A DNA stretch of 64,000 nucleotides from contig JAFLRX010000008.1 in assembly GCA_022511265.1 (NCBI GenBank), positions 6,620 through 70,619 of the forward strand, written 5' to 3'. The translations under genes were made by a program, and so were the position numbers. The stretch comes from Eubacterium sp. Lineage in GTDB: Bacteria > Bacillota > Clostridia > Oscillospirales > Ruminococcaceae. The notes beneath the pieces were generated by a model that was given only the letters and a program-made list of their open reading frames with translations, was not told the origin of the DNA and searched no databases. Positions 1 to 64,000 of this stretch are shown here, in pieces; the stretch's first letter is position 1; each line of letters opens with the position of its first letter.

Positions 1-1374
<1,374 letters not shown>

Positions 1375-1390
1375 ATCAAGTTCCTCTCAC

Positions 1391-2647
1391 TTAATTAAAG
1401 TAATACGCTTTCGCGCCGTGTGACGGCAGCTTTGCCTTTACAGCAGTGCCTGAAAATTCTTCCCCGCTCCATAATTCAACACCGCTTACGCTGCGGTATA
1501 CTTCTATATCCGACAGCGGTATTTCTATCTCCGCGTCGCTCTCCCCCGCGTTGAACAGGGCGATGTAATGTCCGCCCTCGGCGCTGACCGCCGTCCAGAG
1601 TATCATCTCGTTACCTTCTATGTCACGCCGCCATACTTGGTGTGCGTGCCGCGAGTCGCTGTGCATTTTCAGCACCCGCTCGTTGGTAAGCAGCTTTATA
1701 GTGAATTCGTCACACTTGGTCAGCTCTCCGCCTATCATCAGCGGCGAGCGGAATATACTCCACAGCGTCAGCATAGTCAGCTGCTCGTCCTCGGTAAACT
1801 TGGTGCGGTTCGCCCCGTCATAGTCCTGCAATATCGCCCCGACAGGCAGCATATCCGCATCAGGCCAGCTGCCCGCGCCGGTGTGGGTACACCACTTTTC
1901 ACAACGGGAGAACATATCGTACAGCAGCTCCCACTTGTCCCAAAAGTCATCGGTTATGCGCCACATATCGGCGGTCTGCTTGTACAGCTCCGCCTTTTCT
2001 ATCAGTGCGGATCCCGGCGACAGGCTCAGCACCATGTCCCTGCCGCAGCCGCGCAGTGCCTCGCTGATAAGCATCAGCTCGTCCTGCTCGTGCGGCATCT
2101 CCCGCGCGATATCGTCACACTTGATAAAGTCAACGCCCCACTCGGCATACAGCGCAAAAATGCTGTCATAGTACGCACGCGCGCCGTCCTTGGACGCGTC
2201 TACACCGTACATATCGGGATTCCATGCGCAGATGCTGTTAGAGCGAGCTATCTCGTCGGCGCGTTTGTCGCTGCCGAGTATTTTGCCGCGTCCGTGTACC
2301 GCCGCGCGCGGTATGCCGCGCATTATGTGTATGCCGAACTTCAGCCCCAGCGAGTGTACGTACTCCGCCAGCGGCGCAAAGCCTTTTCCACCCGCCGACG
2401 AGGGAAAGCGGTTCTCCGCGGGGATAAGCCGCGAATATTCGTCCATACACAGCTCGCCGAACGGCTCGTACTCGTGGCTTTTGGCGTTCGGCGCAGACCA
2501 CTGTATGTCAACGACAACGTATTCCCAGCCGTACTGCTTTAGGTGCGCCGCCATAAACTCGGCGTTTTTTCGCACAATGTCCTCAGTCACCGCCGCGCCG
2601 TAACAGTCCCAGCTGTTCCAGCCCATAGGCGCTTTTTTTAATTTCAT
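1391..2647 (-). CDS. abp: GH27 glycoside hydrolase, most likely beta-L-arabinopyranosidase (Abp-like)
   Basis: PMGWNSWDCYG, VVDIQW, LGLKFGIHIMRGIP, WGVDFIKCDD, WRITDDFWD, WPDADMLP motifs; directly upstream of the GH51 gene. Confidence 0.85.
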   Translation of the reverse strand: MKLKKAPMGWNSWDCYGAAVTEDIVRKNAEFMAAHLKQYGWEYVVVDIQWSAPNAKSHEYEPFGELCMDEYSRLIPAENRFPSSAGGKGFAPLAEYVHSLGLKFGIHIMRGIPRAAVHGRGKILGSDKRADEIARSNSICAWNPDMYGVDASKDGARAYYDSIFALYAEWGVDFIKCDDIAREMPHEQDELMLISEALRGCGRDMVLSLSPGSALIEKAELYKQTADMWRITDDFWDKWELLYDMFSRCEKWCTHTGAGSWPDADMLPVGAILQDYDGANRTKFTEDEQLTMLTLWSIFRSPLMIGGELTKCDEFTIKLLTNERVLKMHSDSRHAHQVWRRDIEGNEMILWTAVSAEGGHYIALFNAGESDAEIEIPLSDIEVYRSVSGVELWSGEEFSGTAVKAKLPSHGAKAYYFN

Positions 2648-2678
2648 GGCTCTCGCCTCCGTTAAAAATTCTAATTTG

Positions 2679-2707
2679 ATAATACACTATATCAGCGGCT
2701 TTGTCAA
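2679..2707 (-). promoter_or_regulatory. sigma-A promoter of abp/abf operon
   Basis: TTGACA-17 nt-TATTAT on minus strand. Confidence 0.7.
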
Positions 2708-2710
2708 GAA

Positions 2711-2737
2711 AAAATCCCCGTCATTGACGGGGATTTT
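2711..2737 (-). terminator. intrinsic terminator downstream of groEL
   Basis: AAAATCCCCGTCA-T-TGACGGGGATTTT inverted repeat. Confidence 0.8.
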
Positions 2738-2772
2738 GTATTATGATTTTAGACTTATGCGCTATGCATTAA

Positions 2773-4413
<1,641 letters not shown>

Positions 4414-4434
4414 TTATGTCCTCTCTTTCTTTAT

Positions 4435-4719
4435 TTATTCTACAACTGCGAGAACATCGTCTTCACGCAGTATTGTGTATTCCTCGCCGTCTACCTTTAC
4501 CTCTGTACCGGAATACTTGCTGATAAGCACCTGATCGCCTACCTTAAGGCTGGTGGGTACCAGCTTGCCGTCCTCGGTCCTGCCGGGGCCTACAGCAACT
4601 ACCTTTGCTACCTGCGGCTTTTCCTGTGCGGCGGTGGTAAGGATTATACCGCCCTTGGTGGTCTCCTCAGCCTTCAGCATCTGAACTACCACTCTGTCTG
4701 ATAACGGTTTGATCGTCAT
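4435..4719 (-). CDS. groS: co-chaperonin GroES
   Basis: IKPLSDRVVV, TKGGIIL, VGPGR, KYSGTEVK; upstream of groEL. Confidence 0.99.
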   Translation of the reverse strand: MTIKPLSDRVVVQMLKAEETTKGGIILTTAAQEKPQVAKVVAVGPGRTEDGKLVPTSLKVGDQVLISKYSGTEVKVDGEEYTILREDDVLAVVE

Positions 4720-4785
4720 GGTTGTTTCCTCCTTTTATTCAGGCGTAATCGCCTTGTTCTGTTTAATTTGATTTTTGAATTTAGT

Positions 4786-4812
4786 TTAGCACTCTTGACC
4801 TTTGAGTGCTAA
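4786..4812. promoter_or_regulatory. CIRCE element (HrcA operator)
   Basis: Perfect TTAGCACTC-N9-GAGTGCTAA between the groES promoter and start codon. Confidence 0.97.
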
Positions 4813-4825
4813 CCCACTATTCATT

Positions 4826-4854
4826 ATTGTAATCACTTTCGCCCTAAAAATCAA
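4826..4854 (-). promoter_or_regulatory. sigma-A promoter of groESL
   Basis: TTGATT-17 nt-TACAAT, just upstream of CIRCE. Confidence 0.8.
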
Positions 4855-5116
4855 GACCCTAAATGAAATTTTTGCTAATTTTGTTATATGTGATAAAAAC
4901 GCAGAGATTAAAAAGCAGTTTTTTGTATATAATTACTTTAACTTTATAAAAAACAGTGTCTCTTGTTTTTTATGCCTTGAATGCACGCTTTATTCGGATA
5001 AATTTTTTGAAAAAATACAAAAATTATGTTGAAAAAAATCGTTATTCAGTATATAATTATAGTATGGGGTTTTATGCATATAAAGCCTATACACTTTTAT
5101 ACATCAGGAGCAACAG

Positions 5117-5710
5117 ATGGGGAAGATCCTTTTTATAGCGGACGAAAACAAGCAGACCTGCGATTTTATCTCTCTTGCCGCCGAAAGCGCGGGATATACC
5201 GTCATACGCGCCTACGGCAGCGCGGACATCAAGGCCGTGGGCAGGGTGCCGGATATCGCGGTGTTTTCCGCGGAGTACAGTGAACTTGCCGACAGCGTAA
5301 AGCCACTGTGGGACGGCTGCCGGATATACTTTCTTAAAGATGGCGGCACAGGCAGCAATGTGCTTTCACTCCCCATTCAGCCTGCTCAGCTTGCCGATAT
5401 GCTGTCATCGAGCGAACTGCCGGAGGACATGGCGCTGGACGAAACCACCGCAAGGCTGTCAGTCAGCGGAAAAGAGATAGCCCTCACCTTAAACGAGCAG
5501 GAGCTGCTGAAATACCTTGTGCTCAACCCCAACCGCGCGTTCAGCAATGAAGAGCTTGCGCTGGAGGTATTCGGCGCGGACGTCAATGACGTACAGGCAC
5601 TTGCCGGAGATACGGCGGCATCTCTCGCGCGAAAGCTGGAGGGCAGCTCTGAGATATGGGCGTTAAAGCACCTTTGGGGTGTAGGATATAAGTTTGAGAT
5701 TATGATATGA
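5117..5710 (+). CDS. atypical OmpR-family response regulator (pseudo-receiver + winged helix)
   Basis: C-terminal LTLNEQELLKYLVLNPNRAFSNEEL...WGVGYKF resembles the OmpR wHTH; receiver has PDIAVFSAEY where PDLxLLDxxMP is expected. Confidence 0.75.
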   Translation: MGKILFIADENKQTCDFISLAAESAGYTVIRAYGSADIKAVGRVPDIAVFSAEYSELADSVKPLWDGCRIYFLKDGGTGSNVLSLPIQPAQLADMLSSSELPEDMALDETTARLSVSGKEIALTLNEQELLKYLVLNPNRAFSNEELALEVFGADVNDVQALAGDTAASLARKLEGSSEIWALKHLWGVGYKFEIMI

Positions 5711-5720
5711 TATCTTCGTA

Positions 5721-5833
5721 GCTTTGCTTCGCAAAGCGCAAAAGCGATGCTTTTGCCGCCGCTGACGCGGCGTGCTCGATAGTATATCACGGCGCAAAAA
5801 TGCCCTTGCGAGCAAGCATTTTTGCTTGTGATA
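5721..5833. repeat. cluster of tandem short hairpins (REP-like intergenic element)
   Basis: GCTTTGC-ttc-GCAAAGC, GCAAAAGC-gat-GCTTTTGC, CGCCGC-tgac-GCGGCG, plus longer ATATCAC..GCAAAAATGC..GCATTTTTGC..GTGATAT stem. Confidence 0.6.
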
Positions 5834-5855
5834 TGAATATCTGAAAGGATAGAAA

Positions 5856-6347
5856 ATGAACACCAACGAGCTTGCTGAGCTTATCAGCAGATCAAATAAC
5901 GGCGACAGCGACGCATACATACAGCTTTATTCGGCGGTATACCGCCCGCTGTATAAGATAGCGCGGTTCGCCCTTAAAAGTGAAGAGGCGGCTATTGCCG
6001 CACTACAGCAAACGGTAAAGGACAGCTTTGCCGCGATTGCCGGCGCGGATATTTCAGGCACCGGCTCGTTTATCGAATGGATAGTAAAGATACTCTGCAC
6101 AAAAATAAAGCTGCAATATAAGACGGGGCGAGATGACAAAACATCGGAGCAGCAGGGAGAATTTACCGTGCGCTCGGGGCTGGACAGCCTGCCCAACATT
6201 GACAGGCTGGTGCTGGCGGTCAGCGTTATCTGCGGCTGCCCCGCCGAAAAGACCGCCAAGCTGTGCGGCTATACCGTCAATACCGTCGAGGTGTGCCTCA
6301 CCAATGCTGAGGTAGTGCTGAAAACAGGATTTTTAGCACAAGTATGA
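5856..6347 (+). CDS. ECF sigma-70-like protein (degenerate)
   Basis: LISRSNNGDSDAYIQLYSAVYRPLYKIARFALKS (region 1.2/2 pattern), SFIEWIVKIL, LDSLPNIDRLVL...GYTVNTV (region 4 pattern). Confidence 0.7.
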   Translation: MNTNELAELISRSNNGDSDAYIQLYSAVYRPLYKIARFALKSEEAAIAALQQTVKDSFAAIAGADISGTGSFIEWIVKILCTKIKLQYKTGRDDKTSEQQGEFTVRSGLDSLPNIDRLVLAVSVICGCPAEKTAKLCGYTVNTVEVCLTNAEVVLKTGFLAQV

Positions 6348-6384
6348 TGATTCACAAAACTCAAAAAGGAGTTACTTTCTGATA

Positions 6385-9123
6385 ATGGAACTTGATAAGA
6401 TACTCAAGGATTATGTCGCCTCGATAGAGATACCGCCGCAGGCGATGCCTGACGCGATAAAGAGCATGATCCTGCAAGACTCCGAAATGACCGCGGGTAC
6501 TTTTTTGAAGAGTCTCAGACAGCTGAAGATCTCCGGCTCGGAATTTCTCGAACTGCTGGGCAATTCAAAGATAGGCAACGCCGAATACCGCCGTATAGAG
6601 GAAAACCCGCATCTTAAATTTGACGAGCTGTTAACTATATTGGATCACTCGGTGCTTAGCAGCGAGGATTATCGTGTGCTGCTCGCGGCCGCGACCCACC
6701 GCCGCAACCTGAGAGAAGAACGCCGCCGCCGCGAGGAAGAGACGCTGGCGCGCATCGAGCGCGAGCTGGAGCAGGAAAAGCTGGCAGCACAGACTCCCGT
6801 TTCGGAAGAACCCCCTGCGCAGCAGCCCGTTGAGGAAATCTCAGAGGAAGTAACCGAAGAAACTGCTGAAGAATTAACAGAAGAGGTTGCGGAAGAAACT
6901 GCTGAAGAAGCAGCTGAAGAAAACACCGAAGAAATCGCAGAAGAAACCTCTGAAGAAATTACTGAAGAAGCAGCGGAAGAAATCGCTGAAGAAGTAGCTG
7001 AAGAAACCGCTGAAGAATTAGCAGAAGAAACCGTTGAAGAATCAGCTGAAGAAGCTCCCGAAGAAATTACAGAAGAAACCGTTGAAGTAACAGACACAGA
7101 AGTTATCGAAGAAACCGCCGTAGAAACAGTTGCAGAAATTGAGGAAGAAACCGCAAACACCGTTGCGGAGGTTGCTGAAAACACAACCGAAAAAGCTGTT
7201 GAAGAAACATCCGAGCAGCCCGCCGCGGCAGCACCGACACAGGACGAGCATACCGAACAGCCTGATAATAAGCCGGATAATGATAAATATGACGATGAAT
7301 ATGACGATGATGAATACGACGACGAATACGAAGAAGAAGATTACGACAGCGTAGAGTACGAAGAAGATGATTACGATGACGAATACGAAGATGACGATGA
7401 CGATTGGGATTACGAGATATACGAAAACGATGAATACGAGGACTATTCCGCCGAGACGTTAGGCAACGCCCTTGAAGAGCTGGTGGACGAGGACGGCAAC
7501 CCCCTGCCCTCCCGCCGCTCAAAGCCCGCACTTATCACGGCGTTTGTGCTGGCGGCGGTGGTCATTCTCTGCGGCGCGACCTATAAGCTGCTGCGATATT
7601 ATGAGATAATACCCAGTTACACCTACGCTATCCCCGAGACCTTTTCACAGCAGATAGGCAGCTACGCCGAGCTTGCGGACAGCGTGCAAAGCGCCCGCAG
7701 CCTGATAAGCTACACTCTGCCGAACACAATAAAATTACAGAACAGCAGCTTTAACCCCGAAAGCCTTTCGGCGATAGGGCATAGATATGTTATTCATGTC
7801 GGCGAGACGGAAAACGGCAAAAAAATAATAAACGGCTTTGGAATTAATGACGACGGCACGGCAGGCGACAAATTTTCCGCCGATGTGTTTGATACCGAGC
7901 CGAAACGGTTGTATGTATATTCCGCATCCGTCGGAGAGACAGGATATTTTATCCTTGCCGCCGAGACGGACGGTCAGACTTTAATAAAGATATATGAGGA
8001 AGAGGCGCTCAGCAAGAACGAACAGCCTGCCGCGGACTTTGCGCAGTCGGGCGGCTATGCGGGTTATTCGATAGGCGCGGACGGATTTTATTCGGTAAGC
8101 TATGTCAGCATGAGTCTGGACACCGCCAACGCCGAAAAGCCCGAAACCTTTGTACCGGGTATAACCGCAGACGGACGCTCGCGGGCGGTATCGTGGGGCG
8201 ACATAATACTGCCGTACGCGGCGGCGCGCTTTAACTATTACGTCATAGTCCGCCTGCCGCTGGGCAATGACGCCGACCCGACCGTTAAGGCTGTCGGCGT
8301 AGGCGACGCAAACGGCTATGCGATAGGCGCGGACGGTTTTTACTGTGCGGACTACACCGCGATAAACAGCGCGTCTCACTCGCGCATAACAAAGATAGCG
8401 TTTGACCCGGCACTTACACATAAAGATACCGACATAGACGGCGCGATAAACGTCTCGATGCTGCTGGCGGGAGACAGCAAGATAGCCGTACCGGGTGTTG
8501 ACGGCGATTCTTCGTCTAATCTCTACACCTTCTCCACCGAGCTTTCCGAACCGTCGGTGATGGACGGCATAGCGCAGGACAAGATAATATCCGGAGCATA
8601 CTGCACCGGCAATGTCATCACCCTGATAACCGACGGCGACGCGCCCATGCAGTACAACATAGACCTTACTACTATGGAGAACGCGGATCTGCCGCCCGCA
8701 TACAAGAGTTTATCGGATACGCTTTCGGCTGCTTTGACCGCCGACGGCAACAAAGCCGTACTGCACATATACGATAACGGCGAAGAACAGACCTCTGCCG
8801 ACATCACTGCGGAGGGCAGCTCCGGCTGGCGCTCTCCCGCAACAACCGACGCGGCGCAGCTGGCGGTATTGCAAAAAGGAAACGACACACTTATCGGTCT
8901 GCCGGTGATATATTTTGACGGAGTGACCGATGTATATAAATACATGCTGTACAGCTATTCAGGCGGCAAGCTGACCGAAAAAGGCTCTATTATACTTATG
9001 GAGGGCAGCTATCGTGAGATATCCTCACGCATTGTCGGAGATTTTGTGATAACCGCATGGGATAACCGCATAATAGTTGCCGATACCGATAATGTAAAGA
9101 TAATCTCTGATACAGAGTTCTAA
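6385..9123 (+). CDS. large single-pass membrane protein: N-terminal helical domain, long acidic linker, TM helix, extracellular beta-propeller-like domain
   Basis: TM ALITAFVLAAVVILCGATY at ~7528-7590; beta-rich C-terminal region ending LIGLPV..YMLYSY..GKLTEKG..RIVGDFVITAWDNRI, reminiscent of clostridial beta-propeller domain proteins. Confidence 0.6.
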   Translation: MELDKILKDYVASIEIPPQAMPDAIKSMILQDSEMTAGTFLKSLRQLKISGSEFLELLGNSKIGNAEYRRIEENPHLKFDELLTILDHSVLSSEDYRVLLAAATHRRNLREERRRREEETLARIERELEQEKLAAQTPVSEEPPAQQPVEEISEEVTEETAEELTEEVAEETAEEAAEENTEEIAEETSEEITEEAAEEIAEEVAEETAEELAEETVEESAEEAPEEITEETVEVTDTEVIEETAVETVAEIEEETANTVAEVAENTTEKAVEETSEQPAAAAPTQDEHTEQPDNKPDNDKYDDEYDDDEYDDEYEEEDYDSVEYEEDDYDDEYEDDDDDWDYEIYENDEYEDYSAETLGNALEELVDEDGNPLPSRRSKPALITAFVLAAVVILCGATYKLLRYYEIIPSYTYAIPETFSQQIGSYAELADSVQSARSLISYTLPNTIKLQNSSFNPESLSAIGHRYVIHVGETENGKKIINGFGINDDGTAGDKFSADVFDTEPKRLYVYSASVGETGYFILAAETDGQTLIKIYEEEALSKNEQPAADFAQSGGYAGYSIGADGFYSVSYVSMSLDTANAEKPETFVPGITADGRSRAVSWGDIILPYAAARFNYYVIVRLPLGNDADPTVKAVGVGDANGYAIGADGFYCADYTAINSASHSRITKIAFDPALTHKDTDIDGAINVSMLLAGDSKIAVPGVDGDSSSNLYTFSTELSEPSVMDGIAQDKIISGAYCTGNVITLITDGDAPMQYNIDLTTMENADLPPAYKSLSDTLSAALTADGNKAVLHIYDNGEEQTSADITAEGSSGWRSPATTDAAQLAVLQKGNDTLIGLPVIYFDGVTDVYKYMLYSYSGGKLTEKGSIILMEGSYREISSRIVGDFVITAWDNRIIVADTDNVKIISDTEF
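6832..7083 (+). repeat. intragenic 12-bp degenerate tandem repeat, 21 x EExx
   Basis: EEIS EEVT EETA EELT ... EEIT EETV, almost all Glu codons GAA. Confidence 0.9.
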
Positions 9124-9132
9124 AAGGATAAT

Positions 9133-9627
9133 ATGCACGAAAAGCTTATCTCAGCCGCGATAGAATACGACCGCGGCGACGCGAAAAGAATACAGCACTT
9201 TATAAAGGTATATCAGTTCGCCGCCCTTATCGGCAGCGAAGAGGGGCTCTCCGACACCGAGATGAAAGCTCTGTCCGCCGCAGCCATTCTCCACGATATC
9301 GGCATACGCGAGGGCGAACGGCTTTACTGCCGCTGTGACGGAGAGATACAAGAGCGGCTGGGGCCGGATATAGCAAAGCAAATAATGGCAGCCGTCGGCG
9401 GGTATGAGGACGTTGCCGAGCGTGCGGCACAGCTTATCGGGCGGCATCACACCTATACAGACATTGACGGTGCGGACTGTCAGATACTTATCGAGGCAGA
9501 TTTTTTGGTAAACCTGTACGAGGACGGCTGCGGCGCAGACGCGATAAAGTCCGCACGGGAAAAGATATTACGCACAAAAACAGGTACAAGTCTGCTGGAT
9601 ACTATGTTTTCGTTAAAGGAGCAATAA
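9133..9627 (+). CDS. HD-domain phosphohydrolase
   Basis: RIQHFIKV...AAILHDIG...HH...EADFLVN. Confidence 0.85.
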   Translation: MHEKLISAAIEYDRGDAKRIQHFIKVYQFAALIGSEEGLSDTEMKALSAAAILHDIGIREGERLYCRCDGEIQERLGPDIAKQIMAAVGGYEDVAERAAQLIGRHHTYTDIDGADCQILIEADFLVNLYEDGCGADAIKSAREKILRTKTGTSLLDTMFSLKEQ

Positions 9628-9630
9628 TTT

Positions 9631-10356
9631 ATGGAAATCATAGACGGCATGTGGACGATGCGCGGACTTGCCCACGATGACCCGAAACGCATCAGATCCG
9701 CCGACGAATTGGCGGAATATATAAATGAGGTTGGTTTTCTTCCGCTGTTCTCAAATGAGATACCCGGCTTTTCCTCGGAAGAGCTCACCGCGTCACAATA
9801 CTGGTGGTGCGACATCCCAGAGCACGACCCGTGGATATGGCGTGAACAGATAGCCCGCACCGAAAAAATAGCCTACGGCAAGTTTTTCGGCGGCAGGGCG
9901 GGATATATCTCACTGGAATGGCTTCCGTACTTTGTCAACTGGCGCAGAGACGGATATGACTTTGACAGCCTGTTTGAGGACGGAAAGGCACAGCACCGCA
10001 GCAAGAAGATAATGGACTTGTTCCTCACCCGCGACCGACTGTTTTCATATGAGATAAAAAAGCTGGCGGGCTTTGGCAAGAACGGGGAAAAGAATTTTCC
10101 GGGCGTGATTACTAAGCTGCAGGAGCAGATATATTTGGTATCCTGCGACTTTCAGCGCCGCCGCAACGCCAAGGGCGAACCTTACGGCATGACAACCACG
10201 CTGTATGCAACCCCCGAGAGCATATGGGGCTATGATACGGTTACCGCGGCATATTCCGAAGAGCCGGAGCAGTCCAAACAGCGTATTGTGGAGCATATCA
10301 GAAAGCTGTACGGCAATGTGGATGATAAGACTATGGAAAAGGTGTTGGGGAAGTAA
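9631..10356 (+). CDS. AlkZ-related (winged-helix) conserved protein
   Basis: YINEVGFLPLF, DPWIWRE, IAYGKFFGGRAGYISLEWLPYF, ITKLQEQIYL pattern; 3 nt after the HD gene. Confidence 0.6.
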   Translation: MEIIDGMWTMRGLAHDDPKRIRSADELAEYINEVGFLPLFSNEIPGFSSEELTASQYWWCDIPEHDPWIWREQIARTEKIAYGKFFGGRAGYISLEWLPYFVNWRRDGYDFDSLFEDGKAQHRSKKIMDLFLTRDRLFSYEIKKLAGFGKNGEKNFPGVITKLQEQIYLVSCDFQRRRNAKGEPYGMTTTLYATPESIWGYDTVTAAYSEEPEQSKQRIVEHIRKLYGNVDDKTMEKVLGK

Positions 10357-10357
10357 A

Positions 10358-10506
10358 TTTAATTCGGAAAAGACTATACTGACATACTTGAGGAGCGCAC
10401 GCAACCGACAAACGAGTTTTTTTGCCGAACTCTATAAGGACTACGGAATATGAAATATAGTGTTAATATTTCCGAACAAGCAAAACATGACTTGCGCATG
10501 ATATAC
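10358..10506 (+). pseudogene. relic of a RelB/DinJ-RelE/ParE toxin-antitoxin pair (antitoxin C-terminus + toxin N-terminus only)
   Basis: FNSE../DYTDILEERTQPTNEF/FAELYKDYGI* spread over two frames; its TGA overlaps ATG (ATGA at 10450-10453) of MKYSVNISEQAKHDLRMIY, which is cut off by a terminator. Confidence 0.6.
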
Positions 10507-10538
10507 AAAAAACCGGCATACCGTTAGGTATGCCGGTT
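10507..10538. terminator. bidirectional terminator
   Basis: AACCGGCATACC-gtta-GGTATGCCGGTT between convergent genes. Confidence 0.8.
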
Positions 10539-10555
10539 AACTTTATGTGATAAAC

Positions 10556-11719
10556 TTACTTGATTATTCTAACCGCGATAACATTATCCAGTGCCTTGAT
10601 CTTCTCGTCAACGCCGTCAGCGTCACCGGTCACGTCAAGCATGGTGTAGCTGTATTCCTTCTTTGCGGCGCTTGCCATATTCTCAATGTTGAGACCGCTG
10701 TCGGTCGCGCAGCCGGTTACCTTGGTAAGAACGCCCTCAACATTCTTATGGATAACGCATATCTTCGCGTCGCCGGTCTTTGCGAGGGTCAAGTCAGGGA
10801 GATTTACGCTGTTTACGATATCTCCTCTTTCAAGATAATTAACTATCTCATGAACTGCCATGATAGCGCAGTTGTCCTCACTCTCGGGAGTGGACGCACC
10901 GAGATGCGGGATAGCTATCACACCGGGTACGCCGATAACGTCATCACTCGGGAAGTCGGTAACATACGCAGCGATCTTGCCTGTGCCGAGTGCCTCGATA
11001 ACAGCCTTCTCGTCTGCCAGTCCGCCTCTTGCGAAGTTAAGGATACGCACGCCGTCCTTCATGGTCGCTATCGTGTCAGCGTTTACCAGATTCTTAGTGT
11101 CCGGCAGCAGCGGAACGTGCAGTGTGATGTAGTCGCAGTTCTCGAATATCTCCTTGTTGGAGGAAACGTACTTAATGTTGGTGGAAAGGTGCAGCGCACC
11201 CTCCAGCGACAGGAACGGGTCAGCGCCCCATACCTCCATGCCGAGGTCGTTTGCCGCGTTAGCAACCAGCGCGCCGATTGCGCCCAGACCGATAACACCG
11301 AGCTTTTTGCCCTTTATCTCAGGACCTGCGAACTGTCCCTTGCCTTTTTCAACCAGCTTGCCTACCTCGTCACCCTTGCCCTTGAGGGTCTTTGCCCAGT
11401 CAACGGCGTCGGTGACCTTACGGCTGCTCATCAGCATGCCCATGATAACCAGCTCTTTAACGGCGTTTGCGTTAGCGCCGGGGGTGTTGAACACCGCGAT
11501 ACCCTTTTCGGCGCAAGCCTCTACAGGGATATTGTTTACACCCGCGCCTGCGCGTGCGATAGCCAGCAGATTGCTGCCGAACTCAACCTCATGCAACGAC
11601 GCCGAGCGCACCAGTATTGCGTCGGGGTTTTCCTCATTGTCGCCGAAAACGTACTTGCTCTTGTCAAACAGGTCGGTACCGCATGCGGCGATCTTGTTCA
11701 TTGTCTGTATTTTATACAT
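10556..11719 (-). CDS. serA: D-3-phosphoglycerate dehydrogenase with ACT domain
   Basis: IARAGAGVNNIP, NTPGANANAVKE, GVIGLGAIG, ITLHVP, LNFARG, PHLGAST; start placed at MYKIQ (RBS AGAGGA); follows serC. Confidence 0.95.
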   Translation of the reverse strand: MYKIQTMNKIAACGTDLFDKSKYVFGDNEENPDAILVRSASLHEVEFGSNLLAIARAGAGVNNIPVEACAEKGIAVFNTPGANANAVKELVIMGMLMSSRKVTDAVDWAKTLKGKGDEVGKLVEKGKGQFAGPEIKGKKLGVIGLGAIGALVANAANDLGMEVWGADPFLSLEGALHLSTNIKYVSSNKEIFENCDYITLHVPLLPDTKNLVNADTIATMKDGVRILNFARGGLADEKAVIEALGTGKIAAYVTDFPSDDVIGVPGVIAIPHLGASTPESEDNCAIMAVHEIVNYLERGDIVNSVNLPDLTLAKTGDAKICVIHKNVEGVLTKVTGCATDSGLNIENMASAAKKEYSYTMLDVTGDADGVDEKIKALDNVIAVRIIK

Positions 11720-11732
11720 ATATAATCCTCTC

Positions 11733-12812
11733 TTATGCGTTTTCCTCTTCAAACTTCTTCATGAACTCTACCAGCTTTTCAACGCCCTCAATAGGCATTG
11801 CGTTGTAGATAGACGCTCTCATACCGCCGACAGATCTGTGACCCTTGAGGTTCTCAAATCCCGCAGCCTTAGCCTCTTTTACAAACTTAGCGTCCAGCTC
11901 GTCGTTACCGGTGATAAAGGGTACGTTCATCAGCGAGCGATCCTTAGCCTCGACAGTGCCCTTGAACAGCTTAGACTGATCAAGATAATCGTAGAGTATC
12001 TTAGCCTTCTTCTCATTGTGAGCCTTCATAGCCTCAAGGCCGCCCATCTTCTTTATCCACTTGAACACCTTACCGCAGATGTAGATGCCGTATGCGGGCG
12101 GGGTGTTGTACAGCGACTTGTTGTCAGCGTGTATTTTATACTTCAGCATGGTGGGTGTGCCGGGCAGAGTATCCTCGGTGATGAGGTCCTCACGGATAAT
12201 TACGATAACCACACCTGCGGGGCCGATATTCTTCTGTACGCCGCCGTAGATGACGCCGTACTTGGTCACGTCCACCGGCTCGGAAAGGAAGCAGGAGGAA
12301 ACGTCAGCGACCAGCGTCTTGCCCTTGGTATTGGGCAGCTCTTTGAACTTGGTACCGTAGATGGTGTTGTTCTCGCAGATATATACATAATCAGCGTCCT
12401 CGGGGATGTCGAGGTCAGAGCAATCGGGTATGTAGGAGAAGGTCTTGTCTGCGGAAGATGCAACCGCTACAGCCTCGCCGTAGTTCTGCGCCTCCTGATA
12501 TGCCTTCTTTGCCCACTGACCGGTAACGATGTAGGCAGCCTTCTTGTTCTTCATCAGGTTCATCGGAACAGCGGCGAACTGCTGGGACGCACCGCCCTGT
12601 AAGAACAGTACCTTGTAGTTGTCGGGTATGTTCATCAGGTCTCTCAGGTCCTGCTCTGCCGTGTTGATTATTTCCTCAAAAGCCTTTGAACGGTGTGACA
12701 TCTCCATTACGGACATACCTGTGCCGTTGTAGTCAAGCATTTCCTCTGCGGCCTCTTTAAGCACTTCTTCGGGAAGTACCGCGGGGCCTGCGCTGAAGTT
12801 GTAAACTCTCAT
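11733..12812 (-). CDS. serC: phosphoserine aminotransferase
   Basis: YNFSAGPAVLP, MEMSHRS, QGGASQQF, QKNIGPAG, YNTPP, GHRSVGGMRASIYNAM. Confidence 0.98.
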   Translation of the reverse strand: MRVYNFSAGPAVLPEEVLKEAAEEMLDYNGTGMSVMEMSHRSKAFEEIINTAEQDLRDLMNIPDNYKVLFLQGGASQQFAAVPMNLMKNKKAAYIVTGQWAKKAYQEAQNYGEAVAVASSADKTFSYIPDCSDLDIPEDADYVYICENNTIYGTKFKELPNTKGKTLVADVSSCFLSEPVDVTKYGVIYGGVQKNIGPAGVVIVIIREDLITEDTLPGTPTMLKYKIHADNKSLYNTPPAYGIYICGKVFKWIKKMGGLEAMKAHNEKKAKILYDYLDQSKLFKGTVEAKDRSLMNVPFITGNDELDAKFVKEAKAAGFENLKGHRSVGGMRASIYNAMPIEGVEKLVEFMKKFEEENA

Positions 12813-12989
12813 TTGTTTTGCCTCCGTATTTCTTTTTTATTCCAACGGGGGTATCCCGTGGGACTTTCACATACAATATTTATTATACTATCATTTCCCG
12901 CTTTTGTCAATCGTTTTTTATTAAGGTTTATTCAAATTATTTGTATCTGCTGTACAAAAAACCTCATTATATTTTGTAAATATTACCAC

Positions 12990-13018
12990 TTGATTTACCG
13001 CTGTATCAATGCTATAAT
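12990..13018 (+). promoter_or_regulatory. sigma-A promoter of the APH-family gene
   Basis: TTGATT-17 nt-TATAAT. Confidence 0.75.
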
Positions 13019-13031
13019 GTAATCGTTTACA
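13018..13031. promoter_or_regulatory. LacI-family / cre-like operator
   Basis: TGTAATCGTTTACA matches TGWAANCGNTNWCA and overlaps the predicted transcription start. Confidence 0.6.
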
Positions 13032-13074
13032 CGCTTTTTACAAAAGAAAATATCAATTAAAACGAGGTGAAAAT

Positions 13075-14061
13075 ATGAGTGATATCATAAACTCGGCAAC
13101 CAAATTCCGTCCCACTGAGCAAATGCTGAGAGAAATGACTGTACGCGCTTTAAACTGCGATTTTACGGATTTTTTCTGCAAAGAGCTTGCGGGCGGCTTA
13201 TGCAATGCCGTCTATCTTGTCCAAACCGAAAAGGGCAAGCTGGTTCTGAAAGTTGCGTCGCCGAAAGATGTTATTGTTATGCGGCACGAGCGCGATTATG
13301 TCGCGAACGAGGCTAAAATGCTGAAGCTGTTCGGCGAAAAGCTCGATATACCCGCTCCAAAGCTGATATACTTTGATGACAGCGAGACAGTATGCCCCGT
13401 GCCGTATTTCTTTATGAGCTTTATAGACGGTGTCCCGATGAACAATGTAAATCCCTACCCTTCTGAGCAAGAATTTAACGCTGTTAAATTCCGCGTGGGG
13501 GAGATTTGCAGGGAGATAAGCTCGCTAAAGGCCGAAAAATTCGGTATCCCCGCTATGCCGGAGACATATACCGACAGCAATTATGAATTTATGTATACTC
13601 TTTTTAAGCTGCTTTTTCTGGATATTTCGGACAAAAATATGACTGTACCCGAGGTGCAGGAACAGGAAATTATGAGCATGCTGGAAAAGTGCGCGGCACC
13701 GCTGGACGAGGTAAAACAGCCTGTACATATCCACACCGACACATGGGACGGAAACCTTATGATAAAAGGCGGCAGGCTGGAGGGCATTATCGACTACGCC
13801 GCCGTACTGTACGGTGACCCGTTGATGAACCATGATTTTCACGACTTCAGTCCCGTACCCAACCGACATTTTTGCCGCGGCTTCGGCAAGGAGACATTCG
13901 CCGCCGAAGAAGAGCTGCGGATGGCGGTCTACTGTATATGGCATCGGCTGGGAATAATTGCGGAGGTCGGATTCCGCAATTACGATGACCCGAATATGTA
14001 TTCATGGGTATTTGATGAATACAAAAAATCTGTCAATAAATTAAGAGATATGCTGGGGTGA
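13075..14061 (+). CDS. APH / choline-kinase-like phosphotransferase family protein
   Basis: GGLCNAVY, LVLKV, FFMSFIDG, HTDTWDGNLM, IIDY...GDP. Confidence 0.85.
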   Translation: MSDIINSATKFRPTEQMLREMTVRALNCDFTDFFCKELAGGLCNAVYLVQTEKGKLVLKVASPKDVIVMRHERDYVANEAKMLKLFGEKLDIPAPKLIYFDDSETVCPVPYFFMSFIDGVPMNNVNPYPSEQEFNAVKFRVGEICREISSLKAEKFGIPAMPETYTDSNYEFMYTLFKLLFLDISDKNMTVPEVQEQEIMSMLEKCAAPLDEVKQPVHIHTDTWDGNLMIKGGRLEGIIDYAAVLYGDPLMNHDFHDFSPVPNRHFCRGFGKETFAAEEELRMAVYCIWHRLGIIAEVGFRNYDDPNMYSWVFDEYKKSVNKLRDMLG

Positions 14062-14074
14062 ATATACAGCAAAT

Positions 14075-14102
14075 AAAAAGGGTCTGTTTTCAGACCCTTT
14101 TT
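14075..14102. terminator. bidirectional terminator
   Basis: AAAAAGGGTCTG...CAGACCCTTTTT. Confidence 0.8.
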
Positions 14103-14105
14103 ATA

Positions 14106-15725
14106 TTACTTTTTCTTGTTTTTAAGATACTCCCTATACGATATCCCGAACCTGTCAAAAATATCCCTCGCGTTGCGCCTGTCGTCCGGCATTTTTCTGA
14201 CGATACGATAGGTCGGGTGACCGTTTTCATCACACTCGGCGACTATGCTGTCCATGCGGCTGGCAGGTTCTTCCGAGTTTATCTCATCCTTTTTCATCGC
14301 TATTTCGCGGATGTGGGTGGTGTATATCAGCCGCACGCCCATATCGGCGAAAATCTTCATCAGCTCCTCGGCTATCACTAGATTTTCCCCCGGCGTGGTG
14401 CTGGAAAGGCTCTCGTTCATCAGCACCATACAGCTGTCGTCCGCCTGCTTTACCGTATCGGCGAACTCCTTGCACTCCTCGGTAAAGCGGCTGGCATTTA
14501 CCCCCATCTCCTCCTCTTTCGGAAAATGCACGAATACGTTGTCCGCCGGCGATATCTCCGCGCTGCTGCCCGCCACACACAGTCCGCACTGCGCCAGCAC
14601 CAGATTTATCCCCGCCGCCCTTGTAAAGGTGGTCTTGCCGCCGTTGTTAGGTCCTGTCAGGATAAGAATACGTGCGCTGTCATCCAGCACGCAATCATTG
14701 ACGGTAATGTTCGCCGATACCCTGCCCGAACCGTAAACATCACGGTACATCTTATTCGCAAAGGCAATATCGTACATATCCTTTACCGTGAACGTACGGC
14801 TGTCCCTGTCCTTTATCATAGGGCGGCAGACAGGCAGCTTCATCTGCCGCATACGGCTTATCAGATTTGCCGCTCCTATGTAAAAGTTTATCTGCGGCTC
14901 CAGCTTCAGCAGAAAATCTATATTGGTATCAAAGTAAGACTTCATCGAGGTGTTAAAGTGCCGGAGATAATCCCCCGACAGCGCGTCTATCTCCGCAAAC
15001 AGCCGCTGATTTATATCCGACAATGCGCCGTCCTTGGTCTTTCGGGCGTAGATATTTGATACCGGCTCAACCACATTCTCCTTGGAAAACAGCCGCTCGA
15101 ACAGCCCCTTCTCACGGAACTGCTCGGTGCCGACCGACAGCAGCGCTACCTCTGACGGACGCATCAGCTCGTCAAAATTTATCCCGAATGTGGCGCTTTT
15201 TATACCGTTGCCCATTACCCGTTTCAACTCGGCGACCTCTTTCACTGTGTCCTTATAATCGTCGGAATTGTATTTGTCCTCCAGCGCGGTCGCCACCCCG
15301 CGCACGCCCTCGCTTTTCAGTCGGTCATAGCATTTTTCATAAAAGCCGTGGCATATCTCCATACACTCGATAAACGCACCGAGATGCTCCAGATTTTCGT
15401 TTATCTCAAAAAATGACTGAGTGGAACCGACACGCGCGTACACCGACTTTGCGTTGTTGTAGATAATGTGAAGGCTTTTGAACAGCACACCCTCAAGCTC
15501 CGGTACGTTGATAAAATCCTCCAGCACATCCTGCCGATAGCTTATCACGGCAGGGTCGGTGTTCAGCTGTGAAAGTATCTTCAGCGCATACTCGGTATGG
15601 TGCGGGCAAAGCGCGCCCGCGATATATTCCAGCTTCAGGTTTTGTACCGCCGCCTGAGGAAGTACTGTCTCTCTTTGCTTTCTGTAATTTTTCGGGTAAA
15701 GCAGATCGGGTGCCTTGCCGCTCAT
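14106..15725 (-). CDS. MutS-related ATPase (domain V plus helical N-terminus, no mismatch-binding domain)
   Basis: LTGPNNGGKTTF (Walker A), VFVHFPKEE, SRFTEEC, LMNESLSST, YTTH. Confidence 0.85.
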   Translation of the reverse strand: MSGKAPDLLYPKNYRKQRETVLPQAAVQNLKLEYIAGALCPHHTEYALKILSQLNTDPAVISYRQDVLEDFINVPELEGVLFKSLHIIYNNAKSVYARVGSTQSFFEINENLEHLGAFIECMEICHGFYEKCYDRLKSEGVRGVATALEDKYNSDDYKDTVKEVAELKRVMGNGIKSATFGINFDELMRPSEVALLSVGTEQFREKGLFERLFSKENVVEPVSNIYARKTKDGALSDINQRLFAEIDALSGDYLRHFNTSMKSYFDTNIDFLLKLEPQINFYIGAANLISRMRQMKLPVCRPMIKDRDSRTFTVKDMYDIAFANKMYRDVYGSGRVSANITVNDCVLDDSARILILTGPNNGGKTTFTRAAGINLVLAQCGLCVAGSSAEISPADNVFVHFPKEEEMGVNASRFTEECKEFADTVKQADDSCMVLMNESLSSTTPGENLVIAEELMKIFADMGVRLIYTTHIREIAMKKDEINSEEPASRMDSIVAECDENGHPTYRIVRKMPDDRRNARDIFDRFGISYREYLKNKKK

Positions 15726-15780
15726 ATCACATCATCCTTTCAAATATACGACTGCTGCCGTTAATGTGTCGTGCTTCTGT

Positions 15781-15951
15781 TTATATAAACGTAAAATGCT
15801 TGAAAATATTACAAAACCTATCTTCGCTCTGTCCGAGGCTAAGCAAGCATTTTTTTGCTGCCTTTAGCATTTGTCCTTTATCCGGACGGTGGCGCGGTGA
15901 GGATAAGCAGCCGCCCGAGAAAGGTATATTATATAGGGAAACACATATCAT
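15781..15951 (-). CDS. candidate 56-aa leader peptide upstream of the MutS-like gene
   Basis: AGGGAGG SD 5 nt before ATG; MICVSLYNIPFSGGCLSSPRHRPDKGQMLKAAKKCLLSLGQSEDRFCNIFKHFTFI*; no recognised homology. Confidence 0.35.
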   Translation of the reverse strand: MICVSLYNIPFSGGCLSSPRHRPDKGQMLKAAKKCLLSLGQSEDRFCNIFKHFTFI

Positions 15952-16010
15952 TTTTGCCTCCCTATATACAAAGACGTAATTCGCCCCGAAATATTACAGC
16001 TTTTTTACAG

Positions 16011-16040
16011 AAAAACAGGCAGACCGTCGGTCTGCCTGTT
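16011..16040 (-). terminator. terminator of the GGDEF gene
   Basis: AACAGGCAGACC-gtc-GGTCTGCCTGTT with A-run on the + strand side. Confidence 0.8.
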
Positions 16041-16068
16041 AGTCATATGATTCAATTTGCTAAACGGC

Positions 16069-18003
16069 TTAATTGCCGTACCTGCTTCTTGCTCTTTTGT
16101 GCATTTCTTTATCCGTATACATTTTCGCGTCGGCTGCGTTGATGTAGTAATCAATATTCTTATCCTGCTCGGCAGGGACAAGGCACCAGCCTATGCTGGC
16201 GTTGACATTGTACGGCTTGCCGGAGGTAAGGTTATAGCTGCTTATTTTATTCTTTATCTCTTCCACACGGTCGTTCAGCGCCTCGTCGTCGGTACAGCTG
16301 CCGTATATCACAAACTCGTCTCCGCCGAAGCGCGCGCATATGCCCGTCTCACCGAAAACCGCCTTCATCGCGTCGGATATAACGGTTATCGCGTTGTCGC
16401 CCTCTTTATGTCCGTAGTTGTCGTTTATCAGCTTGAGGTTGTCAAGGTCCATCGAAATAACAGCCTTGTTGCCCGTAACATTTTGCGAATACTCTTTATA
16501 CAGGCGGAAAAATCCGCGGCGGTTGTACAGCCCGGTCAGCGAGTCTGTTATATACAGCTCATCCACCTTTTTGGCGTATGCGTACAGCTCGCTCTGCCGT
16601 CTCACCGACTCCAGCACGTTGGCGATACCTATTGCCACCACATTCATAAGATAGGTAAGATTGCTCCACGGGAAAAAGTCAATAACGATATATCCTATGC
16701 TGACGTCTCTGAAATGCAGCGGCGAATACAAGACGCACTTTGCCTCGTCCGCACTCTCGTAAAAGTTCGGCAGCATCTGCGCGGTATCAAAGGCGGTGCC
16801 CTTTTCCAGCTTGTGGTCGCGTATGATTATCGGGCACTGCATCTTCGGGCTGAAGCAGCCGCGGTGCAGCTTGTCATCGTTCGCGCCGGTCGCGTCGTCC
16901 GCGCTTTTTATATTATCAATCTCTATATTTTGCAGAAAATCATCGCACAGGCATATCCATAGATATTTCGCCCATATTTTCAGTGCGGCGTTGCCGATGC
17001 TCTCCATTGCCTTTTCAAAGCTGGAACTGTTGTTTATTTCCTGATTCAGCCGCAGCGCCGTCTGTGTGTGCCTTGTCGCGTCAAAAATATCATTGTATAA
17101 CGCGTGTCGCTTTCCTACGCTCATATTCGTCTTATCCGGAGAACAGCCGCAGGAGCAGCCGAACCTGATGCCCGGATCGACATAAGCGGGGTTGTCTACC
17201 TCTTTGCCGTTGAGTATATCATTCATTACGGTTGCGGCAAAATGTCCCGTATCCTCTCCCATCAGACGTACCGTAGTGATGTACTCTTCCGCCTCGGGTA
17301 TGCAGTCCATACCCGAAACCAGCACGTCCTCCGGCACTTTATATCCCAGCTCTGACAGGCGGGAGATAACCGTCAGCGCCATAACGTCGTTTGCACAGAC
17401 TATCGCCTCCGGCAGCGGCTTTCCGTCGCTCAGCATATCATTAACCGCCTTAATGGTAGGCATATCCCAAAAGTCGCCGTAATACACCCGACCGGGGTCA
17501 TAGCCCAGCCCGCTTTTCTCCATCGCGCGCTTGTATCCTGCCAGCCGCGCCTCGGCGACCGGATGTCCCTTTGTGCCTGAGATAAAGTTTATCTCGGTGC
17601 AGTTATGGTGATTTATAAAATGCTCGCAGATACGCTCTACCTGCGCGGTATAGTCGCACAGCACTGAATAGCAGCCCTCGTATTCCGCGCCTATCGTAAG
17701 CACCGGCACGCCCGCGTCTTTAGCGCTGTTTATTACCGAATCAATTATATCCTGAGAAGCGGAAAGGAAAAACGGCGCAACTATCAGCGCGTCCAGCAGC
17801 TCATAATTCGGCAGCGTGAATATCGACGCCTGTCCTATATCGTGAGGCTCTCCGGAATAATCAAGCGAATATCCGTTAAAAATATGTACGTTTATATCAA
17901 AATAATTCAGGTCGGCGCAAAGTCCTCCTAACAGCCCTTTGGCAGCCTGAAGGTCGCCTACACATATCGCGACGTTGAATTTTCTGTTGATCCCGTCAGA
18001 CAT
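16069..18003 (-). CDS. diguanylate cyclase: LacI-type sugar-binding (PBP-like) domain + GGDEF
   Basis: INFISG, RLAGYKRA, GDFW, PEAIVCANDVMA, VSGMD, SCGC; DSLTGLYNRRGF, DNLKLINDNYGHKEGD, RFGGDEF. Confidence 0.9.
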   Translation of the reverse strand: MSDGINRKFNVAICVGDLQAAKGLLGGLCADLNYFDINVHIFNGYSLDYSGEPHDIGQASIFTLPNYELLDALIVAPFFLSASQDIIDSVINSAKDAGVPVLTIGAEYEGCYSVLCDYTAQVERICEHFINHHNCTEINFISGTKGHPVAEARLAGYKRAMEKSGLGYDPGRVYYGDFWDMPTIKAVNDMLSDGKPLPEAIVCANDVMALTVISRLSELGYKVPEDVLVSGMDCIPEAEEYITTVRLMGEDTGHFAATVMNDILNGKEVDNPAYVDPGIRFGCSCGCSPDKTNMSVGKRHALYNDIFDATRHTQTALRLNQEINNSSSFEKAMESIGNAALKIWAKYLWICLCDDFLQNIEIDNIKSADDATGANDDKLHRGCFSPKMQCPIIIRDHKLEKGTAFDTAQMLPNFYESADEAKCVLYSPLHFRDVSIGYIVIDFFPWSNLTYLMNVVAIGIANVLESVRRQSELYAYAKKVDELYITDSLTGLYNRRGFFRLYKEYSQNVTGNKAVISMDLDNLKLINDNYGHKEGDNAITVISDAMKAVFGETGICARFGGDEFVIYGSCTDDEALNDRVEEIKNKISSYNLTSGKPYNVNASIGWCLVPAEQDKNIDYYINAADAKMYTDKEMHKRARSRYGN

Positions 18004-18257
18004 ACTTTGCCGCCTTTCCGAAAAAATTACAATATTATTTTACCATATATTACTTTAAAATGCAACATATATTTTCTACATATCAAAATAAATCTTTTAA
18101 CTGTAATATTCACTAAAAAAACTATTTTTTTCAGCCCGACGCGGGCAAAATACACAAAAAATTACATAAAATCTCAAATGTCCCGAACATTTAATTGACA
18201 CGACCGTCTTAATATTATATAATATTGTCGTTAAACTGGTGCATTAGGCACAAAACT

Positions 18258-18905
18258 ATGCAAGGAGGGATATTTACGGAACACTTCGGAGCGGAGCATT
18301 GGCTGTTCGTTTTTTCGGTCTACTGTATAATGGGCTGGATGCAAGAGTCCGCGATAGAGTCGCTTTATCACAAGCATCCTGTCAACCGCGGCTTTCTTAA
18401 AGGTCCGTATATCCCGATATACGGAATAGGCGGCATACTGCTGCTGTTTATCTGTATGCCGTTCAGAGACAATCCTTTCGCGGTGTTCGGCATCGCATTG
18501 TCAAGCTGTACGCTGCTGGAATATTTCGCAGGCTGGATGATGGAGACATTTTTCGGCAAGCAGTTCTGGGATTACAGCATGATGAAATTCACATATAAAA
18601 ACCGCATTTCACTGTTGTCCTCGCTGTTCTGGGGCGTTATGGGACTGTTTGTCACCTATATCGTCGCAGACGCTACGCAGTTCGCGGTAATGCATCTGCC
18701 AATGCAGCTTATCCGTGCGGTGGCGATACTGATACCGCTTGTAATGACGGTGGATTTATTTATCACCGCTAAAAAACAGATAGACACCGAGAGCATCGGC
18801 AGGACCTTCCGTCTTGCCAATATCGGCGCACATATAAATGTTATTTCACGGCTGAGAGGTCATTTCCATGACGACGGATATAACAACGGTGACGATGATG
18901 AATAA
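18258..18905 (+). CDS. putative ABC transporter permease (CmpB/TMEM229-like membrane protein)
   Basis: YCIMGWMQES, VNRGFLKGPYIPIYGIG, LEYFAGWMME, FWDYS...RISL; true start uncertain (see finding). Confidence 0.85.
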   Translation: MQGGIFTEHFGAEHWLFVFSVYCIMGWMQESAIESLYHKHPVNRGFLKGPYIPIYGIGGILLLFICMPFRDNPFAVFGIALSSCTLLEYFAGWMMETFFGKQFWDYSMMKFTYKNRISLLSSLFWGVMGLFVTYIVADATQFAVMHLPMQLIRAVAILIPLVMTVDLFITAKKQIDTESIGRTFRLANIGAHINVISRLRGHFHDDGYNNGDDDE

Positions 18906-19377
18906 TACACTTATCCTCAGCGATGATGATAAAAGATTTATAATTACCGCGCGCGAGCTGCTGGAGGACGACAGGGTGATGCTTATGCAGCACTTTACCC
19001 AACACGGCAACGTCTCCTGCTACGAGCATTGTCTTATGGTCGCGCTGTACAGTTATCTTTTCGCAAAGCATCTGAAGATAAAGATAAATGTCGAGGCGTT
19101 GGTACGGGGCGCGCTGCTACATGATTTCTTCCTGTACGACTGGCACGACACTGCGTTCACCCCTGACGGGCTGCACGGCTTTTCCCACCCCTACACCGCA
19201 CTGAAAAACGCCTGCCGTTTCTTTAATCTGACCGAGCGTGAAAAGAACATAATCTTCTGCCATATGTGGCCGCTTACTCCGCTCCAGATACCCGCCTATC
19301 CCGAGGCATGGCTGGTCTGCATGGCGGATAAATACTGCTCGCTGAAAGAAACGCTGTTCAAAGACCCGTATAAATAA
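18898..19377 (+). CDS. HD-domain phosphohydrolase
   Basis: QHGNVSCYEHC, LVRGALLHDFFLYDWH, HGFSHP, IIFCHMWPL, VCMADKYCS. Confidence 0.85.
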   Translation: MNNTLILSDDDKRFIITARELLEDDRVMLMQHFTQHGNVSCYEHCLMVALYSYLFAKHLKIKINVEALVRGALLHDFFLYDWHDTAFTPDGLHGFSHPYTALKNACRFFNLTEREKNIIFCHMWPLTPLQIPAYPEAWLVCMADKYCSLKETLFKDPYK

Positions 19378-19384
19378 TGTAATT

Positions 19385-19544
19385 ATTGAGGGAGACCTTT
19401 TGAGAAAGGGTCTCCCTCTAACTCTCTCCCGAAATCTTTTTAATATTATCCCACTGACGGGGTTTACCCCGTCAGTGGGATAATTAAAAGTCTTTGGAAA
19501 GGGGTACGGGGAAAACCTTTCCTCAGAAAGGTTTCCCCCGATAA
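19385..19544. repeat. composite three-hairpin intergenic element, copy 1 (REPIN/MITE-like)
   Basis: ATTGAGGGAG...CCCCGATAA ends and internal blocks shared with 55851-56015; 18-bp perfect central stem 19445-19484. Confidence 0.85.
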
Positions 19545-19548
19545 TTTA

Positions 19549-19755
19549 TCAGAATGTCATAGATTTGTCGGGTAGGATGCATGCCATGACGATATACGCG
19601 ATAAGCGCGGGAATAAACGCAAAAGAAACGCCAAGCAGCACGGCTATCAGCCGTATTATGTTAGGGTCAAGATTAAGGTACTCTCCGATACCGCCGCACA
19701 CCCCGCAGAACACCCTTCCCTGCTCTATCTTATATAGCTTTTTGGGCATGGTCAA
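19549..19755 (-). CDS. PspC domain protein
   Basis: KKLYKIEQGRVFCGVCGGIGEYLNLDPNIIRL...YIVMACILP. Confidence 0.9.
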   Translation of the reverse strand: MTMPKKLYKIEQGRVFCGVCGGIGEYLNLDPNIIRLIAVLLGVSFAFIPALIAYIVMACILPDKSMTF

Positions 19756-20624
19756 GCCTCCTTTTGCTGCATTGTTATTCTCACTTCGCCTATACCTGAG
19801 GACACACGGAAGGTGTATTTACCGCCGCTGTTTGCGCCGGGGGTGGTCACCTGTCCGATGCCGTTGTCGGTCTTGAAATCATAATCGTCGCGGTCGCCGT
19901 ACAGGGTCATGTATACCGCGCCTATTCCGCTGTCTATTTTGCCGTCGCCGTTGACTTCTCCCGTGAATGTCAGCTGACCTACGCCTATATCCGCGTCGAT
20001 ACCGCCGCATACCGCGTCTCTGACGGATATCGCGCCTACTCCGCCGTCTATGTCCAGCTTGTTATTGGCGATGACATTATTCATTATCATCTCGCCCGCT
20101 CCATTTTTGATGGAGAGTTTTTCGGCGGTTATCCCGTCAACGGTCATTTTGCCCGCGCCGTTTTGTATGTCGGCATTTTCAAACACCATATCCCGCGGCA
20201 ATGTTATCGTGATTTTGGTATCAGGCCAAAATCCTCCTATAAATGATATTTGCCAGCCGCGGTCGTACTTTACGGTCAGGGTGTCACCATTTACCTCATA
20301 CTTAAAGCGGTCTTGAATGACGTTTGTTGTCTCTATCTTTACTCGGTCCACGTCGCCCGTTTTGATTATCATTTCGCCGTAATCAAAGTCTACCTTAAGG
20401 TTTTTTATATCCTCATCCATTATGCTGTCCTCCGAATCAGTGTAATTGCCGTCTCCGGCATGTATACCGTTCCAGTCGATGTAAATGTCGTTGTTGATGA
20501 AATTAAGGTGCAGCCCGTTGCTTAACACAGACGGACCTCCTATACAAAAGGCGACAACCATAAACATTATGCCCAACGTCACCATCGAGCCGCCTACTAT
20601 GTACTTTATTGCTCCTTTCGGCAT
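19752..20624 (-). CDS. DUF4097-type beta-strand repeat protein (LiaG-like)
   Basis: N-terminal TM, repeated GxGxG turns (NGAG, GGVG, GIG). Confidence 0.8.
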   Translation of the reverse strand: MPKGAIKYIVGGSMVTLGIMFMVVAFCIGGPSVLSNGLHLNFINNDIYIDWNGIHAGDGNYTDSEDSIMDEDIKNLKVDFDYGEMIIKTGDVDRVKIETTNVIQDRFKYEVNGDTLTVKYDRGWQISFIGGFWPDTKITITLPRDMVFENADIQNGAGKMTVDGITAEKLSIKNGAGEMIMNNVIANNKLDIDGGVGAISVRDAVCGGIDADIGVGQLTFTGEVNGDGKIDSGIGAVYMTLYGDRDDYDFKTDNGIGQVTTPGANSGGKYTFRVSSGIGEVRITMQQKEA

Positions 20625-21269
20625 TCAGGCCACCCCCTTTCTTCCGGTCAGTTTTCTGAACAGTGCCGCTATTCCGCTGCAGCAGACCTTTGTCAGCTTT
20701 ACCAGCAGCTTGCACAGCGGGTATATCGCCAACGGAAACAACCCCGCAAAGAACAAAGCGATACCGAACGAGAACAGCCCCGCGACAGGCGCGCCGGTGA
20801 AGAATGCGCCTATGCTTATCCCCAGTGCCGATATTGCGCAGGCACCGAACGCGATTATTATTCCGATAAGCGCGGCAAACAGCCCGAACAATATGCCGAA
20901 CACCGCCGCCACCAGCCCTATCCATATCGGGAAGGAAAGAATAAGCAGTATTACTATCAACGCTATCTGTCCGCCTGACCAGCCGGTGTTCTGCTGTGCG
21001 GGGGTGGGCGGCGGGGTAAAGCTGTTGCCGTCAAAACCGCTTGCGTCGGCATGCGCCGTGTCAGCGGCTTGCCCCGCGTCTTTATTTTCGTTGATAATAG
21101 ACTTAGCAAGCTCTTCGGGCGAGCCGAGGCTGGCTATGACAGCCTGCTCGTTTTCTTCGCCCGCCTCGCTGAAAAATTCCTCATAATAGCTCATGGCGGC
21201 CTCGCGCTCTTCCTGCGGGACGGAGGAAAGCGCGTTTCGCAGCTGAGCCAAAAATTCATATTTATTCAT
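20625..21269 (-). CDS. DUF1700 (HAAS) membrane protein
   Basis: MNKYEFLAQLRNAL...MSYYEEFF...LGSPEELAKSI, C-terminal TM helices. Confidence 0.9.
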   Translation of the reverse strand: MNKYEFLAQLRNALSSVPQEEREAAMSYYEEFFSEAGEENEQAVIASLGSPEELAKSIINENKDAGQAADTAHADASGFDGNSFTPPPTPAQQNTGWSGGQIALIVILLILSFPIWIGLVAAVFGILFGLFAALIGIIIAFGACAISALGISIGAFFTGAPVAGLFSFGIALFFAGLFPLAIYPLCKLLVKLTKVCCSGIAALFRKLTGRKGVA

Positions 21270-21296
21270 TTTATTTCCTCTCTTACAGTCCGAATT

Positions 21297-21635
21297 TTAT
21301 TGATCTTGGGGCAAACTGCCGTTTACCGTCTGTGGAAAAATAATATCCTCTATCTTTTTTTTGTGCAGCTTCCATTCCTCACGGTAAAGCTCTAACGCCG
21401 CCCGTCCTTTTGGCGTGACACGGTAATAACGTCGGTTTCTCCCCTGAAACTCTCGGTCGTAGGTCTCAAGGTTGTCCTCCTTTTGCAGACGGCGCAGTAC
21501 GGGGTACAGCGTGGATTCCGACACGTCCACGGCAGAGCGTATGTCCTGAGTTATGCGGTATCCGTAGGTGTCCTCGCGCGCGACTACCGCCAGTACCAGC
21601 ATGTCCAGCAGGGCGGCGGATATTGGGAATGTCAT
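21297..21635 (-). CDS. PadR family transcriptional regulator
   Basis: DTYGYRITQ, SESTLYPVLRRL, GRNRRYYRVT; start at 21635 with GGAGGTGA RBS. Confidence 0.93.
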   Translation of the reverse strand: MTFPISAALLDMLVLAVVAREDTYGYRITQDIRSAVDVSESTLYPVLRRLQKEDNLETYDREFQGRNRRYYRVTPKGRAALELYREEWKLHKKKIEDIIFPQTVNGSLPQDQ

Positions 21636-21760
21636 TGTTTCACCTCCGAAATTAAAGCGGTTATGAAAATCGGTTTTTATTCTCTGTATGATATTATACG
21701 CCATATAATATTATTTGTCAATACAGTTTTGATAATTTTTCTAAATTTTTTGCGATAACG

Positions 21761-21792
21761 AAAAACCCGGAGGGTCGATCCCTCCGGGTAAA
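21761..21792 (-). terminator. terminator of queT
   Basis: ACCCGGAGGG-tcgat-CCCTCCGGGT. Confidence 0.75.
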
Positions 21793-21802
21793 GTATTCTT
21801 TT

Positions 21803-22300
21803 TTATTCTCCTGCCATAAGTCTGCGGCAGGCCTTGTTGTCTATTCCGTGATACAGGCACATACCCACGAAACCGCAGGATATCACCTCTCCGGCAAACA
21901 CCGTAAGGAATACGAACCACAGCGCGTCCGGCACTCCGTAGGCGTAGACCAGCACGAACGGCACTATCACCGTATTTGCGATTATCGGCGGCAGCGGCGC
22001 CAGCCATCTGTTCTTCTCTCTCAGCCAATAAGTAAATATTGCCCCGATAAGTGTTGCCAGGCTGCCGAATACGATATCCCATATCACCGCGCCTGTGATA
22101 GTGTTCGAGATAATGCAGCCGATGAATAATCCGGGTATCGCCGCCGGGGTGAACGCGGGCAGCACGGTCAGTGCCTCGCTAAGGCGCACCTGCACCACTC
22201 CACTGGCAAGTCCCATAAGGTTGGTCAGCCATGTCATAACGACATAAACAGCCGCAATGACAGCGCCCTGTGTGATAAACAGGACCTTTTTGTTTCTCAT
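21803..22300 (-). CDS. queT: QueT family queuosine-precursor transporter
   Basis: GAVIAAVYVVMT, VQVRLSEAL, AIPGLFIGC, GSLATL, PIIANTVIVP; preQ1 riboswitch upstream. Confidence 0.93.
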   Translation of the reverse strand: MRNKKVLFITQGAVIAAVYVVMTWLTNLMGLASGVVQVRLSEALTVLPAFTPAAIPGLFIGCIISNTITGAVIWDIVFGSLATLIGAIFTYWLREKNRWLAPLPPIIANTVIVPFVLVYAYGVPDALWFVFLTVFAGEVISCGFVGMCLYHGIDNKACRRLMAGE

Positions 22301-22308
22301 TTAATTTT

Positions 22309-22367
22309 CCTCCGTAGTTTTGATTTATCTCTCATTTGAGAGAATGTGAGGATTTTGCGAACTCACG
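22309..22367 (-). promoter_or_regulatory. preQ1 class I riboswitch
   Basis: Minus strand: GTGAG-TTCGCAAAATC-CTCAC stem-loop, then A-rich tail ATAAATCAAAACTACGGAGG running into the queT SD. Confidence 0.8.
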
Positions 22368-22408
22368 AAATATATATTAGCACATATCTCCGCCAAAGTC
22401 AAGGGCTT

Positions 22409-23287
22409 TTACAGCCCCTCGTAATTCCACTCGGGGATAAGTTCGGTGCCGGCGCTCGCTTTTTCCTGCGTATAGCCGATAAAGCCCAGCTGTGCAGCAT
22501 GCTCTGCCACCGCCTCATATTCAAAGGTCGTCACCTTGCGGGCAAGCTCTTTTATCTCCATCGCCTTGTGACACGGCACATACTGCCGCATCAGGCTCAG
22601 CCGTATCTCCGATATCGGCAGCGCCTCCGCCAGCATATCCAATGCCCGCATACTGTCACGTCTGTAGTTGGGCAGCACCAGATGGCGCACCATCACCCCG
22701 TTCGTCATCATGCCGTCACTGTCAAAGCGCACACCGCCGCGGCTGTCATGCATCGCCTTTATCGCAGCGATCGCCGTCTCGGGATAATCCGGCGCGGCGG
22801 AATATTTTCCCGACAGCGCGCCGTCCGCGTACTTAAAATCCGGCAGATATACGTCCACCAGCCCGTCCAGCCGCTTTATAGTATCAGTGCTTTCATATCC
22901 GCCGCAGTTCCATACAACAGGGATATCAAGCCGCGGCTTTACCTTTTCCAGCACTGCGGCTATCTCATTTGAAAACTGCGTCGGGGTTACCAGATTTATG
23001 TTATGCGCGCCCTTTTCCTGTAGTTCTAAAAATATCTCGCCCAGCCGCGCGGGCGTTATCTCCTTGCCCTCAGTGCCGTGACTGAGCGGCGCGTTCTGGC
23101 AGAACACGCACCTCAGCACACAGCCGGAAAAGAACACCGTGCCGCTGCCCCTTGTGCCGGATATGCACGGCTCTTCGCCGAAGTGCAATGCGGCGCGCGC
23201 CGCCTTTAGCCCCTGCACCCCGCAAAAGCCGGTTGTATTTTCTCTGTCTGCCCCGCATTTTCTCGGGCATTGATAGCATCTTGACAT
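22409..23287 (-). CDS. PflX-like radical SAM protein
   Basis: CYQCPRKCGADR, GEEPCISG, FFSGCVLRCVFCQN (CxxxCxxC), HNINLVTP, VDVYLPDFKY, VRHLVLP. Confidence 0.9.
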   Translation of the reverse strand: MSRCYQCPRKCGADRENTTGFCGVQGLKAARAALHFGEEPCISGTRGSGTVFFSGCVLRCVFCQNAPLSHGTEGKEITPARLGEIFLELQEKGAHNINLVTPTQFSNEIAAVLEKVKPRLDIPVVWNCGGYESTDTIKRLDGLVDVYLPDFKYADGALSGKYSAAPDYPETAIAAIKAMHDSRGGVRFDSDGMMTNGVMVRHLVLPNYRRDSMRALDMLAEALPISEIRLSLMRQYVPCHKAMEIKELARKVTTFEYEAVAEHAAQLGFIGYTQEKASAGTELIPEWNYEGL

Positions 23288-23328
23288 AATATTCTCCTAA
23301 AAAAGCCGCTGTGCAGCGGCTTTTTAGA

Positions 23329-24663
23329 TTATTCTTTACTCTCGGCTTGTGATGAGGTCTTATCGCTTTCAGACGGCTTTTCGTAATTCAACGCATCGTA
23401 ATTATACTCATACGCGACTTCGTCCATCCACTGGGCGATGGTCTTATCCTTTAATTCCGCCTGTCTTTCGGCAATCATACCCTGCTCGGTCGCTTTACGC
23501 ACATCTTCCATCTGCTCGTCGGTTATCTCCGCATCGGAAACGTACTGAATGATATAATAGCCTCTGTCGGTGGCTATCAGGTCGGTAATATCGCCCGGCT
23601 TTTCCAGCGCGTACGCGGCGTCATATATCTCTTTCATGGTCCTTTCAGAGCCGTATATCAACAGGGTGAGATTTTTCTCCGCGCCCTCGTAATAATTCGC
23701 AGCGTATTCCTTCATCACATCTTCAAAGCTTGCCTCGCCGCTGTTCAGCTTTTCCATTGCGGCGTCCGCTTGCCCCTTTACGGTGGCAAGCATTTCATCA
23801 CGCAGCTTGTCCAGCGCGTCGTTGTCCGCGTTGCTCTCTGCCCTTGCCGCCGACAGCTCTGCCGCGTCGGAAGAATCTATCGCAAGCAAAATAAACTTTA
23901 TATTTCTCGAGCCGTCGGGTATCCATACCGCCTGATAATCGGTGGCCGCCTCATAGGTAGCGACAGACTCGTTATACATTGCCTCCGCCTCTTTTTGGGT
24001 GGTGTCAATGTATGTGTCTATAGCCTCTTTGCTAACCGTCACATCTTCGGTTATTTTATCCATCATTTTGCTGTAGATGTAGGTGTTGGTCTGCCACTTC
24101 AGGAATATCTCCTCGCTGAGACCGAACTTAACTATATAATCTAGGAACAGCTCGCGTTCTTTCGCCAGCAGTGCGTCTTTGTCGGCATCGCTTCCCAGTG
24201 CCTCTTTCGCCTCGGCGGCAAACGCGGTATAGTATGCCTGCATATTGTTTTCGTAATACTCGCTTACCTCTTCCGCCTCTTCAGCGGTCAGAACATCCAG
24301 TCCCGCCTCCTGCGCCTTTTTAAGCACAACGCGCTCTTCCGCAAGCATTTCTATCATCTGCTGACGGTACAGCTGTAGGTCGGTCTGATAGTCCTCCTCG
24401 TACTCGTCTATCTGGTTCATATCAATGAAAAACGCATACTCGGAATAAAACTCCTTAAACGCTATATTGTAAAATTCCTTTTCCTCGTCAGAAAGCGTTT
24501 CGCTGCCCGACCACGCCACTATATCGTCGTCGTTTGCCGTCCATATCTCGGCGGGCTTGCTTTCGCCGGAGGTATCGGAGGAAGTAAGTATGCTGTCGCT
24601 GCATCCCGTTATACCCATAGCGCAGACCAGCAGCAGTGCCGCCGCAGTTGTAATTTTCTTCAT
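23329..24663 (-). CDS. SurA/PrsA-like foldase lipoprotein (rotamase domain, degenerate)
   Basis: Lipobox ITGC after MKKITT start; ADAAMEKLNSGEASFEDVMKEYA, PGDITDLIATDRGYYII. Confidence 0.7.
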   Translation of the reverse strand: MKKITTAAALLLVCAMGITGCSDSILTSSDTSGESKPAEIWTANDDDIVAWSGSETLSDEEKEFYNIAFKEFYSEYAFFIDMNQIDEYEEDYQTDLQLYRQQMIEMLAEERVVLKKAQEAGLDVLTAEEAEEVSEYYENNMQAYYTAFAAEAKEALGSDADKDALLAKERELFLDYIVKFGLSEEIFLKWQTNTYIYSKMMDKITEDVTVSKEAIDTYIDTTQKEAEAMYNESVATYEAATDYQAVWIPDGSRNIKFILLAIDSSDAAELSAARAESNADNDALDKLRDEMLATVKGQADAAMEKLNSGEASFEDVMKEYAANYYEGAEKNLTLLIYGSERTMKEIYDAAYALEKPGDITDLIATDRGYYIIQYVSDAEITDEQMEDVRKATEQGMIAERQAELKDKTIAQWMDEVAYEYNYDALNYEKPSESDKTSSQAESKE

Positions 24664-24811
24664 AATATTTTCCTTCCTGTCCCGTACGGGACAATAATCA
24701 TGCCGAGTAAATAAAACAATCAACCTATTAAGTATACCATATTTTTCGCCAAAGTCAAACCCTAAATCACAAAAACAGATGAATTTTAGGTGAAATTTTT
24801 ACGGCTTTTCC

Positions 24812-26335
24812 TTACATCGACCAATATTTACGGTCAAGGCTGCGGAAATTTATCGCCGCGGCGATGTCCTTTTTGCGTATTATATCGCTGCCGCCGAGGT
24901 CGGCACAGGTGCGCGCGACCTTTAGTATTCTATCATACGCCCTCGCGGACAGACCCATTTTGTCAAAGCAGCCGGATATCAGCTTTTTCGCGCCGTCGTC
25001 CATCGGGCACATCCGGTGCAGCAGCGACGGCGGTATCTTAGAGTTAGAGCGTATACCGGTATCCTTAAACCGCTCTTTTTGTATCTCGCGCGCCTTCATC
25101 ACCCGCTCCAGCACCTCTTCGCTGGATTCGCCGGGGGCGCTGCCGCTTATCTCGTCAAAGCTGAGCTGCGGCATCTCTACCTGTATATCTATCCTGTCCA
25201 GCACAGGGCGGCTTATCTTGCCGAGATAGTTCTGTATCATACGCTCGGTACAGGTGCAGGTGCCGCGCGGGTTGCCGTAATTGCCGCAGGGGCAGGGGTT
25301 CATCGCCGCCACCAGCATAATGTCGCATGGATAGCTTACCGAGCCCTGCGCGCGGGATATCGTTATCGTCCCGTCCTCCAGCGGCTGGCGCAAGGTCTCC
25401 AGTGTGCGGCGGTCAAACTCCGGCAGCTCGTCCAAAAACAGCACGCCGTTGTGCGCCAGCGATATCTCGCCCGGCTTCGGCACGCTGCCGCCGCCGATAA
25501 GCCCCACCGCCGATGCGGTATGCGACACCGCGCGAAACGGCCTTTGGGTGATTATCGGGTTGCTGCGGTCCAGCTGTCCCGATATCGAATGTATGCCGGT
25601 GGTCTCCATGCTCTCCTCAAAGCTCATGGGCGGCAGTATCGAGGGTATACGCTTTGATATCATGCTCTTGCCCGTGCCGGGTGGTCCTATCAGCAGCACG
25701 TTGTGAAAGCCCGCCGCCGCGACCTCTAACGCGTGCTTTGCCAGCGGCTGACCCTTTACGTCGGAAAAGTTTTCCGCCAGCGCAAGCGCGGGGTCGGGTC
25801 GGTATACCGGCTCGCGTCGGATACGCTCTTTGCCTGTGAAGTGGTTTATCAGTGCGGCGATATTCTCAACACCGTATATCTCCAAATCCTCCACCACCGA
25901 CGCCTCGCGCGCGTTTTCGGCGGGCAGGAACAGCTTTCTGATACCGCTGTTTTTTGCCTCTATCGCCATGCTGAGTATGCCGTTGGTGTAGGTCAGCCCG
26001 CCGCCCAGCGACACCTCGCCCACAAAGGCGCAGTCGCCTAAATCAACGTCAATGATATTATTTACCGAAAGTATTGCCGCTATTATCGTAAAATCGTACA
26101 GCGAGCCGCATTTTCTCACGTCCGCAGGAGCGAGGTTGACGGTTATACGCTGTCCGTTTATGCTTATCCCGACGCCGGACAATGCGCCCTTGATGCGCAT
26201 TTTGCTCTCCTGCACCGCCGCGTCGCCAAGCCCGACTATATCAAACGCCGGCTGCCCGCGGCTTGTGATTATCTCCGCGGTGACCTTAAAGGCGTTCATG
26301 CCGAACAAGCCCATACCGTTTACCTGCGCGTACAT
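24812..26335 (-). CDS. comM: YifB/ComM Mg-chelatase-like AAA+ ATPase
   Basis: VNLAPAD, GPPGTGKSM, PGEISLAHNGVLFLDELPEF, AAMNPCPCG, LDRID, SARAYDRILKVARTCADL. Confidence 0.95.
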   Translation of the reverse strand: MYAQVNGMGLFGMNAFKVTAEIITSRGQPAFDIVGLGDAAVQESKMRIKGALSGVGISINGQRITVNLAPADVRKCGSLYDFTIIAAILSVNNIIDVDLGDCAFVGEVSLGGGLTYTNGILSMAIEAKNSGIRKLFLPAENAREASVVEDLEIYGVENIAALINHFTGKERIRREPVYRPDPALALAENFSDVKGQPLAKHALEVAAAGFHNVLLIGPPGTGKSMISKRIPSILPPMSFEESMETTGIHSISGQLDRSNPIITQRPFRAVSHTASAVGLIGGGSVPKPGEISLAHNGVLFLDELPEFDRRTLETLRQPLEDGTITISRAQGSVSYPCDIMLVAAMNPCPCGNYGNPRGTCTCTERMIQNYLGKISRPVLDRIDIQVEMPQLSFDEISGSAPGESSEEVLERVMKAREIQKERFKDTGIRSNSKIPPSLLHRMCPMDDGAKKLISGCFDKMGLSARAYDRILKVARTCADLGGSDIIRKKDIAAAINFRSLDRKYWSM

Positions 26336-26455
26336 ATCTTCTCTCCTTTGGAACAAAATTATGGTAATATTATAACATATTATGGCGAGAAATGCAAATA
26401 AAACAAAAACACAGCGGACGTCATAAGACGTCCGCCGCGTTTTTACAGGGGGTAG

Positions 26456-28888
26456 TTATGATAATTTCAAGGAAGTAGCATGAGCGAATATTCCGCTGTA
26501 CGAGCTGTTTTCGTTATTGTTGAAATCCAGCATGTCAACGGTTATTGTTGCCTTTCGGGTGTCTTCCTTTGACAGGCTGTCAAAGTCAGGTATGCTGTCC
26601 GCGTTTATGTATACAAGCGAATATCCTGATTTTGCCCAGACCCCGCTATTCTCCGGCTTTAGTTCGTATCCGCCGAAGCTATCTGACAACCCAAGGGGAA
26701 TATAAGGCAGAGATTGCTTAAATCCTTTGGGGTCAACACACATCACATAACAATCGTACCCACGGTCATATCCCAGCAAGCCGGTCAGCGTCATGCTGCC
26801 CTCTAACGTAAACTTATTATATCCGCCTTTCATATTAAAGCTTGGATTGCTTCCTGTACTGAGATAAAGTCCCGCGCCGGCCTCGGTAACAGTCATATCT
26901 CCTACCTTATCGCCCACCTTCAGCGTCGTCATTTCATAGTTTTCGCCGGTATTTCCGGGAAATACCGTATCGTTGCCGCCATTGCTGTCAGGGTCGTATT
27001 CGTTATAATACAACTCGTTATCGGTAACCTCTCTTACAATTGCATAGTCATATATAAACTTTGAATTGCTTATCTCCGTATCTGTAGGCAGTTCATATCC
27101 CATAAAGGTGGCTTTTTCAGGCAGTCCGTTCTTTGGCTCTGCTTTAAGCCGTACGCTGTCAAACGAAGTAACAGGCGCACTTACCCAAGCCTTGTAATTA
27201 GTGCCGTAAGCGTAGTCGAGCTGTCCAACGGTCACCTCTACCTCGTACAAGCCAGCTTTTTCAAAACCCGCCGCTTCCATAAAACCGTATTCACCTCTCA
27301 ACTCTACAATCGGGAAACAGGACGCGGCATAATAATCATACTTGCCGTCAGCAGGTGTAGAAAGCGTATATGTTCTGTAGTAATAGGGCGCCGGAACATA
27401 AGGCAGCAATTCATCAAATCCTGACGGGTCGACGCAAAGCTGTACATATGATGAAAGCGGGTCATACTCCATTATGCCCTTTAGTGTTATCTCTCCATAA
27501 AGCGCATAGTAGATCTGCTCGTCAGTGAAATAATACTCAATACCTCCGCTAAGTTTTGTTCTGGTATCCAGCTTCATCTGCATAGAGCCTTCTATCACCG
27601 TAAGACCGCCTATCATATCTCCCGACTTTAAGGTAAGATAGTCTTTGCTGCCCGAGATGTTCTCCGGTGTCGGGAGAACATCATCCGCCGTCTCTGAGGC
27701 TTTGTATAAAAGCTCGCTTTTGTCAAGCTTCCTTAGTATCGCGTAATCGTACGGGTAGTATGAACCTACGTCTCCACCTTCGATAGGCAACGACATATTG
27801 CAGTAGGTTACCGTCATGGGCACATCCGCCTTTACGTCGAACCAGTCTACCGATGATATATCCGCGCTGGCGCCGCTTAACCCGCCGCTTTCGTTATAGC
27901 CTATGGTTATGCTCCTTGCGGAGAGACCTACCTCATACAGCCCGCCGAATCTTACATACTCATCAGCAAACACATTACCGTCAACATGTATGAACATATA
28001 GCCGGAGTCCGCGCTGAAATTAAAGTCAGCGTCAACGTCAGTGGGTACATGGCTGCTGCCGGAATCTTCAAATTCCGCAGGGATATACGGCAGCAGTTCG
28101 CCAAAGTTGGCAGGGTCAACGCACAATATGCTGTCGGTGCCGTTATATTCCAGTATGCCGCTCAGCGTGATTTCGCCCTCCATCGTGAACGAATTATAGC
28201 CTAGTTCTTTTGGGAGAAAATACGCCTCGCCGTTTTCATCAAATTTTATACTGTAGCGTGAGGACGCTTTTGATACCGTGAGACCTCCGACCTCGTCTCC
28301 GACATGCAGCTTTATACATTCGCCTATCTTGCTGTCAGCGTCATTTACGTCAGTCGGGATGGTCTGCACACCGTCGGTGGTGTGATAATACAGTCTGCTG
28401 GGGTCGTATCTTTTTACTATCGCAAAATCGTAATAGCAAAAATCCATATTACCCTCTTTTTTATACGCGCCCGCCGTGGGCAGCTCCAGCCCGTTGTATT
28501 CTATAAACGCGGGTATCTGTCTGACCACGCTTTCCGTGCTGCTGTTCGAGCTGTTATCAATGCTGCTTTCATAGCTGCTGTCAGTCCACGGGTTCAATAT
28601 ATTGTTATCGTACAGCATATTCACCAGCAGCACTCCGCCCGCCGCCAGCAGGCAAAAGCTTGCCGCCACCGCTATCCATTTCGCGGCGGAAAATTTCAGT
28701 TTTACAGGCTCTTTTTCGATAAACTCCTCCGCGTCGGTTATCTTCCCGCGCTCGGCAGAGCGTATCAGCTTTTTCATTTTCTTTTCAAATGCCGGGGAGA
28801 ACTCATGCTGCTCGTCTGCGCCGGGGAATGCGTCCATGCGCTCGCGATAAGTTTCCTCCAATGCTTTTTTCAGTTCATCGTTGTACAT
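26456..28888 (-). CDS. putative anti-sigma factor with three tandem copies of an unrecognised extracellular domain
   Basis: N-terminal HEFSPAFEKKMKKLIR, TM KWIAVAASFCLLAAGGVLLV, three ~230-aa repeats; directly after the ECF sigma gene, AGGAGG RBS. Confidence 0.8.
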   Translation of the reverse strand: MYNDELKKALEETYRERMDAFPGADEQHEFSPAFEKKMKKLIRSAERGKITDAEEFIEKEPVKLKFSAAKWIAVAASFCLLAAGGVLLVNMLYDNNILNPWTDSSYESSIDNSSNSSTESVVRQIPAFIEYNGLELPTAGAYKKEGNMDFCYYDFAIVKRYDPSRLYYHTTDGVQTIPTDVNDADSKIGECIKLHVGDEVGGLTVSKASSRYSIKFDENGEAYFLPKELGYNSFTMEGEITLSGILEYNGTDSILCVDPANFGELLPYIPAEFEDSGSSHVPTDVDADFNFSADSGYMFIHVDGNVFADEYVRFGGLYEVGLSARSITIGYNESGGLSGASADISSVDWFDVKADVPMTVTYCNMSLPIEGGDVGSYYPYDYAILRKLDKSELLYKASETADDVLPTPENISGSKDYLTLKSGDMIGGLTVIEGSMQMKLDTRTKLSGGIEYYFTDEQIYYALYGEITLKGIMEYDPLSSYVQLCVDPSGFDELLPYVPAPYYYRTYTLSTPADGKYDYYAASCFPIVELRGEYGFMEAAGFEKAGLYEVEVTVGQLDYAYGTNYKAWVSAPVTSFDSVRLKAEPKNGLPEKATFMGYELPTDTEISNSKFIYDYAIVREVTDNELYYNEYDPDSNGGNDTVFPGNTGENYEMTTLKVGDKVGDMTVTEAGAGLYLSTGSNPSFNMKGGYNKFTLEGSMTLTGLLGYDRGYDCYVMCVDPKGFKQSLPYIPLGLSDSFGGYELKPENSGVWAKSGYSLVYINADSIPDFDSLSKEDTRKATITVDMLDFNNNENSSYSGIFAHATSLKLS

Positions 28889-28900
28889 AAGTTCCACCTC

Positions 28901-29455
28901 CTACTTAGCAAACTCGCTGTCCACAAGTATATTCAGCAGCCTGCGGCGCGCCCTGAACAGCCGTTGGCGCACCGTGCCCGCGCTCTCGCCGGTTAGCTTG
29001 GCAATATCCGTCGGTGTCTTTTCCATAAACGCCGTCATAAATATCAGCTCGTAGTCCGCATCGTCCAGCTTGCGCAGTGCCGCCTTTATCCGCTCTGCAC
29101 CGTACATGGATATCACTTCATTCTCAACATCGTCGGTGCTTTGTATATCGTACATTTCGTCTATGCTCTCCTCGGCAACATTTTTGGCTTTATTCTTTTT
29201 GTACATAGTCAGCGCGGTGTTCTTTGCGGCCGTACAGAGATAATATCCGCACACCTCCAAGCTGAAGCCGGACAGCCTCGGCATATTGCCGAACGCCTTC
29301 ATAAACGCGTCCTGTACCGCGTCCTCCGCGTCCTCGTTGTTTTTAAGGATGCCCAGCGCTATGCCGTACATCCTGCCGCGGTATGTAAGATACAGCTCTT
29401 CCGCCAGGCTCTTTTCCTCAGGCGTGTCAGCCATAGCCATACATAATGCAAGCAT
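28901..29455 (-). CDS. ECF RNA polymerase sigma factor
   Basis: ILKNNEDAEDAVQDAFMKA, YLCTAAKNTAL, LRKLDDADYELI, GTVRQRLFRARRRL; GAGGGG RBS. Confidence 0.93.
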   Translation of the reverse strand: MLALCMAMADTPEEKSLAEELYLTYRGRMYGIALGILKNNEDAEDAVQDAFMKAFGNMPRLSGFSLEVCGYYLCTAAKNTALTMYKKNKAKNVAEESIDEMYDIQSTDDVENEVISMYGAERIKAALRKLDDADYELIFMTAFMEKTPTDIAKLTGESAGTVRQRLFRARRRLLNILVDSEFAK

Positions 29456-29488
29456 ATTACTCCCCCTCACAGTGTTTGTCATTGTTAT

Positions 29489-29517
29489 ATTGTAACTCAT
29501 TATTATTCCCCAGTCAA
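29489..29517 (-). promoter_or_regulatory. sigma-A promoter of the ECF sigma gene
   Basis: TTGACT-17 nt-TACAAT. Confidence 0.7.
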
Positions 29518-29531
29518 TAGCTCCGAAGCTT

Positions 29532-30452
29532 TTATACCAAATCAACAGCTACCGCATGCGCCGATATACCGTCAAACGCGCCGCTGCGGTCATAGCTGAA
29601 CAAGATACCGTCAACCGTTATCTCGACCTCATACAGCCCATCGTCCGTTATACTGCTTATATCAGCGTCGGCAAGCCCGCCCCTGCCGAAATGTATCGGC
29701 GGATAGGAGGTCATCACCTTTACGTCATACTCTGTCTCTTCGCTGACCGATACGCCCACCTCCGCGGGGAGATACGGCAGCTTGTCTCCAAAGCCCTCAG
29801 GGTCTGCCCACAGGATGCCGTACCCGTCGATGTATTCCAGCATGCCCTTCAGCGTCAGCTCGCCCTCCAGCCTGAATTTATTATATTCGGAATTTTTACG
29901 GGCAAAGCCCGCCGTGCCTTTATCGTTATAGTACTGTATGCTGTACCGTGAGAGCGCCTCGGTCACGGTAAGCCCGCCGACCTTATCACCAACCCTCAGC
30001 ACGCTGTAATTATAATCACCCTTACAGCTTTCCTCCGGATAGGCAAGATACCCATCCTCGTCGAAGTTTTCGGGCGAACGCTTTGAATTGTCATACAAAA
30101 GATAATTCGCGTCTATCCTTTTGACTATGGCGTAATCGTAACAGCAAAACTCTGCGGCGCCCTCTTTTTTGTATGATCCCTCGGTCGGCAGAGACAGGTT
30201 GCCGTACTGTATCGTCTCGGGCAGACGGTTTATTTCTTCCTCGCTCTCCGACACAGTCACTTCTGTGGTCTCATCTTTACTTTCAGGTTGTACGGCGATG
30301 GTTATATCCTTTTTCGGTGTTTCTTCCGTTGAGGATATCACACCCGCGCTTTCGGTATCGTCGGCGGGTATGCCGACATGCGCCGTGTTTTCACATGCAG
30401 ATACTGCAAATATCGCTGCTAAGATAATTAACGGTATGATTGCTCTTTTCAT
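29532..30452 (-). CDS. lipoprotein with one copy of the same domain as the anti-sigma factor
   Basis: Lipobox VSAC; YDYAIVKR, LRVGDKVGGLTV, LEGELTLKG, DPEGFGDKLPYLP, GLYEV. Confidence 0.8.
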   Translation of the reverse strand: MKRAIIPLIILAAIFAVSACENTAHVGIPADDTESAGVISSTEETPKKDITIAVQPESKDETTEVTVSESEEEINRLPETIQYGNLSLPTEGSYKKEGAAEFCCYDYAIVKRIDANYLLYDNSKRSPENFDEDGYLAYPEESCKGDYNYSVLRVGDKVGGLTVTEALSRYSIQYYNDKGTAGFARKNSEYNKFRLEGELTLKGMLEYIDGYGILWADPEGFGDKLPYLPAEVGVSVSEETEYDVKVMTSYPPIHFGRGGLADADISSITDDGLYEVEITVDGILFSYDRSGAFDGISAHAVAVDLV

Positions 30453-30760
30453 TGCTTTTTCCTTTCAGTCGTGAAGCTAATATATTAAAAAACAGCGCTG
30501 TTTTGTTGTCGGCCTTTTGACCGCCTTCATAATATAAGACACCAAAATACACCTCTGCGTTACGGGTAATTTTTATTTTTGTGAAAAATGTCAAAAAATC
30601 CGTAGCTGAATTGTTATACATATACAACCTTAAATTGCAATAGTAATTACAAAATATAATAATAATACTATAATTCAATCTTGACTATCGCGGCAAATTG
30701 TGGTATACTGAACTTATCTATTTTACGGCTGATGCCGTACATACGGAAAGGAAGATCACT

Positions 30761-32482
30761 ATGGATAAGACAACTGCACTTTATACCGAATGGCTTGAAA
30801 AGGCGGTATCCGATCCCGACCTTAAAGCAGAGCTCGAAACTATCGACGGCAAAGCCGAAGAGATATCCGACCGCTTTTACCGCGATCTTGAATTCGGCAC
30901 AGGCGGCTTGCGCGGCGTTATCGGCGCAGGCACCAACAGAATGAACGTATACACAGTGGGCAAGGCTACACAGGGACTTGCAAACTATCTTAAAAATACA
31001 GGAAAAGAAAATCTCAGTGTTGCGGTGGCATACGACAGCAGAATTAAGTCGGACGTGTTTGCGCGTCATGCTGCGTCTATCTTCGCCGCAAACGGTATCA
31101 AGGCGCACATCTACCCCGAGCTGATGCCTACCCCCATGCTGTCCTTCGCTGTACGCGCGCTCGGCTGTGACGCAGGTATTATTGTTACCGCCAGCCACAA
31201 CCCCGCAAAGTACAACGGCTATAAGGTATACGGCAGCGACGGCTGTCAGGTTACCCTTACCGCGGCAGAACAGATACTCGGCGAGATAGAAAAGCTGGAC
31301 ATCTTCGCAGATGTTAAGGCATCGGATTTCGACGCGGCTGTAAGCAGCGGCGAGATAAGCTATATCCCCCAGAGCGTTATTGATGATTATATTGCCAATG
31401 TTAAAAAGCAGTCCATCCATCCCGAGCTGTGCGCGGCAAGCGGACTGAAGGTAGTATATACCCCCCTCAATGGCGCGGGTAATAAGCCGGTACGCCGCAT
31501 ACTCAGCGAGATAGGCATTACCGATGTGACTGTAGTAAAAGAGCAGGAAATGCCGGACGGCAACTTTACCACCTGCCCCTACCCCAACCCCGAAATACGC
31601 GAGGCGCTGGAGCTGGGACTCAAGCTGTGTGAGGAAGTAAAGCCCGACCTGCTGCTTGCCACCGACCCCGACAGCGACCGTGTAGGTATCGCTGTGCCTG
31701 ACGGCGACGGCTATGTGCTGTTCACCGGTAACGAGGTGGGCGCAATGCTGCTGGAATACATCGCCCGCGAAAGAATAGCAAACGGCACCATGCCGAAAAA
31801 TCCGATAGCGGTAAAGACGATAGTTACCACCGAGCTGGTACGCGCCATCGCCGCAAAGTACGGCGTACAGCTTATCGACGTGCTGACCGGCTTTAAGTTC
31901 ATCGGCGAGCAGATAGGCTTCTTAGAGGAAAAGGGCGAAGAGGACAGATACATATTCGGCTTTGAAGAGAGCTACGGCTATCTCGCAGGCTCTTACGTAA
32001 GAGACAAGGACGCTGTGGTAGGCTCTATGCTCATCTGTGAAATGGCGGCGTTCTACCGTTCAAAGGGTATCTCGCTGGTACAGGCTCGCGCCGATATGTA
32101 TAAGGATTACGGCTATTACTGCAACAAGCTGGAGAACTTCGCGTTCGAGGGCGAGAGCGGTATGAAGAAGATGAACGAGATAATGGATAAGCTGCGCACC
32201 GACTATCCTCAGACCGTCGCAGGCAAAAAGGTCATCGGACTTGCCGACTATAAGCTGAGCGTAAAGAACGACCTCGTAAACGGCACGCAGGAGATACTCA
32301 CCCTGCCCAAGTCCAACGTCATCACGCTGTATCTTGAGGACAACGCCAGCATCGTAGTAAGGCCCTCCGGCACCGAGCCGAAGATAAAGCTGTACTACAC
32401 CACGGTTGGCGCTGACAATGCCGAGGCTGCCGCAATACAAGAGGCTCTTTCGGCGGATTTCACAAAATACGCGCTTAACTAA
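30761..32482 (+). CDS. pgm: phosphoglucomutase / phosphomannomutase
   Basis: LEFGTGGLRG, TASHNP, DPDSDR, FEESYG, VRPSGTEPKIK. Confidence 0.95.
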   Translation: MDKTTALYTEWLEKAVSDPDLKAELETIDGKAEEISDRFYRDLEFGTGGLRGVIGAGTNRMNVYTVGKATQGLANYLKNTGKENLSVAVAYDSRIKSDVFARHAASIFAANGIKAHIYPELMPTPMLSFAVRALGCDAGIIVTASHNPAKYNGYKVYGSDGCQVTLTAAEQILGEIEKLDIFADVKASDFDAAVSSGEISYIPQSVIDDYIANVKKQSIHPELCAASGLKVVYTPLNGAGNKPVRRILSEIGITDVTVVKEQEMPDGNFTTCPYPNPEIREALELGLKLCEEVKPDLLLATDPDSDRVGIAVPDGDGYVLFTGNEVGAMLLEYIARERIANGTMPKNPIAVKTIVTTELVRAIAAKYGVQLIDVLTGFKFIGEQIGFLEEKGEEDRYIFGFEESYGYLAGSYVRDKDAVVGSMLICEMAAFYRSKGISLVQARADMYKDYGYYCNKLENFAFEGESGMKKMNEIMDKLRTDYPQTVAGKKVIGLADYKLSVKNDLVNGTQEILTLPKSNVITLYLEDNASIVVRPSGTEPKIKLYYTTVGADNAEAAAIQEALSADFTKYALN

Positions 32483-32526
32483 GCCGATTTATTTTACGGT
32501 AAAAAATAAAAATTTTTAAAAAGGGC

Positions 32527-32555
32527 TTGCATTTTACGTTTAGATATGGTACAAT
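32527..32555 (+). promoter_or_regulatory. sigma-A promoter of rpmE
   Basis: TTGCAT-17 nt-TACAAT with TG extension. Confidence 0.7.
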
Positions 32556-32641
32556 AATAGCCTAGGCGCAAAAGCGCCGTTGATCAGACAACTACGGCAA
32601 TGGCTGTAATTTACATGAAATTTTTTCAGGAGGTGACAGCA

Positions 32642-32845
32642 ATGAGAGAAGGTATCCATCCCGAGTACGAGACCACTACCATCACCTGCGCATGCGGTGA
32701 GGTTATCGAGACCCGTTCTACCAAGAAAGATATAAAGGTGGAAATCTGTTCTAAGTGCCACCCGTTCTTCACCGGCAAGCAGAAGCTTGTTGATACCGGC
32801 GGACGTGTGGATAAGTTCAAGAAGAAGTACAATCTCGGCAACTAA
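32642..32845 (+). CDS. rpmE: 50S ribosomal protein L31 (Zn-binding C+ type)
   Basis: [37 protein letters not shown]; AGGAGGTGA RBS. Confidence 0.98.
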
Positions 32846-32873
32846 AAAAAAGCCCCCACAGGGGGCTTTTTTT
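32845..32873 (+). terminator. rpmE terminator
   Basis: AAAAGCCCCC-aca-GGGGGCTTTTTTT. Confidence 0.85.
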
Positions 32874-32875
32874 AT

Positions 32876-33001
32876 TGAATAATGAATAGTGAATAAGTGT
32901 GGGGTCCGCTGCGCGGACATATTAAAAAATTGCGCCGCCCTAAGGGCGGCGCTCCTTAATTATGAATTATAAAACTGTGCGGGAGGCAACAGCCTCCCGC
33001 A
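32876..33001. repeat. cluster of short GC hairpins with GAATA(G/A)T microrepeat (REP-like)
   Basis: GTCCGC-tgc-GCGGAC, GCGCCGCCCT-a-AGGGCGGCGC, TGCGGGAGGC-aaca-GCCTCCCGCA. Confidence 0.5.
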
Positions 33002-33008
33002 TTTTGCT

Positions 33009-34970
33009 TTATTTAATTTCAGCTTTTACTCCGGGTACAGAATTCAGCTTGCCTTTGCCCTTACACGTCCAGCATTTGCCGTCGCCGTGGCAGCCCTGGC
33101 AGGTGACATTTGCCCATTTGCCGCTGCCGCCGCATACTGTGCAGCGTCCCGTGCCGCCGCAGGTATGGCAGAACGCCACCTCGCTGCCGGTGAACGGGGT
33201 CAGGTATACCGAGAACAGACCTTCCCACTTGCTGTAATAATCGCCGTACCAGGTCGATATATACGGTGTCTCCAGTCTGAAATAGAATAAGCTGGGGGTT
33301 TTGCCGGTATAATCCACGTACTGCGCCCTCATATAACACTCTTTAAAGTATTGGGGGTGGGAGGTGGTATTGTAGGTCTGCTGTCCGTTGCCGTGCCATA
33401 TACCTACAAGGTCTGCTGTGATGATAGGAGCGTACGCGCCCAACGGGCTGGTCTCACTGCCGGTGGCGATGCCGCCTGCGGCAAAGCCGAATCTGAGATA
33501 ATCGCGCTTGTTCAGCCATACCTTTATCTCATCGGTCCAGTGGATAGAGTCGTCTCTTATATCCGTCACATAATATCTTCTATAGGTAACGTCAAAGTTA
33601 ATGCCGTCAGCACCCGTCGCAAACTCTCCTGTACCCTGATATTCGGTGCTTGCCTTGCCCGGATCAGGTGTCCTGAAGTAGGACGCGCCGTGCCAGCCTT
33701 CCTTTGCGGTGGGGTCTTTTAGTGTAGACAAAGTAATGGTGGCAGAGCCGCCCTTCACCTTGGTGCTGCCCTGCATTATATAGGGCGTGATGCGGAATTG
33801 CGCAGTCGTACCTGAAGGCATATTGATGGTCAGCGGGGGCTTGGTCACTACCACTGTCGAAGAGGTAAGCATTACCCACTTGCCGTTATAATATTCCTCA
33901 ACATCATAGCCGGAGACAGTGGAATTATGGTTCCATGTAATGGTCACACCGTCATAAGATACATCCGTGGCCTTCAGCCCGGTAACCGCCGCGGGGGTGG
34001 TACACCATGTGTTGCTTGCTAATATGCTGTACAATGCAGTGCTGCCGGACATCTTATATGCCTGGATGCGGAAGCTGTACTCAGTGCCGGGCTTCAGTCC
34101 ACCGACACGGTACTCAGTGGTAGAATTATTGGTTATCTTGACAACGCGTTGCCATGCGGTGCCGACCTTTTGCTCGATTATATATCCGTCGGCAGAGGTG
34201 TTCTTGTTCCAGCCCAGACGCAATGCGTCGGTCGCCCTGCCCTTTAAGGTAAAGCCCTGTACCCCGTTGGGGGATGTGCGCCAGCTGCCGTTGGTATAAC
34301 CGCTGTACAACGCGGTGCTGCCAGACATCTTATACGCCCTTATGCGGAAGTTGTAGGCGGTGCCCGCCGCAAGCCCTGTCACCTTATATTCGGTGGTAGC
34401 GTTGTTGGTTATCTTGGTGATGCGCTGCCATGTTGAGCCAACCTTTTTCTCAATAATATATCCGTCGGCAGAGGTGTTCTTCGCCCAACTGAGAGTAAGA
34501 TAATTATTCGACCTCAATTTAAGGGCAAAACTCTTCATCGCGCTGGGATAAGTGCGCCAGCTGCCGCTGGAATAGCTGCTGTACAGCGCGGTACTGCCGG
34601 ACATCTTATATGCCTTGACACGGAAACTATATGCCGTACCCGCCTTTAGTCCCGCAATGCGGTACTCTGTGGTGGCATTGCTTGTTATCTTTGCGATACG
34701 CTTCCAGGTGGTGCCGTCCTTCTGCTCGACGATATATCCGTCGGCGGAGGTGTTCTTGTTCCACGCGATACGCAGTGCGTCAGCGGCGCGCCCCTTAAGA
34801 TAAAGTCCTGTTATCTTAGAGGGTGCCGACGCGGATTTTTCCTGCGAAAGCACTTCTTCCTGCGCCTGCTGCAATGCGCTGCCCTGATAAATGTTCTGTA
34901 CCGCGGCGCATGACGTGAACAGCATAACTGCTGCCATCAGCAGGGAGATAAGCGATAATCTTTTTTTCAT
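33009..34970 (-). CDS. lipoprotein with four fibronectin type III repeats and a C-terminal DnaJ-type Zn finger
   Basis: Lipobox FTSC; W..NTSADGY..E...W...GL..GT.Y.FR..AY repeats; four CxxCxGxG motifs at the C-terminus. Confidence 0.85.
   Translation of the reverse strand: MKKRLSLISLLMAAVMLFTSCAAVQNIYQGSALQQAQEEVLSQEKSASAPSKITGLYLKGRAADALRIAWNKNTSADGYIVEQKDGTTWKRIAKITSNATTEYRIAGLKAGTAYSFRVKAYKMSGSTALYSSYSSGSWRTYPSAMKSFALKLRSNNYLTLSWAKNTSADGYIIEKKVGSTWQRITKITNNATTEYKVTGLAAGTAYNFRIRAYKMSGSTALYSGYTNGSWRTSPNGVQGFTLKGRATDALRLGWNKNTSADGYIIEQKVGTAWQRVVKITNNSTTEYRVGGLKPGTEYSFRIQAYKMSGSTALYSILASNTWCTTPAAVTGLKATDVSYDGVTITWNHNSTVSGYDVEEYYNGKWVMLTSSTVVVTKPPLTINMPSGTTAQFRITPYIMQGSTKVKGGSATITLSTLKDPTAKEGWHGASYFRTPDPGKASTEYQGTGEFATGADGINFDVTYRRYYVTDIRDDSIHWTDEIKVWLNKRDYLRFGFAAGGIATGSETSPLGAYAPIITADLVGIWHGNGQQTYNTTSHPQYFKECYMRAQYVDYTGKTPSLFYFRLETPYISTWYGDYYSKWEGLFSVYLTPFTGSEVAFCHTCGGTGRCTVCGGSGKWANVTCQGCHGDGKCWTCKGKGKLNSVPGVKAEIK
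33990..34815 (-). repeat. intragenic 276-bp tandem repeat (Fn3 units)
   Basis: GGC(A/G)GAGGTGTTCTT anchor at 34191, 34467 and 34743 (period 276 nt = 92 aa). Confidence 0.9.
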
Positions 34971-35218
34971 AATTCATACCGTCCTTTCTGTGATATGATA
35001 GTCTTTGTCTGTGACATTCAGGTTTTATTTGACTTTTTGACAATTTTGCGGTATACTGTATTTAGTGCCGTGATAATTACTGCATTTAATAATGTATATT
35101 TATATTATAATATCATTGTTTTAGCGAAATGTCAAGGATTTATATTGAAAAAAGAGTATTTTTCTGTTAATCTTGCGTTAATTTTACTGTGCTACTATAG
35201 CTCATCACCGAAAGGAGC

Positions 35219-35911
35219 ATGGCGATGTTTCATATAATGGTCGCAGAGGACGACACCAACACCCGCAAGCTGATGTGTACCGTGCTTAGCCAAAACGGAT
35301 ATGAACCTATACCTGCCGCAGACGGTGTGGAGGCACTGGAGCTGCTGGACAGACAGCACATCGACCTAATCCTGCTGGATGTTATGATGCCGCGCATGGA
35401 CGGATACGAGTTTGTCCGCACCCTGCGAGAGGGCGGCTGTAATATCCCGGTGCTGATGGTCACCGCCAAGGAGACCGCGGCGGATAAGGTACTTGGCTTT
35501 AAGGCGGGCACAGACGACTATATGGTAAAGCCGGTGGACGACGAAGAAATGCTGCTGCGTATAGCGGCGCTGCTGCGGCGCAGCAATATCGTAAATTCTC
35601 ACAGGCTGACCGCAGGCGGCACGGTGCTGGACTATGACGCGCTGACAGTAAGCTGCGGCGGTACCGTACAGGAATTGCCGAACAAAGAGTTTATGCTGCT
35701 GTTCAAGCTGCTGAGCTATCAGAACAAGATCTTTACCCGCAGGCAGCTGATGGATGAGCTGTGGGATATGGAGACAGAGACCGACGAGCGTACGATAGAC
35801 GTACACATCAACCGCCTGCGGGAGAGATTTCGCGGCAGCGAGGATTTTGAGATAGTCACCGTACGCGGGCTTGGGTATAAGGCGGTAATAAAAAACGGTA
35901 ATCAAAAATGA
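35219..35911 (+). CDS. OmpR-family response regulator (HssR-like)
   Basis: VAEDD, LILLDVMMP, VTAK, DDYMVKP, ERTIDVHINRLR, VRGLGYK. Confidence 0.95.
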   Translation: MAMFHIMVAEDDTNTRKLMCTVLSQNGYEPIPAADGVEALELLDRQHIDLILLDVMMPRMDGYEFVRTLREGGCNIPVLMVTAKETAADKVLGFKAGTDDYMVKPVDDEEMLLRIAALLRRSNIVNSHRLTAGGTVLDYDALTVSCGGTVQELPNKEFMLLFKLLSYQNKIFTRRQLMDELWDMETETDERTIDVHINRLRERFRGSEDFEIVTVRGLGYKAVIKNGNQK

Positions 35912-37023
35912 GCAAGGATAGATATATAAAACGGCGATACCGCTCGCTTAATGCTCACATGGTTCTGTATGTTTTTCTGATAATGGTGACCTCCGGCACG
36001 CTGAGCATGATAATCTTTAATATACTTTATTCGCTGGGCGTGGTAAAGGGTACATCGCCTATGCTGCTGCTTTTGGTCACACTGAGCGTCAGCACGATCA
36101 TAGGCAGCATACTGACCGTGATTTTTTCCGGCGTGGTGCTGCGCCCGATGATAGAGCTGTCAAGGGCGATGCAGCGCGTCGCCAAGGGCGACTTTAACGT
36201 GAAGATAAACGAGCTGAGCAGGATGCATGAAATGCAGCTGTTACAGAAAAACTTTAATATAATGACCCGTGAGATGGGCAGCACCGAGATGTTCCGCAAC
36301 GACTTTATCAACGGGTTTTCGCATGAGTTCAAGACGCCGATGGTGTCGGTGTACGGCTTTGCGAAGCAACTGAAAAAGGGCGGTCTGACCGAGCAGCAGC
36401 AGGATGAATACATCGACATAATCCTGTCGGAGTCTCAGCGGCTGATAAATATGTCCGGCAATATCCTGACATTGAACAAGCTGGAAAATCAAGAGATAGT
36501 CACCGACAAGTCCACCTTTCGGCTGGACGAGGAGATACGCCGCAGCATACTGCTGTTAGAGCAGCAGTGGAGCCGCAAAAGTATCACCGTCATCCCCGAA
36601 CTGGAGGAAACAGAATTCTACGGCAACGCCGAGATGCTAAAGCAGGTATGGCTGAACGTGATAGGCAACGCGATAAAATACACCGACGAAGACGGAGAGA
36701 TAACCGTCACGCTGTCAAAAGAGCCTGACAACGAAGTAAAGATAGCCGTCTGCGACAACGGAATCGGTATGGATAAGGAGACGGCGGCAAGGATATTTGA
36801 AAAGTTCTACCGGGGCGATTCTTCCCGCACCTCAAGCGGAAACGGGCTGGGTCTGCCGATGGTAAAGCGTATTATCGAGTTGTGCCGAGGCACCATCAAG
36901 GTAATAAGCGAGCCGGGGCGCGGCACTGAATTTTACATCTTCCTGCCGATAGAGACCCCCGAAAAAGAGCCATGGCAGGAGACAAGAAGAAAACGCAATT
37001 CCGACCGGACTGAATACGCATGA
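35908..37023 (+). CDS. HAMP sensor histidine kinase (HssS-like)
   Basis: Two TM helices, HAMP, FSHEFKTP, NVIGNAIKY, DNGIG, FYRGD, GLGL. Confidence 0.95.
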   Translation: MSKDRYIKRRYRSLNAHMVLYVFLIMVTSGTLSMIIFNILYSLGVVKGTSPMLLLLVTLSVSTIIGSILTVIFSGVVLRPMIELSRAMQRVAKGDFNVKINELSRMHEMQLLQKNFNIMTREMGSTEMFRNDFINGFSHEFKTPMVSVYGFAKQLKKGGLTEQQQDEYIDIILSESQRLINMSGNILTLNKLENQEIVTDKSTFRLDEEIRRSILLLEQQWSRKSITVIPELEETEFYGNAEMLKQVWLNVIGNAIKYTDEDGEITVTLSKEPDNEVKIAVCDNGIGMDKETAARIFEKFYRGDSSRTSSGNGLGLPMVKRIIELCRGTIKVISEPGRGTEFYIFLPIETPEKEPWQETRRKRNSDRTEYA

Positions 37024-37064
37024 GCGGCTGTCCGGCTGAAAAATATATTTGAAAGGGACAAAAT

Positions 37065-39725
37065 ATGTTAGAACTAAAGAACATAACAAAAGACTACAAA
37101 ATAGGCGGCGGTGTTGTCAACGCGCTGAGAGGCGTCAGCATAGACTTCCGCGAGAGCGAGTTTGTCTCGATACTGGGACAGTCCGGCTGCGGCAAGACCA
37201 CACTGCTGAACATCATCGGCGGACTGGACCGCTATACCGACGGCGACCTTGTCATCGGCGGCAAATCCACCAAGCAGTTTAAAAATGCCGACTGGGACAC
37301 CTATCGCAACCACTCTATCGGCTTTGTATTCCAAAGCTATAATCTGATACCGCATCAGACGGTGCTGTCAAATGTCGAGCTTGCGCTGACATTATCCGGC
37401 GTATCAAAGACAGAGCGCAGAAAGCGCGCGAAAGAGGCGCTCGAAAAAGTCGGCCTCGGCGACCAGCTGAATAAAAAGCCCAACCAGATGTCCGGCGGAC
37501 AGATGCAGCGTGTAGCTATCGCGCGCGCGTTAGTCAACGACCCCGATATCCTGCTTGCAGACGAGCCGACCGGCGCGTTGGACAGCGATACCAGTATACA
37601 GATAATGGAGATACTGAAGGAGATTTCCGCCGACAAGCTGATAATAATGGTTACTCACAATCCGGAGCTTGCGGAGCAGTATTCCTCCCGTATAATCAGG
37701 CTGCTTGACGGAAAGGTGATAGACGACTCTAACCCCTATTCCAGAAATGTTGTCGAGCCGATAGAAAAGGACAAAAAGCAGGAGAAAAAGCTGAAAAAGC
37801 CGTCAATGTCATTCTTCACCGCGCTGTCGCTCAGCCTTAACAACCTGATGACCAAAAAGGCGCGTACCTTTATGACCTCGTTCGCGGGCAGTATCGGTAT
37901 TATCGGCATCGCACTGATACTGGCGATATCCTCAGGCGCACGGGCTTATATCGCGTCGGTAGAAGAGGATACACTGTCCAGCTATCCCATCATGATAGAA
38001 AGCAGCTCGGTAGACATGGCGACCATGATGACCTCTATGGCGAAGACTCGTCAGGAAAGCCTTGAACGTGAACCTGAGGACAACACTATATACTCCCTTA
38101 ACGTAATGGGAAATATGATAAACACTATGTTCAGTCAGATACAGTCCAACGACCTCAAGAGCTTTAAGGCGTATCTTGAGGGTGACGGCAATAAGATAAA
38201 CGACTACGTCAGCGATATCAAGTATGAATATGCCACGCCTATGAATATTTACCGTGCCGATACCGAGGACGGTATATTTCAGGTCAACCCCGCGCAGCTG
38301 TTTGACAAGCTGGGCATGACCAACGAGGCAAATTCCGCCGCCGCAATGAGCACGGTGATGAACTCTACCACAGGCGTATGGTCAGAGATGCTGGACAACG
38401 ACGACCTGATGAAAAGTCAGTATCAGCTGTTAAAGGGCAGCTATCCCAAGAACTATGACGAGGTTGTCATCATCGTAAACGAGCGCAACGAGCTGACCGA
38501 CTACAGTCTGTACTGTCTCGGTCTGATGGATGAGGATGATTTGGTGCAGGCGGTCAAAAACGCTTTTGCCGGCAACACCGACAAGATAGATTTTGAAAGC
38601 AACGAAGTCACCTTTACCTTTGACGAGCTGATGGAGCTTGATTTCAGACTGGTGGTAAACAGCGACTATTTCGTTAAAGAAAACGGCGTGTGGGTGGACA
38701 AGAGCGAAGACACCATCTATATGACAGATGTGGTAAACAACGCCGAAAAGATAAAGGTAGTCGGAATTGTCAAGCCGCAGGAAAACGCTATACTCAGCAC
38801 CAATTCTTCGGTGGCGGTAGGCTATACACATGCCCTTACCGAATATCTGATAAACAAGGTCAACGACAGCGAAATAGTTAAAGAGCAGAAAGACAACCCC
38901 GATGTTGATGTGTTCACCGGTATAGAGTTCCCCGACCCCGATGAGGAAGAACCGGAAATCACAATGGAGGACCTTAACGCCTACATCATGACCCTCCCGC
39001 AGGAGCAGCAGATGGCTATTATGCAGCAGCTCCAGCAGGCGCAGGAAATGGGCATGACCGAGCAGCAGATAATCGAGGCGTTCAAGCAGAATATGCCCGA
39101 CAACAGCACCGATGCGACCTATGACGGCAACCTTACCAAGATGGGTGTTTCCTCGCTGGATTCTCCCTACAGGATAAACATCTACCCCAAGGATTTTGAA
39201 TCCAAAGAAGAGATAGAGGCTATCATTGACGAATACAACGACGGCGTAGAGGAAGAGCTGGAAATACGCTACACCGACATCGTCGGTCTGATGATGACCT
39301 CAGTCACCACGATAATCGACGCAATAAGCTATATCCTTATCGCGTTCGTGGCTATCTCACTGATAGTTTCCTCGATAATGATAGGAATAATTACCTATGT
39401 ATCGGTACTTGAGCGTACAAAGGAGATAGGCATACTGCGCGCGATGGGTGCGTCCAAGCGTGATATTTCCCGTGTATTCAATGCCGAGACGCTTATTGTC
39501 GGCTTTGCCGCAGGCGCGATAGGCATAGGCGTGACGCTGCTGCTGTCTATCCCGATAAATATTATCATAGAACAGCTTGCAGAGATCTCCGGAATCTGCG
39601 CGCTGCCGTGGCAGGGCGGTGTGATACTGGTTATCATCAGTATGCTGCTGACCCTTATCGCGGGACTGATACCCGCAAAGGTTGCGGCAAATAAAGACCC
39701 CGTAGCCGCACTGAGAACTGAATAA
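37065..39725 (+). CDS. MacB-like ABC transporter, fused ATP-binding + FtsX permease
   Basis: [37 protein letters not shown]; [17 protein letters not shown]. Confidence 0.93.
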
Positions 39726-39732
39726 ATTACCA

Positions 39733-39772
39733 TAACCTCTCCGCCCTTAACAGGCGCGGAGAGGTTATTTTT
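39733..39772 (+). terminator. terminator of TCS-ABC operon
   Basis: ATAACCTCTCCGC...GCGGAGAGGTTATTTTTT. Confidence 0.8.
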
Positions 39773-39798
39773 TGCCTTATTATGCTTATATATGCCGC

Positions 39799-39827
39799 TT
39801 GACATTGCCGCAAAAATATGATATAAT
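39799..39827 (+). promoter_or_regulatory. sigma-A promoter of the solute-binding protein gene
   Basis: TTGACA-17 nt-TATAAT with TG extension. Confidence 0.85.
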
Positions 39828-39907
39828 AATAATGGTTAAATGTAATATATTTGCATTGCCGATATATTCAAGACATATAAGAAGACTGCAGTCTTCTAAC
39901 GAAAGGA

Positions 39908-41467
39908 ATGATCTACAAAATGAAGCTTTCTAAGAAAGTGCTTTGCTGCATGCTTGCAGGTGCTATGGCAGTATCTATGGCGACCGCATGCTCTAACAGC
40001 ACAGGCACCTCCTCTACCGGAGGCAACACCAGCTCCGGCGGTACAACAGACAACAGCAATTCCGGAACTAACAACGAAAATTCTACCGACAACAGTGAGG
40101 GCGGCAACAACGAAGGCGGCAACGGCGGCGGAACGGTTGAAATACCCTCCAACGGCTCGGTACTTCAGTGGTGCGGATATTATGACCTTAACACTCAGGA
40201 TAAGGAACTGGTTGAGAGATTCAACGATGCCGGATATACGATAGAGTATATCGCGACCACCTCGTCCGAGTATTTTGTAAAGCAGTCTCAGCTTATCTCC
40301 TCAGGCGACGCACCCGATATGGTAAGCTATGAGTGGAAGTGCTATCCTCACGGAATACAGCAGAACCTGTACACCCCTCTGGATGACTACATCGACCTTG
40401 ACAGCGCTCTGTGGAGCGGCATCAAGACCTACGCCGACGATTACACCTATGCGGGCAAGCATTATTATATTCCCTATCAGCTGCGCTCCGGCGTTGTACT
40501 TATCTACAATGCCACCGCATTAGAGAACGAGGGTATACTCACCGACCCGTGGGATCTTTACCAGCAGGGCGAATGGACCTGGGACACCTGGAAGCAGCTT
40601 ATGGTAGAGTGGTGCAACCTCGGTGAAGATTACTACGGCGTTATGCCTACCGGCTTTGTGGCTATGCCTTTCATCGTTTCCACCGGCACAAAGATGATAG
40701 ACGTTCAGGACAATGATATAATCAACAATATGCAGGACGCTAACGTCCAGAGATGTCAGGACTTTTTACAGGATCTCGCAAGACAGGGTATGGTTAAGGA
40801 GAAATATGATGGACCTGAGGCTGCTCTGCTGGACGGCAAGACGCTGTTTACCGAGTTCGGTCTTGACTGGGGTTATTCCTCCACTCAGGGTGCAATGAAG
40901 GATCAGAGCATAAGATTTGTTCCGATACCCAGAGACGGAGCTGCCGATGAATATTACATGAACACCGATACCTTTGGCTATCTCGTTCCCGCAGGCGCTA
41001 AGAACGTCGCTGCTGCTTTGAAGTATATGGAGATCTGCCGTGAAAACGAGATAGACCCCGAAAGACTTGAATACGCTAAGAAAGAGGCTACCGCTGAGAC
41101 CCTTTACTATCCTAAATGTCAGGAATGCGGCGAGTCTTATGCAGACAAAACTGTCAAGGATTGTCCGAACTGCGGCGCAGAGCGCAGAGTAAACTCTACC
41201 CACGTAGCTATGCCTGAAGAGCTTTACGACCTGTCTATAGAGCTGAAGAACCCCGAGAGCGATCAGTTTGTATTCCTGTTCGACAACTGCTTCGGCTTTA
41301 ATGACGATATGACTACAGTAATGCAGACCGGCAACGCCGACGGCGAAGAGGCTGTCCTCGGCGGACCCTTCCTGCACGGTGACTCTTACACCACCATCCG
41401 CGATAAGTATTTCGGCGCGGTTGAAGGATATCTCAATCCTTACAGAGAGGCACTTAAAAATTCTTAA
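39908..41467 (+). CDS. orphan carbohydrate-type extracellular solute-binding lipoprotein with inserted Zn-ribbon
   Basis: Lipobox ATAC, G/S/N linker, SSGDAPDMV, YTPLDDYID, GKHYYIP, YNATAL, WTWDTW; CQEC-x11-CPNC insertion. Confidence 0.8.
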   Translation: MIYKMKLSKKVLCCMLAGAMAVSMATACSNSTGTSSTGGNTSSGGTTDNSNSGTNNENSTDNSEGGNNEGGNGGGTVEIPSNGSVLQWCGYYDLNTQDKELVERFNDAGYTIEYIATTSSEYFVKQSQLISSGDAPDMVSYEWKCYPHGIQQNLYTPLDDYIDLDSALWSGIKTYADDYTYAGKHYYIPYQLRSGVVLIYNATALENEGILTDPWDLYQQGEWTWDTWKQLMVEWCNLGEDYYGVMPTGFVAMPFIVSTGTKMIDVQDNDIINNMQDANVQRCQDFLQDLARQGMVKEKYDGPEAALLDGKTLFTEFGLDWGYSSTQGAMKDQSIRFVPIPRDGAADEYYMNTDTFGYLVPAGAKNVAAALKYMEICRENEIDPERLEYAKKEATAETLYYPKCQECGESYADKTVKDCPNCGAERRVNSTHVAMPEELYDLSIELKNPESDQFVFLFDNCFGFNDDMTTVMQTGNADGEEAVLGGPFLHGDSYTTIRDKYFGAVEGYLNPYREALKNS

Positions 41468-41508
41468 TTCAATAACTTCTATCCCCGGGAATTTTCCCGG
41501 GGATATTT

Positions 41509-42618
41509 TTATGCAGTATGCTCCGCCAGCTTTGCCTTTAAGGCTTCATACCGCTCGTTGCCGGACAGCAGGGTGGTGAATTCTTCATTGCTTATCAGCT
41601 CGCTGAGATAATCATAGCAGGTCCTCTCGCTGTGCTTGGTGGTGTTGCTTACATAGTCATGCACATCGTCCAGCCACGGCACTGAGAAATCGCCCACCTC
41701 GGCGCGCTCTTCAAACTCATGCGCATAGCCGTATGCCTTTTCCAGTGCGTCCAGTGTGTTTTCCACATCGCCCCGCCACTTATATATCTCCGCCTGCCCT
41801 GCGGCGAGATAATAAAGCCGCTCGGCGTAAAAACCGCGGTATTCTCCCAGTATGGTGCATATCAGCTTTTCCCGCATAAGCTGCAGCTGCAACAGCTGCT
41901 CGTCACCCTTTACGCTGATACAGCCCAGCGTGAGATTAAGCGTGTCCATCAGCACCAGCGCGCTGTCCTGAAAGGCCTTGCGTGCTTCCTTCTTAGGTAA
42001 CGCGCGGGGATATAACAGTTCGTATGAAACCCATACATCCGGCAAAGTGCCTGCTATCTCCTTTGCCTGCTCATGCTCGCCGAGGATAGCAAGGTTGTAC
42101 ACCATCAGCTGCTTGCAGCCGTAGTCAACGTTGCTCTTGTCACTGTATTTCAGCGCACGTCTGCATACCTCCACCACCTCGCGGGCATAATTCTTATTTT
42201 CCTCATCGCTGAAGGAATTGTCGCCCTGCCAGTACCAGCTGTACAACACCGCCGCCAGGTCGTACAGCAGTTCGGCGCTGTTGGGGTGTTCTTTCACCTT
42301 TTCACGCAGCATGGTCAGCGCCTCGCCTGTCTTGCCCTCATGCTTCAGCGCGTTGCTGTCCTCCAGTATCTTTTTTATCTCCGCTTCTCTGCGCTCGTTA
42401 TCGGTGCCGAGCAGCCTGTCAACGGTGATGTCGAAGATGTCCGCGATGACAGGCAGCATTGCGATGTCGGGGTACGCGCTTTCATTTTCCCAGCGGCTGA
42501 CCGCCTGCGGGGATACCCCCAGCGACTCGGCAAGCTGTTCCTGCGTGATATGCTGCTTTGTGCGCAGGTTTTTTATATTTTCACCTATTGTAATTTTCAC
42601 ATTATCGCCTTCTTTCAT
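41509..42618 (-). CDS. XRE-family HTH regulator with helical (TPR-like) C-terminus
   Basis: IGENIKNLR, ITQEQLAESLGVSPQAVSRWE, PDIAML, TVDRLLG; alternative GTG start at 42600. Confidence 0.88.
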   Translation of the reverse strand: MKEGDNVKITIGENIKNLRTKQHITQEQLAESLGVSPQAVSRWENESAYPDIAMLPVIADIFDITVDRLLGTDNERREAEIKKILEDSNALKHEGKTGEALTMLREKVKEHPNSAELLYDLAAVLYSWYWQGDNSFSDEENKNYAREVVEVCRRALKYSDKSNVDYGCKQLMVYNLAILGEHEQAKEIAGTLPDVWVSYELLYPRALPKKEARKAFQDSALVLMDTLNLTLGCISVKGDEQLLQLQLMREKLICTILGEYRGFYAERLYYLAAGQAEIYKWRGDVENTLDALEKAYGYAHEFEERAEVGDFSVPWLDDVHDYVSNTTKHSERTCYDYLSELISNEEFTTLLSGNERYEALKAKLAEHTA

Positions 42619-42786
42619 AATTTTCTGTAAGCTTACAAGTATATTTTAACATCCTTTTACCGTTAAATCAACGCCTTATTTGTTGAGAAGAATACAACTA
42701 CTGCGTGAGTTTTTCCCGAAAGGATTGATTTTACAGCGGGGATATAGTATAATTGAAAAAGATATAAAAACAAAAGAAGGATCATT

Positions 42787-43710
42787 ATGAATATAGCAGT
42801 CATACAGCAGGTCGCGGTGATGGCGATACTGGTAGCCGTCGGCTATGCCTGCCGCAAGGGCGGTATGCTGGACGACAACAGCACCAAAAAGCTGTCCGCC
42901 CTGCTTTTAAATATCGTAATACCCATAGTCATACTGGTGTCATATCAAAAGCCGTTTGACACAGATATGCTGGGCGGGCTGCTGCTGTCCTTTGCGCTGG
43001 CGGGGATAAGCATAGTTTCATCCGTGCTGCTTATCCCGTTGATATTCCGCGACAAGGCAAAAGACGGCACCGTTAACGAGCGGCTGGCGGCGGTGTACTC
43101 TAACTGCGCGTTTATGGGCATACCGCTGATACAAGGCATCTTCGGCAGCGACGGGGTATTTTACCTCACCGCCTATATTACGCTGTTCAACGCGATACTG
43201 TTCACCCACGGGGCCATCGTATTCAGCGGGGAGAAATTCACACTGAAAAAGCTGGGCAAGGCACTGCTGCACCCCAGCGTGATAGCGATAGCGGCAGGTC
43301 TTATCCTGTTCCTGCTCGGTATATCGCTGCCGGGCGTACTGCTGGACACCTGTCAGCATATCGCCAACCTAAACACCCCGCTCGCTATGATAGTCGCAGG
43401 CTCGACCATCGCGACGGTGCGGCTGAGAGACACGGTGAAAAAGCCACGGCTGTACGCAGTCTGCGCGATAAAGCTTATCGCCGTGCCCGCGCTGCTGATG
43501 GCGTTGTGCTATGTCTGCGGCTTTGACCGACTGATAAGCGGCGTCAACGTTATCGCAGCCGCCTGCCCTACCGCGGCTGCCTGCACGATGTTCGCGATAA
43601 AATACAACAAAAATCCCGGCTACAGCTCAGAGCTGTTCGCCGCGACAACCATACTGTCCTGCCTTACGCTGCCGCTGGTGCTGACGGTGTTTGAGGCAAT
43701 AATAAAATAA
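42787..43710 (+). CDS. AEC (auxin efflux carrier) family transporter
   Basis: VGYACRKGG, SNCAFMGIPL, NLNTPLAMIVAG, ACPTAAA. Confidence 0.9.
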   Translation: MNIAVIQQVAVMAILVAVGYACRKGGMLDDNSTKKLSALLLNIVIPIVILVSYQKPFDTDMLGGLLLSFALAGISIVSSVLLIPLIFRDKAKDGTVNERLAAVYSNCAFMGIPLIQGIFGSDGVFYLTAYITLFNAILFTHGAIVFSGEKFTLKKLGKALLHPSVIAIAAGLILFLLGISLPGVLLDTCQHIANLNTPLAMIVAGSTIATVRLRDTVKKPRLYAVCAIKLIAVPALLMALCYVCGFDRLISGVNVIAAACPTAAACTMFAIKYNKNPGYSSELFAATTILSCLTLPLVLTVFEAIIK

Positions 43711-43722
43711 AGGAGCGTTACC

Positions 43723-44718
43723 ATGTACATTGCAGACGAAAAAAGATACGACGGCATGAAGTTCAACCGCTGCGGGAAAAGCGGGCTGCGGCTGCCCGCC
43801 GTCTCGCTGGGACTGTGGCAGAATTTCGGCTATAAGGACGATTTCGAGACGATGGAGGAGATGTGCCGCACGGCGTTCGACCTAGGTATAACCCATTTCG
43901 ATATCGCCAACAACTACGGACATCCGCACAACGGCGCGGCGGAGGAAAACTTCTGTCGGATATTACAGCGCGGACTGGGCGAATACCGCGACCAACTGAT
44001 AATCTCCACCAAGGCAGGCTATGAGATGTGGGACGGACCGTACGGCGACCGCAACGGCAGCCGCAAATATCTCACCGCCTCGCTGGACCAAAGCCTGAAG
44101 CGGCTGGGGCTGGACTATGTAGATATTTATTATCACCATATATTTGACCCTGACACCCCGCTTGAGGAGACCGCGCTGGCACTGGACAACGCGGTAAGAC
44201 AAGGCAAGGCGCTGTATGTCGGGATATCCAACTACAACTCCGCGCAGACCGCCGAGATAATGTCAATATTCAAAGAGCTGAAAACCCCGTTTGTGGTAAA
44301 TCAGCCGTCATATTCCATGTTAAACCGCTGGATAGAAGATGACGGACTGGACAGGCTGGCGGAAGACAGCGGCTTTGGGTTGGCGGTGTTCTCGCCGCTG
44401 TATCAGGGACTGCTGACCGACAGGTATCTGAAAGGTATACCCGACGGCTCACGCATAGCAAAGGGCAGGACATGGATAGGCAGCAAGCTGAATGACGAGC
44501 TGGTAGTAAAGCTGAACAAGCTGAACGATATCGCCGCCGCGCGCGGACAGTCTCTCGCGCAGATGGCGCTGGCGTGGGTACTGCATAATCCCGCCGTCAC
44601 CACCGTGATAATAGGCGCAAGCCGCCCGCAGCAGATAATAGACAACGTCGCCGCCGCAAACAGCACGGATTTCACCGATGAAGAAATAAATAAAATAGAA
44701 GAAATTTTACGGGACTGA
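43723..44718 (+). CDS. aldo/keto reductase, MgrA/YghZ-like
   Basis: SLGLWQNFG, GITHFDIANNYG, IISTKAGY, SLKRLGLDYVDIYYHH, FSPLYQGLL, IIGASRPQQI. Confidence 0.92.
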   Translation: MYIADEKRYDGMKFNRCGKSGLRLPAVSLGLWQNFGYKDDFETMEEMCRTAFDLGITHFDIANNYGHPHNGAAEENFCRILQRGLGEYRDQLIISTKAGYEMWDGPYGDRNGSRKYLTASLDQSLKRLGLDYVDIYYHHIFDPDTPLEETALALDNAVRQGKALYVGISNYNSAQTAEIMSIFKELKTPFVVNQPSYSMLNRWIEDDGLDRLAEDSGFGLAVFSPLYQGLLTDRYLKGIPDGSRIAKGRTWIGSKLNDELVVKLNKLNDIAAARGQSLAQMALAWVLHNPAVTTVIIGASRPQQIIDNVAAANSTDFTDEEINKIEEILRD

Positions 44719-44820
44719 ACAGATAAAATATTGACATTGTGATAAATATGTGATATATTTTAACTGTAAACTATTTACATGCCGATTTTCGGCAATTAAT
44801 TTGAGAGGAGATACAACTCT

Positions 44821-45597
44821 ATGTTTTGTACAAATTGCGGCGCGCAGATAGAAGGCAGCGCACCGATAAAGAATTGTCCCTACTGCAACAGCGAGATAGT
44901 AAGGACGCCCCCTCAGGCAGAGGCGCAAGAGCCCGCACCTCAGGCTGCGCCTGTCGAGGCACAGGCACCTCAGGCAGCACCTGTTGAGGCACAGACGCCG
45001 ATACAGCCACAGGCAGAACCTGTTGCGCCTGCCGGCTATGACGCGCCTGTCCAGATACCGGGCAATTTCCAGGCTGACCCGAATTATGTTCCGCCTGTAT
45101 CCAAGCCGATACCTGCAAAGTCAAACCCGCTGCTGGGTATTGTCGGCGCGATACTGTTCGGACTTATCGCGTGCGTTGTCTGGGTACTGATAGGCATGCT
45201 CGGCTATATCACCTACATAGGCGGACTGGTAATGGGCTTCTGTGTTGTTTCCGGTTACAGAGTGCTCGGTAAAAAGTTTGATATTTACGGTATTATTTGC
45301 AGTATAATAGTTATTATTCTTGCGGTACTTGCCAGCAACATATTTATCTACACATGGCAGGTATTCTCCGAGCCCGGTATGGAAGAGGCTTTACAGTTTA
45401 TTGGCTTTAACGGCTTCGGCGATGTATTCTTCCGCTTCTTTGAGTTTGGCGACCGTGTCGATACATTACTCGGACTTACCGGCAGCGACTCGATAATGGG
45501 CGAATTTACGACCAACCTTGTTATTAGTTATGTCTTCTCGGCAATCGGCTATCTCGTTTGCGCGATACCCACCTTTAAGACAAGAAACCAAGCCTAA
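44821..45597 (+). CDS. membrane protein with N-terminal Zn-ribbon and P/A/Q-rich linker
   Basis: MFCTNCG...CPYC, QAAPVEAQ repeats, NPLLGIVGAILFG...GYITYIGG. Confidence 0.75.
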   Translation: MFCTNCGAQIEGSAPIKNCPYCNSEIVRTPPQAEAQEPAPQAAPVEAQAPQAAPVEAQTPIQPQAEPVAPAGYDAPVQIPGNFQADPNYVPPVSKPIPAKSNPLLGIVGAILFGLIACVVWVLIGMLGYITYIGGLVMGFCVVSGYRVLGKKFDIYGIICSIIVIILAVLASNIFIYTWQVFSEPGMEEALQFIGFNGFGDVFFRFFEFGDRVDTLLGLTGSDSIMGEFTTNLVISYVFSAIGYLVCAIPTFKTRNQA

Positions 45598-45635
45598 ACA
45601 AACAAATAAAAACGGGAGCTGTCGCTCCCGTTTTT

Positions 45636-46298
45636 TTATTTGTTTCGGATTTTTTCCAGTACCTCTATCACTTTATCCAGCGACTCGCACACCGTGTATA
45701 CTTTGCCCAGCTGTTCTTTTTCCGGCGGAGTGAGGTCAGGCACCATCACCGTGACGCAGCCCGCGCTGCTCGCAGAGGCAACGCCGTTTGGGCTGTCCTC
45801 TAACGCCATACAATTTTCCGGCGGCAGCCCCAGCTGCTCGCACGCATACAGGTATATGTCGGGGCAAGGCTTGCCGTTGGCTATCATATTGCCACAGATT
45901 ATCTTCTCGAATTTATCGTACACCCCCGCCGGGACAAGATACTCCCGCGCGCGGTCAACGTCGGTGGCGGTCGCCACTGCGGTGCGATATCCGTTTTGAT
46001 TAAGATAATCCAGCAGCTCGTCCAACCCCGCCTTTTTCTCGGTGGGGTGGTCTTTTATGTACGCGTTCATCAGCTCTATGCGGCGGGCGCGTATTTTTTT
46101 ATAGTCGCAGTCCTCGCCGAACCATTCTTTCAGCTTCGGCGCGGCGAACTTCCCCGCAAACGAGCGCAGCGCCAGCGCATGCTCGCGCTCCATGGGATAA
46201 CCCATCTCCCGCGCCGCCTCGCACCAAAAGCGTATTAACAGCTTTTCGGTGTCCAGCATAAGGCCGTCCATATCAAAAATTACCGCCTTGATTTCCAT
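45636..46298 (-). CDS. HAD-superfamily phosphatase (beta-PGM-like)
   Basis: IFDMDGLMLDTE, VATAT, GKPCPDIY, LEDSPNG. Confidence 0.92.
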   Translation of the reverse strand: MEIKAVIFDMDGLMLDTEKLLIRFWCEAAREMGYPMEREHALALRSFAGKFAAPKLKEWFGEDCDYKKIRARRIELMNAYIKDHPTEKKAGLDELLDYLNQNGYRTAVATATDVDRAREYLVPAGVYDKFEKIICGNMIANGKPCPDIYLYACEQLGLPPENCMALEDSPNGVASASSAGCVTVMVPDLTPPEKEQLGKVYTVCESLDKVIEVLEKIRNK

Positions 46299-46306
46299 AT
46301 CTGACC

Positions 46307-48670
46307 TCATATCTTTTTCATCTTAGAAAACTTTGCCGCTACCTTTTTCGTCCCCTGCGTATCGAACGCTATCTCCAGCAGCCAGTCGCCGCCCATCGGC
46401 TTTGCGGACAGCACCGTCCCCTCGCCGAATGCGCTGTGCAGCACACGGTCGCCCTCGCGATAGGTCTCGGTGCTTGCGGCGGTCTTGGGCTTTGCCTGCT
46501 GTTGCTGCTGCAAATATCCGCCCTGCCGCTGTCTCGGCTGATACGACGACTGAGATGTTCCGTATCCGCTGATGCTTGTGGTATTATCGTTGTATTCCAT
46601 ATACTGTGCGGGTATCTCCCGCGCAAAGCGCGACACGTTGTTGCGCATGGTCTGACCGTACAGCATACGCTGCTTTACACAGGTCAGGTGCAGTCTGCGC
46701 TTGGCACGGGTTATAGCGACATACGCCAGTCGGCGTTCTTCCTCTATCTCCATCGCGTCCATCATCGAGCGGTAGCCGGGGAAGATATTTTCCTCCATAC
46801 CTATTACAAACACCGTGTCAAATTCCAAGCCCTTGGCAGAGTGCATGGTCATCAGTACCACCCTGTCCTCGTTTTGCTCATAGCTGTCGAGGTCGGAGAC
46901 AAGAGCGACCTGCTCAAGAAATTCCGACAGCCCGCAGCCCTCGTTTTCCTTGGCGAAGGTTATCATATTTGACTTCAGTTCGTTGATGTTCTCCAGTCTG
47001 ACTTCTCCCTCCAGCCCCTGCGCCTTCAGCGCATCACGATAGCCGAACAGGTCCAGTACCTCGTCAATTATCGCGCCGTCCTCAATGTTATCGGCGGAGG
47101 CGGATAGCTCCATAAACGTCTCGCCCAGCGGCACCAGCACCTTTGCCTTTTTGGCAAGGGTGGGGAGGTTTTCGCTTTCCAGCAGCACATCGACAGGCGA
47201 CATACCCATTCCGCGCGAGATGCGCAGTATCTCCTCCTGCGTCGCCGCGCCTATGCCGCGCAGCGGCTCGTTGACTATACGGGAGAATCTCACCTCGTCA
47301 AAGTTATTGTTCAATACGCTGAGATATGCGACGATATCCTTTATCTCCTTACGCTCGAAGAAGCGCACGCCGCCGATAATGCGATACGGTATACCGCTCT
47401 TTGCCAGCGCGGTCTCGACGGTGCGGGACTGCGCGTTGCTGCGGTACAGCACCACGTTGTCGCAGTAGCGTTTGCCCTCTTTCAGCGAATCCAGTATCTG
47501 CCCAGATATAAACATCGCTTCCTCCTGCTCGGTGGAAAAACGGGACAGCGTTATTTTCTCCCCCTTGCCGAGGTCCGACCACAGCGTCTTTTCCTTGTGC
47601 TGGGTGTTGTTGGATATCACCGCGTTGGCCGCGGACAGTATATTTTCGGTAGAACGGTAGTTCTGCTCCAGCTTTACCACCATCGCGTCAAACTGCTGCT
47701 CGAACGATAATATATTCTCGATAGTCGCCCCGCGGAATCTATAGATACTCTGGTCTTCGTCACCCACAACACACAGGTTGCCGTGTCCGCCCGACAGCAA
47801 TGACACCAGCCTGTACTGCGCCATGTTGGTGTCCTGATACTCATCCACCATTATGTAACGAAAACGGGTCTGCCAACGCTCTAACACCTCGGGGCAGCTT
47901 TCCAGCAGCCGCACCGTTATCATAATAATATCGTCAAAGTCCAGCGCGTTCGCCCCCAGCAGGCGGTCGCGGTATTCGGTATATATATCCTTTGTCATAG
48001 ACAGCAGATAGTCCTCGCCGTTTCTGCCCGCGGCGGAAAACTTTTCGGGGGTTATCAGCTTGTCCTTCGCGTGGGATATCATGGTCTGTACAGCTTTCGG
48101 CGACAGTGTCTTTTCGGACATATTTTTGTCCTTCATGATATTCTTTATCACCCGTAGGCTGTCGTCCGCATCATACACTGTAAAGTTGGACTTATACCCC
48201 ATGCCCGGCGCCTCAATATCGCTGCGCAGTATGCGCACACACGCCGAGTGGAAGGTAGACGCCCATATTCCCTCTACCTCCGCGCCGAGTGCCAGCAGCC
48301 TTTCTTTCAGCTCGCCCGCCGCCTTGTTGGTAAAGGTCACCGCCAGTATCCGCCACGGCATAGCCTTGTCCACCGCGAATATATCCGACAGCCGCGCCGC
48401 CGCGTCCGCGCGGTCGATGGCGCCGTTCAGATAATCCTCGGCGAACTGTATGTCCGATTCCGACAGCTCGCGTTCGGCGGTGTTATTGTACGCGTCGCCG
48501 AACAACAGCAGGTTGGCTATGCGGTTTACCAGTACGGTGGTCTTGCCGCTGCCCGCGCCCGCGATGATAAGCACCGCGCCGTTTACCGCGAAAACTGCCT
48601 GCCGCTGGCGGTCGTTCATGTGGCTGAAATATTTTTCCAGCACCCGTCTTTTTAATGTGGTATAGTCCAT
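46307..48670 (-). CDS. pcrA: ATP-dependent DNA helicase PcrA/UvrD
   Basis: AGAGSGKTTVL, TFTNKAA, VDEYQDTN, VGDEDQSIYRFRGA, LEQNYRST, MHSAKGLEF, EERRLAYVAITRA. Confidence 0.96.
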   Translation of the reverse strand: MDYTTLKRRVLEKYFSHMNDRQRQAVFAVNGAVLIIAGAGSGKTTVLVNRIANLLLFGDAYNNTAERELSESDIQFAEDYLNGAIDRADAAARLSDIFAVDKAMPWRILAVTFTNKAAGELKERLLALGAEVEGIWASTFHSACVRILRSDIEAPGMGYKSNFTVYDADDSLRVIKNIMKDKNMSEKTLSPKAVQTMISHAKDKLITPEKFSAAGRNGEDYLLSMTKDIYTEYRDRLLGANALDFDDIIMITVRLLESCPEVLERWQTRFRYIMVDEYQDTNMAQYRLVSLLSGGHGNLCVVGDEDQSIYRFRGATIENILSFEQQFDAMVVKLEQNYRSTENILSAANAVISNNTQHKEKTLWSDLGKGEKITLSRFSTEQEEAMFISGQILDSLKEGKRYCDNVVLYRSNAQSRTVETALAKSGIPYRIIGGVRFFERKEIKDIVAYLSVLNNNFDEVRFSRIVNEPLRGIGAATQEEILRISRGMGMSPVDVLLESENLPTLAKKAKVLVPLGETFMELSASADNIEDGAIIDEVLDLFGYRDALKAQGLEGEVRLENINELKSNMITFAKENEGCGLSEFLEQVALVSDLDSYEQNEDRVVLMTMHSAKGLEFDTVFVIGMEENIFPGYRSMMDAMEIEEERRLAYVAITRAKRRLHLTCVKQRMLYGQTMRNNVSRFAREIPAQYMEYNDNTTSISGYGTSQSSYQPRQRQGGYLQQQQQAKPKTAASTETYREGDRVLHSAFGEGTVLSAKPMGGDWLLEIAFDTQGTKKVAAKFSKMKKI

Positions 48671-48750
48671 TTGTCTCCCCCATATATCCGCAAAAAACCG
48701 CAGGGGCATAATGCCCCGCGGCTTTAAGATTTTGTAACTGATTATGCGGC

Positions 48751-49683
48751 TTAGTTGCCTGCGGTTGATGTATTGCCGGTATTATTAGGCGTGCCGCTGC
48801 CTGCCGTGCTGGCCGAGCCGTCAAGGTTGACAAACGGGTTTACACCGTCGCCGATTATCTGCGGCAGCTTTCCGTCCCAGTTGGTTATCTTGAGGTAATC
48901 AATATAGCTCGGGCTGTTTGCCAGCTGCTCCTGCACCACCTCGATGGCGTATGCCTGCGCGTCCGCAGCCAGCTTGGTGCTGTCAGCCTCTGCCTGTGCG
49001 GCTATGACCCTCTGCTTTGCCTCTTCTTCCTTTTCCTTGGTCTTGTTCTCCATCTTCAGCGCGTCCTGCTCTGCGATTACCTTGCCCTGTATCGACTCTT
49101 CAAACGCCGAGTCAAAGCTGAGGTTTTCTATAGCGAACGCCGCCACGATAATTCCGCTCGGGGCAAGCGCGTCAGTCAGCGCGTCCTGTATCTTCTGCTG
49201 TACGTCCGCACGGGACTGTACTAAGTCCTCCGCCTTTATCTTGCCTATCTCGTTTTTGGATATCTTAGATACGTTCTGTACCAGCAGCTTGCTTTCAACA
49301 TTCTCGATACCGACTGTTCTGATTATGTCGGACAGCATAGAGGTGTCATAGTAATAGTTCAGCTTCAGCCGCAGCTCTTCAACGTTCTGGGTGTCGCTGG
49401 TGTATGCGTCCTCGGTGGTGCTGTATACCTGCTCGCGGATATCTACCTGACGTATCTCCTCAACAAACGGTATGCACATATTCAGTCCCGGGCTGAGGTT
49501 GTCCTGCGTTATCTTACCGAAGGTGTACTTCACCCCGATAAAGCCCTCGTTTACTATCGTAAAGCTGTTGATAACGACCACCAGTACGATAACCACAACG
49601 AAAATGATCGCCGCGATTATACCCGCTTTTTTACTGCTTACCGGCTTGGGGTTGTTCTCGGTAGAAAATTTAGTCTGTGCCAT
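48751..49683 (-). CDS. SPFH / prohibitin family protein
   Basis: N-terminal TM, GVKYTFGK, PGLNMCIPF, FEESIQGKVIAEQ, WDGKLP. Confidence 0.92.
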   Translation of the reverse strand: MAQTKFSTENNPKPVSSKKAGIIAAIIFVVVIVLVVVINSFTIVNEGFIGVKYTFGKITQDNLSPGLNMCIPFVEEIRQVDIREQVYSTTEDAYTSDTQNVEELRLKLNYYYDTSMLSDIIRTVGIENVESKLLVQNVSKISKNEIGKIKAEDLVQSRADVQQKIQDALTDALAPSGIIVAAFAIENLSFDSAFEESIQGKVIAEQDALKMENKTKEKEEEAKQRVIAAQAEADSTKLAADAQAYAIEVVQEQLANSPSYIDYLKITNWDGKLPQIIGDGVNPFVNLDGSASTAGSGTPNNTGNTSTAGN

Positions 49684-49711
49684 AATTTTTCCTTTCTCCT
49701 GTTAAAATATC

Positions 49712-52700
49712 TTAGCTGCCGACAAGCTCTGAATACTTGTCCTCGACAACTGCTTTTACTTCATTTTCCTGCTCGTCCGGCAGCTCCTTCAGCTGTCTGA
49801 ACGCCTGTGCCAGCATCAGCTTGATACGGTTGACCTGGTTTACCTCAGACGCGCCGGGGTCATAGTCAACGGCGATGATGTTGGACTGCGGGTTCTGCCG
49901 TCTCAGCTCGCCGATGATGCCCTTGCCGGTGACGTGATTCGGCAGGCAGGCAAACGGCTGCATGCAGATAATATTGTTTACGCCGCTGTGGATAAGCTCT
50001 ATCATCTCCGCGGATAAGAACCAGCCCTCGCCCGCGATGTTGCCGGTGCTGACTACGCCCTCTACCAGCTTTCTCATCTCGCTTATCTTCATAAACGAAC
50101 CGAACTTAGTACCCTCTATCGCCTTGCGGTAGGACTTTTGCATCCACTCGATAAAGTGTATTGCCGCATTGGACAGCTTGTACCGTGCGTCGGACACCGT
50201 CAGCAGCTCGTGCCGCGAATTTGCGTGGTCACAGATGTAGTAGATGAATCCCATAAGGTCGGGTACTACCGCCTCCGCGCCCTCGCTCTCTACTAAGTCT
50301 ACCGCGAAATTGTTTGCCGCTGGGTGGTATTTTACCAATATCTCTCCGACCAGACCTACCTTGGGTTTTACAATATCAAGGCAGGGTATCGAGTCAAAGT
50401 CCTTTACTATCGCGCGGACATTCTTGTTAAAGCGTCCGATAGACAGGTGCTTGATATCCTCGCGCAGATAGGTGTTCCACTTTTCGTACATCGCGTTTGC
50501 CGCGCCCTTTTCCACCTCGTAGGGGCGCACCTTGTACAGACAGCGGCAGAGCACGTCGCCGTATATCAGCGCCATAAACGCGCGCAGCATCATAGATACC
50601 GAAATGCTGAAGCCGGGGTTTTTCTCCATGCCGACAACATTCAGCGATATCAGCGGGATGTTGTCCAGCCCCGCGTCCTTCAGCGCCTTTTTCAGCATAC
50701 CGACGTAGTTGGTCGCCCTGCATGCGCCGCCGGTCTGGGTGATAAGCACCGACACGTTGTCCTTGTCGTATTCGCCGCTGTTCAGTGCGTGCAGCAGCTG
50801 ACCTATCGTGATTATCGCTGGATAGCATGCGTCGTTGTTGACGTATTTCAGTCCCTCGTCCACCACCTGCTTGGAATAATCCTTCTGTATCACGATATTG
50901 TACCCGCAATAGCGGAACGCCGCCTCCAGCAGCTCGAAATGCACAGGGGACATCTGCGGGGCGATTATCGTGTGGTTTTTCTTCATCTCTTTGGTAAACA
51001 GCGGCGGCTTTTTGTACGGCTTGAACTCGCCTGTGGGCTTTACGCCGTTTCTCTCCCGCTCTTCCATTACCGAGATAAGCGAGCGCAGACGTATCCGCGC
51101 AGCGCCGAGGTTGTTCACCTCGTCTATCTTCAGCACCGTATACATACGGTCATAGCCCTGCTGGAGTATTTCCTGCACCTCGTCGGTGGTTATCGCATCC
51201 AGTCCGCAGCCAAAGCTGTTCAGCTGTACCAGCTCAAGCTCGGGCGTTTTGCCGACCAGAGACGCCGCCGCATACAGACGGGTGTGATACATCCACTGGT
51301 CAACTATTCTTATCGGACGCACAATATTTCCGAGGTGCGCTACGCTGTCCTCGGTCAGCACCGCAAAGCCATAGCCGTTTATCATCTCGGGTATGCCGTG
51401 GTTTATCTCCGGGTCAACGTGATAGGGTCTGCCGGCAAGGACTATGCCCTTTCTGCCGGTCTCTTTTAACATTCTGAGGACTTCCTCACCCTTAGAGCGT
51501 ATATCGTCCTTAAAGCGTCTGTCCTCTTCGTACGCAGCCTTCAGTGCCGGACCTATCTCCGCGCCGCCGATACCCAGCGGGTGGAACACCTCGATGAGAC
51601 GCTCCAGCATCCTGTCCTCATCATATATCGGCAGGAACGGGTTGAGGAAGGTAACATCCTCCTCCCTCAGCTCGGGTACGGAGTTCTTGATTACCTCGCT
51701 GTAGGTCGCCACAACAGGGCAGTTATAGTGGTTGTCGCCGCCTCCGCCGTTGTCCATTTCATACGGCAGAGAGGGGTAGAAGATAAACTTCACCCCGTCG
51801 TTCAGCAGTGACATTATATGTCCGTGAGAAAGCTTTGCGGGATAGCATACCGACTCTGACGGCATTGTCTCTATGCCTAGGTCGTATATGTCACGTCCCG
51901 ACTTCGGCGACAGCTTTACGCTGTAGCCGAGCTTGGTAAAGAACGTAAACCAGAACGGATAGTTCTCGTACATACCCAGCACACGCGGCAGTCCTACAAC
52001 GCCGCGCTCTGCCTTGTCCTCCGGCAGCGGCTGATAATCAAACAGCCGATTATATTTATATTCAAACAGGTTGGGCAGGTCGGATTTTTTTGCTCCGCCG
52101 CCCGCGCCGCGCTCGCAGCGGTTGTTGGTGATAAATCTTGTGCCGTCGTCAAAGCGGCTGATGGTCAGCAGACAGTTGTTAGAGCAGCGTCCGCAGCGCG
52201 CGGTGGTCTTGGTGATATTAAAGCTGTCAAGCCTGTCCGCAGTAGCTATGGTGCTGCCCTTTCCGTCGTCGCGCTCGATAGCAACCAGTGCGCTGCCGTA
52301 GGCACCCATAAGGCCCGCCTTATCGGGTCTTACAACTTCACGCTCGCAGGTCAGCTCGAACGCGCGCAGCACCGAATCGTTGAGGAATGTGCCGCCCTGC
52401 ACGATTATCTTATCACCCATCGCCTTGGGGTCGCGTATCTTTATTACCTTGAACAGCGCGTTCTTTACTACCGAATAAGACAGTCCTGCGGAAATATCCG
52501 CTACGCTGGCACCCTCTTTCTGCGCCTGCTTTACACGGCTGTTCATAAACACCGTGCAGCGCGAGCCGAGGTCAACGGGATTTTTAGCGTCCAGTCCTAT
52601 TTTGGCAAACTCGGAGGATTCCATACCCAGTGCAGCCGCAAAATTCTGTATAAACGAGCCGCAGCCGGACGAGCACGCCTCGTTCAGCAGTATGCTCTCT

Positions 52701-53995
52701 ATCTCGCCGTTTCTTACGCGCATGCACTTCATGTCCTGTCCGCCTATGTCCAGTATGAACTGCACACCCGGCAGCACCTTTTCCGCCGCCTTATAATGTG
52801 CCATTGTCTCTATCTCGCCAAAATCTACCTTCAGCGCGGCTTTTATCAGATGCTCGCCGTAGCCGGTCGCGGTGGATTTCGCTATGTACGCGCCCTCAGG
52901 CAGCTTTGAATATATATCCTGCAATATACCTATAACGGATTTGAGCGGGTCACCCATATTATTACCGTAATAGGAATAGAGTATGTCTCCGTCCTTGTTG
53001 GTCAGCACCGCCTTGGTGGTGGTAGAGCCTGCGTCTACACCGAGATAGCACGCGCCCTTGTGCGCGGACAGATCCTTTACGGGGATAACCGACTTTGCGT
53101 GACGGGCGATGAACTCCTCACGCTCCTGCTCGTCCTTGAACAGCGGGGCGAGACGCTCTACCTCATGCACCTCTACCGCCGACAGCGTGGTCAGCTTTTC
53201 ACGCAATGCTGATGTCTCCGTCTCGGCACGGTTGTCCGAGAAGGACGCGCCCATCGCCACGAACAGGTTGGCGTCCTCGGGGAATATGATATGCTCGTCG
53301 TCCAGCTGTAGGGTCTCGATAAATCTCTTTCTCAGCTCGGACAGATAATGCAGCGGTCCGCCCAAAAACGCGACATAGCCGCGTATCGGCTTGCCGCAGG
53401 CAAGCCCGCTTATCGTCTGGTTTACCACCGACTGGAATATCGACGCGGCGACGTCGCTCTTCTTAGCGCCGTCGTTCAACAGCGGCTGTATGTCGCTCTT
53501 GGCAAACACGCCGCAGCGGGACGCGATGGGGTATATCACCGTGTATTCCTTGGCCAGCTCGTTAAGCCCTGTGATATCGGTGTTCAGCAGGGCCGCCATC
53601 TGGTCGATGAACGCGCCTGTGCCGCCCGCGCAGGTGCCGTTCATACGCTGTTCTACACCGCCGCGCAGATAGGTTATCTTTGCGTCCTCGCCGCCAAGCT
53701 CGATAGCGACGTCGGTCTTGGGGATAAGCGCCTGTATCGCCTCGGTGCCTGCGGTAACCTCCTGCACAAAGGGTATATCCAGCCAATGCGACACCGAGAT
53801 ACCGCCCGAGCCTGTTACCGCAACGGTAACGGTATCGTCCTTCACGGTATCAAGACAACCGCCCAGCACCTCGGCAATGGTCTTTTTGATATCGGAATAG
53901 TGCCGCTGATAGTTTTTGTATATCAGTTTTCTTTCGTCGTCGGTCACCGCTATCTTTACGGTGGTAGAGCCGACATCCAATCCTATATGTAGCAT
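49712..53995 (-). CDS. 2-hydroxyacyl-CoA dehydratase activase-type fusion protein (two ASKHA ATPase modules + DUF2229-like domains)
   Basis: [30 protein letters not shown]; [29 protein letters not shown]; PFACLPNH. Confidence 0.9.
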
Positions 53996-54199
53996 CCTTA
54001 ACCTCAATTTTACACAAAATACTTCCCTGACCGCATAGTGCGACCAGTATACTAATTATACACTATACAGCGGATAATTGCAAGTAAAAAATAAAGGAAA
54101 TTTGTTAAGAAAAATTTTGTTTTTCCGTTGCATTTTTCTGTACGATGTGGTACAATAACTATCGGCTGTTTAGAAATAACCCGAAAGGACGGATAAAAT

Positions 54200-55813
54200 A
54201 TGATAACTGTTTCGGATTTAGCGATAAATTTCGGCGGGCAGACGCTTTTTAAGGACGTCAACCTGATATTCAACGCAGGCAACTGCTACGGCGTTATCGG
54301 CGCGAACGGCGCGGGCAAATCCACATTCCTGAAAATACTGTGCGGCGAGCTTGACCCCGCGGCAGGCAGCGTAAACATACCCGAGGGGCTGCGTATGTCG
54401 GTGTTAAAGCAGGACCACTTTGCCTATGACGAATACACCGTGCAGGAGACGGTGATAATGGGCAACGCGAGGCTATACGAGATAATGAAGGAAAAGGACG
54501 AGCTGTATGCCAAGGAGGATTTCTCTGAGGAGGACGGCGAGAGAGCCAGCGTGCTGGAGGGCGAGTTTGCCGAGCTCGGCGGCTGGGAGGCGGAAAGCGA
54601 CGCGTCCAAGCTGATACAGGGACTGGGACTGGACGAGGAAATTATGTATTCTCAGATGTCAAGCCTTGCCGGCAACGAAAAGGTGAAGGTGCTGCTGGCG
54701 CAGGCACTGTTCGGAAATCCTGATATTATCCTGATGGACGAGCCTACCAACCACCTTGACATCGACGCGGTGGCGTGGCTGGAGGATTTCCTTGCCGAGT
54801 ATTTCGGCACGGTGATAGTGGTATCCCACGACCGTCATTTTCTCAACAACGTATGTACCCACACAGTGGATATAGATTACGGCAAGATAAAGATGTATGT
54901 CGGCAACTACGAGTTCTGGTACGAATCCTCTCAGCTTATCCAGCGCATGTTAAAGCAGCAGAACAAGAAGGCCGAGGAAAAGATAAAAGAGCTGGAGACC
55001 TTTATCCAGCGGTTCTCCGCCAACAAGTCAAAGTCAAAGCAGGCGACCTCACGCAAAAAGCTGATAGAAAAGCTGACGGTGGAAGAGCTGCCCGCGTCCA
55101 GCCGCCGCTATCCGTTCATCAGCTTTGAGGCGGACCGCGAGATAGGCAAGGATATACTGACGGTGGACGGACTGACCAAGACCGTTGACGGCGTAAAGGT
55201 GCTGGACAACGTCAGCTTTACCGTCGGCAGGGGCGACAAGATAGCCTTTGTAGGCGAAAACGAGATAGCGGTCACCACGCTGTTTAAGATACTCAATGAG
55301 GAAGAGCAGCCGGACTCCGGCAGCTTTAAGTGGGGCAGCACCGCCAGCGTAAGCTATTTTCCGCAAGACAACACCGCGTTTTTTGAAAACTGCGACAAGT
55401 CTATAATAGACTGGATACGCCAGTACTCCAAGGATGAGACTGAGACCTACCTGCGTGGATTTTTGGGCAGAATGCTGTTCTCCGGCGACGAAGTATACAA
55501 GCCGGTCAAGGTACTGTCAGGCGGCGAGAAAGTGCGCTGCATGTTCTCGCGCATGATGCTGTTCGGCTCTAACGTGCTGATACTTGACCGCCCCACCAAC
55601 CATCTCGACCTTGAGAGCATCACCGCCGTAAACAACGGACTGCGCGACTTTAAGGGCAATATCCTGTTTGCCTCGCACGACCGCGAGATAGTACAGACCT
55701 CCGCCAACCGCATAATAGAGCTTGCCGAGGTAGGCTGCTATGACAGGCAGGGCACCTATGAGGAATATATCGAGTGGAGAAAACAAGCCCACGGCGGCAA
55801 ATTTACGTTATAA
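54200..55813 (+). CDS. ABC-F family ATPase (YkpA/YbiT-like)
   Basis: GANGAGKST, DEPTNHLD, VSHDRHFL, LSGGEKVR; two NBDs with linker, no TM. Confidence 0.93.
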   Translation: MITVSDLAINFGGQTLFKDVNLIFNAGNCYGVIGANGAGKSTFLKILCGELDPAAGSVNIPEGLRMSVLKQDHFAYDEYTVQETVIMGNARLYEIMKEKDELYAKEDFSEEDGERASVLEGEFAELGGWEAESDASKLIQGLGLDEEIMYSQMSSLAGNEKVKVLLAQALFGNPDIILMDEPTNHLDIDAVAWLEDFLAEYFGTVIVVSHDRHFLNNVCTHTVDIDYGKIKMYVGNYEFWYESSQLIQRMLKQQNKKAEEKIKELETFIQRFSANKSKSKQATSRKKLIEKLTVEELPASSRRYPFISFEADREIGKDILTVDGLTKTVDGVKVLDNVSFTVGRGDKIAFVGENEIAVTTLFKILNEEEQPDSGSFKWGSTASVSYFPQDNTAFFENCDKSIIDWIRQYSKDETETYLRGFLGRMLFSGDEVYKPVKVLSGGEKVRCMFSRMMLFGSNVLILDRPTNHLDLESITAVNNGLRDFKGNILFASHDREIVQTSANRIIELAEVGCYDRQGTYEEYIEWRKQAHGGKFTL

Positions 55814-55818
55814 TAAAG

Positions 55819-56045
55819 CCCGCCGCTGATATGAAAGCTATATGTCTATCATTGAGGGAGCCCCTTTTGTAAAAGGGTCTCCCTCATACTCCCTCCCGAA
55901 AACTTTTTAACATTTTCTTTCCGATGGGGCATATGCCCCATCGGAAAGAAAATACTGAAAGTCTTTGGGAAGGGGTACGGGGAAAACCTTTCTACAGAAA
56001 GGTTTTCCCCGATAAAACAGTATTTGTTTTCATATCAGCGGCGGG
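55819..56045. repeat. 18-bp perfect inverted repeat bracketing element copy 2
   Basis: CCCGCCGCTGATATGAAA (55819-55836) / TTTCATATCAGCGGCGGG (56028-56045), with outer A- and T-runs. Confidence 0.85.
55851..56015. repeat. composite three-hairpin intergenic element, copy 2 (REPIN/MITE-like)
   Basis: Same ends and blocks as 19385-19544; 42-bp perfect central palindrome 55912-55953. Confidence 0.85.
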
Positions 56046-56051
56046 TTTTAT

Positions 56052-56396
56052 TTAATTCAACCCAAAGCTGACTGACAGGGCGTTGTCTACCCTGCTCATC
56101 GAGCCGGTGTCCAGCTCTCCCATACGCTCTTTAAGCCGCTGTTTGTCAAGCGTACGTACCTGTTCGAGCAAGACTATAGAATCCTTTGCCAGCCCGCAGC
56201 TGTCCGCGTTTATGGAAATATGGGTGGGCAGCCTGGATTTATCCTTTTGGCTGGTTATCGCGGCGGCGATGACGGTCGGGCTGTGTTTGTTGCCTATGTC
56301 GTTCTGAACTATCAGCACCGGGCGCAGCCCGCCCTGCTCGCTGCCTACTACCGGACTTAAGTCCGCATAATAAATTTCTCCTCTTTTGACAAGCAT
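56052..56396 (-). CDS. mazF: MazF/EndoA (NdoA) family endoribonuclease
   Basis: KRGEIYYADLSPVVGSEQGGLRPVLIVQND.GN, AAITS, PTHI, SIVLLEQVRTLDKQRL. Confidence 0.95.
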   Translation of the reverse strand: MLVKRGEIYYADLSPVVGSEQGGLRPVLIVQNDIGNKHSPTVIAAAITSQKDKSRLPTHISINADSCGLAKDSIVLLEQVRTLDKQRLKERMGELDTGSMSRVDNALSVSFGLN

Positions 56397-56698
56397 AATA
56401 TTATCCCTTTCGAAAATCAAGACGGCGTTTTCAAAAATATACGCCGGAATAAATGTACAATTATATTTTTAACTGTGCCGCGCGGTTTATTCAACTCGAG
56501 GAAAAAATACCCGCGTGGCGTACGTTGTCCCCGTCAGCCTGTCTGTAAGGCTATCACAGGGTCTATATAGTTTATTATCCGGCGCGGATTTTGTTGAATG
56601 AGGTCGGCTGTAATCGGCTCATACTTGACTTTATACAAAGAAAAATATATAATATAATCAAGCATTACGCTTATATAACTTTACAAAGGAAGAAGCTT

Positions 56699-58060
56699 AT
56701 GAAAAAAATAAAACCAATACTCGCGGCAATTCTCGCCGCGGCATGCTGTATCTCTTTTGCGGCGTGTGATACGGCGGGTACAGAAAGTCAAAGCACGGAC
56801 AACTCGTCGTCAAGCGATGTATCGGTGACCGACGCATCATCGACAGCAGAAACCTCGTCCGAGGTTCAGGAGAGCAGCGACACAAACGAAAGCTCGGACC
56901 CTGCGGACGAAAGCTCTATCCCCGATGAAGAAAAAACAGAGGAGCAGATATACGACGAAATGGTAGAACGTTCATTGATGACCACCGGCGACCCCGGCAG
57001 AATGGCGCAGGTGATAAACAAGCTGGAAAATAACGAAGAGGTTACGGTGGCGTTCCTCGGCGGCTCTATAACCGAGGGCATGACCGCCGGCGCAGAGCTG
57101 TGCTGGGCAAAGCTGACATATGATTATCTTTGTGAAAAATACCCCGACGCAAAGATAAATTACGTCAACGCCGGTATGAGCGGAACACCCAGCATACTCG
57201 GCAACATCCGTCTGCAAAGAGATGTGCTGGACCACACCCCCGACCTTGTGTTTGTGGAATTTGCGGTAAACGACGGCATGGAGCAGATATACAAGGACAG
57301 CTATGAGGCGCTGGTAAGAGAGATATTACAGCAGGAAAACGACCCTGCGGTGGTGCTGTACTTCACCGTAATCAAGAGCGGTCACACCTGTCAGAGCACC
57401 ATGGCGCCGATAGGCGAAGCATACGGTCTGCCGATGGTATCGCTGAACAATGTGTTAAAGCCGGAATTTGAAAGCGGCAGAATGACCTGGGAGGATTATT
57501 CCGATGACGAGTCCCACCCCAACGTATGGGGACACGCAATGACCCGCGACCTTATCGCGTATATGTTTGAAAAGGTTGACGAGGCGGTAAAGGCATCGGA
57601 AAACACCGAGATAGCCCCCGTCCCCGATGAATGGGTATACGGCGACCGCTTTGAAAATATGCAGTTTACCGACCGTGTATACAACACCGACCTGATAAAG
57701 ATAACATCTACCGGCTCGTTCTATGAGAAGGATACGCTTAACCAGTTCCCTAACGGCTGGGAAATAAAGGGCAGTGTTGAAAATATGTCCGACCCGTTCG
57801 AGTTCACCTTTACAGGTGATAACCTGTTTATGCTGACGCTTTGTGCCAACAGCGATGTGTACGCGGATATACAGGTAACCGTTGACGGCGAGGAGGTCGG
57901 CATATTCCCCACAAGCTCGCCCAACGGCTGGAGCAACCCCGAACAGACGCTGATATTCAGCGGTGAGAACAAAGAGCATACCGTCTCGCTGAAGCCGATT
58001 GCCAAAGAAGGAAAAACAGCAATGTTTGCAAACCTTCTCGGATTTGGTATTACTAATTGA
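56699..58060 (+). CDS. SGNH/GDSL hydrolase lipoprotein
   Basis: Lipobox FAAC, S/T-rich linker, FLGGSITEG, NAGMSGT, EFAVND, DESHP. Confidence 0.88.
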   Translation: MKKIKPILAAILAAACCISFAACDTAGTESQSTDNSSSSDVSVTDASSTAETSSEVQESSDTNESSDPADESSIPDEEKTEEQIYDEMVERSLMTTGDPGRMAQVINKLENNEEVTVAFLGGSITEGMTAGAELCWAKLTYDYLCEKYPDAKINYVNAGMSGTPSILGNIRLQRDVLDHTPDLVFVEFAVNDGMEQIYKDSYEALVREILQQENDPAVVLYFTVIKSGHTCQSTMAPIGEAYGLPMVSLNNVLKPEFESGRMTWEDYSDDESHPNVWGHAMTRDLIAYMFEKVDEAVKASENTEIAPVPDEWVYGDRFENMQFTDRVYNTDLIKITSTGSFYEKDTLNQFPNGWEIKGSVENMSDPFEFTFTGDNLFMLTLCANSDVYADIQVTVDGEEVGIFPTSSPNGWSNPEQTLIFSGENKEHTVSLKPIAKEGKTAMFANLLGFGITN

Positions 58061-58073
58061 TTTATTGAATATA

Positions 58074-58107
58074 AAAAAGCGGGCTGACAAATGTCAGTCC
58101 GCTTTTT
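58074..58107. terminator. bidirectional terminator
   Basis: AAAAAGCGGGCTGAC-aaat-GTCAGTCCGCTTTTT. Confidence 0.8.
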
Positions 58108-58117
58108 TATATCATTT

Positions 58118-58546
58118 TTACTCGCTCAGCAAGGCTATCGCAGCCTTGTATTTTTCACTGCGTTCTATCGCCTTTTCATCCACAACGCTCAGTCGGGTGA
58201 GGTCGCTGTTATGCCGCAGGTCGGCAAGCTTTACAGCCTTGGCGATGGGGTTGCTTTTTATCCTCTTGATATATTCCGTATACGGTACTGCAGGGTCATG
58301 TGTCAGCAACGCCAACGCGCCGATGACTTCTTCCGAAAAGCCCATATCTCTCAGATCATCAAGAGTATAGTCGGTGTCCTCCGCCACGTCATGCAAAAGC
58401 GCCGTGATGACCGTCTCCTCGCTGTCCATCTGTTCCGCCAGATGAAACGGGTGGAAAATATACGGCATACCGCTTTTGTCCTTCTGCTCTTTATGCGCCT
58501 CAAAGGCGAGCAGCATTGCCGCCTTGGTCTTTTCGGTATAAATCAT
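58118..58546 (-). CDS. stand-alone RelA/SpoT-type HD hydrolase (small alarmone hydrolase / Mesh1-like)
   Basis: AHKEQKDKSGMPYIFHP, ALLHDVAED, VKLADLRHN. Confidence 0.85.
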   Translation of the reverse strand: MIYTEKTKAAMLLAFEAHKEQKDKSGMPYIFHPFHLAEQMDSEETVITALLHDVAEDTDYTLDDLRDMGFSEEVIGALALLTHDPAVPYTEYIKRIKSNPIAKAVKLADLRHNSDLTRLSVVDEKAIERSEKYKAAIALLSE

Positions 58547-58562
58547 TACAGCTCCTATTAAA

Positions 58563-61346
58563 TCAGTACCTTCTCAGCTTCTGCACAGCCACCATAACAG
58601 CCGCTGCCGCAAGATTGTATATTGTCAGCACGGTAGGCGTCAGCAGGAAGGTCTGCTTGAATGCCGTCATCAACAGCACCAGCACAACGCCGAGCGCCGC
58701 GCATGCCGTCATTATCGCACCGGATATCGAGAATACCCTCATCAGCGACTTTGCGGTCAGTATGCCGCGCGCGAGCGAGGTAAATGTACCTCCGCAGGAC
58801 AGCCCTCCGCTGCCGCGCGAGGTGTACTTAGTACATTCGTCATACTCCTCATGCGCGCCGTGCGGCAATATCTTTATCAGCTCGGGGTCTAACTCGAACA
58901 TATCCGCCAGCTTTTCAACGGTCACTATAGAGTCGGTGGTGCGTACGATTATTGCTACATTTTCCTTCTGCAATGCCTGTAGGCTGCTCTTTATCTCGTG
59001 GTTGGCGGTCATGCATATAATGAACATCGCCACTACTTCTCCGCCCACCGCGAGATATACTACCTCGTCACTATCCGCCGCGCAATGCTTGCGCTCGGAC
59101 TTTGTAGAGGGCAGCTCGATATGGTGGGTGGTCATCAGCGCCCTGCCGCCGAACATCACACGCCGTGTGCCTATCCAACCGGTGACGCCGCTGTTGTCCT
59201 CATAAATGCAGCCGTCCACCTTTTTCAGCAGCTCTTTATCGCCCAGCGTCACGTCATAGAACGCGTAGGACAGTATTCCGTCGGTGTGTATCGCAAGGCT
59301 TGCCGCCATTACTATTGCCTCGTCTATGTTGACGGAGGTAACGGCGTTCTTCCTCTGGCATATCTTTACGCTGCGTATTACCGCGCTGCCCGCGGGGAAC
59401 AGCGTCTTAGCGTCGGTCATAACGGTATTTACCGCGGAAAACTCGCTTGCCGCCTCATATCCCAGCAGTGCCGCGTTGTTTTTGGACAGCTGCTTTGAGG
59501 TCGCGCTTAGCGGGCGGTTTATCATCAGCATTACTGAATACGGCGCGGCTATCGTCGCCGCCGCTATACCTGCCGAAAGTGCCCAAAACAGCGGATTTTC
59601 GCTCGCAACAGAAACATCAAATTCCGCGCCGAACAGGTTGAAGTAACCAATCAGTCCCGCGATAAGACCCGCCGCCAGCGAGCCTATTACCAGCTTGCCG
59701 GACAGTCTGTCCGCCGCGTCGTCGCAATAGCTGGATTTAAGAAAATCAGTGAGAAATTCAGTCTTTCTCATTACCGCCAGCACCGGCACACGATCGGTAA
59801 GCCCCTTTGTAAACATGGACACCGACGCGTCGTTTTCCACACGCTGGGCGTAATATTTCTGACTGTCGCCGGAGATAAAGCGGAAGTTGCGCTTTGCCCG
59901 GACTATCATATATATCTTTCCTGCGGTGTTGAACATCAGTGCCACCAACGCCGCGGAAATGTAAATGAACATATGCCCTATCCGGAATGACTGCATATCC
60001 ACCAGCGCAGCCACGCCGCCAATCAGCGACAGCACCGCGGTAAACGCGCAGACCGAGTCGCAGTCAGGCTTTCCGGTTATCAGCTTCAGCATACCGTTGC
60101 TCAGCGCGGTAGAGCATACCGCAAAGCCCAGCACGCCCAGCACCAGATGGACATACAGCAGGCTCTCGACGTCCGTCATGCGATTGACGAAATTCAGCGC
60201 GTCCAGCCCCAGTGTACCGAACAGGTTAAAGTCGTTCAGCATCGCCACGATAACGCTCAGCGCGGTGATTATCACCAGCAGCGTCATCCTGACCTTCAGT
60301 CCCTTATGGCTGGCACACAGGTCAGCCCATATCTGCCCGGTGCTGTCAAAATCGTCGAACTCGTCCTCGTTATCCTGTGCGTTATCCTCTTGCTCCGTGC
60401 CGGATTCGTCCTCCAGCACAAAGTCCTTTATCTTGTGCTTTTTCTCCGCGCCCAGCTCTGCCAGCCGTTCTTCCTCCACTACGGGGTTTTCTTTCGGCAG
60501 TGCGCCGGTCGCCTCTATTATCTGCTTTTTATAATCAATGTTCAGCGGATGCGCCACCGCCGACGGCTTGTTCTTTATATTTGTCAGCGTGATCGTGCGG
60601 TGCGCCCTGATGTCGGATTTGCGCTTTTCCTCCATCGACTTGTTCAGCTTGTCGATAAGTGAGGTGTTAGGCGGCTTTTTCGCTACGTATTCCTTTACCT
60701 CTTCGCTCTCGTTTATCTTCTCCGCTATCTTGGTGGACGACGGGGGCAGCTGCTTTATCTGCTCTGCCTTGACGTCCTGCGTGTTGCCGCGGAACATATG
60801 GCTGACGTCCTCGGCGGGGAATACCTCTTCTTCCTCTGCCGACGACTCGGCAAATACCTTTTCCTTTACCTCTATCGGGTTGACAAGGTCCAGCATCGCG
60901 TCGGGGTCGCTGTTTTCTCTCTCTTTTTCCAGCAGCAGCTCGCGCTTTTGCTCTTCCTCCTGCTGCTTTCTCAGCACCTCGGTCTGAGAGGGCTCGGGCT
61001 TGGGTGCCGGTTTCGGCTCGGGCTTGGGCTCAGGCTTTGGTTCCGGCTTAGGCTCGGGCTTGGGCGGCTCGTCCTCTTCGTCGTCGACGGTGGTTATCAG
61101 CTCGCTCTCGGCGGCGGATATCGCAAACTTCTCGGTACCCGCCAGCACCGACTCTACCGCATAGCTTTTGTTTTCGGGGGCGGCAGGCTCGTCCGGATTA
61201 TCCTCACGCTTCGCCTCGATATCGTTCAGTACGTCGGTATACGACAGGTCGGGGACAGACTTCCCCGCGTCTGACGGTGTATCGGCGTCGCGGGATTTTT
61301 TCGCGTCCAGCTCCGCCAGTATATCATCTATCGAATAATCTGCCAT
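58563..61346 (-). CDS. membrane protein with acidic disordered N-terminus and degenerate P1B-type ATPase-like core
   Basis: Several TM helices; VNTVMTDAKTLFP at the DKTGT position; GRALM; VYLAVGGEVVAMF; IVRTTDS at the TGDN position. Confidence 0.7.
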   Translation of the reverse strand: MADYSIDDILAELDAKKSRDADTPSDAGKSVPDLSYTDVLNDIEAKREDNPDEPAAPENKSYAVESVLAGTEKFAISAAESELITTVDDEEDEPPKPEPKPEPKPEPKPEPKPAPKPEPSQTEVLRKQQEEEQKRELLLEKERENSDPDAMLDLVNPIEVKEKVFAESSAEEEEVFPAEDVSHMFRGNTQDVKAEQIKQLPPSSTKIAEKINESEEVKEYVAKKPPNTSLIDKLNKSMEEKRKSDIRAHRTITLTNIKNKPSAVAHPLNIDYKKQIIEATGALPKENPVVEEERLAELGAEKKHKIKDFVLEDESGTEQEDNAQDNEDEFDDFDSTGQIWADLCASHKGLKVRMTLLVIITALSVIVAMLNDFNLFGTLGLDALNFVNRMTDVESLLYVHLVLGVLGFAVCSTALSNGMLKLITGKPDCDSVCAFTAVLSLIGGVAALVDMQSFRIGHMFIYISAALVALMFNTAGKIYMIVRAKRNFRFISGDSQKYYAQRVENDASVSMFTKGLTDRVPVLAVMRKTEFLTDFLKSSYCDDAADRLSGKLVIGSLAAGLIAGLIGYFNLFGAEFDVSVASENPLFWALSAGIAAATIAAPYSVMLMINRPLSATSKQLSKNNAALLGYEAASEFSAVNTVMTDAKTLFPAGSAVIRSVKICQRKNAVTSVNIDEAIVMAASLAIHTDGILSYAFYDVTLGDKELLKKVDGCIYEDNSGVTGWIGTRRVMFGGRALMTTHHIELPSTKSERKHCAADSDEVVYLAVGGEVVAMFIICMTANHEIKSSLQALQKENVAIIVRTTDSIVTVEKLADMFELDPELIKILPHGAHEEYDECTKYTSRGSGGLSCGGTFTSLARGILTAKSLMRVFSISGAIMTACAALGVVLVLLMTAFKQTFLLTPTVLTIYNLAAAAVMVAVQKLRRY

Positions 61347-61347
61347 A

Positions 61348-62100
61348 TTATTGTTTCCTTTCAGCTTTCTTCTCTCTGCCGCGGACGTACTCGTACATTA
61401 AAATACCCGCACTTACCGACGCGTTGAGAGAATTGACCTTTCCGAACATCGGCAGGGACACTATCACGTCACAGTTTTCCCTTACCAGTCTGCCCAGACC
61501 GTACCCCTCCGAGCCGATAACCAGCGCAGACGCGCCGTACAGCTCTGTATCGGTGACGGACACGCCGTCCGCCTCCGCTCCGTATATCCATATATTTTTC
61601 TGTTTCAGATATTTCAGTGTTTCGCACAGGTTGGTGACGCGGGCTATCTTTATCCATGCCGCCGCCCCCGCCGAGGTCTTGTACACCGTGGCGTTGACCG
61701 CCGCGCTGCGCCGCTTGGGTATTATCACACCGTGCGCGCCCGCCGCCTCTGCGGTGCGGATTATCGCGCCGAGGTTGTGCGGGTCCTCTATCTCATCGCA
61801 TATTATTATAAACGGCGGCTCGCCCTTTTCCTCGGCAACAGCCAGTATGTCGTCAACCGTGCAGTATTGCACGCTGGAAAGCCGTGCGGCAACGCCGCCG
61901 TTCTTGTCCGTGCCGCACAGCTTTGTCAGCTGCGCGTTGTCAAGCGACTTGTATATTATCCCGTTTTTCCGTGCAACGGCTGCCATTTCTCCGAAGAAAC
62001 GGCTGTCCTTTGCGATATATATCTCATCGATGGGGCTGCCTGCCCTGACCGCCTCGGTCACGGCGTTTTTCCCGAAAATCAGCTCTCCGGTCTCCGGCAT
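61348..62100 (-). CDS. rlmB: 23S rRNA (guanosine-2'-O)-methyltransferase RlmB, SpoU family
   Basis: IFGKNAVTEA, DEIEDPHNLGAIIRTA, KTSAGA, IGSEGYG, SLNASVSAGILMYE; AAGG RBS before MPETG. Confidence 0.95.
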   Translation of the reverse strand: MPETGELIFGKNAVTEAVRAGSPIDEIYIAKDSRFFGEMAAVARKNGIIYKSLDNAQLTKLCGTDKNGGVAARLSSVQYCTVDDILAVAEEKGEPPFIIICDEIEDPHNLGAIIRTAEAAGAHGVIIPKRRSAAVNATVYKTSAGAAAWIKIARVTNLCETLKYLKQKNIWIYGAEADGVSVTDTELYGASALVIGSEGYGLGRLVRENCDVIVSLPMFGKVNSLNASVSAGILMYEYVRGREKKAERKQ

Positions 62101-62256
62101 CCAATCAATCCCTTTCCTTTTGCAGTCAAAGTATGACAAATAGTCTGTCAATATTATAATCCTTATTATTATATCATAATTTTCCGCCGATGTCAAATCG
62201 GCAAAAGTGCGTTTTTGCAAAAAATAACCGCCCGTGGCAGGGCGGCTGTTGTATGT

Positions 62257-63999
62257 TTAATAATCAGGATTGATGCTTCCATTGATATTATAATTATCAA
62301 ACCTGATATTTTTTGTTATATATGTATACTTTTTCATCAGATCATAATTATCCGTCATAGCAAAAGGCTCTATCGCATCGGCGACATCATACCACAGACC
62401 TATCAGAATTCCCGCACTTACCGACCCGGAGATTGTCCCTCCCGCAGAGTAAAATTTCATCACATCCGTGCCGTAGTTCATAACATCATAACTATTCAAC
62501 GCGAACACTTTTTCGCCGTTAGTATTTATTACGATACATTCATCCGTATCGGATACTATCGCCACCGAATAACCGTCGGGGGTAAAGCGGCTTATCCGTG
62601 AATATTCGTGCTTTAACGCATGTTCATCCAGAATATTGCCGTCCTTGTCAGCGTAGACCAGACACGGCATACCATTGGTACCGGTATCTAACGGGACAAT
62701 ATACATACCGCCGGTATACACGGGGGTTGTCTCGATATCAAAGGAATAATCCAGCGCGCCCAGCGACGTCACGTTCAGGTCTTTGTCAACAACGTAATAT
62801 TCAGTATTCTCCACATCATAGGTAAACTCTCTATAGGTGATTTCTTCATTCCATATCATCACCGCGCCGGATATCTTGTTGTACCGGAGATAGTTTCCGA
62901 AAGTTTCCTGTTCGCTTGAAATCTGCACCGTCGACATAATACAAAATTCCTGCTCGGTCATCTTGCCCGTGCGGTAGTTCAGCACACGGAATTTATCTTC
63001 GTCGAGATTTCCCACTATAGCCAGTTCGTCGGTGCACAGCATGATATAGTTATACTCCGTGCCCTCGTCTTCGTAAAGTATCTCGCCGTCGTCGATGATA
63101 TATCCGGCATAATGCCACAAGTCGTTGCCCGCATAGGTGACAAAGCCCGCCGCTATCGCGGTGCCTTCCTCGTATTTCGACCCGGTGATCCTTACTCCGA
63201 CGCAGTCTTTCTTGCTGATAACTGTCTCGCCCGTCTCGGCGTCTATAAGATAGCCGACACAGTCATTGCTGACAAACGAGATATATTTTCCTACACTGTT
63301 CAGCCCGTAATAATCCGGCTCTAACCCGCCTGTCAGCGTCTTGTATATCTTTTTCCCGCTGTAGGTGTACAGCGTAGTGAACGGCGCGGTCGTATCGTGC
63401 AGCGGCTCGTCCGTACGCACCATATAGCCGACGCCGAGATCGTCTATTATTTTTCCCTCATGCTCCAGCTCTATCTCGCTGCCGTCGGGTCTTATTAACT
63501 TTCGCGCATAGGTCAGCGCGCCGCTTTCTTGATTATCCCAGCCATTCATCACCAACAGGTCGCCGCTGCCGGTAACGGTTATGTCATCATATTCAGGAGG
63601 TATAATAAACTCGCCGTTGAGGTCAATAATGCCGTATTTTTTGTTTATCGTAAAGCCGTATCCGTTATCCTCGCCAACCGATGCTATTATGCCATAGCTA
63701 CCGTCGGACAGCTTGGCGATATAGCGTAGGCTGCCGCTGGTATATATACTGTCAGGGTCATCGGTGACGAGCGCGCTGTTGCTGTACTCATCAAGGTCTA
63801 TGCCTCTGCCGAACTGTATATAATTTCCGTATTTATCGCGCCCTACCGAGCCGCTGAACAACAGCCCGCACTCGAACAACTCGCCGTCAACCATGCGTGC
63901 GTATTTTTCATAATGCTCTTTTACACCGTAAAAATCATAACCTGTATGATGCTCTTTCGCCCCGATATTGCTGACACTGCCGTCTGTGCTGATATCCTC
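62257..63999 (-). CDS. WG-repeat-like surface protein; 5' end lies outside the window
   Basis: YGIIDLNGEFIIPPEYDDI motif; frame is open upstream of the ORF-track ATG (63894) to the window edge. Confidence 0.65.
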   Translation of the reverse strand, partial: EDISTDGSVSNIGAKEHHTGYDFYGVKEHYEKYARMVDGELFECGLLFSGSVGRDKYGNYIQFGRGIDLDEYSNSALVTDDPDSIYTSGSLRYIAKLSDGSYGIIASVGEDNGYGFTINKKYGIIDLNGEFIIPPEYDDITVTGSGDLLVMNGWDNQESGALTYARKLIRPDGSEIELEHEGKIIDDLGVGYMVRTDEPLHDTTAPFTTLYTYSGKKIYKTLTGGLEPDYYGLNSVGKYISFVSNDCVGYLIDAETGETVISKKDCVGVRITGSKYEEGTAIAAGFVTYAGNDLWHYAGYIIDDGEILYEDEGTEYNYIMLCTDELAIVGNLDEDKFRVLNYRTGKMTEQEFCIMSTVQISSEQETFGNYLRYNKISGAVMIWNEEITYREFTYDVENTEYYVVDKDLNVTSLGALDYSFDIETTPVYTGGMYIVPLDTGTNGMPCLVYADKDGNILDEHALKHEYSRISRFTPDGYSVAIVSDTDECIVINTNGEKVFALNSYDVMNYGTDVMKFYSAGGTISGSVSAGILIGLWYDVADAIEPFAMTDNYDLMKKYTYITKNIRFDNYNINGSINPDY

Positions 64000-64000
64000 G

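Follow-up and report, generated by a model that had tools for sequence, protein, structure and literature searches.

Two intergenic palindromes of a Ruminococcaceae genome as probable members of a dispersed REP- or MITE-like repeat family located in terminator-like stems at gene 3' ends

We found that two intergenic elements, copies A and B, of a Eubacterium sp. contig probably (with a likelihood that we put at roughly 60%) belong, as short forms, to a large family of non-coding palindromic repeats that is apparently unnamed, is REP/REPIN- or MITE-like and resides in the loops of terminators. Both lie in the window, i.e., the whole 64,000-nt stretch of DNA that was analyzed, to which all window positions refer. 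Across the family, the element is a dispersed, multi-copy nested palindrome at gene ends, lodged inside terminator-like stems, with bulged end hairpins that are conserved and a center that changes fast but remains paired. It is REP/MITE-like DNA rather than a new kind of gene, and we infer that it is a non-autonomous mobile element, the end hairpins of which are read in folded form by an enzyme acting in trans.

Copy A (19385-19544) and copy B (55851-56015) were both verified at their positions and are 90% identical over a 165-column alignment, with both ends in common (ATTGAGGGAG...CCCCGATAA) and with the same layout of a hairpin 1 (HP1), a long central stem and a hairpin 3 (HP3; Table 1). 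They are the only two copies recovered by a repeat search of the whole window, in which the 21-mer GGGGTACGGGGAAAACCTTTC has two exact occurrences against zero expected. Copy A folds with -90 kcal/mol (dinucleotide-shuffle mean -48; z = -10.4) and copy B with -105 kcal/mol (shuffle mean -46; z = -14.1), with 0 of 200 shuffles being as stable in either case. The minus strands fold as well (-89.3 kcal/mol for copy A and -104 for copy B), and the structure is therefore not strand-specific. RNAalifold returns 59 pairs for the alignment of the two copies, and 6 of the 18 central-stem pairs differ on both sides, all of them still being paired. An earlier note on this DNA, made from the sequence alone, had described two look-alike three-hairpin copies with common ends, a fully compensated divergence of the central stem and a location of both copies between convergent 3' ends; the alignment, the folds and the flanking genes bear it out on each of these points. 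Its size of about 160 bp with three hairpins corresponds to a real core, but the full unit is larger and includes outer arms and a terminator-like stem. The convergent neighbors are genes for an HD-domain protein and PspC at copy A, which starts 8 nt past the HD-gene stop codon (19375-19377) and ends 4 nt short of the PspC stop codon (19549-19551, minus strand), and genes for an ABC-F ATPase and a MazF toxin at copy B. The window belongs to an 872-kb metagenome contig (ENA ERZ27293306), and by the source names of its ABC-F homologs the organism is a relative of Ruminococcus/Oscillospiraceae. A second assembly of the same species from another sample displays an identical copy A, with its contig stopping inside the conserved 3' module. 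No tRNA or tmRNA was found in the window.

Table 1. Parts of the two palindromic elements and their positions in the window.
Feature	Position	Strand	Details	Basis
Copy A, core element	19385..19544	no strand	short form	alignment, folds
Copy A, hairpin 1	19388..19418		GAGGGAGACCTTT / AAAGGGTCTCCCTC, one bulged base	fold
Copy A, L-arm	19421..19441		ACTCTCTCCCGAAATCTTTTT, pairs with R-arm	fold, alignment
Copy A, variable central stem-loop	19445..19484		18-19 perfect pairs, loop TTTA	
Copy A, R-arm	19486..19505		AAAAGTCTTTGGAAAGGGGT, in the most conserved module of the family	
Copy A, hairpin 3	19507..19540		CGGGGAAAACCTTTC / GAAAGGTTTCCCCCG, inverted relative of hairpin 1	
Copy B, A-tract and 5' arm of locus-specific GC-rich outer stem	55815..55825		AAAGCCCGCCG, predicted left side of a hairpin that resembles a bidirectional terminator	
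Copy B, left outer arm	55826..55850		diverged form of the family outer arm	
Copy B, core element	55851..56015			alignment, folds
Copy B, hairpin 1	55854-55885			
Copy B, L-arm	55888-55908			
Copy B, central stem-loop	55912-55953			
Copy B, R-arm	55957-55976			
Copy B, hairpin 3	55978-56011			
Copy B, right outer arm	56016..56038		pairs with 55826-55850	
Copy B, 3' arm of GC-rich outer stem and T-tract	56039..56053		CGGCGGGTTTTATTT, overlaps the MazF stop codon (56052-56054, minus strand)	

The palindrome of copy B runs outward over 55815-56053 and fills the whole intergenic space. Its flanks (55815-55850 and 56016-56053) pair with each other, the left one presenting, from outside inwards, an A-tract, GCCCGCCG and a diverged outer arm, and the right one mirroring it and ending in CGGCGGG and a T-tract; the 251-nt stretch that holds this palindrome (55808-56058) adopts a four-way fold of -151 kcal/mol (z = -20.9). 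Outer pairing is weak in copy A. A scan of the two window intergenic regions returned neither a conventional short-loop terminator nor a promoter-like site. The core hairpins are devoid of T-tracts, and a GC stem with a T-tract is found only in the outer stem of copy B, which departs from an intrinsic terminator with its short loop and direct U-tract in that its "loop" is a 213-nt element (55826-56038). This split stem with its T-tract is the only terminator-like feature of the ABC-F/MazF gap, and the HD/PspC gap has, from one stop codon to the other, no strong structure besides copy A. In relatives of the window organism, the same genes are followed by ordinary short terminators. The gene adjoining copy B (56052-56420) codes for a MazF/PemK-type toxin, and the gene content from the ABC-F gene to the downstream ABC/FtsX two-component cluster is unlike that of the closest relative (L010), which makes this a variable spot.

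The window also contains repeats of other kinds inside open reading frames. Within the ORF at 6385-9120, the segment 6800-7440 consists of long 12- and 15-nt periodic repeats (GAAGAAGCAGCTGAA... and GAATACGACGAT...) that encode an acidic, low-complexity stretch rich in Glu, Asp and Tyr. The ORF at 33009-34967 features a 276-nt unit in three tandem copies (34000-34796; 68-74% identical), which probably encode repeated protein domains, and a 12-nt periodic repeat (GGGCTCGGGCTT-like) is present four times at 60990-61061 inside the minus-strand ORF at 58563-61346.

The 21-mer of the window copies has no exact match in the species-representative genomes and one, by chance, in the JGI metagenomes, and by these counts this version of the motif is private to the window lineage. 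Matches of a 17-mer in viral contigs were rejected as chance matches inside P-loop coding sequence, and a second pattern across the center, TCCCGAAANCTTTT...AGTCTTTG, has no viral match. A covariance model of copies A and B retrieved a third, more diverged copy from a relative (GCA_965343185.1, L013:12579-12741), which lies between convergent genes and again has a different central stem. From these three copies we derived the pattern GTCTTTGNNAAGGGGN{15,25}GAAAGGTTT, for which fewer than one chance match is calculated because it specifies 22 bases, and which matches at least 119 loci in the species-representative genomes; the search of relatives with a model and the count of copies that the earlier note had proposed as a check thus returned a family and not a private pair. 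The matches listed are mostly from Ruminococcus/Oscillospiraceae, including many rumen and gut MAGs, and the hosts include R. flavefaciens FD-1, YL228, Y1, YAD2003, MA2007 and R. albus KH2T6. A GC-richer variant is found in MAGs of Desulfovibrio/Desulfovibrionales, Thermodesulfobacteriota and Planctomycetota. Single genomes can carry many copies: the MAG JAZUGG01 has at least 12, at unrelated loci, the isolate YRD2003 has at least five among the matches listed, and the model search found second copies inside single 8-kb blocks. The pattern also matches five phage contigs, in which the elements are true relatives and lie between late genes (in the terminase/portal gap, in the tail sheath/tube gap and 3' of a major head gene); the GenBank phage and PLSDB plasmid collections contain no match to the element. 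Metagenome and metatranscriptome contigs break at the conserved modules, with a word depth there of 50-500 times the flanking value. As the pattern used to collect the family lies within the module formed by the R-arm and HP3, the conservation of these two parts is partly by construction; that of HP1 and the L-arm is not affected by the collecting pattern.

Some of the GC-rich variants occur in arrays. In a Desulfovibrio sp. MAG, three head-to-tail copies with a 208-nt period (L058:5111-5740; GCCTTCGGCGACCAAAGGGCCCGCGGCCCCTTGG...) stand directly 3' of a gene and are followed by a classical terminator, and in a second locus two copies are placed about 223 nt apart (L060:6153-6423). This arrangement resembles either a transcribed array or a cluster of the BIME type.

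Read from the outside in, the alignments display a GC-rich, locus-specific stem with A-/T-tracts, an outer arm, HP1, the L-arm and the center; these are followed on the right, from the inside out, by the R-arm, HP3 and the mirror-image outer arm and stem. The outer arms are semi-conserved over about 35 nt per side (e.g., TAACGGCGGTACTTATATAGAAACTTTATGCTTA), HP1 (consensus TTATTGAGGGAAACCCTTTTGAAAAAGGGTTCTCCCTCAA) is a stem of 14 bp that bears a single bulged C, the L-arm (ACTCCCTTCCTAAAACTTT) pairs with the R-arm (AAAGTCTTTGGAAAGGGG), and HP3 (CGGGGAAGAACCTTTCCTCAGAAAGGTTTTCCCCGATAA) has a bulged G. HP1 approximates the reverse complement of HP3: on the same strand, the 3' arm of HP1 contains the bulged C and the 5' arm of HP3 contains the bulged G. 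The element can thus be described as two half-sites of about 60 nt, HP1 with the L-arm on the left and the R-arm with HP3 on the right, each with an internal hairpin of 14-15 bp; comparison of the left half with the reverse-complemented right half gives 72-78% identity, and the two halves accordingly constitute long terminal inverted repeats. The core falls into a short class of about 165-176 nt, to which the window copies belong, and a long class of about 203-224 nt, the loop of which is bigger, and overall spans 133-224 bp, or up to about 350 bp with the outer arms. The order HP1, L-arm, center, R-arm and HP3 is also retained in the copies from other phyla. Within one genome, copies differ by 0% in the L-arm, 6% in HP1, 1.5% in the R-arm and HP3, 14.8% in the center and about 53% in the outer arms; the center hence changes fast, yet it stays paired.

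Several derivatives depart from this plan. A subset of elements (L057, L072 and L127; also L030, L042, L099, L101, L102 and L131) has, in the 3' arm of HP1, a 56-nt insertion that consists of two further hairpins (TGTCACAGGGTGACA and CTCCCCACCCCGTGGGGAG) and may represent another small element lodged inside the main one. Two elements of one MAG that has ten other copies (L057 and L080) precisely lack the central stem-loop (…TTTTGGGTGTTT|ATAATACT…), the rest being intact, a loss that is typical of palindrome excision. Solo right halves, made up of an R-arm and HP3 that lie more than 400 nt from any HP1 or L-arm, are found at L017:7016-7080, just upstream of a divergently transcribed gene, and at L029:1223-1270. 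At L054:6990-7183, 170-172 nt are skipped in several contigs from metagenomes and transcriptomes, in which the 5' part of HP1 directly abuts the 3' part of HP3; single-hairpin derivatives elsewhere in these communities may give such joints. In a prophage (L018:395-700), the 5' strand of the closing stem (TGCCTCCGGCGGC) has two possible partners, namely GCCGTCGGAG right after HP3 and, with perfect pairing, GCCGCCGGAGGCA, which follows at a distance of about 30 nt and immediately precedes the ribosome-binding site of the tail tube gene.

Genes were called on both sides of 52 elements, of which 21 have a convergent, 27 a tandem and four a divergent context, such that at least one gene 3' end adjoins 48 of them; the orientation in the tandem contexts is unbiased (15 versus 12). 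The element therefore sits at gene 3' ends, irrespective of its orientation. The palindrome is extended outward by the flanks in 50 of 54 cases, the median extension being 50 nt for an element with its own flanks versus 0 nt with the flanks of different elements. The outermost parts commonly comprise an A-tract and a GC-rich arm on one side and the partner arm and a T-tract on the other. As far as can be judged from sequence, this looks like the signature of a bidirectional intrinsic terminator, with the unit in what would be its loop. The outer stems might have co-evolved with the element instead of being pre-existing terminators. Some of the long-form loops themselves carry a hairpin followed by a T-run, the orientation of which relative to the flanking genes is given by few cases.

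The compensatory change of the central stem is the rule across the family. In 84 central stems, 16-34 bp long and very diverse, we counted 1729 Watson-Crick pairs against 10 oppositions of G·T, 14 of A·C and 10 of other types; that is, 98% are Watson-Crick pairs, G·T (0.6%) is no commoner than A·C, and 62 of the 84 stems are perfect. Across 26 short forms, 96.8% of the cells are paired and 20 of 60 pairs have changed on both sides, which is matched by none of 500 shuffles; the signal collapses on sliding the partners by 1-3 columns. Covariation is seen in 12 of the 14 pairs of the central helix. Such covariation is strong enough to consider that the element is a functional RNA, i.e., a 3'-UTR or terminator module, an mRNA stabilizer, an RNase III target or an sRNA, which was duplicated and in which selection on the RNA fold generated the paired changes. 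The prevalence of adjoining gene 3' ends (48 of 52) is compatible with such a role, as are the hairpin and T-run of some long-form loops, a U·G pair that is kept in 25 of 26 sequences in the L/R-arm helix, and the three tandem copies of the Desulfovibrio variant, which precede a terminator like a transcribed array. The conserved modules are also present in metatranscriptome contigs, but these lack strand information and may contain DNA.

Nevertheless, we consider an RNA function unlikely to explain the family. G·U pairs are normally tolerated in RNA helices under selection, unlike in the central stems, where they are as scarce as A·C. Neither strand is preferred, as both fold equally in 61 elements by folding energy (mean difference +2.6 ± 6 kcal/mol) and by G·U count (277 versus 357), and the orientation relative to the upstream gene is random (15 versus 12). 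The window copies are without a promoter-like site, and the element has no match to an Rfam family. Further, the long-form loops are found in both orientations (flip/flop) relative to an asymmetric frame within one genome: in YRD2003, the loop of L092 is the exact reverse complement (100%) of those of L077 and L118, and the same inversion separates L030 from L069 in YL228 and L047 from L101 in RUG11186. Together, the strand symmetry, the random orientation, the absence of a G·T excess and the flip/flop loops favor a palindrome maintained at the DNA level over a strand-specific RNA. The inversion between the stem arms demonstrates a DNA-level interaction of these arms, which would by inference also copy a change from one arm to the other, and loops in both orientations with identical arms are expected if one arm is copied from the other. 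Loop inversion could equally be the outcome of ordinary recombination between the 20-26-bp inverted arms, and perfect pairing could arise from selection for folding on both strands alone, without templated correction. The earlier note had invoked either selection on structure or arm-to-arm templated repair for the compensated stems; both fit the family, with the flip/flop loops and the lack of a G·T excess lending some support to repair.

The same note had characterized the two copies as a REPIN/MITE-like mobile repeat. Dispersal in multiple copies holds for the family, but transposition did not emerge from the comparisons, which provided no clean empty site and no separable target duplication. 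Relatives without the element also differ in gene order at the site: those with a 96% or 87-88% identical ABC-F protein or a 73-75% identical DUF4097 protein are devoid of the element and have a different neighbor gene. For two loci of FD-1, the metagenome and transcriptome contigs have no joint that skips the element. The termini read (T/A)TAAC...GTTA(A/T), or TA, and since a TA/TTAA duplication is itself palindromic, a target-site duplication is inseparable from the inverted repeat. A 400-aa gene shared by three Ruminococcus MAGs (94-96% identical) in a neighborhood of putative polyamine biosynthesis (carboxynorspermidine) offers a locus that is useful for dating gain and loss of the element, which is upstream of this gene in two of the MAGs (231- and 167-nt forms) and downstream in the third (L113:5735-5965, L123:2630-2796 and L117:2793-2998). 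A general link of the family to polyamine genes (L046, L113, L117 and L123) was rejected, as these partly represent this orthologous locus.

As to the mobilizing enzyme, the earlier note had pointed to a HUH/RAYT-like or IS200/IS605 transposase acting in trans. This gained no backing from the gene neighborhoods, as no transposase or Pfam family is enriched among the 145 neighboring ORFs (best 25 of 193 matched families). Likewise, the listed families include no Y1/HUH gene, neither for these ORFs nor for the 50 ORFs of the window, the first 25 families of which are ordinary chromosomal ones, and the 119 loci listed, of up to 8 kb, contain neither a recurrent ORF cluster adjoining the elements nor an autonomous IS with the same ends. 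A REPIN mobilized by a RAYT, or a PATE derived from IS200/IS605, where a Y1/HUH transposase cuts and joins single-stranded hairpins, would account for the extragenic, multi-copy distribution with compensated stems, for the two inverted half-sites, as in a REPIN, and for end hairpins that are conserved, imperfect and endowed with a bulged base, as expected if recognized in hairpin form. Beyond the lack of Y1/HUH genes and of a recurrent ORF cluster in the listed neighborhoods, the element is far larger (165-350 bp) than REPs and lacks their conserved GTAG-type 5' tetranucleotide, its end hairpins are mutually inverted, unlike the LE and RE of IS200/IS605, and RAYTs are described mainly from Proteobacteria; this leaves either origin improbable. 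A domesticated DNA site, namely a cruciform-forming platform for a host protein with spread by recombination or transposition being secondary, is more improbable still as the primary explanation: the symmetry on both strands, the high conservation of the L-arm and HP1 within a genome and the retention of the layout in other phyla agree with it, and BIMEs do bind gyrase and IHF, but the varied positions in phage late operons and the many subfamilies look more like selfish spread. Such a role is compatible with the family being a mobile repeat. In agreement with the earlier note, which recognized no named family, the window and 10 family loci yielded no match at the gathering or E-value thresholds of Rfam (release 15), the sub-threshold matches being to generic long-hairpin (miRNA-precursor) models, and literature searches by sequence strings, by Ruminococcus with MITE or REP and by terminator with mobile element returned no paper describing the family.

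Returning to the reading of a non-autonomous mobile palindrome, we posit that a putative structure-recognizing enzyme acting in trans would copy the element into new terminator hairpins, reading the conserved bulged hairpins either in single-stranded form or in a cruciform. The element would enter, or survive only in, terminator loops; as the insert folds tightly on either strand, it would bring the split terminator arms together and thereby be tolerated or even be useful, potentially serving as the 3'-end structure for both flanking genes. Compensated divergence would be generated at the DNA level, with each stem arm serving as template for the other, by intramolecular template switching or by recombination of the inverted arms, such that a change in one arm is either erased or copied to the other. 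Additionally or instead, a requirement for the hairpin on both strands would mean that even G·T is not tolerated. A bolder version, which we advance only tentatively, has the element homing to terminator loops by means of a putative structure-specific enzyme that is common to several phyla. In this version, new copies would be made specifically in the single-stranded loops exposed when terminator hairpins extrude, the flip/flop loops would be a consequence of arms kept identical by hairpin-templated copying, and a one-way terminator in an invertible long-form loop could toggle read-through between the neighboring genes as a reversible switch.

Ruminococcus species are key fiber degraders of the rumen and gut, and a repeat that occupies many gene ends in these bacteria, occurs in their phages and breaks short-read assemblies at its conserved modules could be used to mark phage-host links. 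If homing to terminator loops proves true, the family would be a clean natural example of mobile DNA hidden in an essential signal that is left intact. The scarcity of wobble pairs and the flip/flop loops also make it a testable case for arm-to-arm copying versus slow compensatory selection. For annotation, both window intergenic regions are to be treated as repeat elements and not as candidate sRNA genes.

Among known systems, the element probably works most like REPINs/BIMEs and bacterial MITEs. Like the REP/REPIN/BIME elements of Proteobacteria, it is extragenic and multi-copy and is placed at gene 3' ends and between convergent genes, and like a REPIN it has two inverted half-sites that fold as a hairpin, compensated stem changes and no internal transposase. 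It differs from REPs in its size (165-350 bp versus 20-40 bp per REP), in its branched fold with two side hairpins and a central stem, in half-sites of about 60 nt with no GTAG-type motif in the alignments and no RAYT found near the elements, in being nested in a locus-specific terminator-like stem, and in its hosts, which are Clostridia and phages. With MITEs such as Correia/NEMIS of Neisseria, RUP and BOX of the pneumococcus, and ERIC (100-300 bp, with terminal inverted repeats and no ORF), it shares the defining traits of being small, non-coding, multi-copy and bounded by terminal inverted repeats, as well as dispersed intergenic sites, co-transcription with neighbors, presence in phages, and subfamilies with internal deletions or insertions. 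In contrast to MITEs, no parent IS with matching ends was found in the listed loci, a TA/TTAA duplication is indistinguishable from the palindrome, the hypervariable central stem is nonetheless 98% Watson-Crick, and placement in terminator loops is systematic. The PATEs of IS200/IS605 have left and right subterminal hairpins in the same orientation on the top strand and are strand-specific, whereas the end hairpins of the element are mutually inverted and the element is symmetric on both strands. Precedents for homing to hairpin-forming intergenic palindromes or terminators with little harm are provided by IS1397 and ISKpn1, which insert into REP loops, and by class C group II introns, which insert next to terminator hairpins; these are autonomous and encode their own enzyme, in contrast to the non-coding element between two stem arms. 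The flip/flop termini of parvoviruses and the quasi-palindrome correction of E. coli likewise combine loops in both orientations with identical arms; this likeness is an analogy of mechanism only, as hairpin-primed replication is without evidence in the element. Integron attC sites, which are recognized as folded single strands and recombine in a strand-specific manner, are comparable as imperfect palindromes with conserved ends, a variable paired center and extrahelical bases, but the element is symmetric, has no R''/R' core sites (RYYYAAC ... GTTRRRY) in the alignments, no cassette arrays and no integrase nearby, and its neighbors are diverse housekeeping genes. What sets the element apart from the families known to us is its systematic placement within terminator stems, together with loops in flip/flop orientation, a central stem that is hypervariable but wobble-free, and a layout shared across phyla.

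Follow-up and report, generated by a model that had tools for sequence, protein, structure and literature searches.

Within the 64-kb window (the whole stretch of DNA that was analysed), three minus-strand genes pointing in the same direction encode a lipoprotein of 306 aa (29532-30452), an ECF sigma factor of 184 aa (28901-29455) and a single-pass membrane protein of 810 aa (26456-28888). On balance, we read this locus as an ECF sigma/membrane anti-sigma module with a new ectodomain, accompanied by a paralogous lipoprotein that is probably induced by the sigma factor and modulates its signal. Gene anatomy, the homology of four domain copies, genetic linkage, the conservation of the membrane-protein N-terminus and the sigma factor, promoter conservation, recurring lipoproteins and the invariant residues of the domain argue for this reading; an N-terminus without a known anti-sigma domain, a GTCTTA -10 element, sister species without the lipoprotein, stand-alone lipoproteins and a hairpin in loci L002/L003 count against it. 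The first-pass annotation, which had described a lipoprotein/ECF sigma/anti-sigma trio built on one extracellular domain, was partly borne out: the trio (all three ORFs lie on the minus strand at these coordinates), the ECF type, the unnamed domain, the promoters and the recurring linkage stood, but the lipoprotein as a conserved member of the module did not.

Few bacterial signalling families are larger than that of the ECF sigma/anti-sigma pairs. In most cases, especially in uncultured gut Clostridia, neither the sensed signal nor the sensor fold is known to our knowledge. The ectodomain family defined by the present locus is compact, can be folded with confidence and has no named or solved relative; it was recruited by at least two sigma/anti-sigma types and is repeatedly paired with a lipoprotein paralogue. 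The locus offers a concrete, testable case in which a sensor and a putatively induced envelope protein have one domain in common, together with a candidate promoter. The general reach of the family is limited by its great rarity and its restriction to Oscillospirales-like bacteria of animal guts.

Gene anatomy of the locus

The gene lengths were obtained by calling genes independently on a Logan contig of identical sequence, on the basis of which ATG 29455 and ATG 28888 are the likely starts of the sigma and membrane-protein genes; the ORF listing gave earlier starts (TTG and GTG) for these two. No terminator was found between the lipoprotein, sigma and membrane-protein genes, the first one being reached at 26446. 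The features are:

30535-30563, minus strand: candidate ECF-type promoter, -35 GTAAC (30563-30559), 18-nt spacer, -10-like GTCTTA (30540-30535)
30453-30534, minus strand: 5' leader preceding the lipoprotein gene; contains a small hairpin that is conserved (30510-30523) and the ribosome-binding site AAGGA
29532-30452, minus strand: lipoprotein gene, 306 aa (ORF, independent gene call and BLASTP)
30393-30452, minus strand: lipoprotein signal peptide and lipobox VSA-C (Cys20)
30258-30392, minus strand: acidic, Ser/Thr-rich linker of the lipoprotein
29535-30257, minus strand: the one domain copy of the lipoprotein (AlphaFold2 model)
29489-29517, minus strand: sigma-A-like promoter TTGACT-17-TACAAT, 10/12 consensus, in the 77-nt gap between the lipoprotein and sigma genes
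28901-29455, minus strand: ECF sigma gene, 184 aa, ribosome-binding site GGGGGAG
28679-28888, minus strand: cytoplasmic N-terminal segment, putative anti-sigma, about 70 aa, motif H-E-F-S-P-x-F-E-x-K-M
28616-28678, minus strand: single transmembrane helix WIAVAASFCLLAAGGVLLVNM (sequence and alignment), in which an AA and a GG are invariant
28550-28615, minus strand: Ser/Asn-rich juxtamembrane linker, poorly conserved (27-40% identity)
27839-28549, minus strand: domain copy D1, closest to the lipoprotein copy (BLASTP/alignment)
27158-27838, minus strand: domain copy D2 (BLASTP/alignment)
26459-27157, minus strand: domain copy D3, whose orthologues are the last copies in P0002 and P0003 (40-42% identity)
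26403-26446, minus strand: strong intrinsic terminator, a 20-bp stem then a T-run, 10 nt past the stop of the putative anti-sigma gene

By its domain content, the sigma factor clearly belongs to the ECF (group 4) sigma-70 factors, as first annotated. Pfam places Sigma70_r2 at residues 21-89 and Sigma70_r4_2 at residues 121-173, TIGR02937 is matched with 80.3 bits (cut-off 42.9; 1.2e-22), and the solved ECF sigmas SigH, SigW, SigE and SigL are matched as well. Against the SigV model it scores 45.7 bits, below the cut-off of 190. Hallmarks of ECF sigma factors are a co-transcribed cognate anti-sigma and an autoregulated promoter with AAC in the -35 and CGT in the -10 element (PMC8103513). Here the sigma stop is followed after 12 nt by the gene for the single-pass membrane protein, whose ATG has an AGGAGG site in front of it, and this arrangement is kept in all related loci.

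The one transmembrane helix and the HEFSPAFEKKM segment originally reported for the membrane protein are both present. A Lys-rich segment precedes the helix and an acidic or neutral one follows it, suggesting an N-in topology. Among three orthologues, the cytoplasmic N-terminus is the best-conserved part (61-68% identity) and tracks the sigma factor (58-66%); ectodomain identity is only 28-50%, as against 88-92% for neighbouring housekeeping proteins. Searches of the whole protein against Pfam and NCBIfam, at E values up to 1, returned no known anti-sigma domain, and residues 1-95 matched no PDB sequence. The Class I hallmark (ASD, zf-HC2/RskA type), a recognisable N-terminal anti-sigma domain, is absent. 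So are the RsiV-type hallmark, a DUF4179 segment plus an RsiV/PdaC-type ectodomain (Pfam and Foldseek), and that of RsgI/SigI: the sigma factor has a canonical region 4, and RsgI_N is not matched.

At the N-terminus of the lipoprotein, MKRAIIPLIILAAIFAVSA-C fits the lipobox [LVI][ASTVI][GAS]C by inspection. L-x-[GA]-C is also found in the homologues P0007, P0010, P0013 and P0014-17, and in the lipoproteins of L005 and L009.

A rare domain with an apparently new fold

The domain measures about 235 aa in the lipoprotein and about 230 aa generally, and occurs in four copies, one in the lipoprotein and three in tandem in the membrane protein. Lipoprotein residues 70-304 align by BLASTP with membrane-protein residues 121-351, 359-564 and 581-812 (counted from the GTG start, 813 aa) at E values of 7e-42, 1.5e-24 and 2.5e-24. 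Pairwise identities among the four copies are 29-42%, with 31 invariant columns, and the alignment clearly points to homology far beyond chance. The shared motifs in the first-pass annotation were essentially right, except that D1 reads YDFAIVK and not YDYAIVK, and that the Cys position was off: the conserved Cys stands two positions ahead of DP (C-V-D-P), the lipoprotein having W-A-D-P instead. As first annotated, three copies out of four contain GLYEV. Near-invariance is limited to Gly, Asp, Thr and Ala, which suits a binding or structural role better than an enzymatic one.

The closest relative of the lipoprotein domain is D1, at about 40% identity; in the reading we favour, the lipoprotein is an accessory gained in this lineage through an old duplication related to D1, outside the core of the module. 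D3 is the copy with clear orthologues. As the sister-species proteins carry only two copies, one membrane-proximal copy is an extra one in this lineage.

The AlphaFold2 model of the lipoprotein domain is all-beta (pLDDT 89.2, pTM 0.86), one of two confident models of the domain (pLDDT 88-89). For both, Foldseek gave no significant match in the PDB or BFVD, the best E values being 0.036 and 0.058 and the query-normalised TM-scores not exceeding 0.23. The domain profile reached a best E of 0.19 against PDB sequences, none of 21 domain copies matched Pfam, and NCBIfam gave no match to the domain, in agreement with its initial description as belonging to no named family. A LolA-like/RseB/DUF4367 relationship was found neither by Pfam with the 21 copies nor by Foldseek with both models, and a CBM, Ig-like or FN3 assignment neither by sequence nor by fold. 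OB-fold (SSB) matches appeared for the second model only, at E 0.06-0.3 and TM 0.4-0.48 normalised by the small target, and were not used because the first model did not reproduce them.

The family was recovered through an exhaustive representative search, which yielded only about 11 true clusters among 1.84 billion representatives. Word-indexed protein searches with four-copy, 21-copy and full-length orthologue profiles returned almost nothing beyond the query. Two hits, P0004 and P0008, were rejected as artefacts, each summing many sub-threshold repeat matches of 3-7 bits. A scan of GTDB genomes with close-family patterns gave no match, a weak negative because the patterns would miss even the known orthologues P0002 and P0018. 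Taken together, the domain is apparently rare, unnamed and of a new fold.

Conserved promoter motifs

The motif GTAACG-N17/18-GTCTTA lies 5' of the sigma operon in two sister species (L010 and L014) and, preceded by an A-rich tract, 5' of the lipoprotein gene in the window, where it is unique (0.03 expected by chance). It is a candidate sigma-dependent promoter and agrees with the earlier proposal of an ECF promoter in front of the lipoprotein gene. Its -35 contains AAC; its -10 reads GTC, not the CGT named for ECF promoters (PMC8103513). Similar motifs, TGTAAY-N16-18-GT(C/G)T(T)TA, recur in front of sigma genes of two other types, at a distance of 25-40 nt. A looser pattern added window matches at 15970 and 59663, which were not taken as regulon members because the count is within chance (3 found, 1.1 expected).

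The first ~60 nt of the lipoprotein-gene leader are conserved with L010 and L014; the leader has no Rfam match and folds as its shuffles do (z about 0). The sigma-A promoter that had been assigned to the sigma gene was supported as a sigma-A-like element, its position being kept in the same two sister species as TTGACA-17-TATCAT (L010) and TTGACA-17-TATAAT (L014).

Proposed mechanism

In the reading we favour, the N-terminus of the membrane protein would hold the sigma factor inactive, and the basal sigma-A promoter directly 5' of the sigma gene would keep the pair present. An extracellular cue acting on the ectodomain would free the sigma factor, most likely through regulated proteolysis of the anti-sigma, and free sigma would then fire the conserved GTAACG-N18-GTCTTA promoter, behind which the lipoprotein gene comes first, then sigma and anti-sigma. 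As the lipoprotein gene heads an operon without an internal terminator, the induced output would include a membrane-tethered fourth copy of the sensor domain. Most likely the lipoprotein would modulate the signal, either by competing for the same ligand or partner or by docking onto the anti-sigma ectodomain; either action would add feedback to the usual positive autoregulation. A bolder version, which we regard as doubtful, is that the domain is a new extracytoplasmic sensory fold working by like-with-like contacts between the anti-sigma copies and the sigma-induced tethered paralogue, and repeatedly assembled by different sigma lineages of gut Clostridia. If true, this would be a self-titrating or decoy switch, of a kind not known to have been described for any ECF system.

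Recurrence of the module and alternative readings

The expectation that homologues recur beside ECF genes held for the multi-copy membrane form, but several lipoprotein homologues stand alone. An ECF sigma gene precedes every membrane-anchored homologue with visible upstream DNA (the window, L010-13, L014-15, L006, L020, L021, L002 and L003). At least two unrelated cytoplasmic N-termini carry this ectodomain. The sigma factors that go with them differ in type and share only about 26% identity; in a third type (L005), the single-pass partner is again a distinct one, with an ectodomain truncated where the contig ends. Domain lipoproteins, each with a single copy, adjoin ECF sigma/membrane-protein pairs in four lineages (the window, L002/L003, L005 and L018/L019), with gene orders that differ among them, and at least three lipoprotein lineages adjoin no sigma gene. 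The membrane partner in L018 (157 aa, unrelated to the window protein, with a sub-threshold DUF4179 match at E 0.055) lacks the domain, and the lipoprotein gene lies 18 nt after it. In L002/L003 the stretch between the lipoprotein gene and the pair contains a terminator-like hairpin and lacks a promoter motif of the matching kind.

The two closest syntenic relatives speak against the lipoprotein as a conserved member of the trio: both sister species have sigma and anti-sigma and no lipoprotein gene at the locus, and tblastn and blastn found no remnant of one in their intergenic regions. The module would thus appear to work without it.

It is possible, if unlikely, that the lipoprotein is a constitutive co-receptor on the anti-sigma ectodomain, perhaps bound like with like, acting as an RseB-like shield against site-1 cleavage until a ligand displaces it. 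The L018/L019 loci lend this some weight, as the partner's ectodomain there is small and the lipoprotein of the same operon is the sole source of the domain, as does the joint recurrence of lipoprotein and pair in four lineages. However, the sister species with two-copy anti-sigmas do without a lipoprotein at the locus, and the promoter in front of the window lipoprotein gene is the candidate sigma-dependent one rather than the basal one.

Similarly unlikely, in our view, is a plain regulon effector, for example in surface binding or adhesion, that exerts no feedback and shares the domain through duplication and re-use; the anti-sigma ectodomain would then sense something that the lipoprotein is deployed against or toward. 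The homologues that stand alone at unrelated loci (L017, and L007-L009, where they lie between ilvC and prmA) and ectodomains that evolve fast, like surface proteins, are consistent with such a role. So is the identity of only about 40% with D1, given which the specificity of the lipoprotein may have diverged. Independent recurrence beside three different sigma types would, however, be hard to explain without functional coupling.

That the 810-aa protein is a co-transcribed surface protein and the sigma factor is controlled otherwise is highly improbable: no anti-sigma domain model matches it and the cytoplasmic segment of type-B partners is only about 40 aa, but in every locus a sigma gene has a gene for a single-pass membrane protein immediately behind it, the N-termini being of at least two types; conservation is highest in the cytoplasmic N-terminus, which co-varies in rate with the sigma factor, and a cognate anti-sigma transcribed together with its sigma counts among the listed hallmarks of ECF factors (PMC8103513).

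Comparison with known systems

The analogy to SigI/RsgI and SigV/RsiV drawn in the first-pass annotation is apt in its logic, but the defining features of those families are absent. In the proteobacterial SigE/RseA/RseB system, the anti-sigma is modulated from outside by a third protein, which is extracytoplasmic and has its gene in the sigma operon (PMC8103513). The window locus resembles it in combining a basal with a putatively autoregulated promoter. RseB, however, is soluble, LolA-like and unrelated to the domain that RseA carries in the periplasm, whereas the third protein here is a lipoprotein paralogous to the sensor domain. The SigI/RsgI systems of cellulolytic clostridia use modular, variable extracellular sensing domains, some in tandem, and signal by proteolysis (PMC10328401, PMC6852018). 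Like the putative anti-sigma of the window, they are membrane anti-sigmas of gut or plant-degrading Clostridia; the window sigma, in contrast, is a canonical two-domain ECF factor, and its partner has no RsgI N-terminal domain, CBM or PA14 module. In SigP/RsiP/PbpP of Bacillus thuringiensis, an ECF anti-sigma has as its co-sensor a separate extracellular protein anchored in the membrane (PMC8092216). This protein, PbpP, is a penicillin-binding protein and no relative of RsiP, whereas the window partner carries the sensor's own domain.

There is a precedent for an envelope protein that has its domain in common with a sensor, as PdaC, a membrane deacetylase, also contains the RsiV ectodomain. 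In SigV/RsiV of Bacillus, Clostridioides and Enterococcus, the anti-sigma ectodomain is the direct receptor and the sigma factor is freed by regulated intramembrane proteolysis (PMC4183432, PMC5014341). Both systems pair an ECF sigma with a single-pass anti-sigma, putative in our case, but the window protein has neither DUF4179 nor an RsiV-type domain, and Foldseek gave no RsiV-like structure. The lipoprotein gene of L002 is followed by one for a polysaccharide deacetylase, which is reminiscent of sigV operons.

Organisation of the lipoprotein, sigma factor and membrane protein genes

Three co-directional open reading frames lie on the minus strand between a divergent phosphoglucomutase gene and a ComM/YifB-type gene, and independent gene calls on an identical Logan contig yielded products of 306, 184 and 810 residues. 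The features of this region are:

30563-30535, minus strand: candidate ECF promoter, GTAACG...GTCTTA
29532-30452, minus strand: lipoprotein
29517-29489, minus strand: sigma-A-like promoter
28901-29455, minus strand: ECF sigma factor
26456-28888, minus strand: single-pass membrane protein, putative anti-sigma factor
26446-26403, minus strand: terminator with a 20-bp stem, 3' of the membrane protein gene

The lipoprotein N-terminus, MKRAIIPLIILAAIFAVSA followed by Cys, comprises a signal peptide and lipobox, and leads through an acidic Ser/Thr-rich linker into a domain of ~240 residues. The second protein is an ECF sigma factor, with Sigma70_r2 and Sigma70_r4_2 domains and a TIGR02937 score of 80 bits (cut-off 42.9), and is matched by the solved SigH, SigW, SigE and SigL. 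Its likely start is the ATG at 29455, preceded by GGGGGAG. The membrane protein starts at the ATG at 28888, 12 nt past the sigma stop and with AGGAGG ahead of it; after ~70 cytoplasmic residues, including HEFSPAFEKKM, come a single hydrophobic helix, a linker rich in Ser and Asn, and then a long extracytoplasmic stretch. A further 76-residue ORF (30391-30621, minus strand), called on the identical Logan contig, spans the promoter and leader and overlaps the lipoprotein start. It is probably spurious, as single-base indels relative to the syntenic loci of two sister species (L010 and L014) break the frame.

A repeated domain with no named relatives

In BLASTP, the lipoprotein domain matches three successive parts of the membrane protein (D1 to D3; E-values 7e-42, 1.5e-24 and 2.5e-24). 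The four copies are 29-42% identical and share 31 invariant columns, and the repeat is thus real. The motifs listed for it in the first-pass annotation were borne out, apart from two small slips: D1 reads YDFAIVK in place of YDYAIVK, and the conserved Cys is two residues ahead of DP (C-V-D-P), the lipoprotein reading W-A-D-P.

Neither the lipoprotein nor the membrane protein matched Pfam (models to 2025) or NCBIfam (2026). No weak Pfam match recurred among 21 domain copies, and domain profiles found nothing among PDB sequences. Searched exhaustively with HMMER, 1.84 billion cluster representatives yielded 13 matches at E <= 0.001, two of which were rejected as repeat-protein artefacts. Together with the matches of other searches, this defines a tiny family of ~15 clusters, all unnamed, whose sole known sources are metagenomes and MAGs of animal guts. 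Near-invariance within the family is confined to two Gly and one each of Asp, Thr and Ala, which argues for a binding or scaffolding role rather than an enzymatic one. In a distant subfamily, two Cys positions are nearly invariant (C-x-G-F-x-Y and x-C-V-P, family alignment A2/A3). Of the four copies in the window, D1 retains the pair, the lipoprotein has the first alone, and D2 and D3 have the second alone; this partial retention suggests an optional disulfide.

AlphaFold2 gave confident, almost all-beta models for both the lipoprotein copy (pLDDT 89.2, pTM 0.86) and a distant family member (pLDDT 88.4, pTM 0.87). Foldseek found no match to either model in PDB or BFVD at E <= 0.001, the best E-values being 0.036 and 0.058 with query-normalised TM-scores <= 0.23. 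As modelled, and as judged against these two libraries only, the domain would represent a new fold in the sense of having no solved relative, as opposed to no predicted one.

Linkage of the domain to ECF sigma factors

In all loci recovered, the membrane form of the domain goes together with an ECF sigma factor. A second sigma type (185-205 residues, ~26% identical to the window sigma; loci L006, a Ruminococcus MAG, and L020, L021, L002 and L003) is followed by a membrane protein that carries one to three domain copies and whose N-terminus (MxEKDLFNAINEIDxKYI) is very short and unlike that of the window protein. A third type, at L005, is arranged as domain lipoprotein, sigma and a single-pass protein truncated where the contig ends. 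About half of the lineages with the lipoprotein form show a link to an ECF sigma: the lipoprotein adjoins the sigma pair in the window, L002/L003, L005 and L018/L019, and stands alone in L007-L009 (rabbit-gut Clostridia) and L017. This association appears far above that expected of random genes, yet not obligatory.

The sister-species loci L010 (ENA) and L014 (GCA_947624435.1) share with the window the gene order L31, phosphoglucomutase, sigma, putative anti-sigma, ComM, PrsA-like, radical SAM and QueT, and their housekeeping proteins are 88-92% identical to those of the window. Their membrane proteins carry two domain copies, compared with three in the window, and no lipoprotein gene or remnant was found at the locus, with ~10 kb on either side covered. 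Identity among the orthologues is 58-66% for the sigma and 61-68% for the cytoplasmic N-terminus of its partner, compared with 28-50% for the ectodomains. This asymmetry in conservation indicates that the cytoplasmic end keeps pace with the sigma, and that the extracytoplasmic part changes rapidly. A tree of the domain copies placed the last ones of each species together as orthologues, and the lipoprotein copy with D1; the ~40% identity of that pair implies an old duplication.

Loci of both the window type and the second type have a gene for a PrsA-like PPIase lipoprotein at a distance of one to three genes from the sigma/putative anti-sigma pair:

window 23329-24723, minus strand
L006:4287-5537
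L020:384-1712
L021:78-1328

The PrsA-like proteins of the two types are ~29% identical over their full length, and their proximity to the pair could reflect an old shared neighbourhood or coincidence. At L002 and L003, a 394-nt gap ahead of the lipoprotein gene (L002:2600-2850, L003:2640-2890) contains two direct repeats of ~100 nt and, immediately 5' of the start codon, a hairpin resembling a terminator. The gene 3' of the L002 lipoprotein (L002:4082-5140) encodes a membrane-anchored polysaccharide deacetylase, an arrangement reminiscent of sigV operons.

A candidate sigma-dependent promoter

One conserved block is common to the region upstream of the window lipoprotein and, in both sister species, the intergenic region between phosphoglucomutase and sigma. 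An A-rich tract opens it, and GGTAACGC, 15-17 nt, GTCTTA, TTATGAAGGCGG and a small hairpin follow in that order. Its core, GTAACG-N14-18-GTCTTA, has a single match in the 64-kb window, compared with 0.03 expected, and one in each orthologous locus. Similar promoter-like motifs accompany the other sigma types, with TGTAAT-N16-GTGTCT(T)TA 25-40 nt ahead of the second-type sigma genes and, at L005, TGTAAC-N18-GTGTTATAT ahead of the sigma and GAAAC-N17-GTCTTTA ~310 nt ahead of the lipoprotein. Since the motif is conserved, has ECF-like geometry and is sited where autoregulated ECF promoters sit, there is good circumstantial evidence that it represents the sigma-dependent promoter. Of the listed ECF promoter hallmarks, AAC in the -35 and CGT in the -10 (PMC8103513), the former is present, but the -10 has GTC.

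The sister species have the motif 250-300 nt 5' of the sigma, with a conserved non-coding stretch rich in hairpins after it; in the window, the lipoprotein gene takes the place of that stretch. A sigma-A-like TTGAC(A/T)-17-TAxxAT immediately precedes the sigma in all three species. No Rfam family matches the leader, which folds no better than shuffled sequence. Between the ECF-like and sigma-A-like promoters, both sister species share a conserved non-coding block of ~70 nt (L010:9260-9400, L014:9300-9400) with two hairpins, TATAAACCGC..CGGTTTATATAGCCG.ACACCCTCAGCGGCACGCGGCGG....CCGCCGCGATA. This block, which has no window counterpart, the lipoprotein gene standing in its place, may act as an attenuator or as a sigma-controlled small RNA.

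Proposed mechanism and comparison with known systems

Alongside the directly observed gene order, four-copy homology, ECF identity, linkage of the membrane form to sigma, promoter-like motifs and asymmetric conservation, we propose that the membrane protein would act as an anti-sigma factor. RseA and RsiW are the basis for linking certain membrane-helix residues to site-2 proteases and Clp-type degradation; by analogy, the invariant Ala-Ala and Gly-Gly in the helix of the putative anti-sigma would fit such a substrate. A cue on the ectodomain would then free the sigma to fire the GTAACG...GTCTTA promoter, which in the window genome would transcribe the lipoprotein first and read into the sigma and anti-sigma. 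The lipoprotein may serve as a tethered fourth copy modulating signalling, either as a decoy or titrator or by docking on the sensor. The arrangement at L018, where a 157-residue membrane partner without the domain is followed after 18 nt by the lipoprotein gene, speaks for a genuine partnership of the lipoprotein with the membrane protein. The sister species, which have no lipoprotein gene at the locus, show that this partnership is dispensable.

The module resembles SigV/RsiV in having a receptor anti-sigma, SigE/RseA/RseB and SigP/RsiP/PbpP in having a third envelope protein, and SigI/RsgI in the modular ectodomains found in Clostridia. However, these likenesses are of logic, and the module lacks the sequence or fold features that define each of the four systems. 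It is an ordinary ECF module apart from the new family to which its ectodomain belongs and the paralogous lipoprotein that recurs as its partner.

Other genes in the window

A 927-residue ORF (58563-61346, minus strand) has no Pfam match at E <= 1e-5. Just past the ribosomal protein L31 gene, a 653-residue protein (33009-34970, minus strand) contains three fibronectin type III repeats. Another putative membrane sensing pair, a few kb away from the trio, is formed by a HAAS-domain protein (214 residues) and the DUF4097 'toastrack' protein (290 residues) encoded after it (19752-21269, minus strand).
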